Notes under the pieces: model-generated
Told to the model about the DNA's origin: nothing
Database searches by the model: none
The model's input: the letters and a program-made list of their open reading frames with translations, nothing else
Virus genome (UHGV): UHGV-0032033
Direction: 5' to 3' (one strand)
Origin: a virus
Length of the DNA: 53,461 nt
In this document: positions 1-53,461 of the stretch, one piece after another
How positions within the stretch are numbered: the stretch's first letter is position 1
Layout of the letters: each line of letters opens with the position of its first letter
Translations under genes and position numbers: made by a program

Positions 1-504
1 GATCGACAACAGCAAGTTATTTCAGGGCTACCCTGGCTTTTGTATTCAGGCGGTAGGATCAGGAAATTCCGTCCGGTAGCGCACCTGTTAGGCCGTAAAT
101 TCGTACACGGAACGACAGATTGTTACGCGCTTTTCCGCGACGCATATCACCTTTGCGGCGTGGATCTTCCTGACTTCGAGCGCCTTGATGGGTGGTGGTT
201 GCGTGGTGAAAACCTGTATTTAAAAAACTTGCCGCTAAACGGTTTTTATCAGGTTGACGCGCAAAGCATCCAGCCAGGTGACGTAATAATCAGGCAGCCG
301 TTCAAAGGTGCTGACCCATGCCACGCGATGATTTACCTGGGCGATAACACTGTTTTGCATCATGACAATGCCGGACTGTTAAGCCGCCGCGAGCAAATGC
401 GGCCCGCTTATGTTCGACAAACGAATTCAATATGGAGATCTGATAAATGCTCAAATTTAGATTTACGGGCAATCTTCGAAGATATTACAGCAAAGTGTGT
501 TTAA
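1..504 (+). CDS. tail assembly protein K-like, C-terminal portion (N-terminal portion at 53234..53461; circular permutation)
   Basis: Frame 1 open from base 1, in frame with 53234..53461; NlpC/P60-like Cys/His motifs (TDCYALFRDAYH, PCHAMIYLG); sits between L-like and I-like genes as in lambda. Confidence 0.75.
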   Translation, partial: DRQQQVISGLPWLLYSGGRIRKFRPVAHLLGRKFVHGTTDCYALFRDAYHLCGVDLPDFERLDGWWLRGENLYLKNLPLNGFYQVDAQSIQPGDVIIRQPFKGADPCHAMIYLGDNTVLHHDNAGLLSRREQMRPAYVRQTNSIWRSDKCSNLDLRAIFEDITAKCV

Positions 505-977
505 ACGTTGAAACGCCAGCGCAAGGACTTCGCTTGTTGACCGCGCAGAATCAGGAATTCAAGAAGGCGTTTTTAAATACACCTTTGCGTTTACGAATTT
601 CCGGGAAAGATTACGACGAAAAGACCGCGCCCGCTGCGGTTAATAGCAAATATCCAGATGGGACTACGGTAATTATTGCGCCAATAGTGGAAGGTGGTAT
701 TGCAGGGATCGGTGTGGTCGGTTGGATTATGATCGGAATATCAGTTGTTAGTGTCGCATTTTCTATTTTCATGTCTCGCAACATGAAGGTGAAAACATCA
801 TCAGAAAGCGCACAGGATAACACCATAACAAACAACAGTTACACCAGCATAGAAAACAGGGTGGGCCAGGGAAGACCAGTTCCTATCTTATTGGGTGAAA
901 TGAAAGTTGGTTCAAACGTCGGATCGTTAGGTATAGACACAACCAACAATAAAGACGCCTTAGACGTTGTAAGTTAA
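447..977 (+). CDS. tail assembly protein I-like
   Basis: 176-aa ORF overlapping K 3' end, directly upstream of J-like gene (lambda K-I-J order); hydrophobic C-terminal segment. Confidence 0.6.
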   Translation: MLKFRFTGNLRRYYSKVCLNVETPAQGLRLLTAQNQEFKKAFLNTPLRLRISGKDYDEKTAPAAVNSKYPDGTTVIIAPIVEGGIAGIGVVGWIMIGISVVSVAFSIFMSRNMKVKTSSESAQDNTITNNSYTSIENRVGQGRPVPILLGEMKVGSNVGSLGIDTTNNKDALDVVS

Positions 978-991
978 CAGGAGAAATAACC

Positions 992-3900
992 ATGAGTAGC
1001 GGCGGCGGCAAAGCAAAAACACCAACTTTAATTAACGATAATCTATATCACAAACAGTTTTATCGTGTACTCGACATTATTTCAGAAGGTCCGATTTATG
1101 GTCCTGTGAATACAAAAGCGCCATTAAACAGCGTTATGCTTAATGACACCCCTGTAACTGACGCGAACGGCAATACCAGCATCCCCGGTATTAGCGTAGC
1201 GTGGCGCAATGGTACGATAGATCAATCACCGATTAACGGTTTTAACGCCATTGAATCAACCGTTATTGTTAACGCACAGGTTAAACACGATACACCAATA
1301 ATCAGGACCGTTTCCGATCCTAACGTAAACCGCGTTCGCCTGAATATCGGCGTCGATTCACTTGTACAATCTGACGAGCAAAGCAATCAACATAACACAT
1401 CGGTTATGATGATGATTGACGTGAAGCCTTCGTCTTCTTCTACGTGGACGCTTGTTAAAGACGTTACTATAGGTCCAGGTAAGATCAGCGGAGAATATCT
1501 TGAAGCGCATATTATCAATGCACCAGATGAAAAACCGTTTGATATTCGCGTTCGCCGTGTAACCGCTGATAGCACAAGCGATCTGTTGCAGAATGATACG
1601 CGATGGAGTAGCTACAGCGAAATAATCGACGATAATTTGTCTTATCCTCACACCGCTGTAGCTGGCGCGGTAATTGACCATGATCAGTACGCTGACACGC
1701 CTACCCGCACCTATCACCTTCGCGGGCTGATTGTTGATATTCCTGATAACTACGACCCGGAAAAGCGCACTTATTCCGGTTTGTGGCTTGGCGGCTTCAA
1801 ACAGGCGTACACCAATAACCCAGCATGGATCTTCCGCTATCTGGTTAAAAACGAGCGTTTCGGCCTTGCTCGTCACGCTGGCTATATTGACGTTGACGAC
1901 GGCGCATTATATACGCTCTCCCGATACTGCGACCAGTTGGTTGATGATGGTTACGGTGGCCTTGAGCCTCGTATGACGCTTAATGCTTACATTACTGAGC
2001 AGATGAGCGCCCGCGACTTACTGGACAATATCGCCGGGATGTTCCGGGGCATCGCGTTATGGGACGGACAACGCCTCACCGTGATGATTGATGCACCACA
2101 AGACCCGATCGCCACCATTACAAACGCAAATGTCGTTGATGGGGCGTTCACTCGATCGAGTATCTCACGCGCAGAATGCTACAACGCCGTGATCGTATCC
2201 TGGACTGACCCTGAAAACGGATGGGAACAATCAAAAGAGTATGTGGCAGATGATGAGCTAATCGCCCGTGATGGTTATAACGAAACCACGCTGGAGGCGT
2301 TCGGGTGCACTTCACGCGGGCAAGCGCACCGCGCTGGTAAATGGCTGATAGAAACAGCAAAACGCGAGCCGTCAAAATTCACGTTTAAAATGGCCCGTGA
2401 TGCGATTCACTTTACGCCAGGGGATATAATCGAGATCCTCGACAATAACCGCGCAGGCGCGCGTTTAGGCGGTCGTATCGTGGCGAACAATGGGAAAGTG
2501 ATAACGGTCGATAAGGTCGATTCAGAATACATTGCAGCAGGCGACACCATCAGTTTACTTGATGGCGATGGCAAATTTAAAAAACATCAGATCACTGGTG
2601 TTAACTGGAACAAAATCACACTGGCAGCAGCCCCGGCATGGATTCGGAACGGTACTGTTTTTGCTGTATCAACCGAATCAGCAAAACCCGTTTTATGTCG
2701 AATCATCAGCGTAGCAGAAACTGAAAACAACAGCGTGTACACCATCGAAGCCGCGCAACATGACCCGAACAAACAAGCAGTAGTCGATGAAGGCGCGATA
2801 TTTGAAATCAACAACGACACGCTTAATCACTTCCGCGTTCCGAATATTGAAAATCTGAAGGTGGTAAACATTGGATCTGAAACGGTTCAATGCCGCGCAA
2901 CATGGGAGACACAGACAACAACACATCGCATGACCTTTGAGATCCGCATATATAACGCCGATGGTGCGGTGGTTAAAAGCTACGAAACAACGAAGTACAG
3001 TTATGATTTTTATGGCATTGACGCTGGAGCGTATTCGTTAGGCGTTCGCGGAAGAAATGATACTGGCATGAAGGGCGCTGAAAGTATTGTTGATCTTGTT
3101 ATCGGTGCGCCAGCATCGCCAATAGGCGTTAACTGGGTTCCAGGTGTATTTCAGGCTACAGTGTACCCGATAAGCAAGACAACGCTAACAACTGATACAG
3201 CGTATGAATTCTACTATGCAGGGGAAAACCAGATTACGGATCCTGCAAAAATAACCACGTCTGCGCAGTTTACCGGGCGCGGGTATCAGTGGACGTTTGG
3301 CGGCATGAATACAGGCCACACTTATTACGTTTATGTGCGCACGCGTAACGCTTTTGGCGTGTCTGACTTTGTGGAAGCATCAGGTAAGCCGACAGAAAAT
3401 TTTGATGAAATTAGCGATTACGTCACCAAAGACGTGATGAATTCAGAACAATTTAAGGGAATGGTAAGTGATATTAAGGATCTTGGTGATCGCACTGATA
3501 TTATAGAAAGCGCAACTGCCGACCTTAAAACAGCTACAGACGGCCTTAAAGCTGATACAGATACACTTAAAAAAGATACCGAAGACCTTTATAAAAAAGT
3601 CGAAGAAAACGCCGATGAAATAGGCAAACATGCGGTAAGAATAGACTCATTAGAGGTATCAGACGAAAACGTTAATAACGAACTGGCACAGACAAAAGCA
3701 AGTCTACAAAACGCTTCGCTAGCTCTGATCAACAACTCACTTGCTCAAACTAACACGCGCGTTACTCTTACCGCTCAATATAAAAAAGGGCGCAACGAAA
3801 CGAAAGCGCAGATTGACCGCATAGACAACGTTATCGCAGATGAGAAAAAAGCGACAGCGGAATCACTGGAAACCATTACAGCAGAAATGAACGCAATGGA

Positions 3901-5398
3901 CTCCAGCATCAAAGGGGAAATCGCCCGCGTTGACAAAGCAATCGCAACCGAAACGCAGGCAAGAAGCGACGCAATAACAGAGGTTAAAGCTGATTTAACC
4001 ACGCTTGAAAATAGCACGAACGCCAGTGTTAGACGCCTTGATCAAGCTATCGCTGACGAATCAAGCGCGCGCGCCCAGGCAATATCAGGCATCAGTGCGG
4101 AGCTTGGTTCTGTTGAAAGTGATGTTGATAAAAACAGCGACAAGATAGAACAGGCGAAAGCAAGCCTGCAAAACGCATCGATTGCACTTATCAACAACTC
4201 AATAGCGCAAAGCAAGATGGGCACTGTTATTGAGGCGAAATATAGGAAAAGCCAGATAAAAACAAAAGCGGAAATAGCAAGGATCGACACAGCAATAGCA
4301 GACGAAACCCAGGCACGCGCAGAGGCTATAGCTTCTCTTGAAGCCAATATTAATGAAAACATTTCAGCAAAAATAACAGATATATCAACGGCGCTCGCAA
4401 CTCACGAGGCATCAAGTGCTGAAAAATTTGTTCAAATATCGGCATCTTTCGACGATGTAAACTCAAGCATCACGGAATGGTCACAGGCCATGACAACGGC
4501 AGACGAGGCATTATCAACCAAAATTGATCAGCTGAAAGTGACCGTTAACGGAAACACAACAGCGATCGAGACAACATCGAAAGCGTTAACTGACTTTAAA
4601 GGTAACGTTGATGCGTCATATTCAATCAAGCTCGCCACCGATAACAACGGCATGACATACGCTACAGGTATGTCGCTTGGATTGACTGGAGACGGGACTA
4701 ACTTTCAATCGCAGTGTATTTTTCTGGTTGATCGCTTCGTTTTAATGACTGCGGCAAACGGTACATATCAATCGCCTTTCTATGTCACCAATGGCGCAAT
4801 GTATGTGCGCGAAGCGTTTATTAAAAACGGTTCAATCGACAATGCAAAAATAGGCAATGTCATAACATCCTACAACTGGAACGGTAGCGATCAAGGGTGG
4901 GCAATAGTTAAAGATGGCTGGGCTACATTTAACAACGTTACAGTTCGAGGCACGGTATACGCCACTAACGGCGAGTTTTCAGGGGCCGTTAGAGCCAAAT
5001 CATTTGAGGGTGGCATTAGTTCAGGTACGCAGGGAACAAGGCAATCCAGCGGGACGATCACAATTAACGTAACACCTAATACATCTAATAGTATGCTATT
5101 GCTTTTCGTTTCTGTGTACACGGCTGGTGTGCGCACAGCAAGCGGCGAACATACAGTAACACTACATGCTGGTGGTCGTAGTTTTAACGTTCCTCCGTCT
5201 TATGTTGCAAGTGGTGGCGTACCGTCAACTTACAGATTTGATTCAACTATAATCATCCCGGTAATTGGGACAAATAAGAGGGCTGTTTCGATATATTTGA
5301 GTCATGTTGGACATGTTAGCTTAATTAACACAGACATAAGACTTCTTGGCGCTGTATTACTAAACTCTTCATTTTTAACAGGTACTTTTGATTTTTAA
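992..5398 (+). CDS. tail tip host-specificity protein J-like (central tail fibre), 1468 aa
   Basis: RBS aacaggag; N-terminal ~800 aa carry lambda J hallmarks (ISEGPIYGPV, YHLRG, AFGCTSRGQAHRAGKWLI); then coiled-coil with internal duplication and C-terminal receptor-binding-like region. Confidence 0.9.
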   Translation: MSSGGGKAKTPTLINDNLYHKQFYRVLDIISEGPIYGPVNTKAPLNSVMLNDTPVTDANGNTSIPGISVAWRNGTIDQSPINGFNAIESTVIVNAQVKHDTPIIRTVSDPNVNRVRLNIGVDSLVQSDEQSNQHNTSVMMMIDVKPSSSSTWTLVKDVTIGPGKISGEYLEAHIINAPDEKPFDIRVRRVTADSTSDLLQNDTRWSSYSEIIDDNLSYPHTAVAGAVIDHDQYADTPTRTYHLRGLIVDIPDNYDPEKRTYSGLWLGGFKQAYTNNPAWIFRYLVKNERFGLARHAGYIDVDDGALYTLSRYCDQLVDDGYGGLEPRMTLNAYITEQMSARDLLDNIAGMFRGIALWDGQRLTVMIDAPQDPIATITNANVVDGAFTRSSISRAECYNAVIVSWTDPENGWEQSKEYVADDELIARDGYNETTLEAFGCTSRGQAHRAGKWLIETAKREPSKFTFKMARDAIHFTPGDIIEILDNNRAGARLGGRIVANNGKVITVDKVDSEYIAAGDTISLLDGDGKFKKHQITGVNWNKITLAAAPAWIRNGTVFAVSTESAKPVLCRIISVAETENNSVYTIEAAQHDPNKQAVVDEGAIFEINNDTLNHFRVPNIENLKVVNIGSETVQCRATWETQTTTHRMTFEIRIYNADGAVVKSYETTKYSYDFYGIDAGAYSLGVRGRNDTGMKGAESIVDLVIGAPASPIGVNWVPGVFQATVYPISKTTLTTDTAYEFYYAGENQITDPAKITTSAQFTGRGYQWTFGGMNTGHTYYVYVRTRNAFGVSDFVEASGKPTENFDEISDYVTKDVMNSEQFKGMVSDIKDLGDRTDIIESATADLKTATDGLKADTDTLKKDTEDLYKKVEENADEIGKHAVRIDSLEVSDENVNNELAQTKASLQNASLALINNSLAQTNTRVTLTAQYKKGRNETKAQIDRIDNVIADEKKATAESLETITAEMNAMDSSIKGEIARVDKAIATETQARSDAITEVKADLTTLENSTNASVRRLDQAIADESSARAQAISGISAELGSVESDVDKNSDKIEQAKASLQNASIALINNSIAQSKMGTVIEAKYRKSQIKTKAEIARIDTAIADETQARAEAIASLEANINENISAKITDISTALATHEASSAEKFVQISASFDDVNSSITEWSQAMTTADEALSTKIDQLKVTVNGNTTAIETTSKALTDFKGNVDASYSIKLATDNNGMTYATGMSLGLTGDGTNFQSQCIFLVDRFVLMTAANGTYQSPFYVTNGAMYVREAFIKNGSIDNAKIGNVITSYNWNGSDQGWAIVKDGWATFNNVTVRGTVYATNGEFSGAVRAKSFEGGISSGTQGTRQSSGTITINVTPNTSNSMLLLFVSVYTAGVRTASGEHTVTLHAGGRSFNVPPSYVASGGVPSTYRFDSTIIIPVIGTNKRAVSIYLSHVGHVSLINTDIRLLGAVLLNSSFLTGTFDF

Positions 5399-5402
5399 TA
5401 CC

Positions 5403-5426
5403 AACCCCGCCACGGCGGGGTTTATA
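5403..5426 (+). terminator. rho-independent terminator after J
   Basis: GC hairpin ccccgcc-acg-gcgggg followed by TTTAT, a few nt after J stop. Confidence 0.6.
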
Positions 5427-5506
5427 CATATAGTAAACACATATTCGTCTGCGTAATGATAAAACGTTAAAATAGTATGGTTAATTAACATAATGGAGTC
5501 ATTGCG

Positions 5507-7270
5507 ATGATTTACACAACAGGCACGATAGCCGTTAGCGGAAAAACAGTTACCGGGACAGGGACTGAATTCAACGCCGCATTATCTCTGATCAGGGTTG
5601 GTTGCACTCTTATTGCCATTAGCGATCCGGTGCAGATTTTTTCAATTACAGAGGTAAAAAGCGCAACAAGTTTATCAGTAACCCCCTCGGCAAGTCCTGC
5701 TATTCCTGCTGGCACTAAATTTAGCATCCTGCTTTCAGACTCGATCTCTGTAGATGGTCTTGCTCAGGATGTCGCCGAAACACTGCGTTACTATCAGGGC
5801 AAAGAATCAGAAATAGCTGACGCCGTTGAATTTTTTAGCGACAACAAAGATGTGATTTCAGCCTCAAAATTAGCATCAACATCGGCCACCACTGCAACAA
5901 ACGCGGCAAAAACAGCAACAAGCGCCGCAGATTCAGCTAAGACATACAGAGATGAGGCCCACGAATACGCCAATCAGACCGCGCAGCCTTACGCGTATGT
6001 TTTGCAGCCGCTGCCGGACGTATGGATACCGTTCAACGATTCTCTCGATATGATCACGGGCTACGGCCCTGGCACTAAAAAAGTAACCATTGACGGGGAA
6101 GAAAAAACAATATCATCAGATAAGGTTGTTTCTTTCTCACGCGCAAGTACAGCTACTTACATTAACAAATCAGGTGTTTTAACTGTGGCTGGTATTAATG
6201 AGCCACGTTTTGAACGTGAGGGTTTGCTTATTGAGGGGCAGAGAACTAATTATCTGTTAAACTCAAATAATCCGCAGTCGTGGCCTATACACTCATCACT
6301 AAATAAAGAGTTTGGTAGCGACAACTTTAACTTCAACTACGCAACAGTATCGCCGACTAATGATATTATAGGGACAACAGGAGGCTACGCTATAATCAAT
6401 GTTGCCACCAGAGATAGGTTTAATCTACTTAGCGGTGAAAGTTTTACTTTTTCTTGTCGTGCCAAAGGTAGCAAGTGCAGACTCCGTGCGAGAGTGGCTT
6501 ATGCTGGGGATGGTGGTGCTGACGTTTTTTCATCAGACGCATATCTAGACTTTGATTCAGTAACGGCTTCAGTAAGCGGTCAAGTCAATCTTATTAAAGC
6601 AAAACTCGAGCGGCGCGGAGAATGGCTTTATTTTGAAGTAACATACACGGCAGACGCTGATCGCAACGGCATAAACTGCGCTTTCTTTTTTGCTAACAAG
6701 ATTAGCGAAGAGCCATTTTATGAAGATTCAACGATTACGCTAGCTACACCACAAATTGAGCTTGGATCATGCGCATCATCGTTTATTATTTCTAATGGTA
6801 CGCCAACAACAAGAGCAAGTGATGTCGTAACAGTTACATCACAAAACAACCTTGCCGTTAGACCGTTTACTATTCTTTGCGAGGTTAGCAAAAGCTGGAA
6901 CACGCCGCCAAATGTAGCACCACGTATATTTGATGTTGGTGGTCACATAATTGATGATAATTATTTGTCACTTGGATTTGTTTCAACAGGAAAACTTTCT
7001 GCAAATGTTGGAATGATTCAACCGCAAATTGCCGTTGATGGTAATAGGTTTATTGCTGGCTTGAGAGCTAAATCAGATTTATCAGTTAATGCTATATTAA
7101 ATGGAAACTATACGACTAATACTAACGGGAAAGTATTTGGCATTACTGCAAATTTATACCGTTTTGGTGGTCAAACTTCGTCTGGTACTCGTCACCTGTT
7201 TGGTCACATTAGAAATTTTAGGGTTTGGTTTAAGGAGCTAACAGATTCGCAAATAAGCGAAGTGGTTTAA
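5507..7270 (+). CDS. side tail fibre protein
   Basis: 587-aa ORF with RBS ggag after J; Ala/Ser/Thr-rich N-terminal shaft-like region (ASTSATTATNAAKTATSAADSAKTYRDEA); position typical of lambdoid tail fibre. Confidence 0.7.
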   Translation: MIYTTGTIAVSGKTVTGTGTEFNAALSLIRVGCTLIAISDPVQIFSITEVKSATSLSVTPSASPAIPAGTKFSILLSDSISVDGLAQDVAETLRYYQGKESEIADAVEFFSDNKDVISASKLASTSATTATNAAKTATSAADSAKTYRDEAHEYANQTAQPYAYVLQPLPDVWIPFNDSLDMITGYGPGTKKVTIDGEEKTISSDKVVSFSRASTATYINKSGVLTVAGINEPRFEREGLLIEGQRTNYLLNSNNPQSWPIHSSLNKEFGSDNFNFNYATVSPTNDIIGTTGGYAIINVATRDRFNLLSGESFTFSCRAKGSKCRLRARVAYAGDGGADVFSSDAYLDFDSVTASVSGQVNLIKAKLERRGEWLYFEVTYTADADRNGINCAFFFANKISEEPFYEDSTITLATPQIELGSCASSFIISNGTPTTRASDVVTVTSQNNLAVRPFTILCEVSKSWNTPPNVAPRIFDVGGHIIDDNYLSLGFVSTGKLSANVGMIQPQIAVDGNRFIAGLRAKSDLSVNAILNGNYTTNTNGKVFGITANLYRFGGQTSSGTRHLFGHIRNFRVWFKELTDSQISEVV

Positions 7271-7280
7271 TGGTGATAAT

Positions 7281-7547
7281 ATGATTGATATTACATTAAA
7301 ATTCACAGATAAACAGCAATACAACGACATCGTGATTAACAGCGGCTGGCTGGACGCCAATCAGTCAACCGTGTTTATTGATGATATCGGTTTTGTTCCT
7401 GTATTCGATGATCCAGAAAGCGAGACACCTGTACTGATTGAGAAAAAGGGGTATTACGTCAACATGCGTATAACTGGTGACGATGTTGATATTTCTCAAC
7501 TTGAGCCTTTCATCGTTCCAGATCCCTGCGTCCGCGCATGGGCTTGA
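7281..7547 (+). CDS. hypothetical protein, possible tail fibre assembly/chaperone
   Basis: 88-aa ORF immediately after tail fibre gene, followed by terminator. Confidence 0.35.
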   Translation: MIDITLKFTDKQQYNDIVINSGWLDANQSTVFIDDIGFVPVFDDPESETPVLIEKKGYYVNMRITGDDVDISQLEPFIVPDPCVRAWA

Positions 7548-7589
7548 TGATGCGGCAGTGATAGCATGGTGATGTTGAAAACATCGCCG

Positions 7590-7620
7590 CGAAACGAGGC
7601 TAACGCCTCGTTTCTTTTTG
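7590..7620 (+). terminator. rho-independent terminator closing the tail fibre operon
   Basis: hairpin aaacgaggc-taac-gcctcgttt followed by CTTTTTG. Confidence 0.7.
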
Positions 7621-7860
7621 TGTACCATTGTGTGTACCATATTGTTTTAAGGTTAAATCAAATATGAATAAAACAATGATTTATATATCATTTTTACAAA
7701 TTTGCATAATGTCTCTTTCTAATGCTACATGCCACGCACAAGCGTAAACATACGCACGCAAAATCACACCTAACGCCATGAATTTAGCCGATTTACTGGT
7801 TTTCGCTGTAAACAAGCGCGCTTTTGCGTTATATTGCGTAAACCATGATTTGTGTACCAT
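7620..7860. promoter_or_regulatory. int-proximal region with three GTGTACCAT direct repeats (putative Int arm-type sites / attP region)
   Basis: GTGTACCAT at ~7620, ~7632 and ~7852, flanking the AT-rich stretch upstream of int; attP core cannot be defined without host sequence. Confidence 0.35.
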
Positions 7861-7886
7861 GTTGTGCACCAAATAAGGGGGCAATT

Positions 7887-9107
7887 ATGGCGTTATCAGA
7901 TACTAAATTAAGAAGCATCCACGGTAAAAATTATGATGGCCCGGTCGAGATCCCGGATGGCGGAGGTCTGTCAGTAAGGGTAAGTCCGAAAGGCGTCATT
8001 GCGTTTCAGTATCGATACAGGTATGGCGGGAAGCCTAAAAGGATGAAGCTAGGCAACTATGGCGTAATGACGCTCAAGGAAGCCAGGCTAGCGGTAATTG
8101 AGTGCAAGGCGATATTGGCAGACGGCAAAGATCCCGGACTTGCTAAGAAACAGCGCATTGACGAGGCGATGGCGAGAGCAACCGTTAGCGATATCGTGAA
8201 CAACTATCTTAATAAACAGACGACCAGGGAAATTAAGGGATACAAAGAGATCAAGCAAAACTTACAAAAGCACATAATCAAGAGGTATGGCGATTTTATT
8301 GTGGATGATATTAACGCGAGGGCGTGGGAGGCAATATTCTCAGAGATAACGAAAGCGGGCCATCCGGTGCAGGCTGGCGCGATGTTACGCCGCATGAAAT
8401 CTATTGTCGCTATGGCGCAAAGGAAAGGGATAGTAAAAGACAACGAGATCCGCTTGTTGCGAGTGGAAGACGTTGGCAAACCGCCGCGCAAGATCGACAG
8501 ATATTTATCGGGCGAGGAAGTAGGGGAATTCTGGCGTTTTACGGCTGGCGATTTTATGTCTAAGGCCAATATGACATTCTTCAGACTACTGCTATTAACA
8601 GGATGCAGGACGGTAGAATTGAGGCTAGCAAAGCGTGAACATTTTGATCTCAATCACAGGGTATGGAATATCCCTGCGGAACTATCAAAAAACAAAAAGC
8701 GGTTTACGCGCGGCCTGTCAACGTTAAGCGTAGAGCTATTAAGCATGATGTTTGATTGCCACGGCTTCAACATAGTTTTCCCTGCGGTATTGTCGCTGGA
8801 TGGTAAACCAATGGATAAAGCTGTGTGCACAAGACTAGCGACAAGGCTTAGTAATGAAATTGGATTTAAGGCGGGTTTTACTGCGCATGATTTGCGCCGG
8901 ACGTGCCGCACGCATTTAGCGGCATTAGGCGTGACCGCCCAGGTAGCCGAAAAAATGTTGGGCCATACCCTGGGCGGAGTATTAGGAGTTTATGACAGAT
9001 ATGATTATGTAGAAGAACAGAAAGACGCTGCGGAATTATGGGCTAATTACGTTTTATCAGTATCAGAAAGCAAGCCTACTGACTTAAAGAACTGCATTAC
9101 ATCTTGA
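7887..9107 (+). CDS. int: tyrosine integrase (P4-like, with N-terminal arm-binding domain)
   Basis: RBS aaggggg; N-terminal LSDTKLRS...GLSVRVSPKGVIAFQYRYRYGGKPKRMKLG motif, C-terminal catalytic region with HDLRRT and LGH...VYDRY. Confidence 0.85.
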   Translation: MALSDTKLRSIHGKNYDGPVEIPDGGGLSVRVSPKGVIAFQYRYRYGGKPKRMKLGNYGVMTLKEARLAVIECKAILADGKDPGLAKKQRIDEAMARATVSDIVNNYLNKQTTREIKGYKEIKQNLQKHIIKRYGDFIVDDINARAWEAIFSEITKAGHPVQAGAMLRRMKSIVAMAQRKGIVKDNEIRLLRVEDVGKPPRKIDRYLSGEEVGEFWRFTAGDFMSKANMTFFRLLLLTGCRTVELRLAKREHFDLNHRVWNIPAELSKNKKRFTRGLSTLSVELLSMMFDCHGFNIVFPAVLSLDGKPMDKAVCTRLATRLSNEIGFKAGFTAHDLRRTCRTHLAALGVTAQVAEKMLGHTLGGVLGVYDRYDYVEEQKDAAELWANYVLSVSESKPTDLKNCITS

Positions 9108-9280
9108 TAACGATATACAGGGCGCGACGTAGTTGATAATTCGTGAAGCGGTTCAGGAAATGGTGTACCTGCCGCTTCCCATTTCATTTTCCATACTCTG
9201 AAAGTTGTCCTACTTATTCCGCCGAGCATTTCCCTGATCCGTGCCGTAGTCAATAATAATGTCGCGGTTTTATCCATCAC
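9047..9280 (-). CDS. excisionase / AlpA-like HTH DNA-binding protein
   Basis: 77-aa ORF convergent with and overlapping int 3' end; HTH-like LLTTARIREMLGGISRTTFRVW segment. Confidence 0.5.
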   Translation of the reverse strand: MMDKTATLLLTTARIREMLGGISRTTFRVWKMKWEAAGTPFPEPLHELSTTSRPVYRYQDVMQFFKSVGLLSDTDKT

Positions 9281-9933
9281 TTATCCCCAGTATATTTAGT
9301 TAGCGGGATATCCCCATTAATAATAGATTTTGCCATATCGCGATAATCACGCGAATAATCATTATCAACTCTGAAATTAATCTCAATTGCCGCATCAAAT
9401 CCAATAACCTTAACCGCCAATGCAAACGCGATTTCAGCTACCGCCTTTTCTTTCGGATCAATATACAATTTATGGGCAAAATGCCGCCATTCCCCGGCTT
9501 GTTCAAAATCAGACGTATCCTTTTCTACAAAAAGAGCAAGACGATCGCTTATATATTTGTATTTCAAAACAGGATATCCCGTTACCCGACCATTAACAGG
9601 ATCGAGAAGTTCAAGCCACACGCCGCACGGCGGCTTTTCTCCAGGTTTCCATTCCGTAACTTCCGGCGCATCGCAATCATGCCGCTCATCTTCGATTAAT
9701 TCATCAATAATCTCGCTTTCTTTATTCATGCCGTCATCATCCGTTTCAGAGTAACGCACAAAGCGCCACGTATTAGCCATCACCGTATAAGATTCACCGC
9801 CTACCTTAGATCCGGCGTAATACTCCGTCCCGAAATCGTAATAACTTAAAAACGTGGTTACTTCAAAAGACGGGATGTCATCACGGAAGCGGTGAACTAT
9901 TTTACCTATTGCAAAATGGGTTTTCTTCGTCAT
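9277..9933 (-). CDS. hypothetical protein (218 aa)
   Basis: ORF at distal end of leftward early operon, start coupled to upstream small ORF; no motif recognised. Confidence 0.5.
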   Translation of the reverse strand: MTKKTHFAIGKIVHRFRDDIPSFEVTTFLSYYDFGTEYYAGSKVGGESYTVMANTWRFVRYSETDDDGMNKESEIIDELIEDERHDCDAPEVTEWKPGEKPPCGVWLELLDPVNGRVTGYPVLKYKYISDRLALFVEKDTSDFEQAGEWRHFAHKLYIDPKEKAVAEIAFALAVKVIGFDAAIEINFRVDNDYSRDYRDMAKSIINGDIPLTKYTGDK

Positions 9934-9934
9934 A

Positions 9935-10111
9935 TTACGCCACCGTTACATTGTCAACCTTAATAAAATATTCAGGGTGATTTTCTATTTCGTGCTGAAA
10001 GTGCGCGTGACACAATCGCCACTCCCGCGCCTGGTTGTGAAAGTAATAAACGTATTCGCCATCAACCTTATACAAAATTCCGGTAGGTTTAGCCATGTAA
10101 TAACGCGCCAT
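9935..10111 (-). CDS. hypothetical small protein (58 aa)
   Basis: ATG overlaps ninB stop (TAATG) and stop abuts next ATG; MARYYMAKPTGILYKVDGEYVYYFHNQAREW...; below track length cut-off. Confidence 0.35.
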   Translation of the reverse strand: MARYYMAKPTGILYKVDGEYVYYFHNQAREWRLCHAHFQHEIENHPEYFIKVDNVTVA

Positions 10112-10542
10112 TATTGCCCCCAGCGTTTTATAAATTCCTCATTTAATTTCGTATCACCCGACCATTGAACATCATGTTCAGCACCGAACGAGTAAATCAA
10201 TTCGATTAGTTCACTGAATTCTGATTTACTCATCCGGCTTGTAGACGTTCCCAATACAACGAAGCCGGATTTATCCAGGTTAGGGACGACGCCATATTTT
10301 TTAAGCCCGGCTGTGAATACCGCTTTCCAATCTTCCGGCGACAGCTTCTTGCCGTACCAATTAACCTGATCGCTAATGTCGGTTAACAGCGCCCAAAGCA
10401 ACGCATTTTGGCTTAGCGAGCGGGTTTTCTCCTGGATGGTAATTATCAGCGGGCTTTTGCTATCAGGCTGGATCTCTCTTATCTGCCTGATAGCGTTTTC
10501 TTTCACGGCGTCATTAACTATCTCAAATCTAATTTGTCTCAT
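10111..10542 (-). CDS. ninB: NinB/Orf-family recombination mediator
   Basis: 143 aa, colinear with lambda NinB (EIRSPAHQQNAIHAV.. vs EIVNDAVKENAIRQI.., SLSQNALLWALLTDISDQVNWYGK, VVPNLDKSGFVVLGTSTSRMS). Confidence 0.85.
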   Translation of the reverse strand: MRQIRFEIVNDAVKENAIRQIREIQPDSKSPLIITIQEKTRSLSQNALLWALLTDISDQVNWYGKKLSPEDWKAVFTAGLKKYGVVPNLDKSGFVVLGTSTSRMSKSEFSELIELIYSFGAEHDVQWSGDTKLNEEFIKRWGQ

Positions 10543-10736
10543 GACACACCGTTGCTATTTTTCCATTGCGCCCGCGCATACATGATCGCCCATAAAGAAA
10601 TTAGCCTTGAACTAGACATAAAATCGTTTTTAAGTTTTTTCATATCAATAACTACAGGGCGATCAGGATCATCGCCGCGCATGTATTCCGCAATCGTGCT
10701 CAGGTCTTCAACAGTTAAATCCAGTTCTTTGTCCAT
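10539..10736 (-). CDS. hypothetical protein (65 aa)
   Basis: Translationally coupled small ORF in leftward early operon. Confidence 0.45.
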   Translation of the reverse strand: MDKELDLTVEDLSTIAEYMRGDDPDRPVVIDMKKLKNDFMSSSRLISLWAIMYARAQWKNSNGVS

Positions 10737-10745
10737 AGCGCCACC

Positions 10746-10952
10746 TTACACAATACGCATTATGTTTCTTGATTCACCGCGCAGCGCCTGCAACGCTTCG
10801 CGAACTGGAACAAAAGCTCTGTTAAATTTTACGTGTCTGTACTTGCGCATCAGTGGAGGTGTATAAACCATCGCGCCGCAAGAATTGCATGGGAAACGGA
10901 AATGTGATTCATCAATGAATGTTTCAACTGAATAAAATATTACCCGTCTCAT
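10746..10952 (-). CDS. hypothetical protein (68 aa)
   Basis: Small ORF in leftward early operon, overlapping start of downstream gene. Confidence 0.4.
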   Translation of the reverse strand: MRRVIFYSVETFIDESHFRFPCNSCGAMVYTPPLMRKYRHVKFNRAFVPVREALQALRGESRNIMRIV

Positions 10953-11542
10953 AATTCTAACCCCGTTTCGCTGTTAAGTTTTTCGATTTCAAATACTGGT
11001 TTATCCGGCAGCAGGCCGTTATTTTTCCGGTATTCGTTCAGGCGGCTATCAAAATCAAATGCAAGATCATTAGCGTGACCGAATCGCCCGGGCTTAAACA
11101 GTGAGTAAAAATTAAGGCCGTGTTTATTGGTGTCTATGCAAAGCGTTTCATCCAGTACCATTAAACGCAGCGTGCGCGACAGGTAATTCCACGGAATACC
11201 AGTTTCCGCGCTAATGTCACGCATACGCTTTTTAACGCTGTAGTCACTAAATAACGCCGCCACACGATCGCGCCGTTGCGCATACAAATATTTAATTCGA
11301 TACCCCAACAAGCGGCGGCGCGGTCCAAAATATGTATACACACGCTCAACAATACCAGTATCGATCAGGTGTTTAATTGTCTCAGACAAACATCCTGCTT
11401 CGTCATATTCCGCTGATAATCCTGTTTTCTGGCGTAGCTGGTGCATCGTTGCGATGCCGTCAATTTCAAGGATATTGATAACCTTTGTTTCAAGTTCAAT
11501 GCTCATTGTTTTTCGCCTCGTTTTAAGCACGAAAACAGCCAC
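10949..11542 (-). CDS. hypothetical protein, winged-helix-like N-terminus (start may be internal Met MSIELET)
   Basis: 197-aa ORF directly downstream of DnaB gene; N-terminal segment VINILEIDGIATMHQLRQKTGLS resembles wHTH. Confidence 0.45.
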   Translation of the reverse strand: MAVFVLKTRRKTMSIELETKVINILEIDGIATMHQLRQKTGLSAEYDEAGCLSETIKHLIDTGIVERVYTYFGPRRRLLGYRIKYLYAQRRDRVAALFSDYSVKKRMRDISAETGIPWNYLSRTLRLMVLDETLCIDTNKHGLNFYSLFKPGRFGHANDLAFDFDSRLNEYRKNNGLLPDKPVFEIEKLNSETGLEL

Positions 11543-11585
11543 CAGAAAGCGGTAGACTTTCCGGTAAGCCGTTTGCTCAAGTTAA

Positions 11586-13007
11586 TTAAAAAGATGCGTT
11601 GGTATGGTTATTTCGTTGGGAGAATCGGCTTGTCGCCGGACGTTGTTGCATTGACTGGATGCAAGCGGACGCTGCGCGGGCCTGGTCACAAGGGAGGATA
11701 TTGCCGTTGTCGTCAAATCGCTGGTAAACAGTCCCCGTTTTCCCGTGACGGTTTTTTGAAACGATGATCTCCATGTATTCGCGGGCAACTGATTGTTCGT
11801 TGTAGTAGCCGTCACGGTAAACCATGATGATCCGGTCCGCGTCTTGTTCAAGATTACCGGAATCGCGCAGATCAGAATTGTTCGGGCGCTTGTTCGGTCG
11901 TTCTTCAACGCGGCGGGATAATTGCGCCAGTGCCGCCACTGGCACGCGCAACTCTTTCGCCATCATTTTCAATGACCACGACAATTGCCCTACAGCGAGA
12001 TCATGACGTTCGGCCTTAGCCAGTTTCATTAACCCGATGTAGTCAATCATAACCATCCCCAGGTTAGGATGGTCCTGTTTCATCCGTTCGACGGTGGCGC
12101 GTATTTCCTCGACCGTTAACTGCGATGCGTCAACAATCCACACATCGAGATCGGCAAGGGCGCTCATTCCCTGGGCGACGTGCGCCCAACCTTCGTCATC
12201 CAGTTTTACCGGATTACGAAGGCAATCCGTTGATAAGTTCCCAGCGCCAGCTATAGCGCGTTCAGTCATCTGATCGAGCGACATTTCAAGCGTAAACAGC
12301 AAAACGCCGACCCGTTGACCTTCGCTGCCAGGGTATGGACGTTCAGCCGCCGCGCGGGCAATTGCCAACGCCAACGCAGATTTACCAGACCCTGGGCGTC
12401 CGGCGATAAGCACCAGATCAGTAGCGTTAATGCCTCCTAACATTTCGTCGAGTGGGTCAATCCCTGTTTTGATGTTGTCAGAGTTAACGCCACACTCCAT
12501 GCGCTTACTTAGCACTTCCGTGTATTCCTGTACCGCGTCGCGCAACAGCACCGGAATAATCTTGTCTTTCGTTACTTTTAATTTTGAATACCGGGAATCA
12601 AAATATTTCATCGTCTCCCTGACAACTTCAAGCGTCCCGGTTTCCAGCTTGTAGCGGATATCTTCCATCAGTTCCAACATTTGCCGCCGCTGATATTCCT
12701 CCTGCAATAGCGCGGCGTACCCCTTCAGGTTGGCAGCCGAAGGACACGATCGCGCCGTTTGCATTAGCGGGATGAAGTTTTCGTTACCGATTTCATCACC
12801 GACCATCAGCGCGTCAATAAGGTTTCTGTTTCTAGCTTGCGCCCGGATGATCTCAAACGCTCGTTTATATAGTGGAATGGTGAAGACTTCAGGATCGAGC
12901 GTAGCAAGAACATCTTGCGCGTTAGGAGTAAGCCCGCCTAACAGGAGACCACCTATCACAGCCGCTTCCCGTTCCTGGCGTAATGAATTTACTTGCTCAG
13001 TCACCAT
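11586..13007 (-). CDS. dnaB: replicative DNA helicase, DnaB family
   Basis: 473 aa; Walker A GRPGSGKSALALAIA, N-terminal DnaB-like domain, C-terminal RecA-like core motifs. Confidence 0.85.
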   Translation of the reverse strand: MVTEQVNSLRQEREAAVIGGLLLGGLTPNAQDVLATLDPEVFTIPLYKRAFEIIRAQARNRNLIDALMVGDEIGNENFIPLMQTARSCPSAANLKGYAALLQEEYQRRQMLELMEDIRYKLETGTLEVVRETMKYFDSRYSKLKVTKDKIIPVLLRDAVQEYTEVLSKRMECGVNSDNIKTGIDPLDEMLGGINATDLVLIAGRPGSGKSALALAIARAAAERPYPGSEGQRVGVLLFTLEMSLDQMTERAIAGAGNLSTDCLRNPVKLDDEGWAHVAQGMSALADLDVWIVDASQLTVEEIRATVERMKQDHPNLGMVMIDYIGLMKLAKAERHDLAVGQLSWSLKMMAKELRVPVAALAQLSRRVEERPNKRPNNSDLRDSGNLEQDADRIIMVYRDGYYNEQSVAREYMEIIVSKNRHGKTGTVYQRFDDNGNILPCDQARAASACIQSMQQRPATSRFSQRNNHTNASF

Positions 13008-13025
13008 TATGGTATAGCCTCCGGT

Positions 13026-14144
13026 TTACAAAATGGAATATTCAGGGTAATAAACAAAGCGCCCGATCTCCCCATAATCAGGACTGTAAATTATTACCGC
13101 AGCCAGACGCCGCGACCGCCAGCCGCCATTCGTTGAATAAGCGTCTTTGCCCGCTAACGTGCCGTGATGTTCTACGATCCCTAACGATGTTTCTACAACA
13201 GACTGGTGATGAAGATGGCCCGTATGAGCGTAAACCGCCGCCGACTTGCCGAAATCCTCCCGCCAGTCAGAGATGCAGGCAGCTAACAAATTTTCGGGTT
13301 TTTTGATAGTGTGACCGTGATGATAGGCAAGGAATGTTTTGCCGTACTGTGTGTGGTGGACGATAGCAGGGGACACGTCAACCGTCACGCGCGGTTCATC
13401 TTCGTAAAAAGCAGCCAGCGCCGCACGTAGCCAAATCATCCCTGATTGATCATGATTTCCGCTAAGCACCTGGATCTCGACATCCTTATGATTTAGCAAC
13501 ATCTTCCCGACAGCACGCCGGACCGACCGGATCGCCACGTAAACAAGTTTTGCGTAGCGTGAATCACAATCCAAAACGTGATTACTTGATGGCGTCACTG
13601 GTAACAGTCCGTCAGTGTGGAGCACATCCCCGCCTAACAGCAAAACAGCTTTTTCAGACATCGGTGCAGCGCCTACCGCGTAGTCGAAGAAATCATTTAG
13701 CACGCGCTCAGCGATCCCAGTGTCGTAGCTCTCGCCGCATTCTGCCTTGTGAGCAAGCGCCCCGATATGCAGATCAAATACCGGATAAAGGGCCAGGCTT
13801 TTTTGGAAATCAATTTCCGGCACTGGCACGGCCTCCGCGCGGGGTATTTCTTCCGTGAATGCATCACAAGCCGATTGCATTAGCCTTTCCATTTCATCGC
13901 GATCACGGGCTGTTTTAATCCAGCGCATAATCACATTGCCATCCTTATCGACGAGCAATGACTCACCATTGACGCCAAAACCCGGCGCGCGACGCGTGGA
14001 TATTAAACCGCGTTTCGCCAACCGTGCGCCCAGGCGTTCGACGTTGCGTTTTGCCATGCCATATTTTTCTGCTATTTGCTTGTAAGTTTTCCCCTTGTTG
14101 TACTCAGCGATCAGTTCCTCATCGCTGATCTTTCTTTGTGACAT
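13026..14144 (-). CDS. HTH domain fused to calcineurin-like metallophosphoesterase
   Basis: N-terminal HTH (TYKQIAEKYGMAKRNVERLGARLAKRGLI); C-terminal phosphoesterase motifs DLHIG, GGDVLHTD, LSGNHD, HTGHLHH; occupies helicase-loader position between initiator and DnaB. Confidence 0.6.
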   Translation of the reverse strand: MSQRKISDEELIAEYNKGKTYKQIAEKYGMAKRNVERLGARLAKRGLISTRRAPGFGVNGESLLVDKDGNVIMRWIKTARDRDEMERLMQSACDAFTEEIPRAEAVPVPEIDFQKSLALYPVFDLHIGALAHKAECGESYDTGIAERVLNDFFDYAVGAAPMSEKAVLLLGGDVLHTDGLLPVTPSSNHVLDCDSRYAKLVYVAIRSVRRAVGKMLLNHKDVEIQVLSGNHDQSGMIWLRAALAAFYEDEPRVTVDVSPAIVHHTQYGKTFLAYHHGHTIKKPENLLAACISDWREDFGKSAAVYAHTGHLHHQSVVETSLGIVEHHGTLAGKDAYSTNGGWRSRRLAAVIIYSPDYGEIGRFVYYPEYSIL

Positions 14145-14537
14145 AACGTTACTTCCTCATGTTTACAGAATGTATATTTATTTTCCGTAAAACGCGCTAC
14201 AACGCAAAATTCCACCGCGTAACCCACTTGTAAGGGTGCAGTGTCTTTTTTGCGCCAGAGGCGCTATCAGGTGGCTAATTTTTGATTTACAGACTGGTAG
14301 GTAGGTTATGGATTAACGAGAAGGTACAAGCCGCCGAACAAAGCGACGTTAACAGCGATTGCCGCAGCGATGGCAAGCCAGGGCGAAAACGTGTTTACCG
14401 TCCATTTTAAAATCCTCTCTGTAACGCTCTATAACGAGCTAATCGCAAAAAGGTAAGAAGTGTAGCACCATATGCGATTTAGCTCGCTGGTGAGGTTGTT
14501 TTGTGGGTAATTTTGGATTTTTGCGGATCGTGGTTGG

Positions 14538-15566
14538 TCAAAGAACGCCAGCGCGTGTATCACGTAGCGTTTTTGGTTTAAGCAGGAAATCAAGTGTCGC
14601 AGTAAAGCCATTGCCGAAGTAAAAATCTGAAGCCGTGTTTTTGAACGTTTCGAAGTAGGCGACAAAGCCGTTAATGCTTTTGTCTTTCAGGTAGTCAGTG
14701 AACGCATAGATCTTGCGTTCAAGATCCCGATCCAGTTCGGCAGGTGGTAACAGGCCGTCGAATGTCTGGTTAAATGCTGATACCACGACAGCAGAGTTAA
14801 CCGTAGCTGTAACTCTTCGCCATTGTTCAGCCTTTGCCAGATATTCATCAAAGCGGTTTACCCTTGCGATCTTTATCGGTTCAGGTTTAAACGACCACGT
14901 TTCCGCTATCCAGTCGATAACCATGATCAGATCTTCTTCAGTGTATGCACTGCGTGTTTTTGTCTCCTTCAGCAGCTTGATAAAGTATTTTTTCTCCTTA
15001 TGTTTGCTATTAAACTTGTTGTTATAGTGATCGAGTACGCGCGACGCTGCCAAATCAGCCGCCTGATCTTCTTCGCTGATAGGCCCGTCTTTTTCCAATA
15101 CACGGAGTGTATTGTTTTTAATGTTCTCTTTACTGGTTATATATGACTGATTAGGGTGTCTCTCTGACACCACCCCCGGTGTCACAGTGACACTACCCTG
15201 GTGTCTCTCTGACACTACCCCCGGTGTCACAGTGACACTACCCTGGTGTCTCTCTGACACTACCCCCGGTGTCACAGTGACACTACCCTGCAATGATGGC
15301 AAGACGATGACATAGAAATTACTTGTTTGCTCTTTTCCTCCTATTAGATAACGAGGTTGTTTAATTAATAACCCTTTCTCACAAAGAGCATCAATAGCCC
15401 GCATAGCTGTACTTTTACCTATTTCGCATTGCTTCGCTATGTGCTGGTAAGAAGGGTAACATTCGCCGTTATCGTTAGCGTTATCAGCCAACTTTAACAG
15501 CACCAGTTTGTGCATTGGGTTTCCGACCTCAGTATGGAATACCTCGACCATTAGCCGCATACTCAT
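14538..15566 (-). CDS. replication initiation protein (lambda O-like architecture) containing the iteron origin
   Basis: N-terminal HTH domain (KLVLLKLADNANDNGECYPSYQHIAKQCEIGKSTAMRAIDALCEKGLLIK); central linker encoded by 3 x 45-bp iterons (GSVTVTPGVVSERHQ x3). Confidence 0.65.
   Translation of the reverse strand: MSMRLMVEVFHTEVGNPMHKLVLLKLADNANDNGECYPSYQHIAKQCEIGKSTAMRAIDALCEKGLLIKQPRYLIGGKEQTSNFYVIVLPSLQGSVTVTPGVVSERHQGSVTVTPGVVSERHQGSVTVTPGVVSERHPNQSYITSKENIKNNTLRVLEKDGPISEEDQAADLAASRVLDHYNNKFNSKHKEKKYFIKLLKETKTRSAYTEEDLIMVIDWIAETWSFKPEPIKIARVNRFDEYLAKAEQWRRVTATVNSAVVVSAFNQTFDGLLPPAELDRDLERKIYAFTDYLKDKSINGFVAYFETFKNTASDFYFGNGFTATLDFLLKPKTLRDTRAGVL
15155..15289. repeat. origin iterons: three tandem 45-bp repeats, each with two GGTGTC-N4/5-GACAC palindromes
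   Basis: ggtgtctctctgacac(t/c)acccccggtgtcacagtgacactaccct repeated 3x within initiator ORF, adjacent AT-rich stretch at ~15121-15150. Confidence 0.8.
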
Positions 15567-15587
15567 AAATATTGGCCTCCTGATAAA

Positions 15588-15833
15588 CTAGAACATCAAC
15601 TGATAAACACAGAAGAAACCAGGTAGCTTGCTGATAAGACCATTTCTTTCAAGTTGATGCAGCGCAGAAACAGCATCGTGTAACGTAATTTCACACATTA
15701 CAGAGATCTCTTCCGGTGTGACTTCGCTTTTGCCGTTACATCCAGCCTTTGTTGCCAGCGCAATTAAGATGAGTTTTTGCGCCGGATCATTGTTATTCAG
15801 GCGAATATCAAAAGCCTTGCGCACGTAATACAT
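15588..15833 (-). CDS. small HTH protein, first gene of leftward early operon (Cro/cII position); paralogous to initiator N-domain
   Basis: RBS aggagaaaagaat-ATG; 81 aa from internal Met of track ORF; KLILIALATKAGCNGKSEVTPEEISVMCEITLHDAVSALHQLERNGLISK mirrors initiator N-terminus. Confidence 0.45.
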   Translation of the reverse strand: MYYVRKAFDIRLNNNDPAQKLILIALATKAGCNGKSEVTPEEISVMCEITLHDAVSALHQLERNGLISKLPGFFCVYQLMF

Positions 15834-15911
15834 ATTCTTTTCTCCTATGGTTAGAATGAACGCGCGGGCGGGCATCCCATTAGCATTAGATAGCAGTGAC
15901 TGACCGCTCAA

Positions 15912-16138
15912 CAGATCCCGCCGTTGCGTGATATTTGTTTTTCGCTTCGCAGCGACACCGGATTTTTAAAGAGCTTAAGGTAAGTGCCTTTTTGTGCCTT
16001 CCGTTATCTTTTTCCTTGCGTCTTTGCAAGTATGGCCTTACCTTGTCTGCAAGTTTACAAAATGGAATTTTAAGATCAAGGCTTAAAATACACGTTTTGT
16101 GACTTGCATCAAACTTTTTGAGGTTATAGGGTAGCGAC
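15912..16138. promoter_or_regulatory. divergent immunity-region control region (cI promoter / leftward early promoter, operators)
   Basis: Intergenic between divergent cI and early operon; palindromes CTTGCgtctttGCAAG (~16015-16030) and CTTGtctgCAAG (~16042-16053); 16-mer GTTTACAAAATGGAAT at ~16053; cI ATG lacks SD (leaderless-like). Confidence 0.5.
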
Positions 16139-16786
16139 ATGAAAACAAAATGGTATGACTTAGCAAAGCAGCTCATGCGGGCGCAGGGCATGAGTCAGGA
16201 TTCACTCGCAGATCTCATGGGGATAACTAAAGGCGGCCTGTCACACTGGCTGAATGGTCGCCGCGAGCCTAATCTTGAAGATATTGCGCGGATTATGCGG
16301 GCGCTTGGTCGTCGGCAGTTTACTGTTACACATGACGGCATGGTCATTGATGATTCTGTTTCTAATACACTTCAGGCCGCGCCGCCGCGTGATTTAGGTA
16401 GTTACCCGGTTATTGACTGGAAGGACACAGTAAACAATATGGATGACACAAGGCGATCAGCATTACCACACGTTACGACTAGCGTTATTTGTTCAGATGA
16501 TAGTTACTGGCTGGTTGCCAAAGGTGAATCAATGAACGCGCCGCAGGGGTTGAGCATCCCTGCTGGGACGATGATACTTGTAGACCCGCACGCGCCAGCT
16601 ATTGACGGCAAACTGGTTATAGCCCAGCTTGAGGAAGGGCAGATACCGACGTTTAAACAGTTGATTATTGATGGAGGTCAAAGGCTTTTACGTTCGCTCA
16701 ATCCGCTGTATCCGCCAATCCCTATGAATCCAGAATCAAAAATTATAGGCGTGGTGGTTGATGCGAAGATCGTAAACCTGCCATAA
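16139..16786 (+). CDS. cI: cI-like repressor (XRE HTH + S24/LexA-type autopeptidase)
   Basis: N-terminal HTH (SQDSLADLMGITKGGLSHWLNGRREP), C-terminal S24 motifs (VAKGESMNAP, IPTFKQLIIDGG); divergent from early operon. Confidence 0.85.
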   Translation: MKTKWYDLAKQLMRAQGMSQDSLADLMGITKGGLSHWLNGRREPNLEDIARIMRALGRRQFTVTHDGMVIDDSVSNTLQAAPPRDLGSYPVIDWKDTVNNMDDTRRSALPHVTTSVICSDDSYWLVAKGESMNAPQGLSIPAGTMILVDPHAPAIDGKLVIAQLEEGQIPTFKQLIIDGGQRLLRSLNPLYPPIPMNPESKIIGVVVDAKIVNLP

Positions 16787-16789
16787 ACA

Positions 16790-16818
16790 TTAGCCGCCGG
16801 ATGGCGGCTTTTCTTTGC
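16790..16818 (+). terminator. rho-independent terminator after cI
   Basis: hairpin agccgcc-ggat-ggcggct followed by TTTCTTTG. Confidence 0.7.
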
Positions 16819-16909
16819 CCGGAAAACACCAAAACGTAAACAGAAAACGTTATTTATTGTTTAAATATCAATAGCATATAAAATATTTTAAAAAGGTATA
16901 CAAAATGGA

Positions 16910-16938
16910 TTGACTCGATGTTTTACGGGGCGTATATT
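16910..16938 (+). promoter_or_regulatory. near-consensus sigma70 promoter for rightward early operon (pL-equivalent)
   Basis: TTGACT - 17 nt - TATATT; preceded by motif AGGTATACAAAATGG; followed by ~340-nt leader before first ORF. Confidence 0.6.
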
Positions 16939-17285
16939 GCGAGTCAAAGGAAGGGCGCAGGTAACAAAAGCAACTTCCTGGCACTTTAAAAATCAGGCTT
17001 AACACCTTGTCAACCGTGGAGTAACTCCCCGATGAGGGACTGAAAGCGGCACTGATAACAAGGCGCATGGGGTGTTTAAAGCGTTACATCCCCCACGAAA
17101 CCGCACGCAAGGCGACGAGTCAGCTTGCTTGGAGTGAGCAAGGTCACGCCGGGAACGGCGATGATTGCGGGATTAGTTGAAAGATGTTAGGCCGCTCATT
17201 AACAATCTGGTCAGCCGCTGGAAGTGCGGCAATTAACGAAGATGATTTTTATTAAGTTTCATCAAGGATATACGGAGATCAGATT

Positions 17286-17576
17286 ATGAGCGTTACAATT
17301 ATGTATGGCAAATGTGACAGTAAACTGAATGCCAGGGAACGCAGAAGGATAAAAAGAGAAAACGAAAGAAAATCATCACCTGCAATCAATAAAACAGACA
17401 ATGTGGATAAAGCTATTCGATTTGCAAACGAGGAAAGATGCAAACCAAATAGCATTAAAGAACGTCGCAAAGGATCAGTAAAATGGTATACGGAAAATGA
17501 AAGCGGCAACTACTACCACGCAACGCAACCACGCCATTTAGGGGAAAAACCCCTGGATAAAGTCCGCTACCATTAA
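17286..17576 (+). CDS. hypothetical basic protein (96 aa)
   Basis: RBS ggag; Arg/Lys-rich (ARERRRIKRENERK); first ORF of rightward early operon. Confidence 0.45.
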   Translation: MSVTIMYGKCDSKLNARERRRIKRENERKSSPAINKTDNVDKAIRFANEERCKPNSIKERRKGSVKWYTENESGNYYHATQPRHLGEKPLDKVRYH

Positions 17577-17606
17577 TACAAAATGTAAACATCCGGAGGT
17601 GACATT

Positions 17607-17726
17607 ATGGTTATTCAGGCGCTTCAATTCAAACTGGCGGTAGCGGAAATGCTTCATGATGCCGAAATGTGGAGCGCCGCGAATAAAGCCTTATACGTAG
17701 TGTTAACAGCACGGGAGATTAAATAG
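17607..17726 (+). CDS. hypothetical small protein (39 aa)
   Basis: ATG-initiated mini-ORF whose stop overlaps erf GTG start; MVIQALQFKLAVAEMLHDAEMW... Confidence 0.3.
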   Translation: MVIQALQFKLAVAEMLHDAEMWSAANKALYVVLTAREIK

Positions 17727-18367
17727 TGAAAACAGAGTTACATAAAAAGCTATGGACGATTCAGCAAACGCTGAACGCGCCGAAAAATCAGCGTAATAAT
17801 TTTGGTGGATATAACTACAGGTCGGCGGAGGATATTTTAGAGGCGGTTAAACCACTGCTTCAAAATATCACGCTGACTGTTAGTGATGAAATTGTCCTGA
17901 TCGGCAATCGCTATTATGTGAAAGCTACGGCGACGCTAAGCGATGGTGAAGACGTAATAGCGGTAACTGCTTATGCCAGGGAGGAAGAAAGCAAGAAGGG
18001 TATGGACGCCAGCCAGCTAACAGGAGCAACATCAAGTTACGCGCGTAAATATGCTTTGAACGGTTTATTCTGTATAGATGATGCTCGCGATCCTGATACT
18101 GATGCTTACGCGAAGCAGACAGGCCAGCAGCCGCGACAACAGAAAAACCCACCAAAACAACAACCGCAGCAGAAGAAAGCGCCGCCAAATCCTGATGAAG
18201 TATTAGCACGTTTCTGTGATGCAGCAGCGAAAGCGCAGGACGCTAACAAGCTGCGTGAAATATTTGGCAAATGCTGGAAATTACTACCGGAAGGATCGGA
18301 ACATCGAATCAAGGCAAAAGATGTTTATGACATCCGGGTAGCAGAACTTAACGGGGAGATGGGTTAA
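17726..18367 (+). CDS. erf: Erf-family single-strand annealing protein
   Basis: GTG start with RBS gggag; N-terminal NNFGGYNYRSAEDILEAVKPLL and SSYARKYALNGLF motifs typical of ERF; Gln/Pro-rich C-terminal tail. Confidence 0.7.
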   Translation: MKTELHKKLWTIQQTLNAPKNQRNNFGGYNYRSAEDILEAVKPLLQNITLTVSDEIVLIGNRYYVKATATLSDGEDVIAVTAYAREEESKKGMDASQLTGATSSYARKYALNGLFCIDDARDPDTDAYAKQTGQQPRQQKNPPKQQPQQKKAPPNPDEVLARFCDAAAKAQDANKLREIFGKCWKLLPEGSEHRIKAKDVYDIRVAELNGEMG

Positions 18368-18831
18368 TGAGTTTAAATTCAATCACGCTGGGCGGGAATA
18401 TCGGTAATGATATGGAGGTTCGCTACACACAAAACGGGAAAGCGATTGGTAGTTTTCCGTTAGCTGTAACGAATGGCTACGGCGATAATAAGCGGACAAT
18501 GTGGATCACTTGCATGGTATTCGGTGAGCGCGCGGAAAAATTAGCGCCGCATATCCGCAAGGGTGGAAAAATAGTGGTAAGCGGTCGCCTGGATGTTCGG
18601 CAATATGACCGGAACGACGGCACGAAGGGGACGGCGGTAGAAGTGGCGGTTAACGAATTTGAATTCCTTAGCAGGAATGATCAGCAGCCGCAGCAGCAAC
18701 AGCAACAACCACAGCAACAGCAGAATCATAGCGGTGGATATAAAGAGCCGCCAATGGATTTTGATGACGACATCCCATTCGCTCCTGTGGGTTTACAATA
18801 TGGCAAAAGCAGAATCTACGCACTATCTTGA
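18367..18831 (+). CDS. ssb: single-stranded DNA-binding protein
   Basis: OB-fold N-terminus (LGGNIGNDMEVRYTQNGKAIGSFPLAV...WITCMVFGERAE), Gln/Pro-rich linker, acidic tip DFDDDIPF. Confidence 0.85.
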   Translation: MSLNSITLGGNIGNDMEVRYTQNGKAIGSFPLAVTNGYGDNKRTMWITCMVFGERAEKLAPHIRKGGKIVVSGRLDVRQYDRNDGTKGTAVEVAVNEFEFLSRNDQQPQQQQQQPQQQQNHSGGYKEPPMDFDDDIPFAPVGLQYGKSRIYALS

Positions 18832-19093
18832 TGCGCCGCAGATTCCGCGAACAAAAGAGCAAGTTCTAAAAGAAGCCCGTGATCAAATCGATCGCGGGCT
18901 TTTTTTATGCGGCACGGCAGCGGATCGGATGGCAAAAAGATTTAGTGACCTGTACGCAAAGCAAATATGGTTCGACAACTGGCAGGCAAGTTTTTACCCA
19001 CTGCAAAGAAAACCGGATATGCATTGGCCTGAATATGTCGATCCACGTATGCGCAAATATCGCGGGCGTATGGGCCAGGTTATTAACGATTAA
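18800..19093 (+). CDS. hypothetical protein (97 aa)
   Basis: Internal ATG of track ORF 18659..19093 preceded by gtttacaatatgg; overlaps ssb 3' end. Confidence 0.45.
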   Translation: MAKAESTHYLDAPQIPRTKEQVLKEARDQIDRGLFLCGTAADRMAKRFSDLYAKQIWFDNWQASFYPLQRKPDMHWPEYVDPRMRKYRGRMGQVIND

Positions 19094-19106
19094 TGAGGTG
19101 TTAATC

Positions 19107-19358
19107 ATGACAGCTACAACATTAAGCGAAAATAACGGTAGAGGTTTTCAGAGAACTGCGGAAAGCCTTGATGATAGTGATGTATTTGTTGATTTCGGCG
19201 GCGGAAACTACGAATTCGAGACGTCTGCGGGCTGGGTTGATAAATGGCCTTTCCCTACTCGACAGGAATTAAGCGAACGTAAATCATTTGGCGAAGATGC
19301 CGAACGCCTGGCGAATAATAAATGGTTGGATAAATTTATTGCGGAGGCTGATAAATGA
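19107..19358 (+). CDS. hypothetical protein (83 aa)
   Basis: RBS gaggtg; internal Met of track ORF 18879..19358. Confidence 0.5.
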   Translation: MTATTLSENNGRGFQRTAESLDDSDVFVDFGGGNYEFETSAGWVDKWPFPTRQELSERKSFGEDAERLANNKWLDKFIAEADK

Positions 19359-19474
19359 GCATGGTAAAAATTGCGGCATTAGCCGCCGCCTTCGTTATTG
19401 GGGTGATTTATATCACAGCTTCTTTTTATGTCGCCGTTTTTATTGCTGAATTAATTGTTGCATTGTTGGGGTGA
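19355..19474 (+). CDS. small hydrophobic membrane peptide (39 aa)
   Basis: ATGA-coupled to upstream gene; MSMVKIAALAAAFVIGVIYITASFYVAVFIAELIVALLG; below track cut-off. Confidence 0.4.
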   Translation: MSMVKIAALAAAFVIGVIYITASFYVAVFIAELIVALLG

Positions 19475-19477
19475 GTT

Positions 19478-19597
19478 ATGAAGGTTTGCAAGAATATTGT
19501 AAGGGTCGCTTTTTGCGTTATTTGTTTCCTGTTTACGATTGTGTTTTGCGGCGCACTTGCGGCGGTAATTAGCTTTATTTGTAAAGGGGCGATGTGA
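19478..19597 (+). CDS. small hydrophobic membrane peptide (39 aa)
   Basis: MKVCKNIVRVAFCVICFLFTIVFCGALAAVISFICKGAM; stop overlaps next ATG. Confidence 0.4.
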   Translation: MKVCKNIVRVAFCVICFLFTIVFCGALAAVISFICKGAM

Positions 19598-19869
19598 TGG
19601 TTACTTGGAATGCAAAAGAGGGCGATCTTGTTGTTTTGCCAGAATATCGTAGCGATCCTGGTCTGGTTGTGCTGAACAAGACATATAACGATCTTGAGCG
19701 CCCGATCCTGGTTAAATATCTGGATGGAACAATTATAGAGCCGCGTTTCTTCGACAAGATTGAACTGAAGGCCCGCAATGTTCGCGTTAAGCCGTTCCGG
19801 GCTTATGTTGAAAACCACTGGCGGAAATTGTTCGCCGGACTGAATGGGATGTTTGGCGTATGGCTATAA
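19594..19869 (+). CDS. hypothetical protein (91 aa)
   Basis: Track ORF, translationally coupled in early operon. Confidence 0.5.
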   Translation: MMVTWNAKEGDLVVLPEYRSDPGLVVLNKTYNDLERPILVKYLDGTIIEPRFFDKIELKARNVRVKPFRAYVENHWRKLFAGLNGMFGVWL

Positions 19870-20051
19870 AAGAAGTAAAGGTTAAACACCTGAAAGGTGG
19901 GGAGCGCTTAAAGGCGTGGTGGGGCCGTGAATTTACAGCTACTGCTTTCAGATTCAGGCAAGGCGGAGAGGTCATTATATACGACGAAAACATGGATGAA
20001 GTTGGTAAATGGCATCTTGAGCAATACGTCGAGGTGTTAAATGAAAATTAA
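19860..20051 (+). CDS. hypothetical protein (63 aa)
   Basis: Track ORF, coupled. Confidence 0.45.
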   Translation: MAIKEVKVKHLKGGERLKAWWGREFTATAFRFRQGGEVIIYDENMDEVGKWHLEQYVEVLNEN

Positions 20052-20373
20052 ATTCCATAAAGCATATGATAGCGAAACAAACAAGCTATCACTATTTATC
20101 GAATTCGAACGCAGGATCGTGGTTGTGCCCTGGGCACGGCGCTTTAATGACGCCGCCGGACGTAGACAATTCGCGGTCGATATGCTGTTACGCGGTTGCG
20201 GCCTTATGCGTCCGCTATCTGATTTAAAAAGAATGATGCCGGGATCGTTCGGTCAGATTGATGAAATAGAAATAAGCCCGGAAGAACTGAAACGGGAGCG
20301 TGATTTATTCCTTTCAAGCGAAGGAAACCCGTTTAATTCAGAAACAGAAATGAAATGGCATCACCCACTATAA
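20041..20373 (+). CDS. hypothetical protein (110 aa)
   Basis: Track ORF, coupled. Confidence 0.5.
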   Translation: MKIKFHKAYDSETNKLSLFIEFERRIVVVPWARRFNDAAGRRQFAVDMLLRGCGLMRPLSDLKRMMPGSFGQIDEIEISPEELKRERDLFLSSEGNPFNSETEMKWHHPL

Positions 20374-20386
20374 AAGGATAAATATC

Positions 20387-21007
20387 ATGAACGACATCAA
20401 AACAGCTTACTCTCTCGGTAATGAAGGCATGTTGATCACTCGCTATACAGATGATGCAAACTTTCACGAAGTGGAAATTAAAGATTATCACGAAGTATTG
20501 AAAGATATGGAAGCTGGCGCGTATGACGCTGATTTGAATCTGGCGCTACAGGTTGTTGATATTGTGATGGAGGCGTCAATCCGAGATTACGTGTCTTTAA
20601 GTATGGAAGAAAAAACATCGGTAGCGCGTTATGTATTCTCTCTTACTTTTGTGAAGCGCATGGAGGAAGAATTCGGACGCGTACCAGTGCCGGAAGAGGT
20701 TGATCCGCTCGCGTTCGGAAGTGCTGTTATTTTCCCGTTGAACAAGGATCAGCTTGGTAGTGTTTCACTGCATTCTATGCGCGGCCTGATGAAAAATATC
20801 TTTGAGGTTAAGATGTTGCAGAAATGTATTGAGGAAGGCCACAAAGAGGAAGAAGTAAAAGCGTTCATGCCATTGTTTTACGGTGAAATGGTTGGCAATG
20901 ATATGCGCGCAAATGATTTCGGTGTACAGGCGGCTATCGCTGTGCTTAATGATGCACGGAAAAACGCACAGCCGACGCCTGAACAGGGAAAACGTGTACT
21001 GCATTAA
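20387..21007 (+). CDS. hypothetical protein (206 aa)
   Basis: Track ORF with RBS; no recognised motif. Confidence 0.55.
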   Translation: MNDIKTAYSLGNEGMLITRYTDDANFHEVEIKDYHEVLKDMEAGAYDADLNLALQVVDIVMEASIRDYVSLSMEEKTSVARYVFSLTFVKRMEEEFGRVPVPEEVDPLAFGSAVIFPLNKDQLGSVSLHSMRGLMKNIFEVKMLQKCIEEGHKEEEVKAFMPLFYGEMVGNDMRANDFGVQAAIAVLNDARKNAQPTPEQGKRVLH

Positions 21008-21106
21008 CAGAGTAATTCCGATCACATAAATATACATTTTGTATTGTGATTGCATATCCGTTTTGTAAGCCGAAATCAAAAGGTTTACGGTGCGGAGGAA
21101 GCAAAA

Positions 21107-21325
21107 ATGGAACGCGAATTGATGCTTTATTGCGTAGAAGGTGGCGTAGGTCACGATGCCTACGTCGCCGGGAAAGGCTATCCAGCCGATGAAGTGCTTT
21201 CTAATATGCACTTCAGAGAAAATGAAAGCCAGGTGTCTGTGTGGAAACGATGCATTGATGGTATTGAGGTTGTAAGTATAGAACGGTATTTAGGTACGTT
21301 TGATTACGGTGTTATTGAGGCTTAA
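21107..21325 (+). CDS. hypothetical protein (72 aa)
   Basis: RBS gaggaag upstream of internal ATG of track ORF 21050..21325. Confidence 0.45.
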   Translation: MERELMLYCVEGGVGHDAYVAGKGYPADEVLSNMHFRENESQVSVWKRCIDGIEVVSIERYLGTFDYGVIEA

Positions 21326-21327
21326 TT

Positions 21328-21420
21328 ATGGACGACACATTGTTTTATATGTGCTGTTGCTGGGGTTTTATTGCCTTATGCCTGTTTATCAGGTGGTTTA
21401 TTGAATACCATATGAGGTAA
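21328..21420 (+). CDS. small hydrophobic peptide (30 aa)
   Basis: MDDTLFYMCCCWGFIALCLFIRWFIEYHMR; below track cut-off. Confidence 0.3.
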   Translation: MDDTLFYMCCCWGFIALCLFIRWFIEYHMR

Positions 21421-21423
21421 TGT

Positions 21424-21618
21424 ATGGAACAAGAAACTGATTATCGAATACCTGATAGCCTAAAATTAGTTGGCATTGGTTTCGGGTGTAGATTTGTATC
21501 TGACGCAAAAGGAGCGATTTATTTAATACGTCTTATTGATGGCGTTCAACATATAAGGAGATTAGGAATTTACATCAAAGCATTCAGAAGAGGTTATTTA
21601 AAAACTCATGAAATTTAA
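21424..21618 (+). CDS. hypothetical protein (64 aa)
   Basis: Track ORF. Confidence 0.4.
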   Translation: MEQETDYRIPDSLKLVGIGFGCRFVSDAKGAIYLIRLIDGVQHIRRLGIYIKAFRRGYLKTHEI

Positions 21619-21811
21619 ACATTACATGGAATGGAAAATTCCAGAAGCAGCAACAAAGGCAGCGCCAGGAAATTTTTCTGGCGTTTATTTTTATATGGAT
21701 GGCAAATGGTATTTCGGCAGCAGGCCGGATCACTATTATCAGGAAATATGCAAGCCTCACGTATGGGATATTAAAGAGCGCGTGAAAGGCGGGGTAATTG
21801 AGGACGTTTAA
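21608..21811 (+). CDS. hypothetical protein (67 aa)
   Basis: Track ORF. Confidence 0.45.
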   Translation: MKFKHYMEWKIPEAATKAAPGNFSGVYFYMDGKWYFGSRPDHYYQEICKPHVWDIKERVKGGVIEDV

Positions 21812-21812
21812 A

Positions 21813-22049
21813 ATGTTTAAGAGCTTTTTTAACTGGTTGGGGGCGTGGCTTTTGGCTACGCTTTTTGTTTTCCTGGCGGCCCTGACTGTTATCGGTGTTA
21901 TTATGCTGGGGGCTATGTTTATTACGTGGTCGCTTCCTGAATTTAACGACATTGGGAATATTCTTTTTGCAGCCCGCGCTTTATTGGCTGTTAGCGCATT
22001 CATTGGTTTTTGCTGGACTGCCGCGCCTGATTGGGCTGACACATGGTGA
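21813..22049 (+). CDS. hypothetical membrane protein (78 aa)
   Basis: Two hydrophobic helices (WLLATLFVFLAALTVIGVIMLGAMFITW; LLAVSAFIGFCW). Confidence 0.45.
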   Translation: MFKSFFNWLGAWLLATLFVFLAALTVIGVIMLGAMFITWSLPEFNDIGNILFAARALLAVSAFIGFCWTAAPDWADTW

Positions 22050-22295
22050 TCCTATGGCTTTATTCAATATGTCAGAGCCGCAATTTAACGCCGTAAAGAC
22101 TGCCCCCGCGCCGCGCTTTCGGCCTGCAAGGCGGAGGTAGAAAAGAACGGATACAGCGATAAAGCCACGCGGCTGATATTAGATAAGCATTATCGCAAGG
22201 TCGCCCCGCTAATCAGTATTGAGCGTTTTGTGTGGTTGGTGGGGTATCTGAATAACCGCTGGGGAACGGAACAGGATTATTTCTAAGGGGGCGTA

Positions 22296-22835
22296 ATGAA
22301 AAATGATTACGGCGGCAGCCATACGCCGAAAGAAATAAAAGACTTATGGCAAACGCCAAAACCAGTTTTTAGAGGAATGGATCGGGAATTCGAATTCGTC
22401 GCGGATGTGGCGGCAAACAAGGCAAACGCATTAATCCCGCGATATATAACCGAAGAAATGGACACGCTTCATTATCCGTGGGGTGCGGTGGCGATGCCTG
22501 GTGAGTATGTCTGGATGAATCCGCCATATTCTAATCCGGGGCCATTCGTTGATAAGGCGGCGCTTGAACATCAACGAAATCACATTGGCTGTGTAATGCT
22601 ATTGCCCGCTGACATTTCTGTTAGCTGGTTTATGAACGGCGTGGAGACGGCAAACGAATGCCGATTAATCACGCGCGGGCGGCTGGCGTTTATCAATGCT
22701 GCAACAGGGAAACCAGTAAGCGGGAACAATAAGGGGAGCTTGTTCTTGATCTGGCATCCACGATGCAGACATGAATGTATTTTCACGCAGATAACACGTA
22801 AAGAGCTATATGCAAGAGGTGCAGAAAATGAGTAA
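22296..22835 (+). CDS. dam: DNA N6-adenine methyltransferase (phage Dam-type)
   Basis: 179 aa; catalytic NPPY motif (YVWMNPPYSNPGPFVDKA), size and context typical of phage Dam. Confidence 0.8.
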   Translation: MKNDYGGSHTPKEIKDLWQTPKPVFRGMDREFEFVADVAANKANALIPRYITEEMDTLHYPWGAVAMPGEYVWMNPPYSNPGPFVDKAALEHQRNHIGCVMLLPADISVSWFMNGVETANECRLITRGRLAFINAATGKPVSGNNKGSLFLIWHPRCRHECIFTQITRKELYARGAENE

Positions 22836-23340
22836 AGCGGCTAAATTGCTGAGACTTGCGGCTGAAACTATCGAGGCAAGAGGGGAACAAAACGGATACG
22901 ATCGAAAAGAAGAAAAATCAGCGCCAAAAATAGCGGCTATTTTCAACGCTAAGATGAATGCAAATTTGACCCCGCTTGATGTATGGGATCTAATGATTTG
23001 CCTCAAGGAAGCGCGTTTAGGGGCTATTCTCGCTAATGGAACTGATCCGCTCGACACTCTTATAGACCTTATTGCTTATAACGCGCTTAAGGCCGAACAA
23101 ATATTAACGGAGCGGGAGGAAGAGCAAAAGAAAAAACAGGGCGTTTTTGATCTCCCTATCGGTGGATTGAAGAAAACTTTTGCTGACCTTGCCGGACCAG
23201 AACCATCTATTGTACCGGGGACAATCCCACCTGTGATGTTTAACGGTGGTGAGATTACTAATCGGCTTGATGTGAAGTTTGACAACGAATCGCTATTACG
23301 CGCGGCGGGGTATCATAAAAATGGAAAGGGTGACAATTGA
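22828..23340 (+). CDS. hypothetical protein (170 aa)
   Basis: RBS; ORF between the two methyltransferase-like genes. Confidence 0.5.
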   Translation: MSKAAKLLRLAAETIEARGEQNGYDRKEEKSAPKIAAIFNAKMNANLTPLDVWDLMICLKEARLGAILANGTDPLDTLIDLIAYNALKAEQILTEREEEQKKKQGVFDLPIGGLKKTFADLAGPEPSIVPGTIPPVMFNGGEITNRLDVKFDNESLLRAAGYHKNGKGDN

Positions 23341-23824
23341 CAGGTTATTAGCCTGCGTTTATGTCGCCGTTTTTGTGATCATCAATCTTATTGTTAATCA
23401 TTGCGGCCCGTGGATAATTCCGATCACCACGGTAGCCGCCGTGTGTGTCAATATGATGATCCGTGACCTCCTGTTATATGACGGCGGCCTGAAATGGTCG
23501 GCTACAACATGCGCCGCCGCTGGCGCAATCACGGTGCTGATAAATTACGACGCCGGAATGGTGGCGATCGCGTCATTCGTTGCGGTTGTTTCCGGTGCAC
23601 TTATTTCTGGCGGCGTTTACCGGGTTTTGCCTGGTGGCTTTGATTCTAAACGTTGGCCTGCAAATATAGCGTCCGCCATTGGTGATGCGTTAATTTTTCC
23701 TACGCTATCGTTTATGGCGTTTATGCCGGAAATATCAGCTATGCAATTCATCTCAAAAATGGCAGCGGTAACGGTGATTACTATCATCATGCGACGCTAT
23801 TTCACGTTTGAGGGTAGAAAATGA
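23321..23824 (+). CDS. multi-pass membrane protein, possibly VUT/YhhQ-like transporter (tentative)
   Basis: ~4 predicted TM helices; recalled resemblance to YhhQ segments (MIRDLLLYDG, IASAIGDALIFPTLSF); start uncertain. Confidence 0.35.
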   Translation: MERVTIDRLLACVYVAVFVIINLIVNHCGPWIIPITTVAAVCVNMMIRDLLLYDGGLKWSATTCAAAGAITVLINYDAGMVAIASFVAVVSGALISGGVYRVLPGGFDSKRWPANIASAIGDALIFPTLSFMAFMPEISAMQFISKMAAVTVITIIMRRYFTFEGRK

Positions 23825-24585
23825 GCGGGCTTAGAAATTGGGTTATCTGGTCGCTGTATGACGGCAGCGGGTACGCCGTTAAAGATTGGGCGGACGCTGG
23901 TTATAAATGTTATTGCTTCAACTATGACGGCGCTAATCACGGGGATTATGACGGGGTAAAAATAATTCATCCAAATATTGAATATGTCAATGTCTGGATT
24001 GACAGCCATTTCCTGGTAATGTTCTCCCCTGAATTGTCTGTTTATCCAGATCCTGACATTATCCTGGCCTTTCCGCCATGCGACCATCTCGCCGTGTCAG
24101 GCGCTCGTTGGTTTGCCAGCAAGCGTGAAAAAGATCCTGATTTTCAGGTGAAAGCGGCATACAACGCAAAACTGGTAGAAACGCTGGCTGATATGTATCA
24201 CGTCCCGTGGATGGTGGAAAATCCGGTAGGCGCACTGTCAACGTTATGGCGTAAACCGGATTTCATCTTCAATCCGTGCGCTTACGGTGGCTACCTGCCG
24301 GAAGATGATGAACATCCCGCTTTCCCGGAATACATAGCCGCCCGCGACGCTTACACGAAGAAAACATGTATCTGGTGCGGGAATGGATTTAAGCAGCCGC
24401 TATTCCGGCCTGTACCGATGCCGGATGAATGGGAAAACAGCAAACAGTACGCGAAATTGGGCGGGAAGTCGAAACGCACTAAGATGATCCGCTCACTAAC
24501 GCCGCGCGGCTTTGCCCGTGCTGTATTCATGGCTAACGACCGGGCCATCACTCGTACTACGCTTAACCGCGTTTTACCGGACTAA
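23821..24585 (+). CDS. compact DNA cytosine-C5 methyltransferase-like protein (254 aa)
   Basis: Motif I-like IWSLYDGSGYA, PC motif ILAFPPCDHLAVSGARW, ENV-like WMVENPVGAL, C-terminal TPRGFARAVFMAND; much shorter than canonical C5-MTases. Confidence 0.5.
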   Translation: MSGLRNWVIWSLYDGSGYAVKDWADAGYKCYCFNYDGANHGDYDGVKIIHPNIEYVNVWIDSHFLVMFSPELSVYPDPDIILAFPPCDHLAVSGARWFASKREKDPDFQVKAAYNAKLVETLADMYHVPWMVENPVGALSTLWRKPDFIFNPCAYGGYLPEDDEHPAFPEYIAARDAYTKKTCIWCGNGFKQPLFRPVPMPDEWENSKQYAKLGGKSKRTKMIRSLTPRGFARAVFMANDRAITRTTLNRVLPD

Positions 24586-24744
24586 AGTTTACAAAATGGC
24601 GTCATTGCGTGATGCGGATCACATAATGGCGCTTTTTGCCTTGTTTGGGGGTATCCATTTTGTATACTTCAAGCAAACAAAATGCTCTTTAAAAATCCGG
24701 CAGCGCTGAAATGCGTAGAAATCACCTGAAAAGGAGAGAGCATT

Positions 24745-24921
24745 ATGTCTTTTGATGATTACCAATGGCATGACGACTATGAACGAGAAAGCGTCATGCG
24801 TGCAATGTGCAATGTATGCAGCACGAAGAAAGGAGGCTGTAACGAGTGCAACGAATGCTTAGATCATTGGCTAAGGGCCGGACACGCCGAAAGGCTGAAC
24901 GAAACAGAGAATCAAAAATAA
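24745..24921 (+). CDS. small Cys-rich (zinc-ribbon-like) protein (58 aa)
   Basis: RBS aaaggagag; MSFDDYQWHDDYERESVMRAMCNVCSTKKGGCNECNECLDHW...; below track cut-off. Confidence 0.4.
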   Translation: MSFDDYQWHDDYERESVMRAMCNVCSTKKGGCNECNECLDHWLRAGHAERLNETENQK

Positions 24922-24935
24922 TCGGGGTGGTTTTT

Positions 24936-25541
24936 ATGCAAAACCCTAAAAAACCCATAAGACGCCGTTGCAAATGCTGCGGCGTTTTTTTTGAGCCTAA
25001 ATATCACAATCAAACGTGGTGCAGCGATGAATGTCTGGAAGAACTGAAGTTTGATCAGCTATGTCGCGACCGTGAGAAGGCTATGAAGGCTATGGAGCGG
25101 AAGAAACGCCGTGATAGCCAGCGTGAAGAACGCAACCGGAAGCGTAAACAGTTAAATCCGCGTAGTTATTGGTTAAAGCAGGCGCAAGCGGTATTTAATG
25201 CATATATCCGCGAACGCGACGCGGGTCAGCCGTGTATATCTTGCGGGACTTATTACGGCGATCAGTGTTCCTGGGATGCCGGGCACTATAGAACGGTTGC
25301 TGCCGCAGGGCACCTTCGTTTTAACGAAGATAACTGCCATCGCCAATGCAGGCACTGCAACCAGACATTAGACGGCAACATAGCAGCTTATCGCCCTGCA
25401 CTGATTAGAAAAATTGGCCTCGCCAGGGTGGAAGCGCTGGAGAACAACAACGATACGCATAAATGGACGATCGAAGAATGTAAAGAGATTATAAAAATCT
25501 ATCAGGCGAAATTGGACGCCTTAAGGAGAAAGGCAGCATGA
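24936..25541 (+). CDS. ninG: NinG/Rap-like recombination protein
   Basis: 201 aa from internal Met; Cys-rich clusters (RRCKCCGVFFEPKYHNQTWCSDEC; CISCGTYYGDQC; CHRQCRHCN); precedes rusA as in lambda nin region. Confidence 0.7.
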   Translation: MQNPKKPIRRRCKCCGVFFEPKYHNQTWCSDECLEELKFDQLCRDREKAMKAMERKKRRDSQREERNRKRKQLNPRSYWLKQAQAVFNAYIRERDAGQPCISCGTYYGDQCSWDAGHYRTVAAAGHLRFNEDNCHRQCRHCNQTLDGNIAAYRPALIRKIGLARVEALENNNDTHKWTIEECKEIIKIYQAKLDALRRKAA

Positions 25542-25945
25542 ATGAATATTCTTTTAGCCTGCCTTACCCGCCATCGAATAACCGCTATTACCGACATTCG
25601 CGCGGTTTTCACTATATCAGCAAAGTGGGGAAGGAATACCGGGAACAAGTAAAAGACATCATCGAATTATTAAATTTAGACATTAACCTATCTTGCCGAC
25701 TGGCAATCGCCATTTATGCCGCGCCGCCGGATAACCGGATCAGAGATCTGGATAATATCCCAAAATGCCTTTTTGACAGCCTTACTTACGCCGGATTCTG
25801 GACTGACGACGGACAAATCGACTCAATAAAAATTGTACGCTGCCGGAAGGTAAAAGGCGGGCGATTGTTTATCAAGGTACGCGAAAGCGGCGACCTGCTA
25901 CCGGATATTGACGAATACGCGACCAATATGTGGAGTGAGCAATGA
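25538..25945 (+). CDS. rusA: RusA-family Holliday junction resolvase
   Basis: LPYPPSNNRYYRHSRG, DLDNIPKCLFDSLTYAGFWTDDGQIDSIKIVR motifs. Confidence 0.85.
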   Translation: MNEYSFSLPYPPSNNRYYRHSRGFHYISKVGKEYREQVKDIIELLNLDINLSCRLAIAIYAAPPDNRIRDLDNIPKCLFDSLTYAGFWTDDGQIDSIKIVRCRKVKGGRLFIKVRESGDLLPDIDEYATNMWSEQ

Positions 25946-26124
25946 AAAACGAAGTTAAAGATCTGCAAATAGATATTCAGCGCGACGAACGTGATTTAGA
26001 GACGGTCCGACAAATCCAGGCTTTCCACATGAGCGAATTACTTGCGCTGAAAGAGTTTGAAAGAAAGCTGGTGCAATCCATTTCTGATCGTAAATGCCTT
26101 ATTGCTCGTTACGGGGGGAAATAA
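25942..26124 (+). CDS. hypothetical protein (60 aa)
   Basis: Track ORF, coupled. Confidence 0.4.
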   Translation: MKNEVKDLQIDIQRDERDLETVRQIQAFHMSELLALKEFERKLVQSISDRKCLIARYGGK

Positions 26125-26846
26125 TGAATTTAGAATCCATTCTGAAATTCCACTTCCCAAAATCACCGCGATTATCAGACGAAAGCCGGGGAACATCACC
26201 TGATGCACTTAATACTACTGATGCGCTTACCGCCGCTGGTATGGCGCAATCGCGCGTAGAGCTTGGTTATAGCGCTTTTCTAGGGAAGATGGAACTATCA
26301 CAAGCCGAAAAACACAGGGCCGTAGTTTTGCTTACAGAGCGTTTAAGAGCTATGGCAAAAGATTACGAATACGTCATGGAACTGGAGGAGAGCCAGCGCA
26401 ATGATTTTATTATTCTTGTTGCCGTTTTCGCGTTTCGGGATTATTGCCAAAGCGCCGCGACGGAAAAAACTTGTATGGAGTGCGGCGGATATAAATTTAC
26501 GTTTGACGAATACGGAGAAAAACACCTTTGCAAAAAATGCAAGGGGCACGGGAAAGTTCGCAATCATTGTAAACAATGCAAGGGGCGCGGCGAGATACCG
26601 GATAAAACAGCCAGCAATGCGGCAGAAATGCCAGTCTTCAAAACGTGCCAGCACTGTGGCGGGCGCGGGTACTCGCGTTTCCCGGTAGATCTCGTCCGGC
26701 AGGCTGTTAACCAGCTTGTTTTCCCGGTAAGCCGATCAACATGGTGGAAGAAATACAGGGTTTTCTATGAGGACGCCATAGCGGAGCTATTCAAAGAAGA
26801 AGCCCGCGCGGAAAGCGAAATCAAGCGAGTGACACGGGGTGAATAA
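26124..26846 (+). CDS. Cys-rich zinc-finger protein, candidate late antiterminator (Q-like)
   Basis: Position after ninG-rusA as for lambda Q; repeated CxxCxGxG motifs (CMECGGYKF, CKKCKGHGK, CKQCKGRGE, CQHCGGRGY); assignment tentative. Confidence 0.45.
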   Translation: MNLESILKFHFPKSPRLSDESRGTSPDALNTTDALTAAGMAQSRVELGYSAFLGKMELSQAEKHRAVVLLTERLRAMAKDYEYVMELEESQRNDFIILVAVFAFRDYCQSAATEKTCMECGGYKFTFDEYGEKHLCKKCKGHGKVRNHCKQCKGRGEIPDKTASNAAEMPVFKTCQHCGGRGYSRFPVDLVRQAVNQLVFPVSRSTWWKKYRVFYEDAIAELFKEEARAESEIKRVTRGE

Positions 26847-27046
26847 TGGATAAGTTAGAAATAAACGATCAGTTTGCCGTTATCTTATTTGAAGATAAAA
26901 CAGGCGGCGCATGGTGTAAGAAAGTCACTGGTGCGGAAGCGCGTTTAATATTGGGTATGGCGAGCGCGTTAAACGAGGGCGAATTGCCCGCCATCCCTGT
27001 TAAGCCTGTCAAAATTTACAAGCGGGGTGACGATGATGAAGCCTAA
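26846..27046 (+). CDS. hypothetical protein (66 aa)
   Basis: Track ORF, start abuts upstream stop. Confidence 0.45.
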   Translation: MDKLEINDQFAVILFEDKTGGAWCKKVTGAEARLILGMASALNEGELPAIPVKPVKIYKRGDDDEA

Positions 27047-27308
27047 ATTAAAAGAACATATTTACCGCCAGTTGATTAACGAGCTTGCTGATACGGCCCG
27101 ATATTACGCCGGAACACAACAGCTACGCGGGCGGATATCTTCGGTTGTTAACCGCTATATTGATGCCGGATGTCATCGCAAAGGTGAAATTACGATGGAC
27201 GAGGCCATCAAACGCCGTTCGGCTGAATGGTCAGTGAGTAATACCGGATTAACCGGATACATCGAAGGCTATAACGACTGTTTACAGGATCATAATGATG
27301 GCAAGTAA
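27027..27308 (+). CDS. hypothetical protein (start uncertain, probably ATG a few codons in)
   Basis: Track ORF begins at a GTG; in-frame ATGs 2-3 codons downstream with ggggtga SD. Confidence 0.45.
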   Translation: MTMMKPKLKEHIYRQLINELADTARYYAGTQQLRGRISSVVNRYIDAGCHRKGEITMDEAIKRRSAEWSVSNTGLTGYIEGYNDCLQDHNDGK

Positions 27309-27606
27309 AGACCTACATTTGAACCTGAAAGGGGAATATTTTCACGCCATCCGGGCGGGAAAGAAGGTGGAGGAATACCGGCTTTACAATGACTATTGGC
27401 GGAAACGCCTGGAAGGTCGGGAATATGAACGCCTGATAATCAAGCTTGGTTATCCAGCCAGCCACGAAACACACCGGATCATAAACCTGCCTTATTTCGG
27501 GTACGAAGTAAAAACTATCACGCATCCATTATTCGGCCCTGATCCTGTTAAGGTATTCGCAATTAAATGTGATGTGAATTGGATGTTAAGGTGGGGTGAG
27601 CAATGA
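27295..27606 (+). CDS. ASCH-domain-like protein
   Basis: N-terminal LNLKGEYFHAIRAGKKVEEYR resembles ASCH/PUA-like beta-barrel signature. Confidence 0.45.
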   Translation: MMASKDLHLNLKGEYFHAIRAGKKVEEYRLYNDYWRKRLEGREYERLIIKLGYPASHETHRIINLPYFGYEVKTITHPLFGPDPVKVFAIKCDVNWMLRWGEQ

Positions 27607-27818
27607 AAAAAGCTGGCCTATCAATTAGCCGTGTATTGTGCGGTGACGAAAACGAGATCCGCATAGAAATTAAATTTAGCACAGGTAAAGAGATAATCCT
27701 TTACACGACACCTGAAAACCTGGCGCTGGTGCTTACTGGTAAATCTGAAACGCCGTGCGACGTCCGCTTACGCAATATTGAGATCAGGGAAATAGGAGAG
27801 GCGAAAAATGAAAAGTAA
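27603..27818 (+). CDS. hypothetical protein (71 aa)
   Basis: Track ORF, coupled. Confidence 0.45.
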   Translation: MKKAGLSISRVLCGDENEIRIEIKFSTGKEIILYTTPENLALVLTGKSETPCDVRLRNIEIREIGEAKNEK

Positions 27819-28020
27819 CCGTAAACGCCTGGTAAGAGCATATGATAAAGCGTTAAAGGCTTTTGATGATCTGCGACACAATAAGCGCCAGCGCCGCAAA
27901 TGGGCGCGAATGCTTGTTGGTGAATGGCATAACGAAGATTTCTTTCTGGAAGCGCGGCACATGACGCAAGAAGACGCGGACCAATTAGCTTACGATAATG
28001 TTTATTATATGATGTGGTGA
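27808..28020 (+). CDS. hypothetical protein (70 aa)
   Basis: Track ORF, coupled. Confidence 0.45.
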   Translation: MKSNRKRLVRAYDKALKAFDDLRHNKRQRRKWARMLVGEWHNEDFFLEARHMTQEDADQLAYDNVYYMMW

Positions 28021-28024
28021 CAAT

Positions 28025-28390
28025 ATGCAAATAATCCTTGATTACCTTTGCCACGCTGCAAATACAATTTTTGGCATGTATCAGCAACAATTCCTCAAAG
28101 AATGGGACGACATGCTGAATGATATCCTCGATAAAGGATTAATAATGGAGGTTGACGAGCTTACAATCAAATTTAATTATGAGGGTGAAATTTATCTAAT
28201 TTGGGTCGGGAATAGATGGTATTCATACGGTCATATTTATTCAATTGGCGATAAATACATTAAACGAAGCCAGGAATTCAGACCGCGCTTCCGAACAATG
28301 CGCCGCCTGCATGATCTGCATATGAAGTTATTCGAAGATCAGGAAGCACGGGAATTATTCAAAATTTACGGGGATATATCATGGAGCTAA
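28025..28390 (+). CDS. hypothetical protein (121 aa)
   Basis: Track ORF. Confidence 0.5.
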   Translation: MQIILDYLCHAANTIFGMYQQQFLKEWDDMLNDILDKGLIMEVDELTIKFNYEGEIYLIWVGNRWYSYGHIYSIGDKYIKRSQEFRPRFRTMRRLHDLHMKLFEDQEARELFKIYGDISWS

Positions 28391-28611
28391 AAATATGGCA
28401 GGCTATCGACGTGGTTGATAACGAATTATCTATGTTTGCCACTGACGGAAAGCGCGTGGTGATCGCCACATGGACGCGCAACCATGATGATATTACTTTT
28501 CGTCGCAAGGCGGCGGAGTGGCTTTTCTCTGATGGCGGCTACACGATGAACATCGCACAGCTTGCCAGAATGAAGGATGAAAAGCTGGTAGACAGCTACA
28601 CAACTGCATAA
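28381..28611 (+). CDS. hypothetical protein (76 aa)
   Basis: Track ORF, coupled. Confidence 0.45.
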   Translation: MELKIWQAIDVVDNELSMFATDGKRVVIATWTRNHDDITFRRKAAEWLFSDGGYTMNIAQLARMKDEKLVDSYTTA

Positions 28612-28621
28612 CGGGGTAAAT

Positions 28622-28855
28622 ATGCGTATTTATGAACACAAGCGGGATAAAACCCGCTTTTTTGTTCGTGCTGGCGTGGCGTACCAGTATCACGAATGCG
28701 GATACATTGAAGCGCTTGCTTACGATCTGGATTTCGAACAAGAAAAGGAATGGTTCGATTTCAAGATTTACCGGAAGCGCAAGCCAACGCGCGACGAGCG
28801 ACACGCTATCCGGGACTTTTTAATCAGCATAGACCGCTGGGAGACAGAGGAATGA
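28622..28855 (+). CDS. hypothetical protein (77 aa)
   Basis: Track ORF. Confidence 0.45.
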   Translation: MRIYEHKRDKTRFFVRAGVAYQYHECGYIEALAYDLDFEQEKEWFDFKIYRKRKPTRDERHAIRDFLISIDRWETEE

Positions 28856-29079
28856 AAGTTAAATTCTTGCACGATCACGGCTACCCATCATTAAAACGCG
28901 TGGTAGGGGAAATGGTAGACGTTGTTCATTCTGATGATGTGACCTGCGTCGTTATGGGTAAAGACCTTATCGCTCACGGTGCTGATAAAAATTATATCAA
29001 TCCGGCGTGGTCGTATACGTTCAGCCTGGGCGACTTCGTGGGCGATAAGGGGCGCGGGCTGCAAGTAGTCGAGGGTTAA
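28852..29079 (+). CDS. hypothetical protein (75 aa)
   Basis: ATGA-coupled; RBS ggagacagagg. Confidence 0.45.
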   Translation: MKVKFLHDHGYPSLKRVVGEMVDVVHSDDVTCVVMGKDLIAHGADKNYINPAWSYTFSLGDFVGDKGRGLQVVEG

Positions 29080-29083
29080 TATT

Positions 29084-29299
29084 ATGGACGTTTACGAGGA
29101 TGTTTACCTGGCACCTTCATCTTATAGCTTTTATTTTCTGATAAATGGAAAGGCTTATAGATGCGATTCTGACGGGGTGAGAGAAGAAAAGCTGTTTTGC
29201 ACTAAAGGATACCTGGATGATTTGGTTTTTGCCGGGATATTTCGCAAACGTCCGGCTAACCTGGAAGAAGAAATGCTGATCGACGAGGTGTTAAAATGA
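29084..29299 (+). CDS. hypothetical protein (71 aa)
   Basis: Track ORF. Confidence 0.45.
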   Translation: MDVYEDVYLAPSSYSFYFLINGKAYRCDSDGVREEKLFCTKGYLDDLVFAGIFRKRPANLEEEMLIDEVLK

Positions 29300-29541
29300 A
29301 AGTGAATTATTTCAGGGCAAAAGACAAGGCAACAGGAAAGCGGGTGGCTATCCTGGTTAATGAAGCAAATTATATGTTTGTTCTCCAGCCGTGGTGCATA
29401 GCTGACTATAACGATGATTATCGCCGTCACGCTGCGCGGCGGGCGGTCGGGATGAAAGGCTGGCAGCCTCGCGACATGCTTAATTATTGCGACTGGAATC
29501 TGATAGCGAAATACACGGTCGATTATAAGGGGATTTTCTGA
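29296..29541 (+). CDS. hypothetical protein (81 aa)
   Basis: Track ORF, coupled. Confidence 0.45.
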   Translation: MKVNYFRAKDKATGKRVAILVNEANYMFVLQPWCIADYNDDYRRHAARRAVGMKGWQPRDMLNYCDWNLIAKYTVDYKGIF

Positions 29542-29747
29542 TGTATGTTCGATGCACTGAATCAAAATCATCATGCTTTGAGGTTGGCGGGATATATACC
29601 GTATCTCACCTGACTGGCGATGAAAATAACATACAATACATTAAAGACGATCACGGCGACGCGTGGCGCTATTGGGATTGTTACGCACGGGGACATGTTA
29701 CCAGTCAATTCGGCACGGAAGCGATCGCGCGATTCATTAAATGGTGA
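29541..29747 (+). CDS. small protein, paralog family A member 1
   Basis: VRCTESKSSCFEVGGIYTV ... KDDHGDAWRYW; shared pattern C.(Y/E)S....F..G.IY / DD.G..W(R/Y)(F/Y). Confidence 0.55.
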   Translation: MYVRCTESKSSCFEVGGIYTVSHLTGDENNIQYIKDDHGDAWRYWDCYARGHVTSQFGTEAIARFIKW

Positions 29748-29758
29748 GAGAGGCGTTT

Positions 29759-29971
29759 ATGCAAGTTAAATGCTCATATTCAAGCAATGACAGTGTTTTC
29801 ACGATTGGGCGAGTTTATGACGTTCACATCGTTTATGGCAATGAAAATCACACAATGAATAATTGCCTTGCCTTGATTGATAATCATGACGAAATATGGG
29901 TATTCAGGCCGAGTTATGAAGGCGGTGAAATATCCGGCGTAGGTTTTGCTGCCAGCTTCGAACGTTATTAA
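29759..29971 (+). CDS. small protein, paralog family A member 2
   Basis: RBS gagagagg; VKCSYSSNDSVFTIGRVYDV ... DNHDEIWVF. Confidence 0.55.
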   Translation: MQVKCSYSSNDSVFTIGRVYDVHIVYGNENHTMNNCLALIDNHDEIWVFRPSYEGGEISGVGFAASFERY

Positions 29972-29981
29972 AGGGGCAATC

Positions 29982-30239
29982 ATGAAACATTTATATTTTG
30001 AGGTATTGCAGACGCGCGACCGCAATATATTTGAAGAAGGGAAGATCTATTGCGGCGTTCAACTCCACGGCGCACCTGGCGGTAATGGTGCAATGGCGAT
30101 AACTGGCGATGATGATAAAGTTTATTTCGCTTATGTTAGCCATATCAATAACGCCGCTGGTTTGTATATTTATCGCATAGTCCATGATTTTCGTGAGATC
30201 GCGGAGTTTTGCGCCCGCGAAGGCAGTAAACCGGAATAA
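29982..30239 (+). CDS. small protein, probable divergent family A member 3
   Basis: RBS aaagggg; FEEGKIYCGV ... ITGDDDKVYFAYV. Confidence 0.45.
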   Translation: MKHLYFEVLQTRDRNIFEEGKIYCGVQLHGAPGGNGAMAITGDDDKVYFAYVSHINNAAGLYIYRIVHDFREIAEFCAREGSKPE

Positions 30240-30249
30240 GTGAGGTGTT

Positions 30250-30486
30250 ATGAATCGGAAACATAGATACCAGTGCACATACTCACGATGCAGCGCGTTT
30301 TTTAAGAATGGCAAGATCTACGAGGTTGGCGCAGCATTGGTTGACGAAAAGGATCAGGAATATATTCACGCCATTACTGACGACCAGGGCCAGTTATGGC
30401 GCTTTTATAAAATGGGGTGTGGCACGGCGCTTGTTTATGCGCGTGCTGGTGGTGCTTTTGCTGCGTTTTCGTGTGTAGGGGTATGA
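30250..30486 (+). CDS. small protein, paralog family A member 4
   Basis: YQCTYSRCSAFFKNGKIYEV ... TDDQGQLWRFY. Confidence 0.55.
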   Translation: MNRKHRYQCTYSRCSAFFKNGKIYEVGAALVDEKDQEYIHAITDDQGQLWRFYKMGCGTALVYARAGGAFAAFSCVGV

Positions 30487-30707
30487 AAATGATTTTAACG
30501 TGTAACGAGTCGGAATTAGGCTGTTTTGAGGAAGGCGCACAGTATACGGCTGAAAAACCGATGGGATTGTCGCCTAAGTTGCCGTTTATCGTCGTGACTG
30601 ACACTTACGGGCATTTATGGTATGCGGAACCGCGCCGGGGGATTGGTCGTTATGTTGTCCGTAGTTCGGACGGGATGATGATGGTTACTCTCACAGAAGA
30701 AACATAA
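30483..30707 (+). CDS. small protein, paralog family A member 5
   Basis: RBS agggg; LTCNESELGCFEEGAQYTA ... TDTYGHLWYA. Confidence 0.55.
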   Translation: MKMILTCNESELGCFEEGAQYTAEKPMGLSPKLPFIVVTDTYGHLWYAEPRRGIGRYVVRSSDGMMMVTLTEET

Positions 30708-30804
30708 TGTGATCTGCATCACGAGGTATACAAAATGGCATTGTTTTGGCAGTGCCATTTTGTTATAAAGAGGCTGAAGAGAGAACGATACGGAGGGTAG
30801 AAAA

Positions 30805-31077
30805 ATGAAACGCTGGATTAACGAAGAAACAGAAGCCCGCTTCAATGCCATTTGGGATCTGATTGAAAAAGAGGACGGCGTTTCTAGTCCCTACCTGAAC
30901 AATCTTGAGTTCCACTATGTAGAAGCGATGAACGCAGAGCATGACCACGAAGGAGGTGCTGATGAATTCGCCAAAAAATACGGCTTCGATGATGCAAACC
31001 ATATGATTAACAACGTGGTGATGCAGGCAGAGGAAGACTACGAATACAAATCACTTGAATTCGCACGCATGGCATAA
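30805..31077 (+). CDS. hypothetical acidic protein (90 aa)
   Basis: Track ORF with RBS ggaggg. Confidence 0.5.
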   Translation: MKRWINEETEARFNAIWDLIEKEDGVSSPYLNNLEFHYVEAMNAEHDHEGGADEFAKKYGFDDANHMINNVVMQAEEDYEYKSLEFARMA

Positions 31078-31087
31078 GGGGGAAACC

Positions 31088-31228
31088 ATGAACGCTAACG
31101 CTAAATATCCGGCCTGGGTTTTCGAACTATACGCCCGCTACTTTGACGCATTAGCACCAGGTGAAGAAGCATTAAGCATTGACGAATACGCGGAGTGCTT
31201 AGGATTTAGAGGAGGAGAAGAAGAATAA
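31088..31228 (+). CDS. hypothetical small protein (46 aa)
   Basis: RBS ggggga; MNANAKYPAWVFELYARYFDALAPGEEALSIDEYAECLGFRGGEEE; below track cut-off. Confidence 0.35.
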   Translation: MNANAKYPAWVFELYARYFDALAPGEEALSIDEYAECLGFRGGEEE

Positions 31229-31267
31229 ACACGGGGCCGGATGGCCCCATCAAACGGAGTAGAAATT

Positions 31268-31522
31268 ATGGTTGTGATCAGACTATGGCGCGGAGTCAGT
31301 AGGCTTGATGGCACATACAGCCGCGTAATTGAGGATGTTAATAATGGTCGGTTTTTTGAACTGGCATACAGTGAGAAAAGAGAGAGTGAATACCTGAACG
31401 AATCTACACCTATGTGGTGCAAAGTGGCGGGCCTTACTTCACTTTTGCGTCGCGGGTTTAGTACAGACTATAACACCTTAATTGACGCCGAACTGGTGGC
31501 TACTCTTTACGAAGCAGAATGA
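31268..31522 (+). CDS. small protein, paralog family B member 1 (84 aa)
   Basis: RBS ggag; IRLWRGVSRLDGTYSRVIEDVNNGRFFELAY...LLRRGF...ELVATLYEAE. Confidence 0.55.
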   Translation: MVVIRLWRGVSRLDGTYSRVIEDVNNGRFFELAYSEKRESEYLNESTPMWCKVAGLTSLLRRGFSTDYNTLIDAELVATLYEAE

Positions 31523-31551
31523 GGAATCAAATAATATTAAATAGGTGTGAT

Positions 31552-31806
31552 ATGGAAATAATAAAACTGTGGCGCGGCAATAGTAAGGCTGATGGTGAGT
31601 TTTGCCGCGTCGTTCAATTCGTCAATTATGGTAGGTTTTACGAGCTACCTTATAACAAAAGGAAGGGTGATTTCTATTTAAGCGAATCAATCCCGGTGCG
31701 CAGAAAAATGAAAGCGCTTAGAGGATTATTGCGAAGTGGTTTTTATTCTTGCCCTAACCCATTAAACAATCCTGAATTGGTGGCTGTTTTTTACGAAGGA
31801 GAATGA
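31552..31806 (+). CDS. small protein, paralog family B member 2 (84 aa)
   Basis: RBS aggtg; IKLWRGNSKADGEFCRVVQFVNYGRFYELPY...LLRSGF...ELVAVFYEGE; same length as member 1. Confidence 0.55.
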   Translation: MEIIKLWRGNSKADGEFCRVVQFVNYGRFYELPYNKRKGDFYLSESIPVRRKMKALRGLLRSGFYSCPNPLNNPELVAVFYEGE

Positions 31807-32132
31807 AAATGACTAAATTTATCAGCGTTAAAGTTTTCCGTGGTACTTTACCGAACGAAGAAGGATTAGGACAATTTGCCAGGCAACCTGGTGCATGTTT
31901 CCGTGTAGCCACTGAAGACGATGCGCATGTTAAATGCTTCCACGTATCGGAACCGCCTTTTAATGCAGACCATCTTGAAGACCCGGATAGAATTAAAAGC
32001 CTAGTTTCTGCCTATCTGATGTTCCAGGGTATCGCTGATATGGAAGTGGAATTGCTTGGCGCTGAACTGGTGGCAGAATACAAAATTACTGAAGCAGAAA
32101 GCGGAGAATCAAAAATTGAGCGCATCAAATAA
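31803..32132 (+). CDS. small protein, divergent family B member 3
   Basis: VKVFRGTLPNEEGLGQFARQ ... GAELVAEYKITEAE. Confidence 0.45.
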   Translation: MKMTKFISVKVFRGTLPNEEGLGQFARQPGACFRVATEDDAHVKCFHVSEPPFNADHLEDPDRIKSLVSAYLMFQGIADMEVELLGAELVAEYKITEAESGESKIERIK

Positions 32133-32367
32133 ACCTTACAAAATCCGTTGTAAAGGTGAGTACCCTGGCTTTACGACTGGTTGCGAATACCTGGGCCACA
32201 TTGGGTACGGCCCTTTCGGTGAGTTAGGGATGAACACGATGGACGACGACGGCGACAGCAGGACGCTTGATCTTGATTCTGATGATTTCGAATACATCCC
32301 GCCAGTCACTTACCGTGACGTCGATGATTTCCTGGCTGAACAAGAAGACGATGAAGAGGATGATTAA
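32056..32367 (+). CDS. acidic small protein with family-A-like N-terminal motif (start uncertain, possibly TTG ~32116)
   Basis: KIRCKGEYPGFTTGCEY ... MDDDGDSRT; C-terminal Asp/Glu-rich tail. Confidence 0.4.
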   Translation: MALNWWQNTKLLKQKAENQKLSASNKPYKIRCKGEYPGFTTGCEYLGHIGYGPFGELGMNTMDDDGDSRTLDLDSDDFEYIPPVTYRDVDDFLAEQEDDEEDD

Positions 32368-32369
32368 CT

Positions 32370-32510
32370 ATGGATGACGAATACGTTAACAATTTTATTG
32401 TTATGTTTCTTAGTGAAAACTGGCGCATGTTTGAACATTATTGTTTTGAGCGCGGGGAAAATGCTGAAGAAATATATCAATATTTAGGCGGGGAGAAAGA
32501 GGATGATTGA
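32370..32510 (+). CDS. hypothetical small protein (46 aa)
   Basis: MDDEYVNNFIVMFLSENWRMFEHYCFERGENAEEIYQYLGGEKEDD; stop overlaps next ATG. Confidence 0.35.
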   Translation: MDDEYVNNFIVMFLSENWRMFEHYCFERGENAEEIYQYLGGEKEDD

Positions 32511-32703
32511 ATGCCTTATCATTGCTGCGTTTCTCCTTTATATCGCTGGCGCTATCCTGATGTCTTGTTTTATCAGAAGTAACGATCTCAATCGTGGTGG
32601 CCTTGAGGTTCCTTTCTGGCCTGTAGCGGTGTTTATCGCTTTCGTCGATGCTACGCGCACGCAGATCAAAAGAGCTATTAAGGAGCGTAAAAATGGGAAA
32701 TAG
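32503..32703 (+). CDS. small membrane protein (66 aa)
   Basis: Two hydrophobic segments (IIAAFLLYIAGAILMSCFI; FWPVAVFIAFV). Confidence 0.45.
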   Translation: MIECLIIAAFLLYIAGAILMSCFIRSNDLNRGGLEVPFWPVAVFIAFVDATRTQIKRAIKERKNGK

Positions 32704-32917
32704 CGACCATCAATATGACGGCGTTTATCAGTCATTGGTGTCACGCGCTTATTATCGCCTTGAAGGTGAACACGTAATGATGCGATTACGCCAGTTTGAT
32801 CCGTGGCATGAAACGATTCTACCTGTGACAGCGAAAGAAGTTATCACGATGTTTAATCACGGGCACTGGCGCAAGGTTGGTGATATTAAATTCAGGATGT
32901 TTAAAGAGGGTAATTAA
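32693..32917 (+). CDS. hypothetical protein (74 aa)
   Basis: Internal Met of track ORF 32648..32917. Confidence 0.45.
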   Translation: MGNSDHQYDGVYQSLVSRAYYRLEGEHVMMRLRQFDPWHETILPVTAKEVITMFNHGHWRKVGDIKFRMFKEGN

Positions 32918-33085
32918 ATGATCGAAGATGGTATCTATGTGCATAACTTATTTGATATTGCTTACTTGCTGAAAGAGGAAAAGGTTTTTGTTATGTCGAG
33001 TGAGCATCCTTTCTGGACTGGCGTAAACATGGATCGTGAACAGATGCAAATATTGCTTGATAATGGCCTGATAAAGAAGAAATAG
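32918..33085 (+). CDS. hypothetical small protein (55 aa)
   Basis: ATG abuts previous stop; below track cut-off. Confidence 0.35.
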   Translation: MIEDGIYVHNLFDIAYLLKEEKVFVMSSEHPFWTGVNMDREQMQILLDNGLIKKK

Positions 33086-33152
33086 AAGCCATAATCGCGC
33101 ATAAAAAACAAATAGATTAAAATACTTCCTAACAATGCGAAATTGTAATTAC

Positions 33153-33179
33153 CCGGCCCAGCGCCGGGTTTTTGCTTTG
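33153..33179 (+). terminator. hairpin terminator immediately upstream of lysis cassette (tR'-like)
   Basis: cccggc-ccagc-gccggg followed by TTTTTGCTTTG, ~15 nt before holin RBS. Confidence 0.6.
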
Positions 33180-33193
33180 TTGGAGGTAAATCT

Positions 33194-33394
33194 ATGCTCG
33201 ACAAAATACGGGAGGCATGTGCGTATGCAGTAGGGGCCGTAACGGCCTTTTTTGGTGCGATAACCATTAATGATGTTGCTGTCTTTGTTGGTATCTTATC
33301 AACCGCAGGCACATTTGCCGTTAACTATTACTTCAAATCACAGGAGAACAAGCGAGCGCAAGAGGAACACGACGCGCGAATGGGGAATAAGTAA
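33194..33394 (+). CDS. pinholin (phage 21 S-like holin)
   Basis: 66 aa, two TM segments, C-terminal NYYFKSQENKRAQEEH resembles S21 NLYFKIREDRRKAARGE. Confidence 0.75.
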   Translation: MLDKIREACAYAVGAVTAFFGAITINDVAVFVGILSTAGTFAVNYYFKSQENKRAQEEHDARMGNK

Positions 33395-33886
33395 ATGATT
33401 AGCCAATCGCTGAAGAACAAGATTATTGCTGCGGCGGCTGGTGGGGCGATCGCTATTGCGGCTGTGATGGTTAAACCATTAGAAGGCGTGGAGTACGATC
33501 CTTATCGTGATGTTATCGGTGTATGGACTGTGTGTTATGGTCACACCGGAAAGGACATTATGCTGGGTAAGACTTACACGCAATCAGAATGCGATGCTTT
33601 GTTAAACAAAGATCTCCACAAAACCGCAAAAGCGATTGACCCATATATTAAAGTCGAAATATCAGATTTTACCCGCGCGGCGCTTTATTCATTCGCCTAT
33701 AACGTAGGCGCTACCAACTTCAAAACATCAACCTTATTGAAGCTACTCAATGACGGCAAGAAATCGGAGGCATGTGCACAGCTTAAACGCTGGATATATG
33801 CTGGCGGCAAGCCGTGGCAAGGGTTAATAAACCGCCGTGATGTTGAATATGCCGTTTGCGAATGGGGTGAAACATGGAAAAGGTGA
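33395..33886 (+). CDS. SAR endolysin (lysozyme, phage 21 R-like)
   Basis: N-terminal Gly/Ala-rich SAR segment [17 protein letters not shown]; catalytic region [41 protein letters not shown] close to R21. Confidence 0.9.
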
Positions 33887-34344
33887 AGACGTTAATTATC
33901 GCCGTTGTTGTTTGCATTATTGCCGGGCTGACCGCCGTAACATGTTATTACCAGGGTGAAGCAGCGAGATTGCAGGAAGAGGTCACGACCACGCAAGGCG
34001 CACTGAAAACAGCAAGTAACACTATTCAGCAGATGAAGGAGCGAAACGCAGAGCTATCAAAACTTGATAAGAGGTATCACGATGAAATTAAAGCTATCAG
34101 ATCTGACATTGCCGATCTGCGCACTGGCATTGATAGCGGCGCTATCAGGTTGCACGTCAACGCCGAACCAGTGCGATTACTCGACAATACGGGAACCGCC
34201 AGCCGCATTGATGGAGCCACCTGTAGACTCACTCCCGACGCTGAATCGGCTTATCTATCCCTCAGAGAACAACTAAAAGAGAAAGATGCGAAGATCGCCG
34301 GACTTCAGAGCTATATCAAAACGCAGTGCTTACGCAAAAAATAA
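33874..34344 (+). CDS. Rz: i-spanin (Rz)
   Basis: N-terminal TM helix, coiled-coil periplasmic domain; overlaps endolysin 3' end. Confidence 0.8.
34082..34276 (+). CDS. Rz1: o-spanin (Rz1), embedded in Rz in +1 frame
   Basis: RBS aagagg; lipoprotein signal with lipobox LSGC, Pro-rich mature part. Confidence 0.75.
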   Translation: MKLKLSDLTLPICALALIAALSGCTSTPNQCDYSTIREPPAALMEPPVDSLPTLNRLIYPSENN

Positions 34345-34622
34345 CAGCGCGTGGACGTGTCGCCGTTTCCGCCAGCCAGCCATAACCGGGTCAATCCTTC
34401 CCGCGAGCGACGGCGGAATAGTCAAAAACACGTAATACCGGATCATCCATCCCATTAACAGGTCGGCGCTACCTGGGTAGAAGAAAGCGCCATTCTCCAG
34501 TTTTATAAAATTCTGGAAACGGTACTGATGAAGCGCCGTTTTCAGTGTTTTATGGCTGTTTTCACTCCCTGCGGTGTCGAGTTTTGCGGGGGTTATATTT
34601 TTCAGAATAGGAGATTATTCTG

Positions 34623-35165
34623 ATGGCTAAGGCTAAAGGCATTAAGTTGCCTCAATTCAAAGTCCCGCTCTTTGAGCATACCACTGTTTTCTTTTGCCCG
34701 ACCCGCGAGATGTTCTATGAATTTTGCGAAAAGGCAGGTGTCCCGATCGATCCTGGTTTCGAGCTTTGCGGAGGGTTAACGCTAACCTGTTCTGGTGAAA
34801 GCGGCGGCAACTTTTATGTTGTGGCTGTATTTGACCATGAATTATCAACCCTGGTCCATGAAGTCGCGCACGCCACCTTCCATTGTTTAAGTGATGTTGG
34901 TGTATTAGCTACCACTGATGACAGTCACCCGGCGAATGAGACTTATGCTTACCTGATTGGACGTATGTTTGATGCATTCTTCCCGATCCTGGCTGAATCA
35001 AACGAAGCGGAGGTTGCAGCAATGCAGGCGGCTGAAGTCGTCGAGCAGGCGCTGGAACAGGCAGAACAGCCGAAGGAAGAAGAAAAAACCGCGAAGAAAG
35101 GCAAACGTAAGCCTAAAGCAAAAGAAGCGTATGTGCCGCGCGTAATGAGCTTTAAACGAGGCTGA
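34623..35165 (+). CDS. HExxH-motif protein with Lys-rich C-terminal tail (putative small zinc metallopeptidase-like)
   Basis: LVHEVAHATFH motif; C-terminal KKGKRKPKAK; RBS aggag. Confidence 0.45.
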   Translation: MAKAKGIKLPQFKVPLFEHTTVFFCPTREMFYEFCEKAGVPIDPGFELCGGLTLTCSGESGGNFYVVAVFDHELSTLVHEVAHATFHCLSDVGVLATTDDSHPANETYAYLIGRMFDAFFPILAESNEAEVAAMQAAEVVEQALEQAEQPKEEEKTAKKGKRKPKAKEAYVPRVMSFKRG

Positions 35166-35167
35166 TT

Positions 35168-35257
35168 ATGATTGCGTCAATATTAACGTTTATGGGTGGC
35201 GTGGCGTTCGGATTCATTATTTGCCTGTTTATGGTGATTATGTCTATGCGAGGCTGA
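35168..35257 (+). CDS. micro-ORF 1, hydrophobic peptide (29 aa)
   Basis: RBS gagg in repeated unit gaggctgattATG; MIASILTFMGGVAFGFIICLFMVIMSMRG. Confidence 0.4.
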   Translation: MIASILTFMGGVAFGFIICLFMVIMSMRG

Positions 35258-35259
35258 TT

Positions 35260-35355
35260 ATGGACGCTTACATCATCGCCGGATTAATCGGTATTTCTGT
35301 ATTTATGGTGAGTTTTATTATAGCCGTGCTGATAACCGTAAAGAGTAAATTATGA
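35260..35355 (+). CDS. micro-ORF 2, hydrophobic peptide (31 aa)
   Basis: Same gaggctgattATG unit; MDAYIIAGLIGISVFMVSFIIAVLITVKSKL. Confidence 0.4.
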   Translation: MDAYIIAGLIGISVFMVSFIIAVLITVKSKL

Positions 35356-35426
35356 ACACCTACGATCTCATCTGGTTATTGGTGCTCATCATAGGTATTG
35401 GCGTGAACATTTACATGCTATGGTAA
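35352..35426 (+). CDS. micro-ORF 3, hydrophobic peptide (24 aa)
   Basis: ATGA-coupled; MNTYDLIWLLVLIIGIGVNIYMLW; paralog of micro-ORF 5. Confidence 0.4.
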   Translation: MNTYDLIWLLVLIIGIGVNIYMLW

Positions 35427-35430
35427 AAAT

Positions 35431-35505
35431 ATGATTGACCCGCTAATTATCCTTTCTGCCTGCGTCGCTGTATGGCTGGCGATCATGATATTCATTGAAA
35501 GCTGA
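35431..35505 (+). CDS. micro-ORF 4, hydrophobic peptide (24 aa)
   Basis: MIDPLIILSACVAVWLAIMIFIES. Confidence 0.35.
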   Translation: MIDPLIILSACVAVWLAIMIFIES

Positions 35506-35516
35506 AGGTATTCACC

Positions 35517-35591
35517 ATGAATATTTACGATCTCATCTGGTGGTCGTTGGTCGCCGTCATTATCTATTTCTGGTGGAAGAATGTTGTATAG
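35517..35591 (+). CDS. micro-ORF 5, hydrophobic peptide (24 aa)
   Basis: RBS gaagg; MNIYDLIWWSLVAVIIYFWWKNVV; shares tacgatctcatctgg with micro-ORF 3. Confidence 0.4.
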   Translation: MNIYDLIWWSLVAVIIYFWWKNVV

Positions 35592-35599
35592 GTGAAAGC

Positions 35600-35680
35600 A
35601 TGAACGCATACGAAATGCTATTGCTGGTGGCTGTAGTTGTAGTCATTGCCGTAGATGTTTATCGGGAGTTTAAAAAATGA
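35600..35680 (+). CDS. micro-ORF 6, hydrophobic peptide (26 aa)
   Basis: RBS aggtga; MNAYEMLLLVAVVVVIAVDVYREFKK. Confidence 0.4.
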   Translation: MNAYEMLLLVAVVVVIAVDVYREFKK

Positions 35681-35745
35681 AATGGCTTGATTTCCTTTTC
35701 CTGATCGTTGCGATTGTCCTTACCATGACCGCGCTGACTCAATAG
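35677..35745 (+). CDS. micro-ORF 7, hydrophobic peptide (22 aa)
   Basis: ATGA-coupled, RBS ggag; MKWLDFLFLIVAIVLTMTALTQ. Confidence 0.4.
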   Translation: MKWLDFLFLIVAIVLTMTALTQ

Positions 35746-35753
35746 GTGAGCAA

Positions 35754-35828
35754 ATGGATGTTATCGAAGCCGTATTATTCGTATGTATAGCTGCGTTAAT
35801 TATTGTTGGAGTGATTATCAATGTCTGA
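35754..35828 (+). CDS. micro-ORF 8, hydrophobic peptide (24 aa)
   Basis: RBS aggtgag; MDVIEAVLFVCIAALIIVGVIINV. Confidence 0.4.
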   Translation: MDVIEAVLFVCIAALIIVGVIINV

Positions 35829-45474: not shown

Positions 45475-45951
45475 ATGTCTCAGACTTGCGAAAAAGGCAC
45501 GTTTACAGGCCGTGACGTTGCTGTATTCTTCGCTATCGCTTGTCCAAATGCGAAGCCGGAAGCTGAAGCGTACAAAGCGTTAGGCATGATGCGTGGTAAA
45601 ACACTTTCCGTTGAATGGGAAACCGCTGACGCCACCGCCGATAAATCAGCCGATTACACGAAAGAATCAATGGTTACTTACAAATCCGTTTCTTTCTCCG
45701 GCGACGGTGTGTCCCGCACTGAAGAAATCCATAATCAGAAAGCGCTGAAACGCCACGTAATTACACCAGGTGAAACCACTGGATCACAACCTTATGTATG
45801 GCTAAAGATCGTTTCTCCTGTAGACGTAACCGAAGGCCCATTCCTTTGCACTTCCTTTAAAGAAGAAGATCCGCACGATGATGTTTCTACCTGGTCTATT
45901 GAGTGCGAAAGCGCTGGACAGGTAACGGTAGGCGATATCCCATCGGAATAA
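45475..45951 (+). CDS. major tail (tube) protein (putative)
   Basis: RBS agaggtaa; followed by terminator and chaperone/tape-measure genes. Confidence 0.55.
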   Translation: MSQTCEKGTFTGRDVAVFFAIACPNAKPEAEAYKALGMMRGKTLSVEWETADATADKSADYTKESMVTYKSVSFSGDGVSRTEEIHNQKALKRHVITPGETTGSQPYVWLKIVSPVDVTEGPFLCTSFKEEDPHDDVSTWSIECESAGQVTVGDIPSE

Positions 45952-45967
45952 CAACTCAGATTAACAA

Positions 45968-45994
45968 TCGGGGCCATTTGGCCCCTTTCTTTTA
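45968..45994 (+). terminator. rho-independent terminator after major tail gene
   Basis: ggggcc-attt-ggcccc followed by TTTCTTTT. Confidence 0.75.
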
Positions 45995-46005
45995 GGGTGA
46001 TAACT

Positions 46006-46683
46006 ATGATTCATGTTCGGACCGGGCAATTTGCGGCGGTGGTAGACGGTAGGCGGTATGTGTTTAATCCCTGCTTCGCCGCGATGGCAAAAATAGGCAG
46101 TGACAGAGAACTGGTCGAATATTTCGCAACAATCCACGGCGGCAAATATCCATCACGCTTGCCAGCAGACCAAGACTTACGCAATCGCATTCTGGCGCGG
46201 TGTTATGGTGAAATAGTGCAGACATCAATGCACATCCTGAAATGTTGCTCAGACGATGAAATAGGCCCGTTATTGGGCGAGTGTAGGTTTACTCCTTCGG
46301 GCAAGTTGCGACTAAAACCAGGCTTGATGCCTACTGACGACGTTATCACGCTGGCGCAGCATTGCGTGTACCACGGCTTAATCGGTGATGGGCCGGAAGA
46401 AGATGCCGGAGAAATCCCGGAAGGGGAATATAAGCCGACTTTTAACGTCCTTGAATTCGTCTATTCTGCCGTTGCTCACCTGGGCTTGTCAGAATCGGAA
46501 GCATGGAATATGACAATGACCGGATATAGGGCCACTGTACGCGCTAAAACGCCGCCAGACGAAAGAAGCGAAAGAAGTAAGCCAAACGTTCACATAAATA
46601 AACGTGCTTATGACGAGCAAATGGAGGCCGCTAAAAAGGCGCTAAAAAGAATGGAAAATCGCAAGCAAGAAAAAGCCCGGTAG
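46006..46683 (+). CDS. tail assembly chaperone (lambda G-like position)
   Basis: ORF between major tail and tape measure genes; basic C-terminal tail; no frameshift site verified. Confidence 0.45.
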   Translation: MIHVRTGQFAAVVDGRRYVFNPCFAAMAKIGSDRELVEYFATIHGGKYPSRLPADQDLRNRILARCYGEIVQTSMHILKCCSDDEIGPLLGECRFTPSGKLRLKPGLMPTDDVITLAQHCVYHGLIGDGPEEDAGEIPEGEYKPTFNVLEFVYSAVAHLGLSESEAWNMTMTGYRATVRAKTPPDERSERSKPNVHINKRAYDEQMEAAKKALKRMENRKQEKAR

Positions 46684-46692
46684 ATCCGGGCG
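46660..46692 (-). terminator. hairpin terminator for reverse-strand accessory gene 46699..47112
   Basis: cccgg-taga-tccggg with T-run (gcttttt) on minus strand. Confidence 0.55.
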
Positions 46693-46698
46693 TTTGTC

Positions 46699-47112
46699 TT
46701 ATTTGATTCTAACAATATCAATAAAACCGTTACCTAAATCGACAATTGCGTGATTTTTTGCGCCAGCGCCGCCTTCATTAAAAATTCTTTCAGCGAAAGC
46801 AACTTTATTTGCTTTACACTCGTTAGCTATCCTGTTTTTTATTTCGCTATTGTTTTCAAAGACTACGCTTACAGCAGCCTCGTTTACAAGGCCATAATTA
46901 AACCAACGAGCATAAACTGGTTTACCTTCAAAAATTTTATCAATTGCCTTAAAAAGAATTGTGGGTGCGGCTGGTTCTTTTTTGATCATGTCGTGATATG
47001 CGGCTACATGGTTTGCCACTTCTTCACAGTTAATGTTTATGGCCTCGTTAGCGTTCGCGTTAAATGCCAGTGCAGTAATCACAGCAAGTACCATTTTTGC
47101 TAACCGTTTCAT
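46699..47112 (-). CDS. secreted (signal-peptide) protein, reverse-strand moron between tail chaperone and tape measure
   Basis: N-terminal signal peptide MKRLAKMVLAVITALAFNANA; two Cys; AT-rich flanks; opposite orientation to tail genes. Confidence 0.6.
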   Translation of the reverse strand: MKRLAKMVLAVITALAFNANANEAININCEEVANHVAAYHDMIKKEPAAPTILFKAIDKIFEGKPVYARWFNYGLVNEAAVSVVFENNSEIKNRIANECKANKVAFAERIFNEGGAGAKNHAIVDLGNGFIDIVRIK

Positions 47113-47414
47113 AATTAACCCCTGTAATTATTCTGATTTGCTAAATGCTTCCTTTAACTTAGTTATACACGCATATTGTTTATTTTTTAAGTGCTTTTAA
47201 CATTTCTTCGATAAGGTCCGCATAGCGTTCATATTCGTTGGGACGGTAGTTTACGTTTCTCATTTTCTTATCCTCTTTCACTTCCTCCGGGACATCCGGC
47301 CTTCCTGCATCTCTTCTATCTTTCTCTACATCATCTATACAAAACGGCATCGTTAAAATAAAGACATTTTGTATAAAATAGATACATAGATCACATTTTG
47401 CATGAGGTTAAATC

Positions 47415-49757
47415 ATGGCTACCAGTGTAGGCACAATTTATTACGAAGTTGACGCAAAAACAGGACAACTTCTTGTAGCACAACGACAGGCAGACCAAGC
47501 CTTTGACCGTATAGAGCGCGGTGCTAAACAGGCCGATCGCCAGGTAAACACACTGAAAACATCAATCAAAGCACTGACCAGGGTTATCCATCTGCTAATT
47601 GCTGCCGAGGCCGTTAGACAGTTTATGGAAATGGCAGAGCAGGCCAAAATGCTACGCGTCAAAATCAAAATGCTGACAGGCGACGCGGAATCTGCCGGGC
47701 GGGTTTTTGATGGTCTGAAAGAAATATCCAGGGAGACGGGGCAGAGCCTGAAAGATACTGGCGAATTATGGCAAGGCCTGGCTATCTCACTAAAAAACAC
47801 CTCCGCTACGGAAGGGCAATTGCTTAACCTGGTTGGCACCATTCAGAAGATGGGCGCGTTAGGGGGCGCGTCAGCAGAGCAAATGTCAAACTCTATGCGC
47901 CAGTTCCGACAGTCTATTGACGGCGGCGTACTTCGCGCAGAAGAATTCAACAGCTTGCTTGAAAATACGCCGACCATCGTACAAACAATGGCCCGCAAGA
48001 TGGGATTATCAATGGGCCAGTTCCGCGCCGAAATGCTGGACGGCAAGATCACAGCGGAAAGGATGGTTAACGCAATCCAGGCGGCTACGCAGGAAACAAA
48101 CGAGCAGTTCGCACAGTTGCCGCGCACATCCGGCATGGCTATCAATGAACTAAAAGTCGAGGTAATGGGTCTGGTGGAACAACTGGACGATCTTTTCGGT
48201 GTATCAGATGGCGTAGTCTCAGCTATCGACTTGATCACAAAAGGAGTTAATGGGTTAGGTGAGGGCGCTAAATTCGCTAAAACCTGCTTTGATACGCTCA
48301 AAACGGCTGGTAGCGAATTCATCGACATGTTTGATGATGTGGCTGTGAAGGCTGGCGAGGTGGCAGAGAAGATCATCGCAATGGTGACGCCAATCAAGGC
48401 GCTAATGGATGGCTATAAATGGATGAAGGAGGTAGTAGGAGAGCAAACCGACGAATATAACAGCAACTACGAGAAGAAATACGGGAAGACCGTTGGCAAG
48501 GTCATGCAACTACAGGATGATCTGACCGCAGCAATCCAGGCTACAGAAGAAGCAAGGAAAAATGAACAGAATGCTGCCAATGACGGAGCGATTACCGGAT
48601 TCGACAAGCCAGTAGACAAGCCGAAAAAACAAAAAAAAGAGAAGAAATCGGAAGCCGATCGGCTTGGTGATAAAGGCATTAGCGTTTCTGACCAGTACAA
48701 TAAAGACGCAGCAGCTATGCGCAAAGCATTAGAGAACGGCAAGGCCATTGATGCTGCATTCGCCCAGGGTAAAATCACACTCCTTGAGTACCGCGCCGCG
48801 CAAAAAGGGATCGGCAAAGAACTGAAAGAAGAATTAGCGCAGATCCCGGCAGATGAACTGCGTGATAAATGGTCGCAAATAGTTAGCCCGATGGACCAGC
48901 TAAAAGGAGAGGTTGACCCCATCCAGCAGGCGCAAAATGAATGGGCCATCCGTAAGCAAATGTTGTTAGATCTGAACGCATCAGAGACACAAATCAGGGC
49001 CGAACAACTACAGCATGAACGGACCATTACTAACCTTAAGTGGGAGCAATGGCAGGCGCAAAGCGATACCAACGGCCTTATAGGTGATTGCGTGAATGGC
49101 CTCAAAGGCGGTATGAGCAATGCGCTTGTCGGCCTGCTTAACGGTACTCAATCATTGAGCGATGTTTTTGCTAACTTAGGGAGCAATATACTAGGGAACA
49201 TCGGCAACAGGCTTTCTGACATAGCAGCCGACTGGATAGCAGATCAGATCATGATGGAGACGCAAAGCAAGGCAACGCAGGCCAGCACAACGGCAAGCGC
49301 GGTAGCCGCTCAGGGTAGCATCGCTGCGGCAGCGGCCCCGGCAGCGGCGGCGACAGCGGCATCAACTGGCGGTAGCTGGGCGGCGGCTGGCTCGGCGGCG
49401 CTTACTGCGATCATGTCGCTGGCAACATCCATTTTCGGCGGCGGGCGCTTTAATGGTGGTAGCGTAATTGGTGGCAATATGTACCGCGTCGGGGAACATA
49501 ACAGGCCGGAGCTATTCCAGACGTCTAACGGCAACCAATACATGATCCCCGGCGAGAATGGCAGGGTTATCCCGGGGCGTGATATTGGCGGCGGCGGCGG
49601 TATCAGTATGCCTGTTTACATCGACATTCAAACCACAAACGGATTTAGTGACGAAGACACACGCAGACTTGAACAGACAATGGAACGTGTAGCCATGAAA
49701 ATGATAACAAGGGAATCGCAAAGACCTGGCGGGATGTTGCAACCGCGCCGCAAATAA
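47415..49757 (+). CDS. tail tape measure protein
   Basis: 780 aa, alpha-helical N-terminal two thirds, Gly/Ala-rich C-terminal region; position between chaperone and M. Confidence 0.85.
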   Translation: MATSVGTIYYEVDAKTGQLLVAQRQADQAFDRIERGAKQADRQVNTLKTSIKALTRVIHLLIAAEAVRQFMEMAEQAKMLRVKIKMLTGDAESAGRVFDGLKEISRETGQSLKDTGELWQGLAISLKNTSATEGQLLNLVGTIQKMGALGGASAEQMSNSMRQFRQSIDGGVLRAEEFNSLLENTPTIVQTMARKMGLSMGQFRAEMLDGKITAERMVNAIQAATQETNEQFAQLPRTSGMAINELKVEVMGLVEQLDDLFGVSDGVVSAIDLITKGVNGLGEGAKFAKTCFDTLKTAGSEFIDMFDDVAVKAGEVAEKIIAMVTPIKALMDGYKWMKEVVGEQTDEYNSNYEKKYGKTVGKVMQLQDDLTAAIQATEEARKNEQNAANDGAITGFDKPVDKPKKQKKEKKSEADRLGDKGISVSDQYNKDAAAMRKALENGKAIDAAFAQGKITLLEYRAAQKGIGKELKEELAQIPADELRDKWSQIVSPMDQLKGEVDPIQQAQNEWAIRKQMLLDLNASETQIRAEQLQHERTITNLKWEQWQAQSDTNGLIGDCVNGLKGGMSNALVGLLNGTQSLSDVFANLGSNILGNIGNRLSDIAADWIADQIMMETQSKATQASTTASAVAAQGSIAAAAAPAAAATAASTGGSWAAAGSAALTAIMSLATSIFGGGRFNGGSVIGGNMYRVGEHNRPELFQTSNGNQYMIPGENGRVIPGRDIGGGGGISMPVYIDIQTTNGFSDEDTRRLEQTMERVAMKMITRESQRPGGMLQPRRK

Positions 49758-49759
49758 CA

Positions 49760-49790
49760 CTAAGGCCGCTATAAGCGGCCTTTATTTTAC
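49760..49790. terminator. bidirectional hairpin terminator after tape measure gene
   Basis: aggccgct-ataa-gcggcct followed by TTATTTT; convergent gene ends on both sides. Confidence 0.7.
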
Positions 49791-50074
49791 ATGGTAAGGA
49801 TATAAATTAAACAGCACAGGAATGCGGGCGCGGCGAAGTCGCAAACGCTAGCCATATTCCATGCTTTTGGTAAAAAACCACCATACCACGGCATTCTTTC
49901 TCGTTTCCCTCCGCAAAATTCCGCTATGTAACGATATTCAGCCTGTGTGTGTTCCCGCGCAAAAAAGAATGTACATCCAATCAGGCCGCCAGTGAGATAA
50001 TCACCAGTAAGCAGGCCGATAACAACCTGTATAGTCGCCGCAGCCAGTGCGTGACCAATAACGGTTAAATCCAT
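49787..50074 (-). CDS. reverse-strand moron: small membrane protein (95 aa)
   Basis: Three hydrophobic segments; last gene of 4-gene minus-strand operon. Confidence 0.5.
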   Translation of the reverse strand: MDLTVIGHALAAATIQVVIGLLTGDYLTGGLIGCTFFFAREHTQAEYRYIAEFCGGKRERMPWYGGFLPKAWNMASVCDFAAPAFLCCLIYILTM

Positions 50075-50076
50075 CG

Positions 50077-50262
50077 TTAATCCTCCCGATCGTTCTCAAA
50101 TGTGCCATCTACAAATTTTTGCAGCCCGGCGATAAGTTGTGTTGCCTGCGATTTTTCAATTACTATGGTTTCAGTCCCCATAAGTTCGGTTATCCACAGC
50201 CGACCATCCTCATCAAGATCTAACCTAACTCCGTAACATAACTCTGTTTCGTCAATAATCAT
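50077..50262 (-). CDS. reverse-strand moron: small acidic protein (61 aa)
   Basis: MIIDETELCYGVRLDLDEDGRLWITEL...; stop abuts next ATG. Confidence 0.45.
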   Translation of the reverse strand: MIIDETELCYGVRLDLDEDGRLWITELMGTETIVIEKSQATQLIAGLQKFVDGTFENDRED

Positions 50263-50371
50263 TTTTCCTCCTATAATCTTCCGTTACGTGCGACGTAACC
50301 CCTGCCGAACATCACTAACCAGATGTTCCAGATCTCCCGCTAAGTATATTTCTCCTCCTCCATATTCCACC

Positions 50372-50626
50372 TCACTTATGAGCGCCTTTCACTCCGCAAT
50401 GACGGTTGTATTCCAGGTGATCGATAATTAACCAAATATTCAAATCTTCACTGAACAGCCGCCAGTCAGGATTGATATCGAATTTAAAGCCATAACCATC
50501 ACGTAATTTTTTGGGGCGGGCTTCTTTTTTCAGGAAGGCGTTAAGCAACTTCTTGCCTTTCTTGATTACCCGTTCCTGTGCATTCTTTTGTGCTTTCAGG
50601 TTTTTTTCGATAGTTACCAGTTTCAT
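50372..50626 (-). CDS. reverse-strand moron: Lys-rich small protein (84 aa)
   Basis: RBS ggggtgag; basic N-terminal half (KAQKNAQERVIKKGKKLLNAFLKKEARPKK). Confidence 0.5.
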   Translation of the reverse strand: MKLVTIEKNLKAQKNAQERVIKKGKKLLNAFLKKEARPKKLRDGYGFKFDINPDWRLFSEDLNIWLIIDHLEYNRHCGVKGAHK

Positions 50627-50643
50627 AACTCACCCCATCGTCC

Positions 50644-50799
50644 TTAGTTAAGCGCCCTCAGGAAGAAATCCCGGTATTCATCATCCTTCGCGTTCATCAT
50701 GAATTGACCGTATTTGAATGCGTCGTCGAAACCCTTAACAATTGCTACTTCCACTTGCTCGAATGCGTTGTTTAGCATCACTACTACATAGCTACTCAT
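50644..50799 (-). CDS. reverse-strand moron: small protein (51 aa), first gene of minus-strand operon
   Basis: RBS gtgagg; MSSYVVVMLNNAFEQVEVAIVKGFDDAFKYGQFMMNAKDDEYRDFFLRALN; below track cut-off. Confidence 0.4.
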   Translation of the reverse strand: MSSYVVVMLNNAFEQVEVAIVKGFDDAFKYGQFMMNAKDDEYRDFFLRALN

Positions 50800-50969
50800 T
50801 TTTGGGCCTCACTTGCTGGTACCGCTTTTCTTCTTGCTTCCTGTATACAGCTTGTTGCTTCATGTGTGAATCCATATTGTAAACTAGCTATAATTCTTGT
50901 GACGAATATCTCATTTTTCGCGTAGAAGCGCGTAAAGATATATACAAAATGTAACTTACAGGAGGGGGT

Positions 50970-51323
50970 ATGCCGGAAGTGTTCAGATGGACACCACAGA
51001 GAAGCTACAGCGTAAACAGTGAGCCTAACGTGTCCGTTATCAAGCTGGGCGATGGCTATGAACAGCGCCAGACAAAAGGGATTAATCCACTACTTGACAG
51101 CTATACGCTGGTCTTTAAAGGTACGAGCGCCGGATGCGGTGACGCCGGAAACGTGGCGCTCCAGGTTGACGCATTTTTAAGAGCACGTTGCGCGGTCGAG
51201 GCGTTTTACTGGACGCCATCTACAGACGGAGTGAAAAGGCTTTTTGTATGCCGAAAGTGGAGCATGGCGAAAGACGGCCCGGTATGCACTCTGAATGCAA
51301 CGTTTGAACAAGTTATCAATTAA
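50970..51323 (+). CDS. minor tail protein M-like
   Basis: 117 aa; FRWTPQRSYSV...KLGDGYEQRQ...FYWTP...CRKWS...ATFEQVIN colinear with lambda gpM (FRWKV...RFGDGYSQR...FLWTP...CAKWS...AEFEQVVN). Confidence 0.85.
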   Translation: MPEVFRWTPQRSYSVNSEPNVSVIKLGDGYEQRQTKGINPLLDSYTLVFKGTSAGCGDAGNVALQVDAFLRARCAVEAFYWTPSTDGVKRLFVCRKWSMAKDGPVCTLNATFEQVIN

Positions 51324-51336
51324 TGGAGAAGTCAAT

Positions 51337-51522
51337 ATGTATGCTATTTGTGTAGTTGACCGCACGGGCGCTTTTACATTATTTGACGACTATGAAATCA
51401 AAGATCTTACCGTAAAGGCTGACAATGGCGAGATCTGGTATCTTCATGACGTTGGTGACGGGTATGTTGGGTGCAGGTCGAGAGAGGGAAGGGAAGTTTT
51501 ATTTTTGGTTGATAGCGTATAA
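51337..51522 (+). CDS. hypothetical small protein (61 aa) inserted after M
   Basis: RBS ggag; MYAICVVDRTGAFTLFDDYEIKDLTVKADNGEIWYLHDVGDG... Confidence 0.4.
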   Translation: MYAICVVDRTGAFTLFDDYEIKDLTVKADNGEIWYLHDVGDGYVGCRSREGREVLFLVDSV

Positions 51523-51526
51523 ACAC

Positions 51527-51550
51527 GACCCCGCGCGAAGCGGGGTTTAT
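51527..51550. terminator. hairpin terminator after M / small ORF
   Basis: ccccgc-gcgaa-gcgggg followed by TTTAT; near-copy of the J terminator hairpin. Confidence 0.65.
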
Positions 51551-51622
51551 AGTGTCGATAGCAGAATGCATAACAATCCAATAATGATAATAATCATCTC
51601 CAGAACGTAATGTTCGCACATC

Positions 51623-51871
51623 TCATAACGCCCCCTTCAAATATGTCAATCCCTTATCAGTGACGAATGAATGGTTTACCTGGTTTTCATCCGTCATGAT
51701 GATGAATAGCTTTTCCTGTAGGTATTTCGCTTTTGGGTACAGCGTTAAACAGACCTGGTACAAAACCCCGCGCTCAATCAGCAAATCAATAAATTCGTGC
51801 TCATGATAACCGATAAGGCGGGCGGCCTGTTTCAACGTGTACACATAGTCACCGTGATTGCGCCGCGTCAT
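51623..51871 (-). CDS. reverse-strand moron: small putative DNA-binding protein (82 aa)
   Basis: HTH-like segment YTLKQAARLIGYHEHEFIDLLIERGVLY. Confidence 0.45.
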   Translation of the reverse strand: MTRRNHGDYVYTLKQAARLIGYHEHEFIDLLIERGVLYQVCLTLYPKAKYLQEKLFIIMTDENQVNHSFVTDKGLTYLKGAL

Positions 51872-51880
51872 ATTGCCACC

Positions 51881-52228
51881 TTATTTGCCGAACGCTCCCA
51901 GGTTGTCGATACAGAAATCTTTTGCCGCTTTTTCGTATTCACGTTTTGCTTGCGGATCATCTGCCGGGAAACCTTTTGCGTGTATTTCACCAGGACAAGC
52001 CTGATCCATAGAGTTGGCAAAATTAACATTGAAGTTAACATTAATATCTTTCGGGTTCATATCTTCCACCTCATCAACTATCTGTACCGGATTAGCAGCA
52101 TATTTCACTGGATGGCCTAAACTACATTCAAGAATCCTGCCTTCTTCCAGGGCTACTTCTTCGCTATCAAATAATCCGAAACACTCCTTGCTACCACTTA
52201 ACCACACATCAAGACTGTATTTTTTCAT
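51881..52228 (-). CDS. reverse-strand moron: acidic protein (116 aa)
   Basis: RBS gagg; N-terminus paralogous to 52209..52397 (ECFGLFDSEEVALEEG vs KVIALYDDEGEALVDA). Confidence 0.5.
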   Translation of the reverse strand: MKKYSLDVWLSGSKECFGLFDSEEVALEEGRILECSLGHPVKYAANPVQIVDEVEDMNPKDINVNFNVNFANSMDQACPGEIHAKGFPADDPQAKREYEKAAKDFCIDNLGAFGK

Positions 52229-52397
52229 TTTTGTTAGCCTCATATTTGACAGGTTCGATCTGGTATCCCAAAAGGCGGTCATCCTCAACAAGTAAAAGCG
52301 CGTCAACCAATGCTTCCCCCTCGTCGTCATACAGGGCGATAACCTTTTCCCTACCGTCTGTCATGAATACCGTCAACTTCCATAGCTTTTCAGTCAT
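52209..52397 (-). CDS. reverse-strand moron: small acidic protein (63 aa)
   Basis: RBS ggaggtg; MTEKLWKLTVFMTDGREKVIALYDDEGEALVDALLLVEDDRLLGYQIEP... Confidence 0.5.
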   Translation of the reverse strand: MTEKLWKLTVFMTDGREKVIALYDDEGEALVDALLLVEDDRLLGYQIEPVKYEANKNEKIQS

Positions 52398-52526
52398 AAC
52401 ACACCTCCGCGCCATTTTGTTAACTGTGCTTCCGTTTGAGTAAAATATACATATTGTAAAAACCGCGATCAATCCATTTTGGTATGATTTAGCGTGACTT
52501 AGATCACAAAATGACAAGGTGAGAAA

Positions 52527-53231
52527 ATGCGCAATATACCCACAGAAATGATTATTGATTCCGTCGACGCAGGAGTTGGCGCGGTAATTGACTTATTCGA
52601 ACTGGATCTAACTCCCCTGGGAGGCGAGGTTATCCGCTTCCATTCCGGCGCGAATGGCTATTACGGTCCGGTTATCTGGAAGGGTGTGGCTTACAACAGC
52701 TACCCGATCGAGGCTACTGGCTTCGAAATGAAAAACGAAGGCGTTTATTCGCGCCCTCAAATGGTTGTAGCCAACATCGGCGGACTCATTACGGGGATGA
52801 ATAACGATTTCAACGACCTAAGAGGCATGAAGGTTACGCGCCGCCAGGTGGAGGTTAAATACCTGGACGCCGTTAACTTCCCTAACGGCAATCCAGACGC
52901 AGATCCATCTATTGAGGCTGTATCTTTTTACGTCGTTGAAGCAATGAGCGAAGAAACAGCGGATCAGGTGCAATATGAATTGTCAACGCCAATTGATGCA
53001 GATAAAGCCGTTATCCCAGGGCGCACCATCCTTGCTGACGTTTGCCAGTGGCAATACAGAGGCGACGGGTGCATGTATTCTGGCGGCCCGGTCGCAACTG
53101 ATAAAGATACACCAACAAGTGACCCAACGTTAGACAAATGCAGCCACCGCCTTAGCGGTTGCCGTTTGCGTTTTCCGCGTCCGGCAGCACTGCCGATCTC
53201 CTGTTTCCCTGGTTCCAGCAAGGTAGGTTAA
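52527..53231 (+). CDS. minor tail protein L-like
   Basis: 234 aa; C-terminal CQWQYRGDGCMYSGGPVA...DKCSHRLSGCRLRF matches lambda gpL Cys cluster (CTWTYRGDECGYSGP...DKCSKCLSGCKFR). Confidence 0.85.
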   Translation: MRNIPTEMIIDSVDAGVGAVIDLFELDLTPLGGEVIRFHSGANGYYGPVIWKGVAYNSYPIEATGFEMKNEGVYSRPQMVVANIGGLITGMNNDFNDLRGMKVTRRQVEVKYLDAVNFPNGNPDADPSIEAVSFYVVEAMSEETADQVQYELSTPIDADKAVIPGRTILADVCQWQYRGDGCMYSGGPVATDKDTPTSDPTLDKCSHRLSGCRLRFPRPAALPISCFPGSSKVG

Positions 53232-53233
53232 TC

Positions 53234-53461: not shown

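Follow-up and report, generated by a model that had tools for sequence, protein, structure and literature searches.

The gene that lies between the replication initiator and the DnaB-family helicase in the virus genome UHGV-0032033 (here called the window, i.e., the whole stretch of 53,461 nucleotides that was analyzed, which is an mEp021-group coliphage) probably encodes an accessory nucleic-acid phosphodiesterase that resembles Mre11/SbcD and the PolD small subunit DP1, is tethered by a helix-turn-helix (HTH) domain and sits beside a P22-type two-gene replication module, rather than a helicase loader. For this metallophosphoesterase (MPE), the original prediction had offered two alternatives, i.e., a part in helicase recruitment or, if no dedicated loader serves the phage DnaB, an unrelated activity as a nuclease or phosphatase. 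The evidence presented here favors the second of these alternatives, while the first is contradicted by the distribution of the gene family, by mutants of the ortholog in phage Bas1, by the precedent of P22, by the lack of co-variation between MPE and helicase, and by the exchange of genes in the neighboring slots. Sequence comparison places the MPE gene, as an ordinary member, in a catalogued and very common phage family, and for the window itself it thus matters little. The coordinates of the gene, its domains and its neighbors are given in Table 1.

Table 1. Location of the MPE gene, its domains and the neighboring replication genes in the window (aa, amino acids of the encoded protein)
Feature	Coordinates	Strand	Basis or remark
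O-like replication initiator with internal origin iterons	14538..15566	-	HTH_36 4.5e-15; PHROG 'replication initiation O-like'
Initiator C-terminal domain, aa 250-342	14538..14819	-	Homologous to P22 gp18 C-terminus; putative helicase-recruiting module
Spacer between initiator and MPE gene, 393 bp	14145..14537	-	Only tiny ORFs here
HTH-MPE gene	13026..14144	-	372 aa; PHROG 704; ortholog of mEp021_11 and Bas01_0050
N-terminal HTH domain, aa 1-55	13980..14144	-	AF2 helices, basic pI, weak HTH matches; presumed DNA-binding
Beta-hairpin, helix and linker, aa 56-116	13797..13979	-	Conserved; joins HTH to catalytic domain
Calcineurin-like binuclear MPE catalytic domain (motifs I-V), aa 117-372	13026..13796	-	
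P22 gp12-type DnaB-family replicative helicase	11586..13007	-	DnaB_C 1e-75; co-transcribed with MPE gene and immediately downstream of it

According to the ORF list and its translation, the MPE reading frame starts with an ATG on the minus strand; a Shine-Dalgarno sequence (GAGGAAG) is located 8 nt 5' of this start. The prediction that an N-terminal HTH and a C-terminal phosphoesterase domain are combined in a protein of this length was upheld, as every motif quoted for it was located exactly, i.e., DLHIG at aa 124-128, GGDVLHTD at aa 171-178, GNHD at aa 229-232 and HTGHLHH at aa 307-313; an HHGH motif is found at aa 275-278. All five signature motifs of the superfamily, which provide the binuclear metal ligands (DxH, GDxxD/H, GNH[D/E], H and GHxH), are present in the MPE protein, represented by D124-x-H126, G172-D173, G229-N230-H231-D232, H276 and G309-H310-x-H312. 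In an alignment of 78 homologs (30-78% identity), the metal ligands D124, H126, D173, N230, H231, H276 and H312 showed no variation, and H310 was kept in at least 90% of the sequences. The catalytic domain also carries a family-specific loop, VTPxSxHxLDxDxR, at aa 183-196. In the AF2 model (mean pLDDT 93), in which the core ends at aa 366 of 372, the catalytic domain is predicted to form the beta-alpha-beta-alpha-beta sandwich that is required of the calcineurin-like metallophosphoesterase superfamily. Invariant or nearly invariant metal ligands, together with the quality of this model, suggest that the protein is an active enzyme. The Pfam profiles Metallophos (PF00149) and Metallophos_2 (PF12850) did not match the MPE protein even at E 0.1, and they matched 18 and 14 of the 78 family members, respectively (E < 0.01; best 1.9e-5). 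The assignment as an MPE thus comes from the motifs, the PHROG match, the fold and the other family members, and not from the Pfam Metallophos profiles.

In the N-terminal segment, which is basic (pI 10.3 for aa 1-55), AF2 placed helices at aa 8-16, 21-28 and 32-44 (pLDDT 83-95). Pfam HTH profiles (HTH_28, Rrf2 and Sigma70_r4_2) matched the MPE protein below threshold, and a search of solved structures with the single sequence gave only sub-threshold matches, to the HTH of IscR. Clear Pfam HTH matches were found in other PHROG 704 members (Sigma70_r4_2, 1.5e-9; GerE, 2.4e-8), and the family profile weakly matched GerE/LuxR-type HTH structures in the PDB. Conservation within the family is lowest in the N-terminal region, and the type of HTH differs between members. 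The segment that follows (strands at aa 56-65 and 71-80 and a helix at aa 82-97 in the AF2 model) includes G69 and W75, which are kept in at least 90% of the sequences.

Among the phosphoesterases in the PDB, Mre11/SbcD were closest to the family profile, in a weak match (E 0.09, not significant alone) that aligned the DxHxG and GD(L/F)LH motifs; the next closest was a nuclease MPE from Pseudomonas putida (E 1.1). The fold of the model likewise appeared closest to those of the end-processing nucleases Mre11/SbcD and DP1. The comparison with Mre11/SbcD and PPP phosphatases that the original prediction had proposed hence yielded a weak likeness to the former and none of the expected features of the latter, as the MPE protein, when set against the PPP Ser/Thr phosphatases (lambda NinI/lambda-PP), has neither the GDxVDRG form of motif II nor a close PPP fold; its motif II is GDxLH, as in Mre11. 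The identity to Mre11/SbcD nucleases (those of T. maritima and P. furiosus, E. coli SbcD, T4 gp47 and T5 D13) is approx. 15%, and, unlike these enzymes, the MPE protein has no C-terminal capping domain and no Rad50-binding helices, carrying an N-terminal HTH instead. The ORF list and the PHROG and Walker-A scans of the window revealed no Rad50/SbcC-type ATPase, and none is annotated in phages MagusPhagus and Bas1. A significant sequence match, a capping domain and an ATPase partner, each a mark of the Mre11/SbcD family, are therefore all missing, and the lack of the latter two means that the Mre11 mechanism is not simply transferable. For DP1 (the archaeal 3'-5' proofreading exonuclease) and the eukaryotic B-subunits, identity to the MPE protein is 10-14%; unlike PolD DP1, the MPE protein lacks an OB-fold domain as well as a DP2 catalytic partner, and no polymerase gene is annotated in the window or in MagusPhagus.

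The weak Mre11/SbcD profile match, the basic HTH and the DNA-metabolism genes found next to some family members point to a nuclease-like protein, and we infer that its substrate is a nucleic acid and that the HTH provides tethering to DNA. The HTH would thereby hold a binuclear MPE, which is predicted to be catalytically competent, on DNA, where the enzyme would most likely act alone, with DNA ends or host and phage DNA as the substrate of a Mn2+/metal-dependent nuclease or phosphodiesterase activity. It has no Rad50/SbcC or DP2 partner.

The genes on either side of the MPE gene resemble the replication module of P22, i.e., the gene 18 initiator and the gene 12 helicase. The location originally assigned to the MPE gene, between an iteron-bearing initiator and a DnaB-family helicase, was borne out by the HTH_36 match, by the iterons (a 45-bp x 3 tandem repeat at 15155-15290) and by the DnaB_C match; the MPE gene does not adjoin the initiator gene, as the 393-bp spacer lies between the two. 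The helicase, which also matches the DnaB N-terminal domain (1.1e-11), is 93-97% identical to the helicases of mEp-group phages and 56% identical to P22 protein 12 over its full length (456 aa). Moreover, the C-terminal 95 aa of the initiator are homologous to residues 175-271 of P22 protein 18 (34% identity, E 2e-14), and this gp18-like C-terminal domain is kept in all initiators of the lineage, even where the N-terminal domain has been swapped. In both the P22 module and the window, iterons are located inside the initiator gene and a separate loader is absent; NinB, Erf and Abc2 of the window are likewise P22-like. The flanking genes thus comprise what defines a P22-type module, i.e., a gp12-like DnaB, a gp18-like initiator C-terminus and internal iterons. 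Conversely, P22 genes 18 and 12 overlap, whereas their counterparts in the window are separated by 1.5 kb (spacer and MPE gene), and the N-terminal domain of the initiator is of the HTH_36 type, unrelated to that of P22 gp18. P22-like genomes, in which genes 18 and 12 abut, have neither a loader nor an MPE gene.

The phage L paper (10.1101/2020.10.05.325894) cites gp12 as a DnaB-type helicase and the replication genes of P22 and L as exchangeable only as a pair. By analogy with the lambda O C-terminal domain and P and with the specificity between P22 proteins 18 and 12, the C-terminal domain of the window initiator probably contacts DnaB directly. The initiator would bind its own iterons through the swappable N-terminal domain and would recruit the phage gp12-type DnaB through the conserved gp18-like C-terminal domain; such a P22-type initiator/helicase pair would explain the "missing loader." The MPE gene would ride in the early operon, within an initiator-dnaB interval that is also open to other accessory genes. 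In relatives, the spacer is a variable accessory-gene slot, which holds a Rha-like gene or a gene for a 495-aa zinc-ribbon protein (mEp021_12), and in some relatives an HNH gene sits between the MPE gene and dnaB. The HNH genes downstream of MPE genes were considered as a dedicated lineage or partner and rejected; they appear to be generic, as they resemble each other no more than they resemble other homing endonucleases of Bas1.

The MPE protein matched the PHROG 704 profile over its full length (residues 4-368 against positions 2-387 of 390; E 8.2e-139, 464 bits); it also matched phrog_284, an uncharacterized family labeled 'exonuclease' (E 2.7e-14). Phage proteins of PHROG 704, which are annotated as 'DNA repair exonuclease' or 'putative phosphoesterase', have the same full-length architecture (HTH, beta-hairpin plus helix, MPE). 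The relatives compared, i.e., mEp021_11, MagusPhagus CDS0008, Bas01_0050 and proteins of T1-like phages, Dhillonvirus and Jerseyvirus, share the same catalytic and family-specific motifs at 45-95% identity; CDS0008 (a 'DNA repair exonuclease') is 94.9% identical to the MPE protein and Bas01_0050, from phage Bas1, 54% identical (E 4e-148). The sole difference from these relatives is position, as the gene occupies the initiator-dnaB interval here and in the mEp group, whereas elsewhere PHROG 704 genes have Q, genes for lysis or packaging, or further genes of DNA metabolism as neighbors.

Homologs were found in 2050 of 50,697 phage records (approx. 4%), and 4363 clusters (50% identity) matched the family at E < 1e-3. 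Among the matches listed, homologs are carried mostly by T1-like, Dhillonvirus, Jerseyvirus and Webervirus phages, in whose genomes they lie close to genes for lysis or packaging; other neighborhoods hold genes for a helicase, VRR-NUC, Dam, Pnk or dNMP kinase. A fold search of BFVD with the MPE model returned nothing but uncharacterized phage homologs, and a literature search on phrog_704, or on T1 'gene 2.5' and host DNA degradation, returned nothing on the MPE family. T1 presumably has a gene for host-DNA degradation that maps near the position of its MPE ortholog. The Metis and PUA-Cal-HAD papers were set aside, as their subject is host calcineurin-like effectors and not the phage MPE family, and the MPE gene goes undiscussed in the mEpimmI genome paper.

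Phenotypes of the Bas1 ortholog are described in a 2026 preprint (bioRxiv 10.64898/2026.02.16.706125). Missense as well as frameshift mutants of Bas01_0050 allow Bas1 to escape the reverse-transcriptase defense system DRT7 (the corresponding escapers of lambda map to gam), phages with a frameshifted Bas01_0050 are viable and still plaque, and producing Bas01_0050 in E. coli is toxic. This toxicity is the one indirect hint at a Mn2+-dependent nuclease activity on DNA. A family that is found in approx. 4% of phage records and in thousands of clusters, and that combines a near-invariant active site with toxicity and a DRT7 escape locus, merits attention; once the MPE target and the reason for the DRT7 response were established, thousands of phage genes could be annotated and the triggering of DRT7 would become clearer.

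It is tempting to speculate, although we consider it rather unlikely, that, in T1-like phages and those of the mEp021 group, the HTH-MPE family takes the functional place of lambda Gam, and that defenses such as DRT7/UG10 sense the resulting perturbation. Under this hypothesis, a DNA-end-directed enzyme would block or pre-empt host RecBCD/SbcCD processing, or would make a particular DNA-end product; the DRT7 escapers at gam and Bas01_0050, the toxicity and a fold closest to Mre11/SbcD and DP1 would allow for it. Against this hypothesis, the window phage already encodes the anti-RecBCD protein Abc2.

The family-wide fusion to a DNA-binding domain points to a DNA-associated substrate, which makes it unlikely that the MPE acts on a substrate other than nucleic acid, either as a second-messenger or dinucleotide phosphodiesterase (i.e., in counter-defense) or as a NinI-like protein phosphatase, with the HTH serving localization or autoregulation. 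A phosphatase of the MPE superfamily is encoded in the nin region of lambda and provides a precedent for the latter function, and one homolog of the window protein is found in a nin-like position just before Q, but motif II of the window protein is not of the GDxVDRG form. The link of the family to a defense phenotype, i.e., escape from DRT7, would fit a function in counter-defense; however, escape follows from loss of the gene, which is the behavior of a trigger and not of an inhibitor, expression by itself is toxic, and the MPE protein showed no significant match to a defense or anti-defense family in PADLOC.

Some records label family members as transcriptional regulators or wHTH proteins, the HTHs are of the sigma-70 region 4 and LuxR kinds, and in many lytic phages the gene immediately precedes Q or genes for lysis, packaging or late functions. 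A transcription regulator whose HTH acts on phage promoters (e.g., in a lysis or late switch), with the MPE domain as a sensor or regulatory module, is nevertheless very unlikely, as a complete and invariant catalytic site implies turnover beyond ligand sensing, and a poorly conserved N-terminus with a variable type of HTH would not be expected of a regulator that has a fixed operator. In addition, the window gene belongs to an early operon, and its phage is already equipped with antiterminators of the N and Q types; Bas1 still plaques when its ortholog is frameshifted.

The absence of a P-loop loader nearby, as originally reported, was confirmed. When every ORF of 80 aa or longer was scanned for a Walker-A motif, DnaB was the only match in the replication region, PHROG scans gave no loader, and none is annotated in the 95%-identical phage MagusPhagus. 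A loader hidden elsewhere was also considered, and PHROG scans of 19 further early ORFs returned none; the matches were to DNA methyltransferases, NinG, RusA, Q, an N-like antiterminator, Abc2, a small DNA-binding protein (phrog_4745), a weak match labeled 'phosphofructokinase', and unknowns. The MPE protein itself had no loader match in Pfam, PHROG or NCBIfam, and neither an AAA+ P-loop nor homology to lambda P was found in it. A relaxed Walker-A match, AEYNKGKT (aa 13-20), lies inside a helix-turn of the HTH and is unconserved; Bas01_0050 has ELANGMT at that place, and the match was taken as chance. Dedicated loaders (lambda P, DnaC/IstB-type AAA+ proteins, SPP1 G39P and DnaD/DnaB_2) resemble the MPE protein in position only, and not in sequence, motif or fold. 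According to the original prediction, participation of the MPE in helicase recruitment would be refuted by a canonical loader elsewhere in the genome or by dispensability of the gene; no such loader emerged from the PHROG and Walker-A scans or the MagusPhagus annotation, and dispensability is seen by proxy, in the frameshift mutants of the T1-like lytic phage Bas1 and not in the window's temperate phage.

It is highly improbable that the MPE connects the phage DnaB to the initiator-ori complex in the role of lambda P or DnaC, even though the gene lies between initiator and dnaB, with 18 nt from its stop to the dnaB start, no canonical loader is present in the window, and MPE gene and dnaB have a similar GC content (51-52%, above the 46% of the genome), because, among the matches listed, most family members come from phages that replicate by other systems, lack DnaB and carry the gene elsewhere in the genome, Bas1 mutants with a frameshifted ortholog are viable (bioRxiv 10.64898/2026.02.16.706125), and the nearest relatives of the helicase (P22 gp12 and its kin) function without any MPE in the genome. 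Obligate co-occurrence or co-variation with the helicase is not observed, as Bas1 has the MPE ortholog and no DnaB, ST104 (a complete P22-like genome) has a 56% identical DnaB and no MPE, and in L008 DnaB is 96.6% identical, yet the catalytic domain of the MPE is only 47% identical and MPE identity is 47-61%. Furthermore, genes can be inserted on both sides (HNH toward dnaB; Rha-like or zinc-ribbon toward the initiator), a gp18-type C-terminal domain is already present on the initiator, and a function as an adaptor would leave the strict conservation of the catalytic metal site unexplained.

The MPE gene is located directly upstream of dnaB, with or without the HNH gene in between, in 7 of 7 sequenced mEp-group phages and in 3 of 3 prophage loci examined. 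This adjacency, which would also suit a loader, leaves room for a lineage-specific role linked to replication; as a weaker variant of the Gam hypothesis, the mEp group alone may have co-opted the MPE for the processing of DNA at ori or at forks, on behalf of the neighboring DnaB.

The open reading frame between the replication initiator and dnaB encodes a metallophosphoesterase (MPE) preceded by a helix-turn-helix (HTH), with all motifs of the original prediction, as well as a motif IV absent from that list, located in it (see Table). Its predicted placement between an iteron-bearing initiator and a DnaB-family helicase was likewise confirmed. The gene has the ribosome binding site GAGGAAG; only 18 nt separate its stop codon from the start of dnaB, and a 393-bp spacer lies between it and the initiator gene. 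The MPE gene and dnaB form a compositionally distinct block (GC 51.0% and 51.8%; GC3 53-56%), compared to 46.1% GC for the whole window and 44-45% for the initiator, ninB and marR-like genes around it.

Table. Location of features in the window and in related loci (nucleotide positions unless marked aa)
Feature	Location	Strand	Note
MPE gene	13026..14144	-	ORF, 372 aa
MPE motif DLHIG	aa 124-128		
MPE motif GGDVLHTD	aa 171-178		
MPE motif GNHD	aa 229-232		
MPE motif IV HHGH	aa 275-278		
MPE motif HTGHLHH	aa 307-313		
O-like initiator gene	14538..15566	-	upstream of MPE gene; HTH_36 4.5e-15; PHROG 'replication initiation O-like'
Iterons, 3 x 45 bp	15155-15290		inside initiator gene
DnaB-family helicase gene	11586..13007	-	downstream of MPE gene; DnaB_C 1e-75
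MPE-dnaB block	11586-14144		
197-aa protein gene	10949-11542	-	directly downstream of dnaB; MarR-like winged helix, phrog_1687 9e-9
107-aa ORF	15588-15911	-	just upstream of initiator; phrog_4617 1.1e-8
Repressor to Abc2 span	16139-19093	+	
N-like antiterminator gene	17286-17576	+	
Abc2 anti-RecBCD gene	18800-19093	+	phrog_656 7e-31
MPE gene, E. coli prophage L008	6001-7122		
HNH/AP2 gene 3' of MPE gene, L008	7118-7645		
HNH/AP2 gene 3' of MPE gene, L015 (mEp021)	4463-4966		
HNH/AP2 gene 3' of MPE gene, L016 (Bas1)	39208-39693		Bas01_0051
HNH/AP2 gene 3' of MPE gene, L019 (Vibrio phage 91E33-1)	6181-6690		

The window protein matched PHROG 704 ('DNA repair exonuclease') along its whole length (E 8.2e-139); it was not matched by Pfam Metallophos even at E 0.1, nor by any model in an NCBIfam scan. 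The gene shares 95% identity with one annotated in a GenBank phage and belongs to an already catalogued family. Homologues were found by tblastn in 2050 of 50,697 phage records (1960 covering at least 80% of the protein), including T1-like Drexlerviridae, Dhillonvirus and Jerseyvirus, with hosts, by organism name, chiefly Escherichia (560), Klebsiella (468), Salmonella (373), Vibrio (254) and Campylobacter (60). When 1.84 billion cluster representatives were searched exhaustively with HMMER, 4363 family clusters scored below E 1e-3 and 945 below E 1e-30. Some copies are fragmentary among BFVD matches (Salmonella phage 36, 112 aa; Jk06 JK_64P, 258 aa; Roseobacter phage RDJL Phi 1, two pieces), and Shigella phage 2019SD1 carries a homologue at two separate places in one record; all of these could reflect decay or the splitting of genes by inserted elements.

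Among 78 aligned family members (30-78% identity to the window protein), D124, H126, G128, G172, D173, T184, N230, H231, H276, G309 and H312 are invariant, and H176, D178, D192, D194, R196, H310 and others are at least 90% conserved, indicating that the binuclear metal site is under strict selection and that the family consists of enzymes. Scanned singly, 18 of the 78 members matched Metallophos and 14 Metallophos_2. The fusion architecture is common to the whole family, with varying N-terminal HTH types (HTH_1, HTH_8, Sigma70_r4_2, HTH_28, GerE, others).

An AF2 model built on this alignment (mean pLDDT 93.3) predicts a three-helix HTH (aa 8-44; pI 10.3 for aa 1-55), a low-confidence hinge followed by a conserved beta-hairpin and helix (aa 56-97), and a catalytic core (aa 117-366) with no domain beyond it; the window protein thus lacks the capping domain that Mre11 has. 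In the proposed comparison with Mre11/SbcD and PPP phosphatases, the nuclease side was favoured, by a modest margin: the PolD DP1 exonuclease scored 15.9, S. aureus SbcD and T. maritima Mre11 15.0 each, MJ0936 14.3, LpxH 13.8, further Mre11 and SbcD structures 13.0-13.5, other generic phosphodiesterases 12-13 and PPP protein phosphatases about 9; Foldseek agreed with this listing. Among MPE structures in the PDB, Mre11/SbcD were also nearest to the family profile, albeit weakly (E 0.09; family tDlHlG...lGDflH against Mre11 SDWHLG...TGDLLH), followed by a Pseudomonas putida nuclease MPE (E 1.1). The structure ranking and profile matches suggest that, within the superfamily, the protein most resembles the branch acting on nucleic acids, and nucleic acid is, on balance, its probable substrate. 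A small-molecule or protein phosphatase is unlikely. A role as a transcription regulator is more improbable still. No Rad50/SbcC-like or DP2-like gene was found in the window.

The orthologue in phage Bas1, Bas01_0050, shares 54% identity with the window protein over the full length (E 4e-148). Bas1 mutants that arose spontaneously and escape the defence system DRT7 have missense or frameshift changes in Bas01_0050, which the authors of the 2026 DRT7/UG10 preprint named a putative nucleic-acid-targeting phosphoesterase and found to be toxic in E. coli when expressed alone (bioRxiv 10.64898/2026.02.16.706125). These mutations indicate that at least one phage can form plaques without its family member, which there is the genetic locus that sets sensitivity to a defence system. 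We propose that the window protein is an HTH-tethered, metal-dependent phosphodiesterase of the Mre11/SbcD/DP1 type acting on DNA. Expressed with the early operon, it would have an accessory part in DNA metabolism (end processing, recombination-dependent replication or attack on host DNA); it is probably toxic when expressed alone, and DRT7 would sense it directly or via its products. Lambda escapes DRT7 via gam mutations (bioRxiv 10.64898/2026.02.16.706125); a Gam-like, DNA-end-directed function of the family sensed by DRT7 is unlikely, a reading weakened by the Abc2 gene in the window. The remaining interest of the family is that it is abundant, enzymatically intact and defence-relevant, with uncharacterised biochemistry.

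The original prediction offered helicase recruitment as one role, and two observations favour such linkage: the gene adjoins dnaB, with or without an intervening HNH gene, in every lineage member examined, and both genes stand at 51-52% GC in a 46% GC genome. The context across the family, however, argues against a helicase-linked role, as most members lie elsewhere. In T1-like phages (herni, phi2457T, Bas1) the gene follows a block of SNF2-type helicase, VRR-NUC and Dam genes and immediately precedes holin and endolysin. It is flanked by endolysin and terminase in Dhillonvirus slur05, by convergently transcribed, unannotated genes in Jerseyvirus vB_SenS_ER1, by lysis and head genes in Vibrio phage 91E33-1, and in Yersinia phage vB_YenM_574 by a peptidoglycan hydrolase on one side and Pnk, dNMP kinase and portal on the other. 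It adjoins a methylase and an HD hydrolase in Ruegeria phage vB_RpoS-V11 and a PolA/primase-helicase module in one metagenomic locus, and directly precedes antiterminator Q in another. The window DnaB had no match in the nearly complete Bas1 genome, which carries the orthologue, and Bas1 with a frameshifted Bas01_0050 still plaques (bioRxiv 10.64898/2026.02.16.706125).

Within the lineage, the initiator-dnaB interval is a variable accessory region in which the MPE does not track DnaB. Phage mEp021 has the order initiator, 495-aa zinc-ribbon protein, MPE, HNH endonuclease and DnaB; four E. coli prophages (L007-L010) have a Rha-like gene between initiator and MPE gene, and three of them (L008-L010) an HNH gene separating the MPE gene from dnaB. 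Compared to the window, L008 shows 96.6% identity in DnaB and 96% in the HTH part of the MPE, but 47% in the catalytic two-thirds. A specific loader-helicase pair would be unlikely to tolerate such insertions and divergence. The L008 gene is itself mosaic: its HTH third has 83-87% DNA identity to mEp phages, the DNA match being confined to the first 311 nt, which points to a recombination joint around codon 104, where the two domains meet. We read the adjacency and shared GC as common ancestry of a mosaic block, not functional coupling, though a lineage-specific role may exist.

In lambda, the P-DnaB complex is recruited by the C-terminal domain of O. The window belongs to the mEp021 ('mEpimmI') group of temperate coliphages, in whose description the MPE gene is not discussed (PMC11893012). 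Its DnaB is 93-97% identical to the helicases of the seven sequenced group members, the next-best relatives being gp12 of P22 and P22-like phages (56%, full length). Over its last ~95 aa the initiator shows homology with the P22 gp18 C-terminus (34% identity, E 2e-14), and this domain is kept in every lineage initiator (E 1e-7 to 1e-16 against gp18). According to works cited in a phage L paper (10.1101/2020.10.05.325894), gp12 is a DnaB-type helicase (Wickner 1984) and the P22/L replication genes are exchangeable only as a pair (Hilliker 1981). P22 genes 18 and 12 overlap, without a loader, and neither tblastn nor the family HMM finds an MPE homologue in ST104, a complete P22-like genome. By analogy with lambda O, the phage DnaB is most likely recruited directly by the gp18-type domain, which would make a loader unnecessary; the position of the MPE gene is explained by known P22-type biology. 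The second alternative of the original prediction, a DnaB without a dedicated loader beside an unrelated nuclease or phosphatase, therefore fits in its loader-free and nuclease parts, with the phosphatase disfavoured. The MPE is very probably not the helicase loader, a function we regard as the least probable of those considered.

Read in frame, the three iterons form a triple peptide repeat, GSVTVTPGVVSERHQ, within the initiator. The mEp021 initiator carries another repeat, in two copies, and that of MagusPhagus, a 95%-identical phage, has an entirely different N-terminal origin-binding domain with no such repeat and keeps the gp18-type domain (last 78 aa 99% identical to the window's); origin specificity thus appears to be swapped as a module onto a constant C-terminal domain. 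The 107-aa ORF resembles the N-terminal winged-helix part of phage initiators, and its MagusPhagus counterpart is annotated 'replication initiation protein'; its possible roles include a second protein for origin binding or regulation, or a regulator in the cII position. The 197-aa protein also has a faint Ren-like match (phrog_142, 2e-4), and the lineage conserves it in this place.

An HNH/AP2-type homing endonuclease gene lies directly downstream of the MPE gene in four separate lineages; the window has no such gene. These endonucleases are no more similar to each other than to Bas1 homing endonucleases beside primase and terminase, so the MPE gene seems to be just another conserved gene beside which such elements settle.

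The window looks like a complete phage genome, circularly permuted and in its non-integrated form, in which a tail fibre gene lies beside int. Its plus strand carries an S24-type repressor, the N-like antiterminator, Erf, SSB and Abc2, in an order unlike lambda; methylases, NinG, RusA, Q, lysis and structural genes come next. The replication operon points in the opposite direction and ends at NinB and the integrase.

What the first reader, a model, noticed from the sequence alone, without database searches (positions are those of the whole stretch)
15155..15289. Origin iterons embedded in the replication initiator gene
Three perfect tandem 45-bp repeats lie inside the initiator ORF and encode a repeated GSVTVTPGVVSERHQ linker. 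Each repeat carries two palindromic sites (GGTGTCtctctGACAC and GGTGTCacagTGACAC), giving six dyad sites at ~22-bp spacing next to an AT-rich stretch. This matches the lambda ori-in-O arrangement.
Basis: partly seen in the sequence, partly recalled or inferred. Interest (0 to 1): 0.35.

Follow-up and report, generated by a model that had tools for sequence, protein, structure and literature searches.

The report
Phage replication origin inside initiator gene
The repeats are almost certainly the replication origin of a temperate E. coli phage of the mEpimmI (mEp021-like) group, sitting inside the gene for the protein that should bind them, as in phages lambda and P22; it is a new example of a well-known design.

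Summary
Window 15155-15289 is a 3 x 45-bp tandem array with one synonymous mismatch. It contains six 15-bp dyads, GTGTC-N5-GACAC, spaced 23/22 bp, and this motif occurs nowhere else in the 53-kb window.

The array lies in a minus-strand gene (14538-15566) for a 342-aa protein. That protein has an HTH_36 winged-helix N-domain, a predicted disordered linker encoded by the repeats, and a C-terminal tail homologous to that of P22 gp18. A helicase 56% identical to P22 gp12 lies downstream.

The evidence points to a DNA element, not a protein repeat:
- Adjacent half-units are read in different frames.
- Three iteron classes among relatives differ symmetrically at one arm position, and each class has its own residues in the predicted recognition helix.
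- Relatives carry 1, 2 or 3 units.
- Phages with an unrelated N-domain have different repeats at the same place.
- Distant homologues (SfV, Min27, a Vibrio phage and an Aggregatibacter phage) have 21-24-bp dyad repeats there too.

On the promoter-distal side come a 40-bp stretch of 75% A+T and then a palindrome, the same order as in lambda ori. The initiator is not a lambda O family member. The origin reading is supported, but only by computation. It is a new member of a known kind and of modest interest.

The parts
14538..15566 (-). Replication initiator gene (342 aa). It has a winged-helix N-domain, a disordered linker and a helical C-domain.
   Evidence: ORF. Pfam HTH_36 aa 16-67, 4.5e-15. 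PHROGs 8540, 391 and 428, 'replication initiation (O-like)'. AF2 model.
15291..15566 (-). Coding region for the N-terminal winged-helix domain (aa 1-92), the presumed iteron-binding domain. The predicted recognition helix is aa 51-63 (KSTAMRAIDALCE).
   Evidence: Residues 50, 52, 59, 60, 63 and 68 co-vary with iteron class.
15155..15289 (.). Iteron array: 3 x 45 bp, that is six half-units of 23/22 bp. It encodes linker residues 93-138.
   Evidence: Relatives are shown.
15156..15170 (.). Dyad site 1, GTGTC-TCTCT-GACAC. It is the site nearest the AT-rich stretch.
15179..15193 (.). Dyad site 2, GTGTCAC-A-GTGACAC.
15201..15215 (.). Dyad site 3, GTGTC-TCTCT-GACAC.
15224..15238 (.). Dyad site 4, GTGTCAC-A-GTGACAC.
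15246..15260 (.). Dyad site 5, GTGTC-TCTCT-GACAC.
15269..15283 (.). Dyad site 6, GTGTCAC-A-GTGACAC.
15115..15154 (.). AT-rich stretch of 40 bp (75% A+T; the sense strand is 62% purine). It is the candidate DNA-unwinding element, on the promoter-distal side of the iterons.
   Evidence: It is conserved in position, with 33-45 bp at 72-82% A+T, in type-A and type-B relatives.
15096..15114 (.). Perfect palindrome CAATACAC-GGA-GTGTATTG bordering the AT-rich stretch.
   Evidence: It is one of about 9 perfect inverted repeats with arms of 8 bp or more in the window. It is present in 8/10 type-A and 26/27 type-B loci and is read in different frames in the two types.
14541..14801 (-). Coding region for the C-terminal tail (aa 256-342), homologous to the C-terminus of P22 gp18. 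It is the presumed helicase-recruiting part.
   Evidence: hhalign probability 97.1%, E 5.9e-11, 37% identity.
11586..13007 (-). DnaB-type replicative helicase gene, the presumed partner loaded at the origin.
   Evidence: Pfam DnaB_C 1e-75. It is 56% identical to P22 gp12.

Best explanation
This is the theta-type replication origin of an mEpimmI-group temperate coliphage, embedded in the linker-coding part of its own initiator gene.

Proposed mechanism (inferred):
1. The early leftward operon expresses the initiator.
2. Dimers of its N-terminal winged-helix domain bind the six dyad sites, which are spaced 22.5 bp apart on average. They build an O-some-like nucleoprotein complex.
3. The strain opens the adjacent 40-bp AT-rich stretch (15115-15154), which is bounded by the palindrome at 15096-15114.
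4. The gp18-like C-terminal tail brings in the phage's own DnaB-type helicase (11586-13007).
5. Host primase and polymerase take over.

The repeated peptide GSVTVTPGVVSERHQ is a tolerated by-product lying in a disordered linker. Units are gained and lost by unequal recombination. The third unit is probably an accessory copy, not a requirement.

Shown here: the anatomy, homology, DNA-level constraint and co-variation. Inferred: binding, unwinding and helicase loading.
For: 1. The array is unique in the window and far beyond chance.

2. The host gene encodes an initiator. It has an HTH_36 domain and matches PHROG replication-initiation families. Its C-terminal 87 aa are homologous to P22 gp18, and the downstream helicase is 56% identical to P22 gp12.

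3. The constraint is on the DNA.
- Half-units alternate between two reading frames (offsets 2 and 1), yet they keep GGTAGTGnCA-N4-GncACC in 58 half-units from 14 genomes.
- The encoded peptides differ radically between classes (SERH, QSH, AESN).

4. There is specificity co-variation.
- Arm position 4 changes symmetrically, T/A, A/T or G/C, between the three classes.
- Each class has its own residues in or next to the predicted recognition helix. S52/A60 mark one class, R52/S60 a second, and N50/E59/K63/L68 a third. The association is perfect over 110 proteins.
- A mixed haplotype rules out simple linkage.

5. The module can be swapped. Relatives with an unrelated Lin1244_N N-domain fused to the same C-domain carry 4 x 11-bp GGTCATGA repeats at the same place. 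These are followed by an AT- and purine-rich run and the same palindrome.

6. The feature is family-wide.
- SfV orf39, Min27 'O', Vibrio phage D67 and Aggregatibacter phage S1249 have N-domains 51-57% identical to this one. Each has 3-5 dyad repeats of 21-24 bp right after the N-domain.
- 55 of 127 distant representatives show peptide repeats of period 7, 8 or 15 aa at that point.

7. The order is the same as in lambda and P22: N-domain codons, then iterons (lambda spacing 20/24/23 bp), then an AT-rich stretch, then a palindrome (PMC7466680).

8. The AT-rich stretch is among the least stable 0.4-0.5% of the window.

9. AF2 predicts residues 91-163 to be disordered.

10. Copy number is 1, 2 or 3 units in relatives. 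Plaque-forming mEp phages have 2 units. Three-unit arrays carry lineage-specific spacer variants, so they arose by local duplication.
Against: - There is no experimental evidence for binding or for initiation at this site in any mEpimmI phage. The group's genome paper does not mention an origin.
- Two other stretches inside the gene, 14977-15026 and 15312-15372, are about as easily melted as the candidate unwinding element, so that assignment is not unique.
- The palindrome is missing in 3 relatives. It also scores as a weak terminator on the antisense strand.
- Co-variation of the N-domain and the iterons is confounded by tight physical linkage and shared ancestry.
- The AF2 model is of low overall confidence (mean pLDDT 58.6). 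Fold matches are non-significant.
Confidence: 0.8

Rival explanations
1. The repeats are real initiator-binding sites, but they serve autoregulation, copy control or handcuffing, or act as a fork barrier. The site of unwinding is elsewhere in the genome.
For: - Iterons can be regulatory in plasmids (my own background knowledge).
- SPP1 gp38 bound at a second origin is proposed to stall forks (PMC6316719).
- Other low-stability stretches exist nearby.
Against: - There is no second cluster of the motif anywhere in the 53-kb window.
- There is no other tandem array.
- The sequence iterons, AT-rich stretch, palindrome is conserved even when the iteron type is swapped. It matches the order in the mapped origin of lambda and the similarity-annotated origin of P22.
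Confidence: 0.08
2. This is a neutral or protein-level minisatellite. On this view it is a slippage-prone repeat that only sets linker length or composition, with no function as DNA.
For: - Copy number is polymorphic at 1 to 3 units.
- The units within one genome are nearly identical, as expected after a recent duplication.
- The encoded region is predicted to be disordered.
Against: - The 22/23-bp half-units are read in two frames, yet they keep the same DNA motif.
- Dyad symmetry is kept through symmetric changes.
- The peptide sequence is not conserved between classes.
- Unrelated N-domains bring different repeats to the same place.
- Homologues 51-57% identical keep dyad repeats there.
Confidence: 0.05
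3. The dyads act as RNA hairpins in the early transcript. They could be nut/boxB-like sites, translational pause sites or processing sites.
For: - Each site can form a 5-7-bp stem with a short loop.
- One stem position shows both-sided changes.
- These phages use an N-like antiterminator (PMC11893012).
Against: - The three mapped nut sites of mEp021 lie elsewhere: upstream of gp15, upstream of gp17 and after gp32.
- All sites of the AESN class and some of the QSH class carry a mismatch inside the 5-bp stem.
- There is no Rfam match.
- Type-B phages replace the sites with 11-bp direct repeats that have no comparable hairpins.
Confidence: 0.03
4. The sites are bound by the small stand-alone winged-helix paralogue encoded just upstream (15588-15833), not by the initiator.
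For: The small protein is a paralogue of the initiator N-domain, 34% identical with E 5e-8. It is always adjacent.
Against: Its recognition-helix region is the same in phages of all three iteron classes (L001, L002 and L004). The initiator's recognition helix, in contrast, tracks the class.
Confidence: 0.04

Closest known systems
Lambda ori inside gene O, including the Stx-phage variants with six iterons
   Same: - The origin lies in the middle of the initiator gene, directly after the N-terminal DNA-binding domain codons.
- The iterons are imperfect or perfect inverted repeats. They are spaced about 22 bp apart (lambda 20/24/23 bp; here 23/22 bp).
- An AT-rich, purine-skewed stretch and then a palindrome lie on the promoter-distal side.
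- Extra iterons lengthen the protein linker: 13 aa in P27 and 933W, 15 aa per unit here.
- Sources: and PMC7466680.
   Different: - The initiator N-domain is HTH_36, not Phage_rep_O, and hhalign finds no homology to lambda O (5% probability).
- The iteron sequences are unrelated.
- The phage supplies a DnaB-type helicase instead of a P-type loader for the host DnaB.
- The phage group is described as non-lambdoid (PMC11893012).
P22 gene 18 / gene 12 replication module, with ori annotated inside gene 18
   Same: - The C-terminal tail of the initiator is homologous to gp18 (97% probability).
- The helicase is 56% identical to gp12.
- The origin is inside the initiator gene, with repeats, an AT-rich run and a palindrome.
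   Different: - The P22 gp18 N-domain is Phage_rep_O, so the origin-recognition module (N-domain plus iterons) has been exchanged.
- An exonuclease-like gene lies between the initiator and the helicase here.
HTH_36-type initiators of SfV (orf39), ST64B, Min27 and Stx2a_F451 ('O'), Vibrio phage D67 and Aggregatibacter phage S1249
   Same: - The N-domains are 51-57% identical.
- In the four phages read here (SfV, Min27, D67, S1249) there are 3-5 direct repeats of 21-24 bp with a dyad core immediately after the N-domain. Examples are GGTAGTGCA-N5-TTCACC in SfV and CCTAGTGAC-N5-GTCACC in D67, compared with GGTAGTGTC-N5-GACACC here.
   Different: - The C-terminal domains and partner proteins differ.
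- Those phages have a conserved R-T-S-H-S-F-E-P-V segment after the repeats where this phage has its AT-rich stretch and palindrome.
- I found no published origin analysis for them in the library searched.
SPP1 oriL inside gene 38 (replisome organizer G38P, loader G39P, helicase G40P)
   Same: Direct repeats plus an AT-rich unwinding element lie within the gene of the origin-binding protein. The phage encodes its own DnaB-family helicase (PMC6316719).
   Different: - SPP1 has a second origin (oriR) and a dedicated loader.
- The only sequence link is a sub-threshold Phg_2220_C match (17.1 bits against a cut-off of 27).

Membership tests
Lambda-type origin architecture (ori embedded in the initiator gene) | A cluster of direct repeats with internal dyad symmetry inside the initiator gene, just 3' of the DNA-binding-domain codons. 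| tested here: met
   There are six dyads at 15156-15283. They start at codon 93, after the winged-helix domain of aa 1-92. In lambda the iterons start at about codon 117, after Phage_rep_O aa 22-115.
Lambda-type origin architecture (ori embedded in the initiator gene) | Repeat spacing of about two helical turns. | tested here: met
   Spacing is 23/22 bp, alternating, in all 14 genomes examined. Lambda has 20/24/23 bp.
Lambda-type origin architecture (ori embedded in the initiator gene) | An AT-rich, easily melted stretch flanking the iterons on the promoter-distal side, followed by a palindrome. | tested here: met
   - 15115-15154 is 75% A+T and in the least stable 0.4-0.5% of windows.
- The palindrome is at 15096-15114.
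- This order is conserved in 34 of 37 related loci.
Lambda-type origin architecture (ori embedded in the initiator gene) | Iteron sequence co-varies with the initiator's N-terminal domain (a modular specificity unit). | tested here: met
   - Three iteron classes match three recognition-helix variants.
- An unrelated N-domain brings unrelated repeats.
- Caveat: the N-domain and the iterons are tightly linked and share ancestry.
Lambda-type origin architecture (ori embedded in the initiator gene) | The initiator binds the iterons, and replication starts there. | not testable with these tools
   This needs EMSA or footprinting, a mini-replicon assay, or origin mapping.
Lambda O protein family (Pfam PF04492 Phage_rep_O) | The N-terminal domain matches Phage_rep_O. 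| tested here: not met
   - There is no Phage_rep_O hit at E<=0.01. HTH_36 scores 55.6 bits against a cut-off of 25.
- hhalign against lambda O gives 5% probability.
- Lambda O and P22 gp18 both hit PF04492 strongly.
P22 18/12-type replication module | The initiator C-terminus is homologous to gp18, and a gp12-like DnaB-type helicase is encoded downstream. | tested here: met
   aa 256-342 align with gp18 aa 181-271 (97.1% probability, E 5.9e-11). The helicase is 56% identical to gp12.
P22 18/12-type replication module | A gp18-type (Phage_rep_O) origin-recognition domain and P22-type iterons. | tested here: not met
   The N-domain is HTH_36. The iterons are unrelated to the P22 TCGGTAAAAC-type repeats.
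HTH_36-type phage initiators (SfV orf39 / Min27 'O' group) | A Pfam HTH_36 N-domain above the gathering score, homologous to that of these phage proteins. | tested here: met
   55.6 bits against a cut-off of 25. tblastn identity to SfV, ST64B, Min27 and the others is 51-57%. SfV orf39 and Min27 O also hit HTH_36.
HTH_36-type phage initiators (SfV orf39 / Min27 'O' group) | An array of dyad repeats of 21-24 bp directly after the N-domain codons. | tested here: met
   All four homologues examined at the DNA level have one. 55 of 127 protein representatives pass a strict peptide-repeat test at that place.
SPP1 G38P-type replisome organizer | Sequence membership through Phage_rep_org_N or Phg_2220_C domains. 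| tested here: inconclusive
   Phg_2220_C scores only 17.1 bits, below the cut-off of 27. The PHROG 'replisome organizer' family matches only the type-B relative, and weakly.
Plasmid iteron initiators (winged-helix Rep proteins) | Structural similarity of the DNA-binding domain to solved Rep structures. | tested here: inconclusive
   The best Foldseek hit is the 5kbj Rep-DNA complex at E 0.07. All hits have E>0.001. The PDB sequence search found nothing relevant.

The most novel reading that the evidence does not exclude
The window exemplifies a rule for the very large family of HTH_36-type phage and prophage initiators (5145 cluster representatives at E<=1e-3). Under this rule the origin iterons are written into the disordered-linker codons, in alternating reading frames. 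Origin specificity is then switched by a symmetric single-base-pair change at arm position 4 of the dyad, matched by one to four substitutions in the recognition helix. Examples are S52R/A60S for T:A to A:T, and G50N/D59E/E63K for T:A to G:C.

That would give a natural, readable protein-DNA recognition code. It would also explain how co-resident prophages of one immunity group keep their replication origins orthogonal. Copy number (1-3 units) would tune firing.
Probability: 0.35. Interest if true: 0.45.

Novelty: new member of a known kind. Interest (0 to 1): 0.3.

Why it matters
It locates the so far undescribed replication origin of the mEpimmI coliphages, a group reported to be as common in the human gut as the lambdoid phages (PMC11893012). 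It shows that their replication module is a mosaic: a P22-type helicase-recruiting tail and helicase, joined to an exchangeable unit of origin-recognition domain plus iterons.

The three natural iteron and recognition-helix classes, together with the 1-3-unit polymorphism, offer a ready-made test set. They could be used to study initiator specificity, origin incompatibility between related prophages, and how coding and cis-acting constraints share one stretch of DNA. The principle itself has been textbook knowledge since lambda.

Tried and rejected
- **Genome-contig scan.** A scan with an N-domain alignment found no relatives. The patterns came from the extreme N-terminus, and the collection holds one genome per species.
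- **Rfam.** A permissive E-value scan of 14000-16500 gave no hit.
- **Host-factor sites.** No DnaA-box (TTWTNCACA, also relaxed) or IHF consensus lies near the array. GATC sites are not clustered at it.
- **nut/boxB reading.** Rejected, because the mapped nut sites of mEp021 lie elsewhere.
- **Solved structures.** The PDB sequence search was empty. Foldseek against the PDB gave only non-significant generic winged-helix hits.
- **GC skew.** The cumulative minimum falls in the 14-16-kb bin. It coincides with the switch of gene orientation at about 16 kb, so it does not discriminate.
- **Plasmid collection.** The N-domain occurs on non-mobilizable records, many of them about 40-50 kb. These are probably phage-plasmids or circular prophages. 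This is not a clean natural mini-replicon test.
- **Half-site-like match.** GACACCGG at 15947-15961 in the regulatory region is at chance level.
- **Literature.** Searches found no description of an origin in mEpimmI phages or in SfV/Min27-type initiators. The library does not hold most subscription journals, so absence is not proof.
Full report
**1. The observation**

The stretch 15155-15289 is a tandem array of three 45-bp units (Tandem Repeats Finder score 265, 98% matches). It can also be read as 5.9 copies of a 23-bp period. It is the only tandem array detected in the 53,461-bp window.

The units are not strictly perfect. Unit 1 has C at 15171 where units 2 and 3 have T. On the coding strand this is GTG versus GTA (Val), a synonymous difference.

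Each unit consists of a 23-bp and a 22-bp half-unit:
- GGTGTC-TCTCT-GACAC-TACCCCC
- GGTGTC-ACAGT-GACAC-TACCCT

So there are six 15-bp dyads GTGTC-N5-GACAC, starting at 15156, 15179, 15201, 15224, 15246 and 15269. The second type is in fact a 7-bp-arm palindrome, GTGTCAC-A-GTGACAC.

With up to three mismatches, the 21-bp motif GGTGTC-N5-GACACTACCC matches only these six places in the window (0.09 expected by chance). The bare dyad with one mismatch gives the same six.

**2. Context**

The array lies in the minus-strand ORF 14538-15566, which encodes 342 aa. It specifies (Q)GSVTVTPGVVSERH three times.

- The protein has a Pfam HTH_36 domain at aa 16-67 (4.5e-15), with weak DnaD_N and Phg_2220_C matches.
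- It matches PHROG families named 'replication initiation O-like' or 'replication initiation protein'.
- Downstream on the same strand are a 372-aa ORF (PHROG 704, 'DNA repair exonuclease') and a DnaB-type helicase.
- Upstream are a small winged-helix ORF and a divergent cI-like repressor.

The DNA is 85-89% identical to the mEpimmI coliphages mEp013, mEp044, mEp021 and mEp554. In those phages the gene is annotated 'DNA replication protein O' or 'putative replication protein'. The genome paper on this group does not mention an origin or iterons (PMC11893012).

**3. The repeat is a DNA-level element, not a protein repeat**

On the sense strand the half-units start at offsets 2 and 1 modulo 3. 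Neighbouring half-units are therefore translated in different frames (G-V-V-S-E-R-H versus G-S-V-T-V-T-P). Even so, all 58 half-units from 14 genomes keep gGGTaGTGnCA-N4-GncACC with strictly alternating 23/22-bp spacing.

The encoded peptides are not conserved between relatives. Examples are VVSERH, VV[ST]QSH and VVAESN, or VTVTP, DTESP and GTKQP.

An AlphaFold2 model has low overall confidence (mean pLDDT 58.6). It gives:
- a winged helix in the N-domain, with helices 17-29, 40-47 and 51-63 and a wing at 67-70/84-87;
- residues 91-163 with pLDDT below 35 and no secondary structure, that is a disordered linker encoded by the iterons, the AT-rich stretch and the palindrome;
- a confident helical domain from residue 165.

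**4. Specificity classes**

Among 110 close homologues there are three repeat classes:

| Class | Dyad arms (window + strand) |
|---|---|
| SERH | GTGTC...GACAC |
| QSH | GTGAC...G[A/T]CAC |
| AESN | GTTGC...GCCAC |

On an alignment of the 22 distinct half-units, arm position 4 changes on both sides together. It is T:A in 12, G:C in 5 and A:T in 3, and is unpaired in 2. No shuffle reached the observed co-variation score (0 of 500), and all slid controls scored lower.

Class membership is perfectly associated with residues in or beside the predicted recognition helix:
- SERH has S52/A60.
- QSH has R52/S60.
- AESN has N50, E59, K63 and L68.

Twelve sequences have a mixed haplotype: H41, E46, S50 and V58 as in QSH, but S52 and A60 as in SERH. 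They carry SERH iterons. Because residue 58 lies between 52 and 60, one crossover cannot explain this pattern.

This is what a dimeric winged-helix protein reading both half-sites would produce. Linkage and shared ancestry remain caveats.

**5. Copy number**

Homologue lengths cluster at 312-317, 327-333 and 342-345 aa, corresponding to 1, 2 and 3 units.

- The plaque-forming mEp phages have two units, that is four dyads.
- Two prophage relatives have a single unit with two dyads (L044, L045).
- The three 3-unit arrays examined each carry their own spacer variant in all units. The window has CACTGT/AGAGA, L006 has CACAGT/AGAGA and L046 has CACTGT/AGAGC.

The 3-unit arrays therefore arose by local duplication in separate lineages. 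The third unit in the window is probably accessory. For comparison, lambda needs only the two AT-proximal iterons in vitro, and Stx phages carry six (PMC7466680).

**6. Module swapping**

Twenty-seven related IMG/VR phages have the same C-terminal domain fused to an unrelated N-domain (Pfam Lin1244_N). At the same position they carry 4 x 11-bp GGTCATGA repeats instead.

In both types the repeats are followed by 33-45 bp of 72-82% A+T, purine-rich on the sense strand. Then comes the palindrome ATACAC-N3-GTGTAT. It is present in 8 of 10 type-A and 26 of 27 type-B loci and absent from L004, L010 and L033.

The palindrome is read in different frames in the two types (..NNTLRVL.. versus ..DIYTSCIV..), so here too it is the DNA that is conserved.

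In the window:
- The palindrome is CAATACAC-GGA-GTGTATTG at 15096-15114. It is one of about nine perfect short inverted repeats with arms of 8 bp or more in 53 kb.
- The AT-rich stretch 15115-15154 is 75% A+T. It falls in the least stable 0.4-0.5% of 30-50-bp windows.
- Two other stretches in the gene, 14977-15026 and 15312-15372, are comparably unstable, so the assignment of the unwinding element is plausible but not unique.

**7. Family-wide feature**

A search with the N-domain (aa 1-95) against 1.84 billion cluster representatives found 5145 proteins at E<=1e-3. Of the 127 best representatives that are at least 180 aa long, 55 pass a strict test for tandem peptide repeats of period 7, 8 or 15 aa directly after the N-domain. 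By eye nearly all show them.

Peptides such as GAGDS and VQEIH recur in the same linkers. They are consistent with one DNA motif read in two frames; this is my inference from back-translation, not a DNA-level check.

In annotated phages the N-domain (51-57% identity) occurs in SfV orf39, ST64B, Min27 and Stx2a_F451 'O', Stx2c phages, and Vibrio and Aggregatibacter phages. Four of these were read at the DNA level:

| Phage | Repeat | Copies |
|---|---|---|
| SfV | GGTAGTGCA-N5-TTCACC type | 5 |
| Min27 | GGTGGGGCAGGAGCTGCCC | 3 |
| Vibrio phage D67 | CCTAGTGAC-N5-GTCACC type | 3 |
| Aggregatibacter phage S1249 | AGGTATGCCAGCAGATAGCAC | 4 |

The SfV and D67 units resemble the window's GGTAGTGTC-N5-GACACC.

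**8. Comparison with known systems**

Lambda:
- The annotated iterons start at 39034, 39054, 39078 and 39101 (spacing 20/24/23 bp), right after the Phage_rep_O domain of O.
- They are followed by a purine- and AT-rich run and a palindrome (PMC7466680).

P22:
- The origin is annotated inside gene 18, with repeats, an AT-rich run and a palindrome.
- gp18 is also a Phage_rep_O protein.

The window's initiator:
- It is not a Phage_rep_O protein.
- It shows no homology to lambda O (hhalign 5%).
- Its last 87 residues are homologous to the C-terminus of P22 gp18 (97.1% probability, E 5.9e-11).
- Its helicase is 56% identical to P22 gp12.

So the system works like lambda ori in cis and like the P22 18/12 pair in trans, with a non-orthologous origin-recognition module. 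SPP1 oriL inside gene 38 is a further analogue (PMC6316719).

**9. Rivals**

- RNA hairpin or nut reading. It is disfavoured for four reasons. The mapped nut sites lie elsewhere. AESN-class sites have a stem mismatch. Rfam finds nothing. Type-B phages use plain 11-bp direct repeats.
- Neutral or protein-level minisatellite. It is contradicted by the two-frame conservation and the family-wide dyads.
- Binding by the upstream 81-aa paralogue. It is disfavoured because the paralogue's recognition helix does not track iteron class.
- A purely regulatory role for real initiator-binding sites. It cannot be excluded without experiments. However, there is no second cluster of the motif and no other tandem array in the window.

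**10. Verdict**

It is a new member of a known kind: a lambda/P22-style origin embedded in the initiator gene, here in the mEpimmI phages and with an HTH_36-type initiator. Interest is modest at 0.3. The principle is classical. The added value lies in three things:
- the location of this phage group's origin;
- the mosaic make-up of its replication module;
- a clean natural series of iteron and recognition-helix variants.

Noticed in passing
window 15588-15833 (ORF extends to 15911), minus strand: A small stand-alone winged-helix protein (81 aa from MYYVRK) lies just upstream of the initiator. It is a paralogue of the initiator N-domain (34% identity over 59 aa, E 5e-8; it also matches the N-terminal part of PHROG 4617). 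An 84-aa counterpart, 38% identical, precedes the type-B initiators. Its recognition-helix region does not follow the iteron class. Its function is unknown; it may be a regulator.
   Followed up: partly
window 13026-14144, minus strand: A 372-aa ORF lies between the initiator and the helicase. It has no Pfam hit but a strong match to PHROG 704, 'DNA repair exonuclease' (8e-139). By eye it has metallophosphatase-like motifs (GDxxH, GNHD). Its role in replication is unknown.
   Followed up: partly
L011 3149-3245 (and L012-L038): Related phages carry a different initiator N-domain (Lin1244_N). They have their own 4 x 11-bp GGTCATGA repeats, an AT- and purine-rich run and the same ATACAC-N3-GTGTAT palindrome at the equivalent place. 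This looks like a second origin type in the same phage group.
   Followed up: partly
window 15096-15124, plus strand: The origin-flanking palindrome followed by TTTTTAATGT scores as a weak intrinsic terminator antisense to the initiator gene (8-bp stem with 3 G-C pairs). It could stop antisense transcription into the origin, or it may simply be part of the origin.
   Followed up: no
L002 (mEp021) 1630-2753: mEp021 gp12, annotated as a zinc-ribbon protein, is built from about six tandem repeats of 183-186 bp (76-78% matches). Among the six annotated mEp loci it is seen only in mEp021. The window lacks this gene at that position.
   Followed up: no
window 16048-16108: An imperfect inverted repeat with 27-nt arms (70% complementary, 7-nt spacer) lies in the AT-rich gap between the early minus-strand operon and the cI-like repressor gene. 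It is a probable operator/promoter region. nutL of mEp021 is reported upstream of the repressor gene.
   Followed up: no
L039 (SfV) 1891-1920 and equivalent places in L040-L042: In SfV, 2.5 copies of a 12-bp GAACCAGTCAAA repeat follow the iterons and encode EPVKEPVNEP. A similar stretch (the conserved RTSHSFEPV segment) follows the iterons in the Min27, D67 and S1249 homologues. It may be a second cis element of those origins. The window does not have it.
   Followed up: no
plasmid collection hits H68-H92: The N-domain family also occurs on non-mobilizable 'plasmid' records, many of them about 40-50 kb, from Arsenophonus, Klebsiella, E. coli and Pasteurella. These are probably phage-plasmids or circularised prophages, which might serve as natural replicon tests.
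   Followed up: no

Follow-up and report, generated by a model that had tools for sequence, protein, structure and literature searches.

The window, by which we mean the whole stretch of 53,461 nucleotides of viral DNA that was analysed, carries on its minus strand at positions 15588-15833 a gene encoding a stand-alone winged-helix (HTH_36-like) protein of 81 residues, which was defined by its open reading frame, its orthologues, homology and an AF2 model. The gene (called here the small gene) extends from an ATG at 15833-15831 to a TAG stop codon at 15590-15588, and its product begins with MYYVRKAF and ends with QLMF. The Shine-Dalgarno sequence, read from the sequence as AGGAG (15842-15846, minus strand), is located 8 nt 5' of the ATG. 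Longer versions of the protein (a 107-residue TTG extension and the 95-residue form that begins at an in-frame ATG at 15875) were rejected as they are not kept in relatives; in many relatives the gene begins right at the MYYV or MSM codon. Four alleles, A, B1, B2 and B3, which differ mainly in the recognition helix and the wing, were found among relatives, and the window has allele A. The small gene is divergent from a gene encoding a cI-type repressor (16139-16786, plus strand; HTH_3 plus Peptidase_S24 by Pfam). Conserved open reading frames are absent between the cI start (16139) and the small gene, which is thus the first gene of the leftward early replication operon of this E. coli phage, in agreement with the first-pass annotation, and is followed in order by the genes of the replication initiator, an exonuclease-like protein and DnaB. 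The spacing between the small gene and the initiator start codon is 3-21 nt across relatives (21 nt in the window) and, with a gap of either 3 or 21 nt, the initiator Shine-Dalgarno sequence lies in or just past the last codons of the small gene.

The interval between cI and the small gene contains several putative signals. A predicted leftward early promoter (16052-16079, minus strand) was read from the sequence as a -35 element TTGATC (16079-16074), a 16-nt spacer and a -10 element TAAACT (16057-16052), and is kept in relatives as TTGA[TC]C-16-TAAACT. A promoter scan reported none at 16052-16079, where 8 of 12 positions matched versus a threshold of 9 of 12. By motif, 15942-15974 (minus strand) is a candidate nutL element consisting of a boxA-like GCTCTTTAAAAA (15974-15963), a hairpin, TCGCT-GCGA-AGCGA (15955-15942), which appears in the RNA fold, and then an A-run. 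The element is kept in both A- and B-type relatives, and nutL has been placed upstream of the repressor gene gp15 (PMC11893012). On the leftward transcript the small gene is downstream of this nutL-like element. Between the two lies a long GGCGGG...CCCGCC hairpin that lacks a U-tract (fold z-score -1.2); a terminator scan from nutL to the small gene gave no match, and an Rfam search of 15500-17400 returned nothing relevant. A repeat search, together with reading of the sequence, gave a candidate operator-like region at 16025-16108 having TGCAAGT at 16025-16031 and 16048-16054 and ACTTGCA at 16102-16108. It includes a 61-bp imperfect palindrome (arms 16048-16074 and 16082-16108) and has no iteron-like site.

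The adjacent initiator (342 residues; 14538-15566, minus strand) was identified by annotation, by its Pfam HTH_36 match (4.5e-15, residues 16-67) and by its PHROG match to 'replication initiation O-like' (5.7e-35), and its counterparts in phages mEp021 and mEp013 are annotated as replication protein or protein O. In this protein an iteron-encoded linker joins the N-terminal HTH_36 winged helix to a C-terminal half, the match of which to Phg_2220_C (DnaD-like) is weak (0.0057 and 17.1 bits, below the 27-bit cut-off). The origin iterons, found by repeat and inverted-repeat searches, sit within the initiator gene at 15155-15290 as three 45-bp tandem units containing six palindromic 16-mers, GGTGTC-N4-GACAC, and encode the repeated peptide GSVTVTPGVVSERHQ. 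The iteron motif has 12 matches in the window versus 0.21 expected, all of which are at 15155-15290; the palindrome was found nowhere else in the window and no iteron-like or palindromic candidate site was seen at the promoter or in the small gene. The likeness of CCGGTGTC (15954-15961), close to the early promoter, to the start of an iteron was put down to chance. As GGTGTCGCTGCGAAGCGAAAAAC, located within nutL, is kept in A- and B-iteron phages alike and no palindrome occurs beyond the origin, a promoter-proximal iteron was rejected. A self-contained target inside the small gene was also rejected: repeats and palindromes are absent from the gene and no allele has perfect inverted repeats with 7-nt arms.

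The first-pass annotation had aligned the 81-residue protein with the N-terminal HTH domain of the initiator. BLASTP recovered that same alignment, a gapless match in the same register of residues 16-74 with residues 16-74 (20 of 59 identical, 34%; 53% positives; E 3e-8). The Smith-Waterman score was 84 versus 23.8 +/- 4.2 for 2000 shuffled sequences, none of which reached 84 (z about 13-14), whereas comparisons with the other HTH proteins of the window (cI, a 197-residue MarR-like protein and the 372-residue exonuclease-like protein) were at chance level (z 1.1-1.8). The PHROG matches of the small protein were exclusively replication initiators (phrog_4617, 8.8e-9 over residues 1-69; phrog_270; phrog_8540). 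In Pfam the window protein had no HTH_36 match at E<=1, the top match being MarR_2 at 15.8 bits, and two orthologues scored above the 25-bit gathering score of HTH_36 (PF13730): B1, to which the window protein is 38% identical (E 2e-19), at 32.5 bits and a hybrid, P0030, at 28.9 bits. Membership of the window protein in HTH_36 would follow by transitive homology only, through B1 and P0030. The alignment of B1 with the A-type initiator (32% identity over 73 residues, E 6e-14) starts at residue 1 and ends at the residue that immediately precedes the iterons. Searches for the family had narrow yields: HMMER gave 8 matches in all at E<1e-3 in 1.84 billion representative proteins, and a profile word search returned exclusively E. 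coli mEpimmI proteins.

Structure prediction agreed with the alignments. The AF2 model is a winged helix of H-H-H-beta-beta order (helices 17-33, 40-46 and 51-63; strands 67-70 and 76-79), which was built from a shallow alignment of five sequences and is of moderate confidence (pLDDT 71). Its PDB neighbours found with Foldseek are the winged helices of MarR, LexA and TrmB, and among viral proteins the best structural matches (TMq 0.75-0.78) include replication protein O, proteins annotated as 'lambda GpO N-terminal' and Phg_2220_C proteins. O-like or HTH_36 (PF13730) initiators have an N-terminal winged helix, which specifies the iterons, homologous to the small protein over the whole domain, and the small protein stops where the wing of the initiator stops, having neither the iteron-encoded linker nor the C-terminal half. 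The recognition helices differ, TLHDAVSAL in the small protein versus KSTAMRAI in the initiator, and the residues of the former depart from the HTH_36 consensus (TAMR). Sequence comparison thus confirmed that the small protein is a detached homologue of the predicted DNA-binding domain of the initiator, and from its sequence we infer that it would bind DNA. The first-pass annotation had called the gene a detached paralog. The homology stands, but most relatives have, next to the small gene, an initiator with an N-terminus of unrelated type, Lin1244_N, and hence the small gene is not strictly a paralogue of its neighbour.

Orthologues of the gene occupy the same locus, between nutL and the initiator, in phages of the mEpimmI group (PMC11893012), phages whose frequency in the human gut reportedly equals that of lambdoid coliphages (PMC11893012). 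The genes of mEp021 (gp14, AXN54133.1, the orthologue of the window protein), mEp013, mEp010, mEp044 and mEp554 are A alleles, and those of mEp515 and MagusPhagus are B alleles, which adjoin an initiator of another type than that of the window. The mEpimmI genome paper and its supplements (PMC11893012) do not discuss the small gene. In the databases mEp021 gp14 is a 'putative helix-turn-helix domain-containing protein, similar to MarR', the MagusPhagus protein has the pharokka-style label 'replication initiation protein' and 'hypothetical protein' is also used for orthologues. The small protein is not an initiator. It has the N-terminal winged helix homologous to those of O-like initiators but not their C-terminal domain that recruits helicase or loader, and the iterons are in the next gene; lacking the iteron linker and C-terminal domain, it cannot function as one. 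A MarR-family regulator was also rejected, since the MarR_2 match of 15.8 bits is below the cut-off of 27 and the 81-residue protein has no dimerisation helices, whereas MarR-family proteins are of about 140 residues with N- and C-terminal dimerisation helices around the winged helix. The MarR label given to NCBI and JGI orthologues reflects mere generic winged-helix similarity.

We compared 48 related mEpimmI loci, 45 of which contain the small gene and three of which do not. The A-allele orthologues are 86-95% identical (mEp021 86% and mEp013 88% identical to the window protein), the B alleles are 34-38% identical to the window protein and the alleles overall are 30-46% identical. Divergence between alleles is limited to a patch of ~170 bp encoding helix 2, helix 3 and the wing, the flanks of which are 90-100% identical. 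Within the patch pS between alleles is 0.64-0.73 (saturated) and dN/dS is 0.12-0.26, and within alleles A, B1 and B2 the pN/pS of the helix and wing patch is 0.08-0.19. For the entire small gene pN/pS is 0.10 (A), 0.27 (B1) and 0.15 (B3), values similar to 0.09-0.12 for the initiator and 0.21 for cI, and the reading frame is intact in all 45 carriers. Positive selection on the recognition helix was rejected on the between-allele dN/dS and the saturated dS, values which indicate old alleles moved by recombination and not rapid adaptive change. Judged by these sequence measures the small gene is a genuine gene of mEpimmI (mEp021-like) coliphages that selection maintains, the alleles of which are ancient and under purifying selection.

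The alleles sort with the replication genes. All six A alleles are paired with HTH_36 initiators and all 39 B alleles with Lin1244_N initiators, a pairing that may reflect nothing beyond their closeness on the genome. From cI through the operators and nutL to the Shine-Dalgarno sequence of the small gene, the window matches MagusPhagus at 100% identity, and from there identity drops to 30-60%; the cassette exchanged (~1.07 kb) comprises the small gene with the N-terminus and iterons of the initiator, and its flanks are 100% identical in the two phages. The identity profile of the window with locus L004 falls exactly at the AGGAG of the small gene, and this AGGAG (15842-15846) marks both where the exchangeable cassette ends on its left side and where the natural deletions are joined. 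Since recombinants swap the small gene together with the initiator N-terminus and iterons and leave cI, the operators and nutL unchanged, the genome comparisons place the small gene in the replication module and not in the immunity switch. The gene is also accessory, and dispensable in nature: it is precisely deleted in 3 of the 48 genomes (L028 and L030 in an A background and L045 in a B background), all of full phage length. In L028 and L030 the deletion junction reads ...ACCATAGGAG|GCCAAT..ATGAGTATG, and in the deletion genomes the initiator is then served by the ribosome-binding site of the small gene.

Could the small protein nevertheless be the Cro of these phages? If so it would bind the cI operators at 16025-16108, switch off the maintenance promoter of cI and weaken the early promoters, and thereby direct lytic growth. 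Its position is that of lambda cro, the first gene divergent from cI with the replication genes next, and its product is small with a predicted DNA-binding fold. Moreover, the Cro role is otherwise unfilled, as the window has no other Cro candidate. The first-pass annotation had found no canonical Cro-like reading frame, and Pfam, PHROG and tblastn searches of the window gave none either. The intergenic reading frames had no Cro, HTH_3 or P22_Cro match, PHROG scans of ten more small reading frames did not find Cro, and five Cro sequences searched by tblastn against the entire window had no match better than E 0.63. A Cro hidden in the 305-bp intergenic region was rejected: the lone long reading frame (15886-16191, 101 residues) starts inside cI, has no Pfam match and loses its frame through indels in relatives. 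Nor does the published account of the group name a Cro (PMC11893012). The first-pass annotation had held that its proposal would fall if formal alignment gave no significant similarity or if a separate Cro gene were identified; the alignment is significant and no separate Cro was found, and so neither objection applies.

Despite these points the sequence comparisons make a Cro function unlikely. The small protein has no Pfam match to known Cro families (HTH_3, lambda Cro, P22_Cro or YdaS) and belongs to a different sequence family from lambda Cro. In lambdoid phages a single immunity cassette unites cro, cI and the operators, which vary together. The small gene, contrary to lambda cro, does not co-vary with cI and the operators and is dispensable in nature. 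One identical 70-residue cI HTH domain accompanies A (6 loci), B1 (10), B2 (5), B3 (3) and no small gene (2), and one identical 170-nt operator region accompanies A (1), B1 (7) and B2 (2). Alleles only 30-46% identical, with divergent helix and wing, are thus found with a single cI HTH domain and a single operator sequence, which renders a Cro that shares the operators of cI unlikely. The mosaic boundary between nutL and the small gene puts the latter outside the immunity cassette, and lambda cro is located upstream of a nut site whereas the small gene is downstream. Finally, 3 of 48 otherwise intact genomes lack the gene, and a Psychromonas prophage holds a homologous stand-alone gene beside a bona fide Cro. 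Nor are architectures lacking Cro unusual, given the Eru-type Stx phages, which also have no cro at this position: they have an S24-type cI, and their first or second divergent gene encodes an HTH_36 protein (PMC8951638). Those proteins were treated as putative replication proteins and characterised by nothing beyond the HTH_36 motif, except that two of them also have the plasmid replication/relaxation motif PF13814 (PMC8951638); unlike the window, no separate domain-only gene is described there. The first-pass annotation had suggested a regulator of the lysis-lysogeny switch; action of this kind at the cI operators was not borne out, given the several alleles found with the same cI HTH domain and operators and the loss of the gene from 3 of 48 genomes.

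The reading we favor, tentatively and at somewhat less than an even chance, is that the small gene encodes a non-essential modulator of the replication module that carries the DNA-binding domain alone; it is probably an optional replication tuner rather than a Cro substitute. Read after nutL as the first cistron, it would be made in step with the initiator. The small protein would bind DNA, or the complex of initiator or replisome organiser, and would be unable to recruit helicase, and the consequence would be to tune the amount or timing of origin firing or the strength of replication-operon expression. Of the suggestions in the first-pass annotation, regulation of origin firing is still the best class of idea, but its simplest version, competition for the cognate iterons, is disfavoured. 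B1, B2 and B3 phages have one shared initiator N-terminus and one shared TCATGACCC iteron set, and the hybrid P0030, which has a B1-like helix, is upstream of an A-type initiator; such combinations argue against competition for cognate iterons. As the recognition helix is not matched to those iterons, the target is probably not simply the iterons. The alleles did not co-vary with the non-coding region downstream of the initiator. Another possibility, that the small protein is an origin-binding subunit for Lin1244_N-type initiators, was rejected on the grounds that L045 has such an initiator and no small gene, and the iteron set shared by B1, B2 and B3 also stands against it.

Small proteins related to, or encoded before, replication initiators and transposases have precedents. 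The short pi forms of R6K, IS1 InsA and the Tn5 inhibitor are shortened relatives that modulate the full-length protein, and in CopG-RepB of pMV158 a small repressor gene lies upstream of rep. The small gene and these rep systems share a small DNA-binding protein (predicted in our case) as the first cistron before the initiator, an arrangement also described for ORF56-ORF904 of pRN1, in which a small repressor gene is co-transcribed upstream of rep (PMC4234260). ORF56 and CopG differ from the small protein in being ribbon-helix-helix proteins unrelated to initiators that bind their own promoter, and no such site was identified for the small gene. The nearest experimental analogy would be a truncated Rep variant such as RepR' of pIGRK, a negative regulator of replication and co-repressor of repR (PMC6854812). 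RepR' and the other shortened forms keep the capacity to bind DNA or dimerise. Like the small protein, RepR' is a shorter relative of an initiator that lacks the effector part, and the small protein has the make-up of a domain-only antagonist, an initiator DNA-binding domain without an effector part. However, RepR' and the other shortened forms are each an in-frame product of the gene of the full-length protein, with an identical DNA-binding domain, whereas the small protein is encoded by a separate gene, is 34% identical to the initiator and has its own recognition helix.

We consider it quite unlikely that the small protein is an independent specificity factor having a target other than its own origin, either as a decoy for the origins or initiators of competing related phages or directed against a variable host or defence component. 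Such a factor would explain why discrete ancient helix and wing alleles are present in otherwise near-identical genomes. In its favor, the ~170-bp patch is strongly conserved within A, B1 and B2 and saturated between alleles at low dN/dS, and variation among the alleles tracks neither the cognate iterons nor cI. It would also fit the B phages, which have a Lin1244_N initiator and still carry an HTH_36 domain like that of A-type initiators. Against it, the small gene is in a repressed early operon, ordinary mosaic recombination may suffice to shuffle the alleles, and a search of the 7.6-kb loci revealed no DNA motif specific to an allele. In addition, cI is 91-100% identical across 44 IMG/VR loci, Rep021 was shown experimentally to confer immunity and mEpimmI phages share one cI immunity group (PMC11893012). 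Since all these phages form one immunity group, exclusion from a lysogen is already supplied by cI. A broader version seems to us improbable. In it the alleles would be specificity types with a target other than their own iterons, either a variable host factor or the origin or initiator of a related phage in the same cell, and stand-alone proteins of this kind would be a recurrent, undescribed class of replication interference or tuning factors, which in these phages would provide a second, replication-level 'immunity' shuffled independently of cI.

Equally improbable is that the gene is a remnant leader cistron, the 5' domain of an older HTH_36 initiator kept mainly for expression of the downstream initiator through translation and its 3'-end Shine-Dalgarno sequence: the alignment of B alleles with an A-type initiator, which starts at Met1 (MSM...) and reaches the LP that immediately precedes the iterons, the initiator Shine-Dalgarno sequence in or just after the last codons and the precise deletions in which the initiator takes over the ribosome-binding site would all fit, but conservation of a folded domain is not expected of a mere leader, and the gene is under purifying selection at the amino-acid level that includes the helix and wing half (pN/pS about 0.1), has kept an intact frame and distinct old alleles, and belongs to an arrangement that arose independently in other lineages.

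The small gene may add an origin-level layer of control or competition. In these phages the place of cro is taken by a gene for a detached initiator DNA-binding domain, which segregates with the replication cassette and not with cI, and this sharpens the question of lytic commitment. Were it merely an accessory regulator, a useful annotation correction would follow: the protein is neither MarR nor an initiator, and it is probably not Cro either. The small gene is easily testable, since natural knockouts and at least four natural alleles exist.

Pairs of a stand-alone HTH_36 gene and an HTH_36 initiator gene also occur outside the mEpimmI group. A prophage of Psychromonas sp. PT13 (loci L053 and L054) has the order cI, a P22_Cro-type Cro, a CP76-type CII, a 110-residue reading frame, a 92-residue stand-alone HTH_36 protein (P0010), a 284-residue HTH_36 initiator with iterons and a lambda-P-like gene. 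The 92-residue gene, fourth in its operon, overlaps the initiator gene by 4 nt; the tandem, translationally coupled arrangement matches that of the window. Its product is 42% identical to the N-terminus of the neighbouring initiator (E 1e-22) and is a singleton lacking close relatives among 5.8 billion proteins. The tandem arrangement is rare, as none of 80 other prophage loci with HTH_36 initiators had it. By sequence the Psychromonas pair and a like pair on a metagenomic contig (P0012; L055) are independent, lineage-specific events. More generally, when initiator N-termini and iterons are exchanged as modules, domain-only genes can be left behind or created, and selection then keeps them.

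The mEp021-like coliphages mEp013, mEp010, mEp044, mEp554, mEp515 and MagusPhagus match this region at 88-97% identity. They make up the mEpimmI group of temperate, Nus-dependent, non-lambdoid phages that have a single cI immunity in common (PMC11893012). A gene encoding a cI-type repressor with HTH_3 and Peptidase_S24 domains (16139-16786, + strand) is separated by 305 bp from the 81-aa ORF (15588-15833, - strand), which is followed by the 342-aa initiator gene (14538-15566, - strand; HTH_36, PF13730, 4.5e-15), about 390 bp without a long ORF, and the genes of a 372-aa exonuclease-like protein and DnaB. To the right of cI lie a terminator, a promoter and an N-like antiterminator (17286-17576; PHROG 'anti-termination protein N-like'). 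This layout resembles that of lambda, with an early operon on either side of cI and the replication genes in the divergent one; hence, the 81-aa ORF occupies the cro position, divergent from cI, as the first-pass annotation had claimed in assigning it to the Cro/cII position. Its statement that no canonical Cro-like ORF was found also held: neither the intergenic region nor ten other small ORFs yielded one, and tblastn with five Cro sequences gave none either.

A good ribosome-binding site precedes the small gene (AGGAG, 8 nt before the ATG), and longer mechanical starts were rejected because they are not kept in relatives. The likeness of the protein to the N-terminal HTH of the initiator, first noticed in the sequence, was reproduced by a BLASTP alignment identical to the original (34% identity over 59 gapless residues, E 3e-8) with a Smith-Waterman score 14 SD over shuffles, and the scores against the other HTH proteins of the window were those of chance. 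All three PHROG matches were replication initiators (best 8.8e-9, residues 1-69). The AF2 model, built from a shallow alignment, was a winged helix (pLDDT 71). Its PDB neighbours were generic MarR or LexA winged helices; among the viral ones were replication protein O and proteins with the annotation 'lambda GpO N-terminal'. The protein itself fell under the Pfam HTH_36 threshold, and its HTH_36 membership would come only via its orthologues. The first-pass observation is confirmed and its interpretation partly supported. The protein is best described as a free-standing winged helix of the HTH_36 type with homology to the DNA-binding domain of the initiator, probably an accessory of the replication module.

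The comparison covered the window, four GenBank phages and 44 related loci fetched through cI; from these, the genes lying between cI and the initiator were extracted. Allele A (81 aa, MYYV...) and allele B (84-85 aa, MSM...) of the small gene are 38% identical (E 2e-19), and B falls into three subtypes (B1, B2 and B3) set apart by helix 2, the recognition helix and the wing. Alignment of the B alleles with the A-type initiator runs from Met1 as far as the LP that immediately precedes the iterons (32% over 73 aa, E 6e-14). Among these loci, of which the IMG/VR members are non-independent samples and many are near-identical, allele A was paired with initiator A in 6/6 cases and allele B with initiator B in 39/39. 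Between the window and MagusPhagus, identity is 100% across cI, the operators and nutL to the Shine-Dalgarno sequence of the small gene, drops to 30-60% over the next ~1.07 kb, and returns to 100% midway through the initiator gene. This profile and the A/B pairing show that the small gene, initiator N-terminus and iterons move as one cassette. The allele-initiator linkage probably reflects adjacency rather than matched specificity, linkage and co-adaptation being inseparable by sequence alone. B1, B2 and B3 have virtually identical initiator N-termini and iterons in common, and the divergence of B1 from B2 is limited to a ~170-bp patch within the small gene. A hybrid allele (P0030) that precedes an A-type initiator has a B-like N-terminal half, a B1-like recognition helix and an A-like C-terminal end.

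Comparison of the window initiator gene with its counterparts in mEp515 and MagusPhagus (L003:1640-2695 and L004:1629-2681) indicated that the initiators of this phage group are modular, with two N-terminus/iteron types on one C-terminal half. Type A (window, mEp021) has an HTH_36 N-terminus and palindromic GGTGTC-N4-GACAC iterons, six of which, held in three 45-bp repeats, lie inside the initiator gene of the window. In type B (mEp515, MagusPhagus) the N-terminus is Lin1244_N (PF14297) and the iterons are four 11-bp copies of TCATGACCC. The C-terminal half is common to both. A-type iterons also vary (GTGTCA...TGACAC in the window and locus L028, GTGGCA...GCAAC in L030), accompanied by only small recognition-helix changes (EIGKSTAMRAIDAL versus EINKSTAMRAIEAL), a possible natural series for iteron specificity.

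Within alleles, purifying selection acts on the small gene: pN/pS is 0.10 in A, 0.27 in B1 and 0.15 in B3, against values of 0.21 in cI and 0.09-0.12 in the initiators. In the between-allele patch synonymous sites were saturated (pS 0.64-0.73) and dN/dS was 0.12-0.26, and on these values fast positive selection was rejected; the alleles are old and were spread by recombination. A single identical 70-aa cI DNA-binding domain was found with A, B1, B2 and B3 and without the small gene, and a single identical 170-nt operator region with A, B1 and B2. Precise deletions have removed the small gene from three genomes on contigs of full phage length (53-56 kb), the junction lying between two AGGAG Shine-Dalgarno sequences in L028 and L030 and at two ATGA start sites in L045. 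The gene is dispensable in nature.

The small-protein family is very narrow: of 1.84 billion representative proteins, 8 matched at E<1e-3, and a profile word search returned E. coli proteins only. Two of the weak matches lie beside initiators. P0010 (92 aa, Psychromonas sp. PT13), a singleton, has a 4-nt overlap with the gene of a 284-aa HTH_36 initiator bearing iterons, followed by a lambda-P-like gene, and is 42% identical to the N-terminus of that initiator (E 1e-22); upstream in this prophage are cI, a P22_Cro-type Cro and a CP76-type CII. P0012 (90 aa, metagenomic contig) also overlaps an HTH_36 initiator gene. Together with the mEpimmI pairs these indicate that a stand-alone domain directly before an initiator arose at least three times, once beside a true Cro. 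The arrangement is rare, being found in 0/80 other HTH_36-initiator prophage loci from diverse Gammaproteobacteria. Several HTH_36 initiator genes truncated to 54-84 aa in a Candidatus Phlomobacter fragariae MAG (L093, L114, L122) are probably fragments of pseudogenes, not free-standing domain genes in their own right, and call for care in any count of 'domain-only' ORFs.

A nutL-like element, assigned by motif, lies at 15942-15974 (- strand; boxA-like GCTCTTTAAAAA, then a 5-bp stem capped by a GCGA tetraloop, and an A-run) and is kept in all relatives examined; the small gene and initiator would thus be downstream of a putative N-type antitermination site. The comparative evidence places the small gene in the replication module, outside the immunity module. 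Its product is a folded, selected DNA-binding-type domain alone, expressed from the initiator transcript, probably in coordination with the initiator. Given this location, the selected domain-only protein, the common transcript and the natural dispensability, we favor a non-essential modulator of initiator/origin function or of replication-operon expression. Its closest experimental parallel is RepR' of pIGRK, a truncated Rep variant acting as a negative regulator of replication and a co-repressor at its own promoter (PMC6854812). Simple competition for cognate iterons is disfavored because the recognition helices are unmatched to the iterons; instead, the protein may act through a candidate partner interface on conserved helix 1 (QKLVL.ALA.KA) or bind a putative separate DNA target of its own. 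Some weight remains for a Cro analogue, as no other candidate fills that role. The Eru-type Stx phages show that an S24-type cI without cro at this site is common among E. coli phages (PMC8951638). Of the two regulatory roles originally suggested, origin control survives as part of the favored modulator, whereas a role in the lysis-lysogeny switch conflicts with the cassette boundary (cI, operators and nutL are identical outside it), the association of identical cI domains and operators with several alleles, the precise deletions in three genomes, and the Psychromonas prophage that carries a stand-alone HTH_36 gene plus Cro.

Within 16025-16139 an imperfect 61-bp palindrome (arms 16048-16074 and 16082-16108; motifs TGCAAGT/ACTTGCA) spans the divergent promoters, of which the leftward was read by eye and is under the promoter-scan threshold. 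A weak rightward promoter-like site, TTGCAT-15-TATAGG, ends ~8 nt ahead of the cI ATG, which points to a cI mRNA with little or no leader, as at lambda PRM. The 12-mer ACAAAATGGAAT, which may be an operator half-site, occurs with at most one mismatch in the leftward promoter -10 region (16057-16068), just within the cI coding start (16145-16156), at the -35 of the rightward early promoter 16910-16938 (16900-16911), at the exonuclease-like gene/DnaB boundary (13028-13039) and, far from these four, at 30730-30741. With at most two mismatches there were 17 matches versus 9.2 expected, a number reached in 1/100 shuffles.

Elsewhere in the replication operon, the 372-aa protein (13026-14144, - strand) matched PHROG 704 'DNA repair exonuclease' (8e-139), its N-terminal HTH matches being weak and sub-threshold (Pfam E 0.01-0.12), and a 197-aa protein (10949-11542, - strand) gave weak PHROG matches to 'MarR family' and 'Ren-like exclusion'; mEp021 has extra genes (zinc-ribbon protein, HNH endonuclease) inserted within this stretch. 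Downstream of the initiator a 33-aa hydrophobic peptide ORF (~14306-14405, - strand; MDSKHVFA.AFAIAAAIAVNV.LFGGL.L.VNP) is kept in L004, L013 and L029 and annotated in mEp013. The window copy has a 2-nt deletion causing a frameshift after ~10 codons, the remainder being readable in the +1 frame, which could be genuine inactivation or a sequencing error. In L028, which has no upstream small gene, the place of this peptide ORF, right after the initiator and on the minus strand relative to cI, is taken by a different small winged-helix gene (mechanical ORF 77 aa; 73 residues scanned, Pfam MarR_2 30.2 bits). Homology of its product to the family of the small protein (mEp021 gp14) was not detectable by hhalign (probability 3%), and the gene may be a non-orthologous replacement.

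Follow-up and report, generated by a model that had tools for sequence, protein, structure and literature searches.

The region between positions 16910 and 17285 of UHGV virus genome UHGV-0032033 very probably combines the rightward early promoter with the 5' untranslated leader of gp17, and this leader holds the boxA and boxB elements of nutR1, a site of N-type antitermination. The window, i.e. the whole stretch of 53,461 nucleotides analysed here, is 93-98% identical over the leader region to phages mEp021, mEp010, mEp515, and MagusPhagus, and it has the gene order of the mEp021 group (repressor, terminator, gp16, gp17, gp18, erf, and ssb). Judged from its sequence, it is a temperate coliphage of the mEp021 group (mEpimmI), a further isolate or prophage of that group, with no apparent essential difference from the nutR1/Gp17 system of mEp021. 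The nut site upstream of gp17 is already known in these phages as nutR1; the main finding is a re-identification, from raw sequence, of the known N-like system of the group, and adds little new. What is new relative to the accessible literature are the base-level coordinates of nutR1 and the covariation support for its boxB. The elements of the region and its borders are as follows.

Positions 16792-16817, plus strand: intrinsic terminator of the repressor gene (cI-like, homologue of gp15/Rep021), a seven-pair GC-rich stem (16792-16809) followed by a T-run.
Positions 16910-16938, plus strand: rightward early promoter, the PR-equivalent, with -35 TTGACT (16910-16915), a 17-nt spacer, and -10 TATATT (16933-16938).
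Positions 17194-17205, plus strand: nutR1 boxA, GCTCATTAACAA, identical at 11 of 12 positions to the rrn boxA consensus, GCTCTTTAACAA.
Positions 17214-17230, plus strand: nutR1 boxB, GCCGC-UGGAAGU-GCGGC, separated by 8 nt from the preceding boxA and by 55 nt from the start codon of gp17.
Positions 17274-17277, plus strand: Shine-Dalgarno sequence GGAG of gp17, 8 nt upstream of the ATG at 17286 and annotated as the RBS in mEp021.
Positions 17286-17576, plus strand: gp17 homologue, an N-like antiterminator of 96 residues (phrog_271, "anti-termination protein N-like", E = 2.9e-12).

The Gp17 homologue has no Pfam family match. It carries an arginine-rich motif (NARERRRIKRENERK, residues 15-29) with R17, R19, R20, R21, and R24, the same positions as the conserved arginines reported for Gp17 in PMC11893012 (Negrete-Mendez et al. 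2025). According to that paper, which cites Valencia-Toxqui et al. 2023 (Arch Virol 168:92), the N-like Gp17 of mEp021 has been characterised experimentally and mediates early antitermination. Its sites are nutL (preceding gp15), nutR1 (preceding gp17), and a third, nutR2, after the cytosine methyltransferase gene; terminator readthrough at all three needs Gp17 and is Nus-dependent (PMC11893012).

The original prediction had placed a TTGACT-17nt-TATATT promoter immediately after the cI terminator. The promoter is present at 16910-16938, and the gap to the terminator is about 100 nt; the latter is annotated in mEp021, mEp013, and mEp044, and relatives keep its stem and vary its loop. Although the promoter hexamers match the consensus at 10 of 12 positions, promoter-like sites are no more numerous in the window than in shuffled sequence (six found, 6.2 expected), so that the hexamer match alone is no proof. 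All 44 distinct homologous leaders, however, keep both hexamers and the 17-nt spacing while the spacer sequence varies, and the most divergent relatives, whose spacer is wholly different, read TTGACA-17-TATAGT (L055) and TTGACA-17-TATATT (L056). It is this conservation across leaders, and not the consensus match, that indicates a real promoter, from which transcription would start near 16945. An antisense promoter candidate (TTGCCA-17-CATAAT, 17311-17283) was rejected: its -10, which overlaps the start codon of gp17, is unconserved (GATCATG in many relatives).

The untranslated leader extends from ~16945 to 17285, roughly 341 nt, close to the ~340 nt announced originally, and is GC-rich as announced (48-55% vs 36-38% in the flanks). 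Its RNA has a minimum free energy of -110.5 kcal/mol (z = -3.6), and none of 100 shuffles folds as well. No terminator was found within it. Rfam 15 covariance models applied at permissive thresholds to 2.1 kb of sequence and to the leader by itself, a search suggested with the original prediction, returned chance matches only, the best within the leader scoring 13.6-15.2 bits vs gathering scores of 39-61. The proposal of an sRNA finds no footing here, with no Rfam family and no terminator inside the leader. The three hairpins that had been singled out do exist, at 17124-17142, 17147-17160, and 17214-17230, the last a few bases from the ~17207 given. This last hairpin is boxB; the other two lie within a dispensable segment that divides the leaders of this group into two types.

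Positions 16966-17178, plus strand: GC-rich segment of ~212 nt (the "insert"), confined to "long-leader" relatives.
Positions 16981-16992, plus strand: boxA-like word GCACTTTAAAAA on the 5' side of the insert, with no boxB (the "orphan" boxA), sharing CTTTAAAAATC with the boxA of nutL and nutR2.

Among the 44 distinct leaders, 31 are long, with the insert, and 13 are short, without it. The original prediction had found no canonical boxA, whereas the window has two boxA-like words, the near-canonical GCTCATTAACAA of nutR1 and the orphan GCACTTTAAAAA. The boxA+boxB module stands upstream of gp17 in all 44+ leaders, including those with Gp17 variants only 63-72% identical. Short-leader relatives have the exact rrn consensus GCTCTTTAACAA at the nutR1 position, and the window has one mismatch to it. 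More generally, the nutR1 boxA (GCTCTTT...) is canonical in every short leader and departs from the consensus in 32 of the 33 distinct long leaders, the deviations being of three kinds (GCTCATT, ATTCTTT, and TCTCTTT). At the place of boxB, relatives have GCUAC-UGAAAU-GUAGC, UGCAC-UGAAAU-GUGCA, GCAC-UGAAAA-GUGC, CGC-UGAAAU-GCG, or GCUC-UGAAAA-GAGC. Overall, seven stem versions occur with one loop type, U-G-(A/G)-A-A, and the stem covaries freely: in the alignment, 95% of cells are paired, three pairs differ in both partners, and none of 500 shuffles scores as high. Conserved structure in homologues, which had been proposed as a check, is found in this stem, and the minimum-free-energy fold predicted for the complete leader also contains the boxB hairpin. 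Compared with the UGAAAU/A loop of nutR2 and of the divergent relatives, that of the window nutR1, UGGAAGU, has one base more. A 7-bp pairing between GCACUUU (16981-16987) and GGAAGUGC in boxB is not kept in the RM9245 lineage and is therefore taken as chance.

Two further nut sites, and two possible targets of readthrough, are present in the window.

Positions 15935-15974, minus strand: nutL, boxA GCTCTTTAAAAA and boxB CGC-UGCGAA-GCG (covariance model, 56.9 bits).
Positions 24684-24723, plus strand: nutR2, boxA GCTCTTTAAAAA and boxB GCGC-UGAAAU-GCGU (50.1 bits).
Positions 21661-21685 and 21839-21865, plus strand: two strong intrinsic-terminator-like sites between nutR1 and nutR2, candidate readthrough targets.

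On the leftward transcript, nutL separates the repressor gene from the first leftward ORF, and nutR2 follows directly on a DNA methyltransferase gene (23821-24585, phrog_757), 7.5 kb downstream of nutR1; both positions agree with PMC11893012. A further terminator-like site occurs at 24966. Scanned with the nut covariance model, the window shows full sites at three places, with 50-57 bits (nutR1 matches at 17194-17236 on the plus strand with 49.5 bits), and nothing else above 15 bits. The model was trained on an alignment including all three sites, whose scores are high by construction, so that the one informative result is the lack of any further site. The 11-mer CTTTAAAAATC occurs exactly three times in the window, in the boxA of nutL, in that of nutR2, and in the orphan boxA. 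With a boxA+boxB module before an N-like gene, a covarying boxB stem, and two matching nut sites, the nut/boxB reading put forward originally is borne out.

In the proposed pathway, transcription would begin near 16945, and the nascent leader would display the nutR1 boxA (17194-17205) and boxB (17214-17230). Gp17, translated from the same transcript, would bind the boxB loop via its arginine-rich motif, while host NusB/NusE on boxA, together with NusA and NusG, would render RNA polymerase termination-resistant. The modified polymerase could then pass downstream terminators (e.g. 21661 and 21839) towards nutR2. The dependence of readthrough on Gp17 and Nus factors is presumed for the window phage by analogy, on the basis of the mEp021 literature (PMC11893012).

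In mEp021, the boxA+boxB module lies at 12226-12262, and nutR2 follows it at a distance of 7947 nt. The abstract of Valencia-Toxqui et al. 2023 reportedly places nutR2 "more than 7.9 kbp downstream of nutR1", a distance that fits the 12226 module as nutR1. The published nutR1 might instead be the orphan boxA (mEp021 position 12012). The orphan word reaches only 14 bits with the nut covariance model, for the boxA part only, and is missing from all short-leader relatives. It was also considered as part of a fourth nut site, with CAGG-CUUAACA-CCUUG or GGAG-UAA-CUCC as boxB; this candidate was rejected, as the model finds no boxB and short leaders lack the site.

The insert, which makes up some two thirds of the leader, appears, from present searches, to be undescribed, and is a modest curiosity of the system. 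Where it begins and ends varies with the alignment, since it is flanked by boxA-like direct repeats, GCACTTTAAAAATC and GCTCATTAACAATC, identical at 11 of 14 positions. Long leaders are found in mEp021, mEp010, and mEp515, short ones in the plaque formers mEp013, mEp044, and mEp554. Since the insert is missing from all four of the lineages recovered that diverge most (L054-L057), it is probably derived. It was found in 35 of 5426 E. coli genomes (one place each), in 35 IMG/VR contigs, and in 11 metagenome contigs, always between the early promoter and nutR1. It was found neither in plasmids nor in any other phage, nor in species-representative genomes, where the only match was a 20-mer shared by chance with an unrelated genome bin; Rfam gave no match for it either. 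The accessible text of PMC11893012 mentions neither the long/short leader dimorphism, nor a second boxA-like word, nor gp16, and its supplements give no nut sequences. Since ~30% of distinct leaders do without it, the insert is unneeded for nut function; it is most likely a tolerated addition, for which a modulatory role is possible. Folding on itself, it might bring the two boxA words side by side, and its compact fold and G-over-C bias (its GC skew is positive) might protect a long untranslated leader against Rho.

Positions 16996-17193, plus strand: insert core, with a predicted multi-branched fold whose ends are paired.
Positions 17124-17142, plus strand: hairpin CUUGCU-UGGAGUG-AGCAAG, inside the insert, its sole helix with compensatory support.
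Positions 17147-17160, plus strand: hairpin CGCCG-GGAA-CGGCG, inside the insert, with a GNRA-type loop (GAAA in eight variants).

The predicted end pairing joins 16996-17004 with 17185-17193 and 17010-17014 with 17176-17180; between 16996-17014 and 17176-17193, 17 of 19 positions pair in mEp021-type sequences, which fits an inverted repeat or an RNA helix equally. The single-sequence fold agrees with the consensus fold of 58 pairs derived from the alignment (RNAalifold), and a local helix (17005-17018 with 17050-17063) competes with it. At 17124-17142, the RM9245 lineage has AUCACU...AGUGGU, with both bases exchanged in three pairs and one U-A turned into U-G. The hairpin at 17147-17160 has no covariation support, because the eight variants with a GAAA loop also carry G17148A, which creates an A-C stem mismatch; this mismatch, and the want of a boxA at the right spacing, also led to its rejection as a boxB. 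The insert variants recovered are too few for a real covariation test, and with a single hairpin showing compensatory changes and single substitutions in the predicted helices divided into four compatible and five disruptive, the full insert fold is not claimed.

It is conceivable, if rather doubtful, that the insert is a functional RNA, an idea compatible with nutR1 as the nut site. It could be a small, stable RNA that is processed out of the leader, e.g. by RNase III cutting of the imperfect terminal helix of ~14 pairs, or a cis-acting domain tuning assembly of the Nus/Gp17 complex or the stability of gp17 mRNA. The folding of the whole leader and the three compensatory pairs speak for such a function, as does an identity of the insert between phages of 93-97%, vs 90-94% in the adjacent repressor gene and 88-91% in the terminator-to-promoter spacer. 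This excess is slight, and the idea of an exceptional conservation of the insert was dropped. The layout of boxA, helix-closed structured domain, and boxA also resembles rRNA operons, in which boxA precedes RNase III stems, and the deviant nutR1 boxA of long leaders hints that the upstream boxA shares the load. This last association is confounded by ancestry, however, as the variation comes from only two or three lineages. Neither a terminator or known processing signal nor an Rfam family was found for such an RNA, the segment 16981-17236 folded alone barely surpasses its shuffles (z = -1.9), disruptive helix substitutions are as common as compatible ones (five and four), and 13 of 44 distinct leaders, plaque formers included, have no insert. 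That the insert is a new phage non-coding RNA module with its own NusB/E-loading boxA, folded into a closed multi-branched domain and yielding a stable excised RNA or setting in cis the amount of Gp17-modified polymerase, is unlikely; if true, the decay of the nutR1 boxA in long leaders would reflect a boxA function handed to the insert.

The polymorphism is precise and confined to one site, the ends of the insert are imperfect inverted repeats of ~19 nt, and boxA-like direct repeats flank it, all of which, with its probably derived state, would suit a functionless relic of a mobile or recombinational insertion, either MITE-like or an illegitimate join of two nut regions. Such an origin is judged improbable: the insert is single-copy per genome and in one context only, which does not fit the multi-copy nature of MITEs, its ~14-30-nt duplication exceeds the usual transposase target-site duplications, which are shorter, and one hairpin shows compensatory changes, which speaks for some constraint.

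The insert also overlaps a mini-ORF, at odds with the earlier statement that the leader contains no ORF; small ORFs do exist in it, though this one looks non-coding.

Positions 17067-17180, plus strand: 37-residue mini-ORF, gp16 in the mEp021 annotation, probably not a gene.

That the purpose of the insert is to encode gp16 is very improbable, even though the ORF is annotated in mEp021, in mEp010-type records, and in MagusPhagus, and its frame is open in 17 of 18 distinct variants. Distinct substitutions are 7 synonymous vs 12 non-synonymous, with no third-position excess (codon positions 9:3:7), one variant has lost the stop codon, and the amino-acid changes track the compensation in the RNA hairpin. 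The ribosome-binding context is poor (AAGG is spaced from the ATG by only 3 nt), the product falls in no PHROG or Pfam family, unlike its 39-residue neighbour gp18, NCBI PGAP does not call the ORF in E. coli prophages, and short-leader phages lack it. On these counts, gp16 is rejected as a gene, and 17067-17180 is probably non-coding.

The put RNAs of phage HK022 had also been invoked originally: here too, a structured RNA with several stem-loops lies just downstream of an early promoter, terminator readthrough is at stake, and the insert has no assigned function. The put sites of HK022 act without a phage protein or boxA, unlike the window phage, which has both. That the leader or the insert is a put-type RNA, which would make RNA polymerase resistant to termination unaided by a phage protein, is hardly credible, as the phage encodes an N-like protein, short-leader phages manage without the insert, and comparison with the PL/PR leaders and put region of HK022 gave only chance 9-10-mers. 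Readthrough, moreover, requires Gp17 in mEp021 (PMC11893012).

The nutR1/Gp17 reading brings the region close to the N/nutL-nutR system of phage lambda. Both have an early promoter under a cI-type repressor, a small arginine-rich protein encoded just downstream, a boxA with, 7-9 nt behind it, a short GC-rich hairpin whose loop is purine-rich and GNRA-like, and a dependence on Nus factors, known for the mEp021 group from the literature. The boxA region of lambda nutL, CGCTCTTAAAAATTAA, resembles GCTCTTTAAAAATCC of the window. Lambda has two nut sites, whereas the window phage has three, the third 7.5 kb into the same operon; the boxA of the window is rrn-type (UUUAA), unlike that of lambda, and its boxB stems of 3-5 bp carry loops of 6-7 nt (U-GAAA-U/A, UGCGAA, and UGGAAGU), vs a 5-bp stem and a GAAAA pentaloop in lambda. 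Finally, the 212-nt insert precedes nut, while in the N leader of lambda the structured RNase III site comes after nutL.

The rRNA operons of E. coli offer a second parallel. Short-leader relatives have their exact boxA core, GCTCTTTAACAA, and in long leaders a boxA stands directly before the helix closing a structured RNA, with a second boxA after it, as around 16S rRNA. In the window, however, boxA would act together with a phage protein and a boxB hairpin, and the enclosed RNA is ~180 nt; no boxC was found. The leader dimorphism merits the attention of specialists, as ~70% of distinct leaders have the structured insert and a second boxA. Long and short isolates exist in one laboratory collection, which makes the role of leader structure and boxA dosage in N-type antitermination readily testable.

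One last element adjoins the -35 hexamer of the early promoter.

Positions 16897-16908, plus strand: word TATACAAAATGG, belonging to an enriched family of copies of TACAAAATGG.

With at most one mismatch, TACAAAATGG occurs 20 times in the window, vs 5.6 expected, a count reached by 0 of 100 shuffles. Some copies fall among the divergent promoters that precede the repressor gene (16056), and others form inverted pairs elsewhere between genes, such as 30729/30764 and 47338/47373. Nearly all relatives keep the copy at 16899 unchanged, and TATACAAAATGG is a candidate half-site for the repressor or another phage regulator.

Four phages, Enterobacteria phage mEp021, MagusPhagus, and Escherichia phages mEp010 and mEp515, share 93-98% identity with the leader region. 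The gene order is also that of these phages, with the replication genes leftward and the repressor, gp16, gp17, gp18, erf, ssb, and abc2 rightward. Negrete-Mendez et al. 2025 (PMC11893012) describe the “mEpimmI” phage group as non-lambdoid yet Nus-dependent. The leader is preceded by two features:

16139-16786, + strand: cI-like repressor gene, with HTH_3 and Peptidase_S24 domains
16792-16809 plus T-run, + strand: intrinsic terminator (stem and T-run) at the repressor gene end

The original prediction placed a near-consensus promoter and a long leader immediately after this terminator. The promoter (TTGACT-17-TATATT, 16910-16938) and a leader of about 341 nt were found, the latter length being set by the next substantial ORF, which begins at 17286; the terminator, however, is about 100 nt away. 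This promoter is not significant alone, as a consensus scan yielded 6 promoter-like sites against 6.2 expected. Its -35 and -10 hexamers and 17-nt spacing are constant in all relatives, with a wholly different spacer in L055 and L056, two of the most divergent lineages recovered. The leader has a GC content of 48-55%, versus 36-38% in its surroundings. Folding had been proposed as a check; none of 100 dinucleotide shuffles folds as well as the leader RNA (z = -3.6). The three hairpins originally named are real and lie at 17124-17142, 17147-17160, and 17214-17230.

The ORF at 17286-17576 matches phrog_271 “anti-termination protein N-like” (E = 2.9e-12), and its product, Gp17, possesses R17, R19, R20, R21, and R24. 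No Pfam domain covers this family, whose members in a search of 5.8 billion proteins all came from E. coli phages and prophages. According to PMC11893012, Gp17 is the lambda-N-like protein behind early antitermination in mEpimmI phages, and its arginines 17, 19, 20, and 24 are invariant. The same paper locates its sites upstream of the repressor gene (nutL), upstream of gp17 (nutR1), and after the cytosine methyltransferase gene (nutR2). The put-type antitermination RNA also suggested for this leader was rejected, since an N-like protein is encoded and sequence comparison with the HK022 immunity and early-leader region gave only chance 9-10-mers.

The 11-mer CTTTAAAAATC has exactly three copies in the window, at 16984 (+), 24687 (+), and 15971 (-). 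Those at 24687 and 15971 are followed, 7-8 nt on, by small GC hairpins (GCGC-UGAAAU-GCGU and CGC-UGCGAA-GCG), and match the reported places of nutR2 and nutL, respectively. No such small hairpin follows the copy at 16984. When the spacers between repressor and gp17 were aligned, first for 12 and later for 44 distinct relatives, a second boxA emerged farther down; it is also present in six more loci having Gp17 variants of only 63-79% identity. No canonical boxA had been recognized originally; this one is the exact rrn consensus GCTCTTTAACAA in many relatives, and a hairpin stands 6-9 nt past it in every genome aligned.

nutR1 boxA and boxB in the window and in relatives (RM9245 type, a lineage of relatives; L054-L057, the four most divergent lineages recovered)
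17194-17205, + strand: nutR1 boxA, GCTCATTAACAA
17214-17230, + strand: boxB, GCCGC-UGGAAGU-GCGGC
RM9245 type: boxB, GCUAC-UGAAAU-GUAGC
L054: boxB, UGCAC-UGAAAU-GUGCA
L055: boxB, GCAC-UGAAAA-GUGC
L056: boxB, CGC-UGAAAU-GCG
L057: boxB, GCUC-UGAAAA-GAGC

Across lineages, the boxB stem displays compensatory substitutions, and the U-G-purine-A-A loop is retained. In an alignment of 16 distinct versions of nutR1, nutR2, and nutL (A1), 95% of cells are paired and three pairs are altered on both sides. Its covariation score was reached by 0 of 500 shuffles, and the signal was destroyed when partner columns were slid. The suspected nut/boxB resemblance, for which covariation with homologous phages had been the proposed check, is thereby confirmed. 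A covariance model built from A1 detects the three full sites of the window at 50-57 bits, as expected with all three in the training set. The rest of the window gives no more than a 14-bit match to the 16981 site, limited to its boxA half, and noise below 10 bits. nutR1 is therefore placed at 17194-17230, with the third hairpin as its boxB.

In mEp021, 7947 nt separate the equivalent module from nutR2 downstream, against 8161 nt for the 16981-type word. A 2023 abstract reportedly puts nutR2 “more than 7.9 kbp downstream of nutR1”; the 7947-nt distance fits this, in line with the 17194-17230 site rather than the 16981 word. The distribution agrees: nutR1 is universal (all 48 genomes, and the most variable of the three nut sites, according to PMC11893012), whereas the 16981 word is absent from a third of the genomes.

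As judged from sequence, the region belongs to the lambda-type N/nut class, whose sequence-level defining features it shows in full, and is, specifically, the nutR1 published for mEp021. It differs from lambda by its three nut sites, its boxA of rrn type, its boxB with 6-7-nt loops on 3-5-bp stems, the lack of a Pfam family for its antiterminator protein, and an insert upstream of nut in the long-leader phages. Transcription would start near 16945, and Gp17 would bind the 17214-17230 loop. The promoter, nut anatomy, covariation, three-site layout, and downstream terminators come from this analysis, the Gp17 and Nus dependence from the literature on the group. The insert would be tolerated through its compact fold and its excess of G over C, both expected to hinder Rho from loading onto a long leader that is not translated. 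An intrinsic-terminator scan of the sequence gave these downstream sites, the first two being strong hairpins, midway along the rightward early operon and spaced 180 nt apart:

21661-21685, + strand: intrinsic-terminator-like hairpin
21839-21865, + strand: intrinsic-terminator-like hairpin
24966: terminator-like site

Leaders are of two lengths, 13 of the 44 distinct sequences being devoid of about 212 nt (16966-17178). This dimorphism is not mentioned in the accessible text of PMC11893012 and is the main point of remaining interest. Short-leader phages include mEp013, mEp044, and mEp554. L054-L057 are all short as well, and the segment was therefore probably gained. It holds an extra boxA-like word (16981-16992) and the other two named hairpins. 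Directly after this word, 16996-17014 can pair with 17176-17193, directly before the nutR1 boxA. This closing helix round a multi-branched domain is predicted in both single-sequence and alignment folds; if it forms, it would loop out the insert and set both boxA words next to each other. A competing local helix is also predicted within the insert. Support for the multi-branched fold is slight: three pairs of hairpin 17124-17142 have changed in a compensatory way in the RM9245 lineage, and single changes in the other predicted insert helices are compatible in 4 cases versus disruptive in 5. An sRNA had also been suggested: nothing supports this for the whole leader, and for the insert it is a less likely alternative. 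Folded alone, the insert is only marginally better than shuffles (z = -1.9), and it yielded no family in the proposed Rfam search.

The insert is 93-97% identical where the repressor gene is 90-94% and the terminator-to-promoter spacer 88-91% identical, a conservation somewhat, not strikingly, above its neighbours. Among 5426 complete E. coli genomes, 35 have it, each in one copy and at this place; it is found again as a single copy in this context only in IMG/VR and metagenomes. It is absent from the plasmids, other phages, and species-representative genomes searched. The sole 20-mer match among the latter (4922-4941 of L096, a Pirellulaceae genome bin, CAZROJ010000013.1) lies in unrelated high-GC DNA and was rejected as chance, a lone match in 596 Gb. 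The 37-aa gp16 ORF inside the insert was treated as non-coding, with 7 synonymous versus 12 non-synonymous changes, no third-position bias, no protein family, and a stop codon lost in one variant. Short leaders all have a canonical nutR1 boxA; of 33 distinct long leaders, 32 have its 5' half altered, via three different substitutions. The upstream boxA may have relaxed selection on the nutR1 boxA in long leaders, a lead drawn from few lineages.

The word TATACAAAATGG adjoins the promoter -35 hexamer. The 10-mer TACAAAATGG (at most one mismatch) has 20 sites in the window versus 5.6 expected, and the divergent promoter region preceding the repressor gene also has it; it is therefore a candidate operator half-site, apparently recognized by the repressor or by a different regulator of the phage. 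It often forms intergenic inverted pairs, 26-65 nt apart, not confined to the immunity region and extending to the late region. Examples are:

16056, 16899, and 13027, + strand: TACAAAATGG sites
24590(+)/24664(-), 30729(+)/30764(-), and 47338(+)/47373(-): inverted pairs

The pair at 24590-24664 flanks a stretch of about 55 bp immediately before nutR2, where a regulated internal promoter may feed this site besides readthrough from nutR1. Directly after gp17, a 39-aa ORF (17607-17726) matches phrog_34942 strongly and lambda Kil weakly (Pfam PF06301, 21 bits, under cut-off; phrog_2055, E = 0.0012), which suggests a Kil-like septation inhibitor adjoining the N-like gene. Leftward, the replication protein ORF (14538-15566, - strand) contains a repeat at 15155-15290 of three 45-bp units (or about six of 23 bp), giving GSVTVTPGVVSERHQ three times in the protein sequence; by analogy with lambda O, these are probably origin iterons inside the initiator gene.

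Follow-up and report, generated by a model that had tools for sequence, protein, structure and literature searches.

The window, a stretch of 53,461 nt (UHGV virus genome UHGV-0032033), belongs to an mEp021-like ("mEpimmI") temperate phage of Escherichia coli. Its repressor-controlled early operon is arranged in the order repressor, terminator, promoter-like site, N-like antiterminator gene, Kil-like ORF, Erf, SSB, Abc2 homologue, U, P1, P2 and D, where P1 and P2 are two adjacent 39-aa peptide genes and U and D are the genes on either side of them. A third peptide gene of 30 aa, P3, is located between a 72-aa and a 64-aa gene, and all three peptide genes lie on the coding strand of the operon, 3' of the N-like gene (Table 1). 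Its counterpart in mEp021 is the homologous right operon, which is antiterminated by Gp17 (PMC11893012); in that paper, Gp17-dependent early antitermination in mEp021 is reported as experimentally shown. The sequence-only reading had proposed two 39-aa ORFs and one 30-aa ORF in an early operon. We recovered all three ORFs at the same coordinates, with both 39-aa translations exactly as quoted, and the early-operon placement was borne out by the N-like antiterminator gene upstream and by the match to the mEp021 right operon.

Table 1. Features of the early operon and of the lysis cassette in the window
Feature	Position	Strand	Remarks
N-like antiterminator gene	17286..17576	+	mEp021 gp17 homologue, early-operon head; phrog_271, E = 2.9e-12; synteny with mEp021 gp17
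U	19107..19358	+	83-aa gene upstream of P1; phrog_28542; DUF2737 similarity weak, sub-threshold
P1 Shine-Dalgarno	19343..19347	+	GGAGG, 7 nt 5' of ATG, within 3' end of U
P1	19355..19474	+	39-aa predicted single-pass membrane peptide MSMVKIAALAAAFVIGVIYITASFYVAVFIAELIVALLG; ORF confirmed
Hairpin in P1	19373..19389	+	short GC hairpin GCGGC-ATTAGCC-GCCGC, P1 codons 7-12
P2 Shine-Dalgarno-like site	19468..19475	+	GGGGTGAG; P1 stop TGA (19472-19474) embedded
P2	19478..19597	+	39-aa predicted single-pass membrane peptide MKVCKNIVRVAFCVICFLFTIVFCGALAAVISFICKGAM; ORF confirmed
D	19597..19869	+	90-aa gene downstream of P2; phrog_28396; start overlaps P2 stop
P3 Shine-Dalgarno	21317-21320		GAGG
P3	21328..21420	+	30-aa predicted membrane peptide MDDTLFYMCCCWGFIALCLFIRWFIEYHMR; ORF confirmed
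gp28 homologue	21813..22049		78-aa small membrane protein of the P1/P2/P3 operon
Holin	33194..33394		lysis cassette
SAR endolysin	33395..33886		lysis cassette
Rz/Rz1	33874..34344		lysis cassette

The comparison indicates that U, P1, P2 and D form a tightly packed, translationally coupled string, with a conserved Shine-Dalgarno site for each peptide gene. The start codon of P1 (ATG, 19355-19357) overlaps the stop codon of U (TGA, 19356-19358) as a true ATGA, and the same overlap was found in 48 of 48 loci. At the other end, the TGA stop of P2 (19595-19597) and the ATG of D have a single base in common (TGATG); with an alternative GTG start at 19594, the overlap is four nt. In relatives whose P2 is 40 aa long, this junction is a true ATGA, and the overlap is -1 or -4 nt in all 49 loci. 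Coupling to the flanking genes by ATGA overlaps had been claimed for both ends; it is exact upstream, and the downstream junction is TGATG and not literally ATGA. P1 and P2 are spaced by 3 nt in the window and by 2, 7, 8 or 9 nt in other alleles. A read-through fusion of P1 and P2 was rejected, because the two are in frame only in the window allele with its 3-nt gap. The GGAGG site of P1 is unchanged in 48 of 48 loci and pairs with the anti-Shine-Dalgarno sequence at -10.1 kcal/mol, against a background mean of -2.7; upstream of P2, a TGAGG or GTGAG motif is kept in 49 of 49 loci (mean duplex energy -6.5 kcal/mol). An ORF of 130 aa on the minus strand (19426..19818) was also rejected, being not conserved and containing stops in relatives.

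The U and D families are limited to the same phage group, like P1 and P2. The two flanking genes have dN/dS values of 0.22 and 0.19, which those of P1, P2 and P3 resemble. D was named 'toxin-antitoxin system toxin subunit' by PGAP; this label found no profile support in Pfam, NCBIfam or PADLOC, and D had no match in 185,579 species genomes.

The comparative data indicate that P1, P2 and P3 are genuine protein-coding genes and core genes of the mEp021-like (mEpimmI) coliphages. Conservation of the frames in related phages had been set beforehand as the test on which the sequence-only reading could fail, and the frames proved conserved: that of P1 is unbroken in 48 of 49 related loci and that of P2 in 49 of 49, and P3 occurs in 56 of 58 loci, one of its forms being a divergent allele of 29 aa (MDAEMMFMACCWGIVAVGLFLRWVIEKYL). 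When loci were fetched via an independent anchor gene, P1 and P2 were present in all of them. Indels of the three genes among relatives are multiples of three only, and the lengths found were 108, 114 and 120 nt for P1 and 117, 120 and 123 nt for P2. The pooled dN/dS is 0.20 for P1 and 0.32 for P2; P3 has 0.21, against 0.73 and 2.19 in its shifted frames. For P1 and P2, no forward frame other than the annotated one has a dN/dS well below 1 (over the three genes, shifted forward frames give 0.73-2.19 and contain stops), and the annotated frame is the sole one of the six that is stop-free in every relative. One reverse frame also has a low dN/dS (0.30-0.41); it shares the wobble position and carries stops. 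Between allele types the synonymous sites are saturated (pS 0.65-0.75) and dN/dS is still at most 0.3, which points to purifying selection on the amino-acid sequences of the three peptides even at this divergence. Rare frameshifted or truncated variants (L013; P0071, P0072, P0076, P0185, P0187 and P0190) may reflect errors of assembly, or else indicate that the phages can do without the genes.

The hydrophobic, single-helix character described from the sequence was likewise upheld. The uncharged core comprises residues 6-31 in P1 and 10-35 in P2, with best 19-residue Kyte-Doolittle windows of 2.32 and 2.84; P3 reaches 1.88. Overall, P1 and P2 have uncharged cores of 26-29 aa and P3 has one of 17-18 aa, and the best windows range over 1.9-3.0. 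P1 was modelled by AlphaFold2 as one helix of residues 3-38 (pLDDT 96.8). Hydrophobicity alone is weak evidence, because, of 121 ATG-ORFs of 30-45 aa counted over all six frames of the window, nine (7%) are equally hydrophobic; P1, P2 and P3 are lifted above chance by their conservation. By the positive-inside rule, the N-terminal flank of P2 with K2, K5 and R9 predicts an N-in topology, and the acidic N-flank and basic C-flank of P3 predict N-out/C-in.

Database searches point to P1, P2 and P3 as orphan families restricted to the mEp021-like phage group. No family match was found in Pfam, NCBIfam, PHROGs or PADLOC, and with E allowed up to 1, Pfam and NCBIfam returned only spurious sub-threshold matches (PufX, TMEM70, Apq12, LptF). 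Remote homology was searched with P1 and P2 profiles against 5.8 billion proteins and with P1 by phmmer against 1.8 billion representatives; tblastn was run against 50,697 phage records. Nothing was found outside the same phage group. The P1 profile retrieved 72 clusters, all from E. coli or mEp-like contigs; the P2 profile retrieved 72 clusters of 37-48 aa, all within the group. P1 and P2 as paralogues were rejected (hhalign probability 1%), and the three are unrelated genes. This restriction to a single phage group leaves no characterised homologue from which a function could be carried over.

Orthologues have been deposited as mEp010_29/_30/_37, mEp554_27/_28/_35, mEp044_27/_28/_34 and MagusPhagus CDS0113/0112/0106, and WP_000868625.1 of E. 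coli is P2 in strain UMNK88. The deposited orthologues occupy the same syntenic positions (P1 and P2 between U and D), with roughly 43-100% amino-acid identity. Six phage records already label them "hypothetical protein", with no function assigned to any, and the three genes are not called in the mEp021 archetype record or in most PGAP-annotated E. coli genomes. P1 and P2 exist as three deeply diverged allele pairs which are always co-inherited: W-W (6 loci), M-M (9) and C-C (33). The P1 of the window is the rarer, strongly diverged 'W' allele. Recombination breakpoints are located outside the P1/P2 pair, and the alleles of U and D swap freely relative to those of P1 and P2.

Two other small early-operon proteins, the gp28 homologue and the neighbouring Ipe of mEp021, share no sequence similarity with P1, P2 or P3. 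Overexpression of Ipe perturbs the envelope and kills cells, as cited in PMC11893012, and this effect shows that the early-operon region encodes envelope-active accessory proteins. The sequence of Ipe is not obviously hydrophobic.

As to function, we tentatively favour, at a little under an even chance, a reading of P1, P2 and P3 as early inner-membrane microproteins that bind and modulate a larger membrane protein in an accessory host-takeover or envelope role, and not in lysis. The sequence-only reading had raised host takeover or exclusion as possible roles. Synthesis of the peptides would fall in the early lytic cycle and would have to await derepression and Gp17-type antitermination; the peptides would insert into the inner membrane, P2 with N-in and P3 with N-out/C-in orientation. 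Their target there would be a larger inner-membrane protein that belongs to the host or, possibly, to the phage, and they would most likely bind and modulate it through the transmembrane helix because almost no residues lie outside the membrane. The outcome would be host takeover or conditioning of the envelope as an accessory function.

The small inner-membrane regulators of E. coli (AcrZ, MgrB, MgtS, SgrT, KdpF, CydX, PmrR) have less than 50 aa and one transmembrane helix, and bind a larger membrane protein. P1, P2 and P3 are likewise shorter than 50 aa, with one predicted helix and almost no soluble part, and resemble the AcrZ/MgrB/MgtS class also in the purifying selection on the peptide; they differ in being encoded by a phage in an early lytic operon, and share no sequence relationship with these regulators (Pfam and NCBIfam negative). 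Enterobacteriaceae have tens of thousands of hydrophobic microproteins that evolve under purifying selection, and these are thought to bind other proteins (PMC11188072). The conservation moment at 100 degrees per residue was not significant for the helix of P1 (p = 0.34) or P2 (p = 0.28), so this measure of one-sided conservation periodicity revealed no dedicated interaction face in either.

It is possible, though we consider it unlikely, that P1 and P2 are a co-inherited pair which would jointly inhibit or re-program one specific inner-membrane machine of E. coli early in infection. They would then represent a new family of membrane-embedded takeover factors encoded by phages, with P3 as a third, independent factor, and the candidate targets would include a transporter, the divisome, a cell-wall enzyme, FtsH or a DNA-entry component.

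Three other readings are each improbable. In one of them, P1 and/or P2 would permeabilise the membrane like a type I toxin or a holin, oligomerising and dissipating the proton-motive force for host shutdown or lysis timing. Type I toxins (Hok/Gef, Ldr, TisB, Ibs, ShoB, DinQ, ZorO) are small, hydrophobic and single-helix, and P1, P2 and P3 share their size (<60 aa), extreme hydrophobicity and single helix. The mEp021 early-operon neighbour Ipe would also fit, since its overexpression kills cells, with vesicle-mediated haemolysis (cited in PMC11893012). However, no type I toxin profile was matched in Pfam or NCBIfam (E up to 1) or in PADLOC, and no antisense or divergent small-RNA antitoxin was found among the described Rfam families in the window. 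Nor do P1 and P2 form an autonomous, repressed unit: they are coupled by ATGA and TGATG junctions in a polycistronic early operon, with strong and exposed Shine-Dalgarno sites. Like holins, pinholins and single-gene-lysis peptides, all three are short phage peptides with one predicted transmembrane helix, but the charged C-terminal tail typical of holins is absent (the flanks of P1, P2 and P3 carry at most one positive and one negative charge) and no PHROG holin was matched. The single-gene-lysis proteins of ssRNA phages, such as the 37-aa LysM, show that some 37 aa are enough for a peptide to inhibit a membrane enzyme of the host specifically. P1 and P2 are situated in the early operon, where expression would be early rather than late, and a complete holin, SAR-endolysin and Rz/Rz1 cassette is found 14 kb away at 33194..34344. 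Early depolarisation would moreover be expected to harm phage production. With no family match, no antisense RNA family and this distance of 14 kb from the lysis cassette, P1, P2 and P3 belong to none of the known type I toxins, holins or lipoproteins. The adjacency and size of P1 and P2 also fit class IIb two-peptide bacteriocins; this was rejected, as neither peptide has a GG-type leader and the neighbours are small soluble proteins, with no transporter.

Superinfection exclusion in the lytic phase, for which we see a similarly small chance, would have the peptides alter an inner-membrane DNA-entry component against secondary phages, in the manner of T4 Imm and Sp. T4 Imm is made early in lytic growth, and early expression and inner-membrane location are also expected of P1 and P2. 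The known exclusion proteins (T4 Imm/Sp, P22 SieA, HK97 gp15, Cor/Llp/Lpp) are likewise phage-encoded and membrane-located, as P1, P2 and P3 are predicted to be, but they are larger, multi-pass or lipoproteins. No conserved lipobox ([LVI][ASTVI][GAS]C after a signal peptide) was found in P1 or P2. P1 has no Cys, and P2 as a lipoprotein was rejected because the motif is not conserved among alleles: the window has IVFC, which is no lipobox, VVFC is found in most alleles and the lipobox-like VVSC in only some, and the M allele reads VVIAG, with Ala in place of Cys. Three diverged allele pairs with breakpoints outside the pair are a pattern often seen for specificity determinants, although linkage is to be expected anyway of genes 3-9 nt apart. 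Exclusion in the mEpimmI group has been assigned by experiment to Lpp lipoproteins of other genes (PMC11893012), and P1 and P2 should not be expressed in lysogens, given that a terminator and a promoter under repressor control precede them. Furthermore, mEp021 and mEp044 have the same P1 and only mEp044 is listed as LamB-dependent (PMC11893012); among the six mEp phages, no correlation of P1/P2 allele type with receptor class was apparent (receptor classes from PMC11893012).

We also give little credence to P1 and P2 as membrane tethers, in which P1 with U and P2 with D would be two-gene units and each peptide would anchor or regulate its coupled soluble partner. The U-P1 and P2-D overlaps are universal, and in two relatives (L053 and L055) a KilA-N gene of 714 nt is inserted between P1 and P2, leaving both genes intact and the U-P1 and P2-D coupling kept. 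Yet the gap between P1 and P2 is the sole non-overlapping junction and hence simply the only permissive insertion site. The free exchange of U and D argues against allele-specific co-adaptation: at the L008 and L011 loci, identity to the window is 97-98% for U and D and only 61% for P1. For D, the AlphaFold2 model is unusable (pLDDT 44).

That translation itself matters and not its product, the ORFs relaying ribosomes from U to D by termination-reinitiation or acting as regulatory uORFs, is very improbable. The stops and starts overlap or nearly abut along the whole string, as such a relay would have it, but a pure relay would place no constraint on the amino acids, and dN/dS is 0.2-0.3. Even alleles whose synonymous divergence is saturated retain the transmembrane character, every ORF has its own conserved Shine-Dalgarno site, and P1 and P2 stay intact where the 714-nt gene splits them.

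Within P1 we found a short GC hairpin. The equivalent position is labelled 'terminator TERM_2' in the GenBank record of mEp021; a terminator 't2', which may be this site, was reportedly shown by experiment (Valencia-Toxqui and colleagues, 2023). The hairpin is allele-dependent, several P1 alleles being devoid of it, and in the window no U-tract adjoins it. Shuffled sequence folds just as stably as the local sequence does (z = -0.14), and nowhere in the window did any of the described Rfam families reach its gathering score. We therefore rejected an RNA element or terminator within P1, the hairpin being allele-specific, of shuffle-level stability and unmatched in Rfam. The reading of P1, P2 and P3 as no genes at all would make them ORFs that arose by chance in T-rich spacer DNA, or the trace of an RNA element like 'TERM_2'. 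It could draw on the 7% of window ORFs of 30-45 aa that are equally hydrophobic, on the terminator-like hairpin and on the region being unannotated by PGAP in most RefSeq genomes, but it is practically negligible and already contradicted by the comparative data, namely the codon-position substitution pattern, the only stop-free frame and the indels of three, along with the results on the hairpin.

P1, P2 and P3 are a common, fairly ordinary kind of phage accessory gene, and the present result is a clean annotation correction and a testable lead rather than a new principle. Three very short ORFs, mostly left unannotated by NCBI PGAP and in the mEp021 archetype record, are to be considered bona fide core genes of mEpimmI, a recently defined and gut-prevalent coliphage group. 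If their targets are found, the peptides could extend the short list of phage peptides that act within the membrane on host machines, could supply small, genetically encodable inhibitors of E. coli membrane proteins, and could explain part of the early physiology of the mEpimmI phages.

All three mini-ORFs picked out by the sequence-only reading, the adjacent P1 and P2 and the more distal P3, were recovered on re-checking with identical positions and translations. They encode single hydrophobic helices, translationally coupled, in the early operon. The proposed ATGA overlaps with flanking genes are exact at one junction only: the P1 ATG overlaps the TGA stop of U, the gene 5' of it, as ATGA, whereas the junction of P2 with D, the gene 3' of it, reads TGATG, the D ATG having one base in common with the P2 TGA (an alternative GTG start of D gives a 4 nt overlap). 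P1 and P2 are spaced by 3 nt. Shine-Dalgarno sequences were found for P1 (GGAGG, 7 nt 5' of the start), P2 (GGGGTGAG, with the P1 stop codon within it), D (AAAGGGG) and P3 (GAGG), and the mean anti-SD duplex energies of P1, P2 and D were -10.1, -6.5 and -8.9 kcal/mol, against a background of -2.7. These sites are kept across related loci, where the U–P1 ATGA overlap occurred in 48 of 48, the P1–P2 gap was 2-9 nt and the P2–D overlap was 1 or 4 nt. In the window allele alone, P1 and P2 share a reading frame with TGA GTT between them; were the TGA read through, an 80-aa protein with two helices would result. As a conserved feature this was rejected, because the gaps of other alleles are 2, 7, 8 or 9 nt.

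The placement in an early operon was borne out by gene order and by homology to mEp021, with genes assigned by PHROG scans. The mEp021 counterpart is the right early operon, in which the N-like Gp17 brings about read-through from nutR1, a site 5' of gp17, according to PMC11893012. Directly 5' of erf, a Lambda_Kil-like ORF matched PF06301 with E = 2e-4, its 21.2 bits falling short of the gathering score of 27.6; with it the gene order would be N, kil, erf, ssb, abc2, comparable to lambdoid and P22-like PL operons. Since this ORF is already present upstream of erf, the role of division inhibitor is probably filled, although its match lies below the Pfam threshold.

Features of the early region and other small or lysis genes in the window
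Feature	Position	Strand	Remark
CI/LexA-like repressor	16139..16786		PHROG scan
Strong terminator-like hairpin	16792..16809
Promoter-like site	16910..16938	+	top-scoring on + strand of scanned 16.5-23.5 kb
N-like antiterminator	17286..17576	+	PHROG scan
Lambda_Kil-like ORF	17607..17726	+	39 aa; Pfam PF06301, sub-threshold
Erf	17726..18367	+	PHROG scan
SSB	18367..18831	+	PHROG scan
Homologue of mEp021/MagusPhagus gene annotated anti-RecBCD/abc2	about 18800..19093	+	no family match of its own
U	19107..19358	+	83 aa
P1	19355..19474	+	39 aa
GC hairpin in P1	19373..19389	+	codons 7-12
ORF opposite P2 and D	19426..19818	-	130 aa; rejected
P2	19478..19597	+	39 aa
D	19597..19869	+	90 aa
P3	21328..21420	+	30 aa; among small genes 3' of D
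mEp021 gp28 homologue	21813..22049	+	78 aa; phrog_14059
ipe homologue	22054..22287		frameshifted
Dam-type methylase	22296		follows the small genes
Holin	33194..33394
SAR endolysin	33395..33886
Rz with embedded Rz1	33874..34344
Fourth candidate small membrane ORF	35260..35355	+	31 aa; 3' of lysis cassette

The single-helix hydrophobic character of the products was supported by several properties. The uncharged core spans 26-29 residues in P1 and P2 and 17-18 in P3, the top 19-residue Kyte-Doolittle means are 1.9-3.0, exceeding the classical threshold of 1.6, and the AlphaFold2 model of P1 (24-sequence alignment) is a single unbroken helix over residues 3-38 with pLDDT 96.8. P2 is predicted to be N-in, because two to three K/R precede the core (positive-inside rule), and P3 is predicted to be N-out/C-in, because its N-flank is acidic and its C-flank basic. 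Conserved positions are K5, I6, A7, L9, A11, Y19, S23, Y25, I30, L33 and I34 in P1, and F12, F17, F19 and a small-residue cluster G25-A26-x-A28-A29 in P2; one-sided helical periodicity of this conservation was not significant on testing. Between P1 and P2 no kinship was detectable (hhalign probability 1%).

Hydrophobicity by itself is little proof of a gene, because such mini-ORFs arise by chance often enough in the window: in a six-frame scan, nine of 121 ATG-ORFs of 30-45 aa equal the Kyte-Doolittle level of the peptides. We collected 49 copies of the U–D interval from seven phages, three RefSeq prophages and 39 IMG/VR contigs, the contigs being obtained with D as bait; eight more loci were added later, together with 47 loci obtained through an independent bait, the 206-aa downstream gene. 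The sequence-only reading would have been refuted by frames that are not conserved; this was tested, and the frames are kept: P2 is intact in 49/49 loci, P1 in 48/49 and P3, including a diverged 29-aa allele that retains the motif M.CCWG...LF.RW.IE, was found in 56/58. The sole broken P1, on a metagenomic contig, has lost one nucleotide from an A5 run. Lengths vary only by multiples of three (108, 114 or 120 nt in P1; 117, 120 or 123 nt in P2). Pooled Nei-Gojobori dN/dS was 0.20 for P1 and 0.32 for P2, with 0.22 for U and 0.19 for D, while shifted forward frames of the P1 and P2 alignments gave 0.8-1.5 and contained stops. The sole further frame to score low was a reverse one, as expected from the wobble position common to both frames, and it too contained stops. 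Between allele types, dN/dS stayed at or below 0.3 at synonymous saturation (pS 0.65-0.75), and P3 gave 0.21 versus 0.73 and 2.19 in shifted frames. P1, P2 and D were present at every independent-bait locus with sufficient upstream sequence, and they belong to the core genes of the group. P1, P2 and P3 are real genes under purifying selection and very probably real, translated membrane peptides; that they are not genes at all is hardly credible. The 130-aa ORF on the opposite strand was rejected as a gene, being interrupted by stops in relatives.

The 771-bp region around P1 and P2 matched seven phage records (mEp010, 013, 021, 044, 515, 554 and MagusPhagus), all mEp021-like temperate coliphages, a group named "mEpimmI" in PMC11893012, and was present in 35 of 5,426 complete E. 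coli genomes, within chromosomal prophages. Profile searches of 5.8 billion proteins with P2 gave 72 clusters of 37-48 aa, and those with P1 likewise gave 72, ranging over 29-72 aa with almost all of them at 35-39 aa; wherever named, the sources were E. coli or Caudoviricetes, and many contigs were phage-sized (about 50-57 kb). Six entries (P0071, P0072, P0076, P0185, P0187 and P0190), from one contig each, are frameshifted, fused or truncated, which may reflect either misassembly or sporadic decay. Scanned with phmmer against all 1.8 billion representatives, the window P1 matched only itself, and its allele had no tblastn match in 50,697 phage records, where P2 and P3 were confined to the seven mEp-like phages, apart from a chance-level P2 match in a Propionibacterium phage tail gene (E = 0.5). 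U and D are as group-restricted, and D was not found in one genome each of 185,579 species. By these searches, P1, P2 and P3 are orphan families confined to one phage group. Six of the seven phage records, and occasionally RefSeq, contain exact orthologues under the name "hypothetical protein"; the annotation of the archetype mEp021 lacks them, and in the five remaining RefSeq genomes that were inspected PGAP left the ~235 nt between U and D without annotation. The peptides have no reported function; the word 'transmembrane' does not occur in PMC11893012, and the passages of it that were consulted do not mention the peptides.

The alleles of P1, like those of P2, fall into three deeply separated types (W, C and M). 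The window P1 is the rare W allele, with 58-64% nucleotide identity to all other P1 alleles, even in two loci (L008 and L011) where U and D share 97-98% identity with those of the window. The P1 and P2 types are perfectly linked (W-W in six loci, M-M in nine, C-C in 33), and U and D alleles assort independently of them. In two relatives, a 237-aa KilA-N gene lies exactly between P1 and P2 (L053 1661..2374, L055 1784..2497), leaving both peptides and the U–P1 and P2–D couplings intact. This is compatible with P1 and P2 functioning as a pair, or with units made up of U+P1 and P2+D; both patterns would also follow from plain adjacency and from the P1/P2 gap being the sole non-overlapping junction.

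P1, P2 and P3 lie outside the lysis cassette, which is complete and remote from P1 and P2, and belong to no described toxin, holin or lipoprotein family. They had no match in Pfam, NCBIfam, PHROG or PADLOC, and Rfam revealed no family across the window, hence no known type I antitoxin RNA. A P2 lipobox was rejected: lipobox-like VVSC occurs in some alleles only, the window sequence at this place is IVFC, and in the M allele the cysteine is missing. The exclusion lipoproteins of mEpimmI phages are other genes, according to PMC11893012. In many E. coli genomes PGAP names D "toxin-antitoxin system toxin subunit"; D had no match in Pfam, NCBIfam or PADLOC, its AlphaFold2 model was uninformative (pLDDT 44), and the name appears unsupported and was given no weight.

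At the place of the GC hairpin within P1, the mEp021 GenBank record has 'terminator TERM_2'. In the mEp021-type allele (L001 3181..3197) the stem is 6 bp long and TTTATCT comes directly after it; in the window allele the stem is 5 bp with no adjoining U-tract, and several alleles lack the hairpin wholly. A terminator 't2', with which this site may be identical, was reportedly shown experimentally by Valencia-Toxqui et al. in 2023.

The early operon is a hot spot of small hydrophobic genes. In several prophages PGAP labels the strongly hydrophobic gp28 homologue 'cell division protein FtsK', a name that Pfam does not support. Four loci (L045, L046, L050 and L053, about 4000..4600) have no 72-aa gene upstream of P3 and carry instead other small membrane-like ORFs of 60 aa (MTNFERNH...) and 32 aa (MWLIDLILACW...). 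In the window, the counterpart of the 77-aa mEp021 gene ipe ('inducer of pleiotropic effects') has a 1-nt deletion (GCCGCC run to GCCCC) that leaves a 28-aa ORF, the remainder being readable in another frame; the full ORF is present in all 62 other loci examined, and either pseudogene formation or an error in sequencing accounts for the window copy. Downstream of the lysis cassette, the 31-aa ORF MDAYIIAGLIGISVFMVSFIIAVLITVKSKL (Kyte-Doolittle 2.82) had tblastn matches in mEp044 and MagusPhagus with 77-83% aa identity, annotated hypothetical there.

As to the mode of action, we tentatively propose that P1, P2 and P3 would be expressed only after derepression and antitermination, would insert into the inner membrane and, since soluble domains are absent, may exert their action on a larger membrane protein by helix-helix contact. 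Known small membrane regulators of E. coli work in this way, which is also how enterobacterial hydrophobic microproteins are generally proposed to act (PMC11188072). Permeabilisation of the membrane by the peptides is unlikely, as is a part in lytic-phase exclusion, and a tethering of U and D to the membrane is doubtful to the same degree. A pure relay of translational coupling is very improbable for frames under such constraint.

P1, P2 and P3 are uncharacterised additions to a very common kind, the phage and enterobacterial hydrophobic microproteins. The finding is correct, is useful for annotation and gives a clear experimental lead, and the evidence indicates no new principle.
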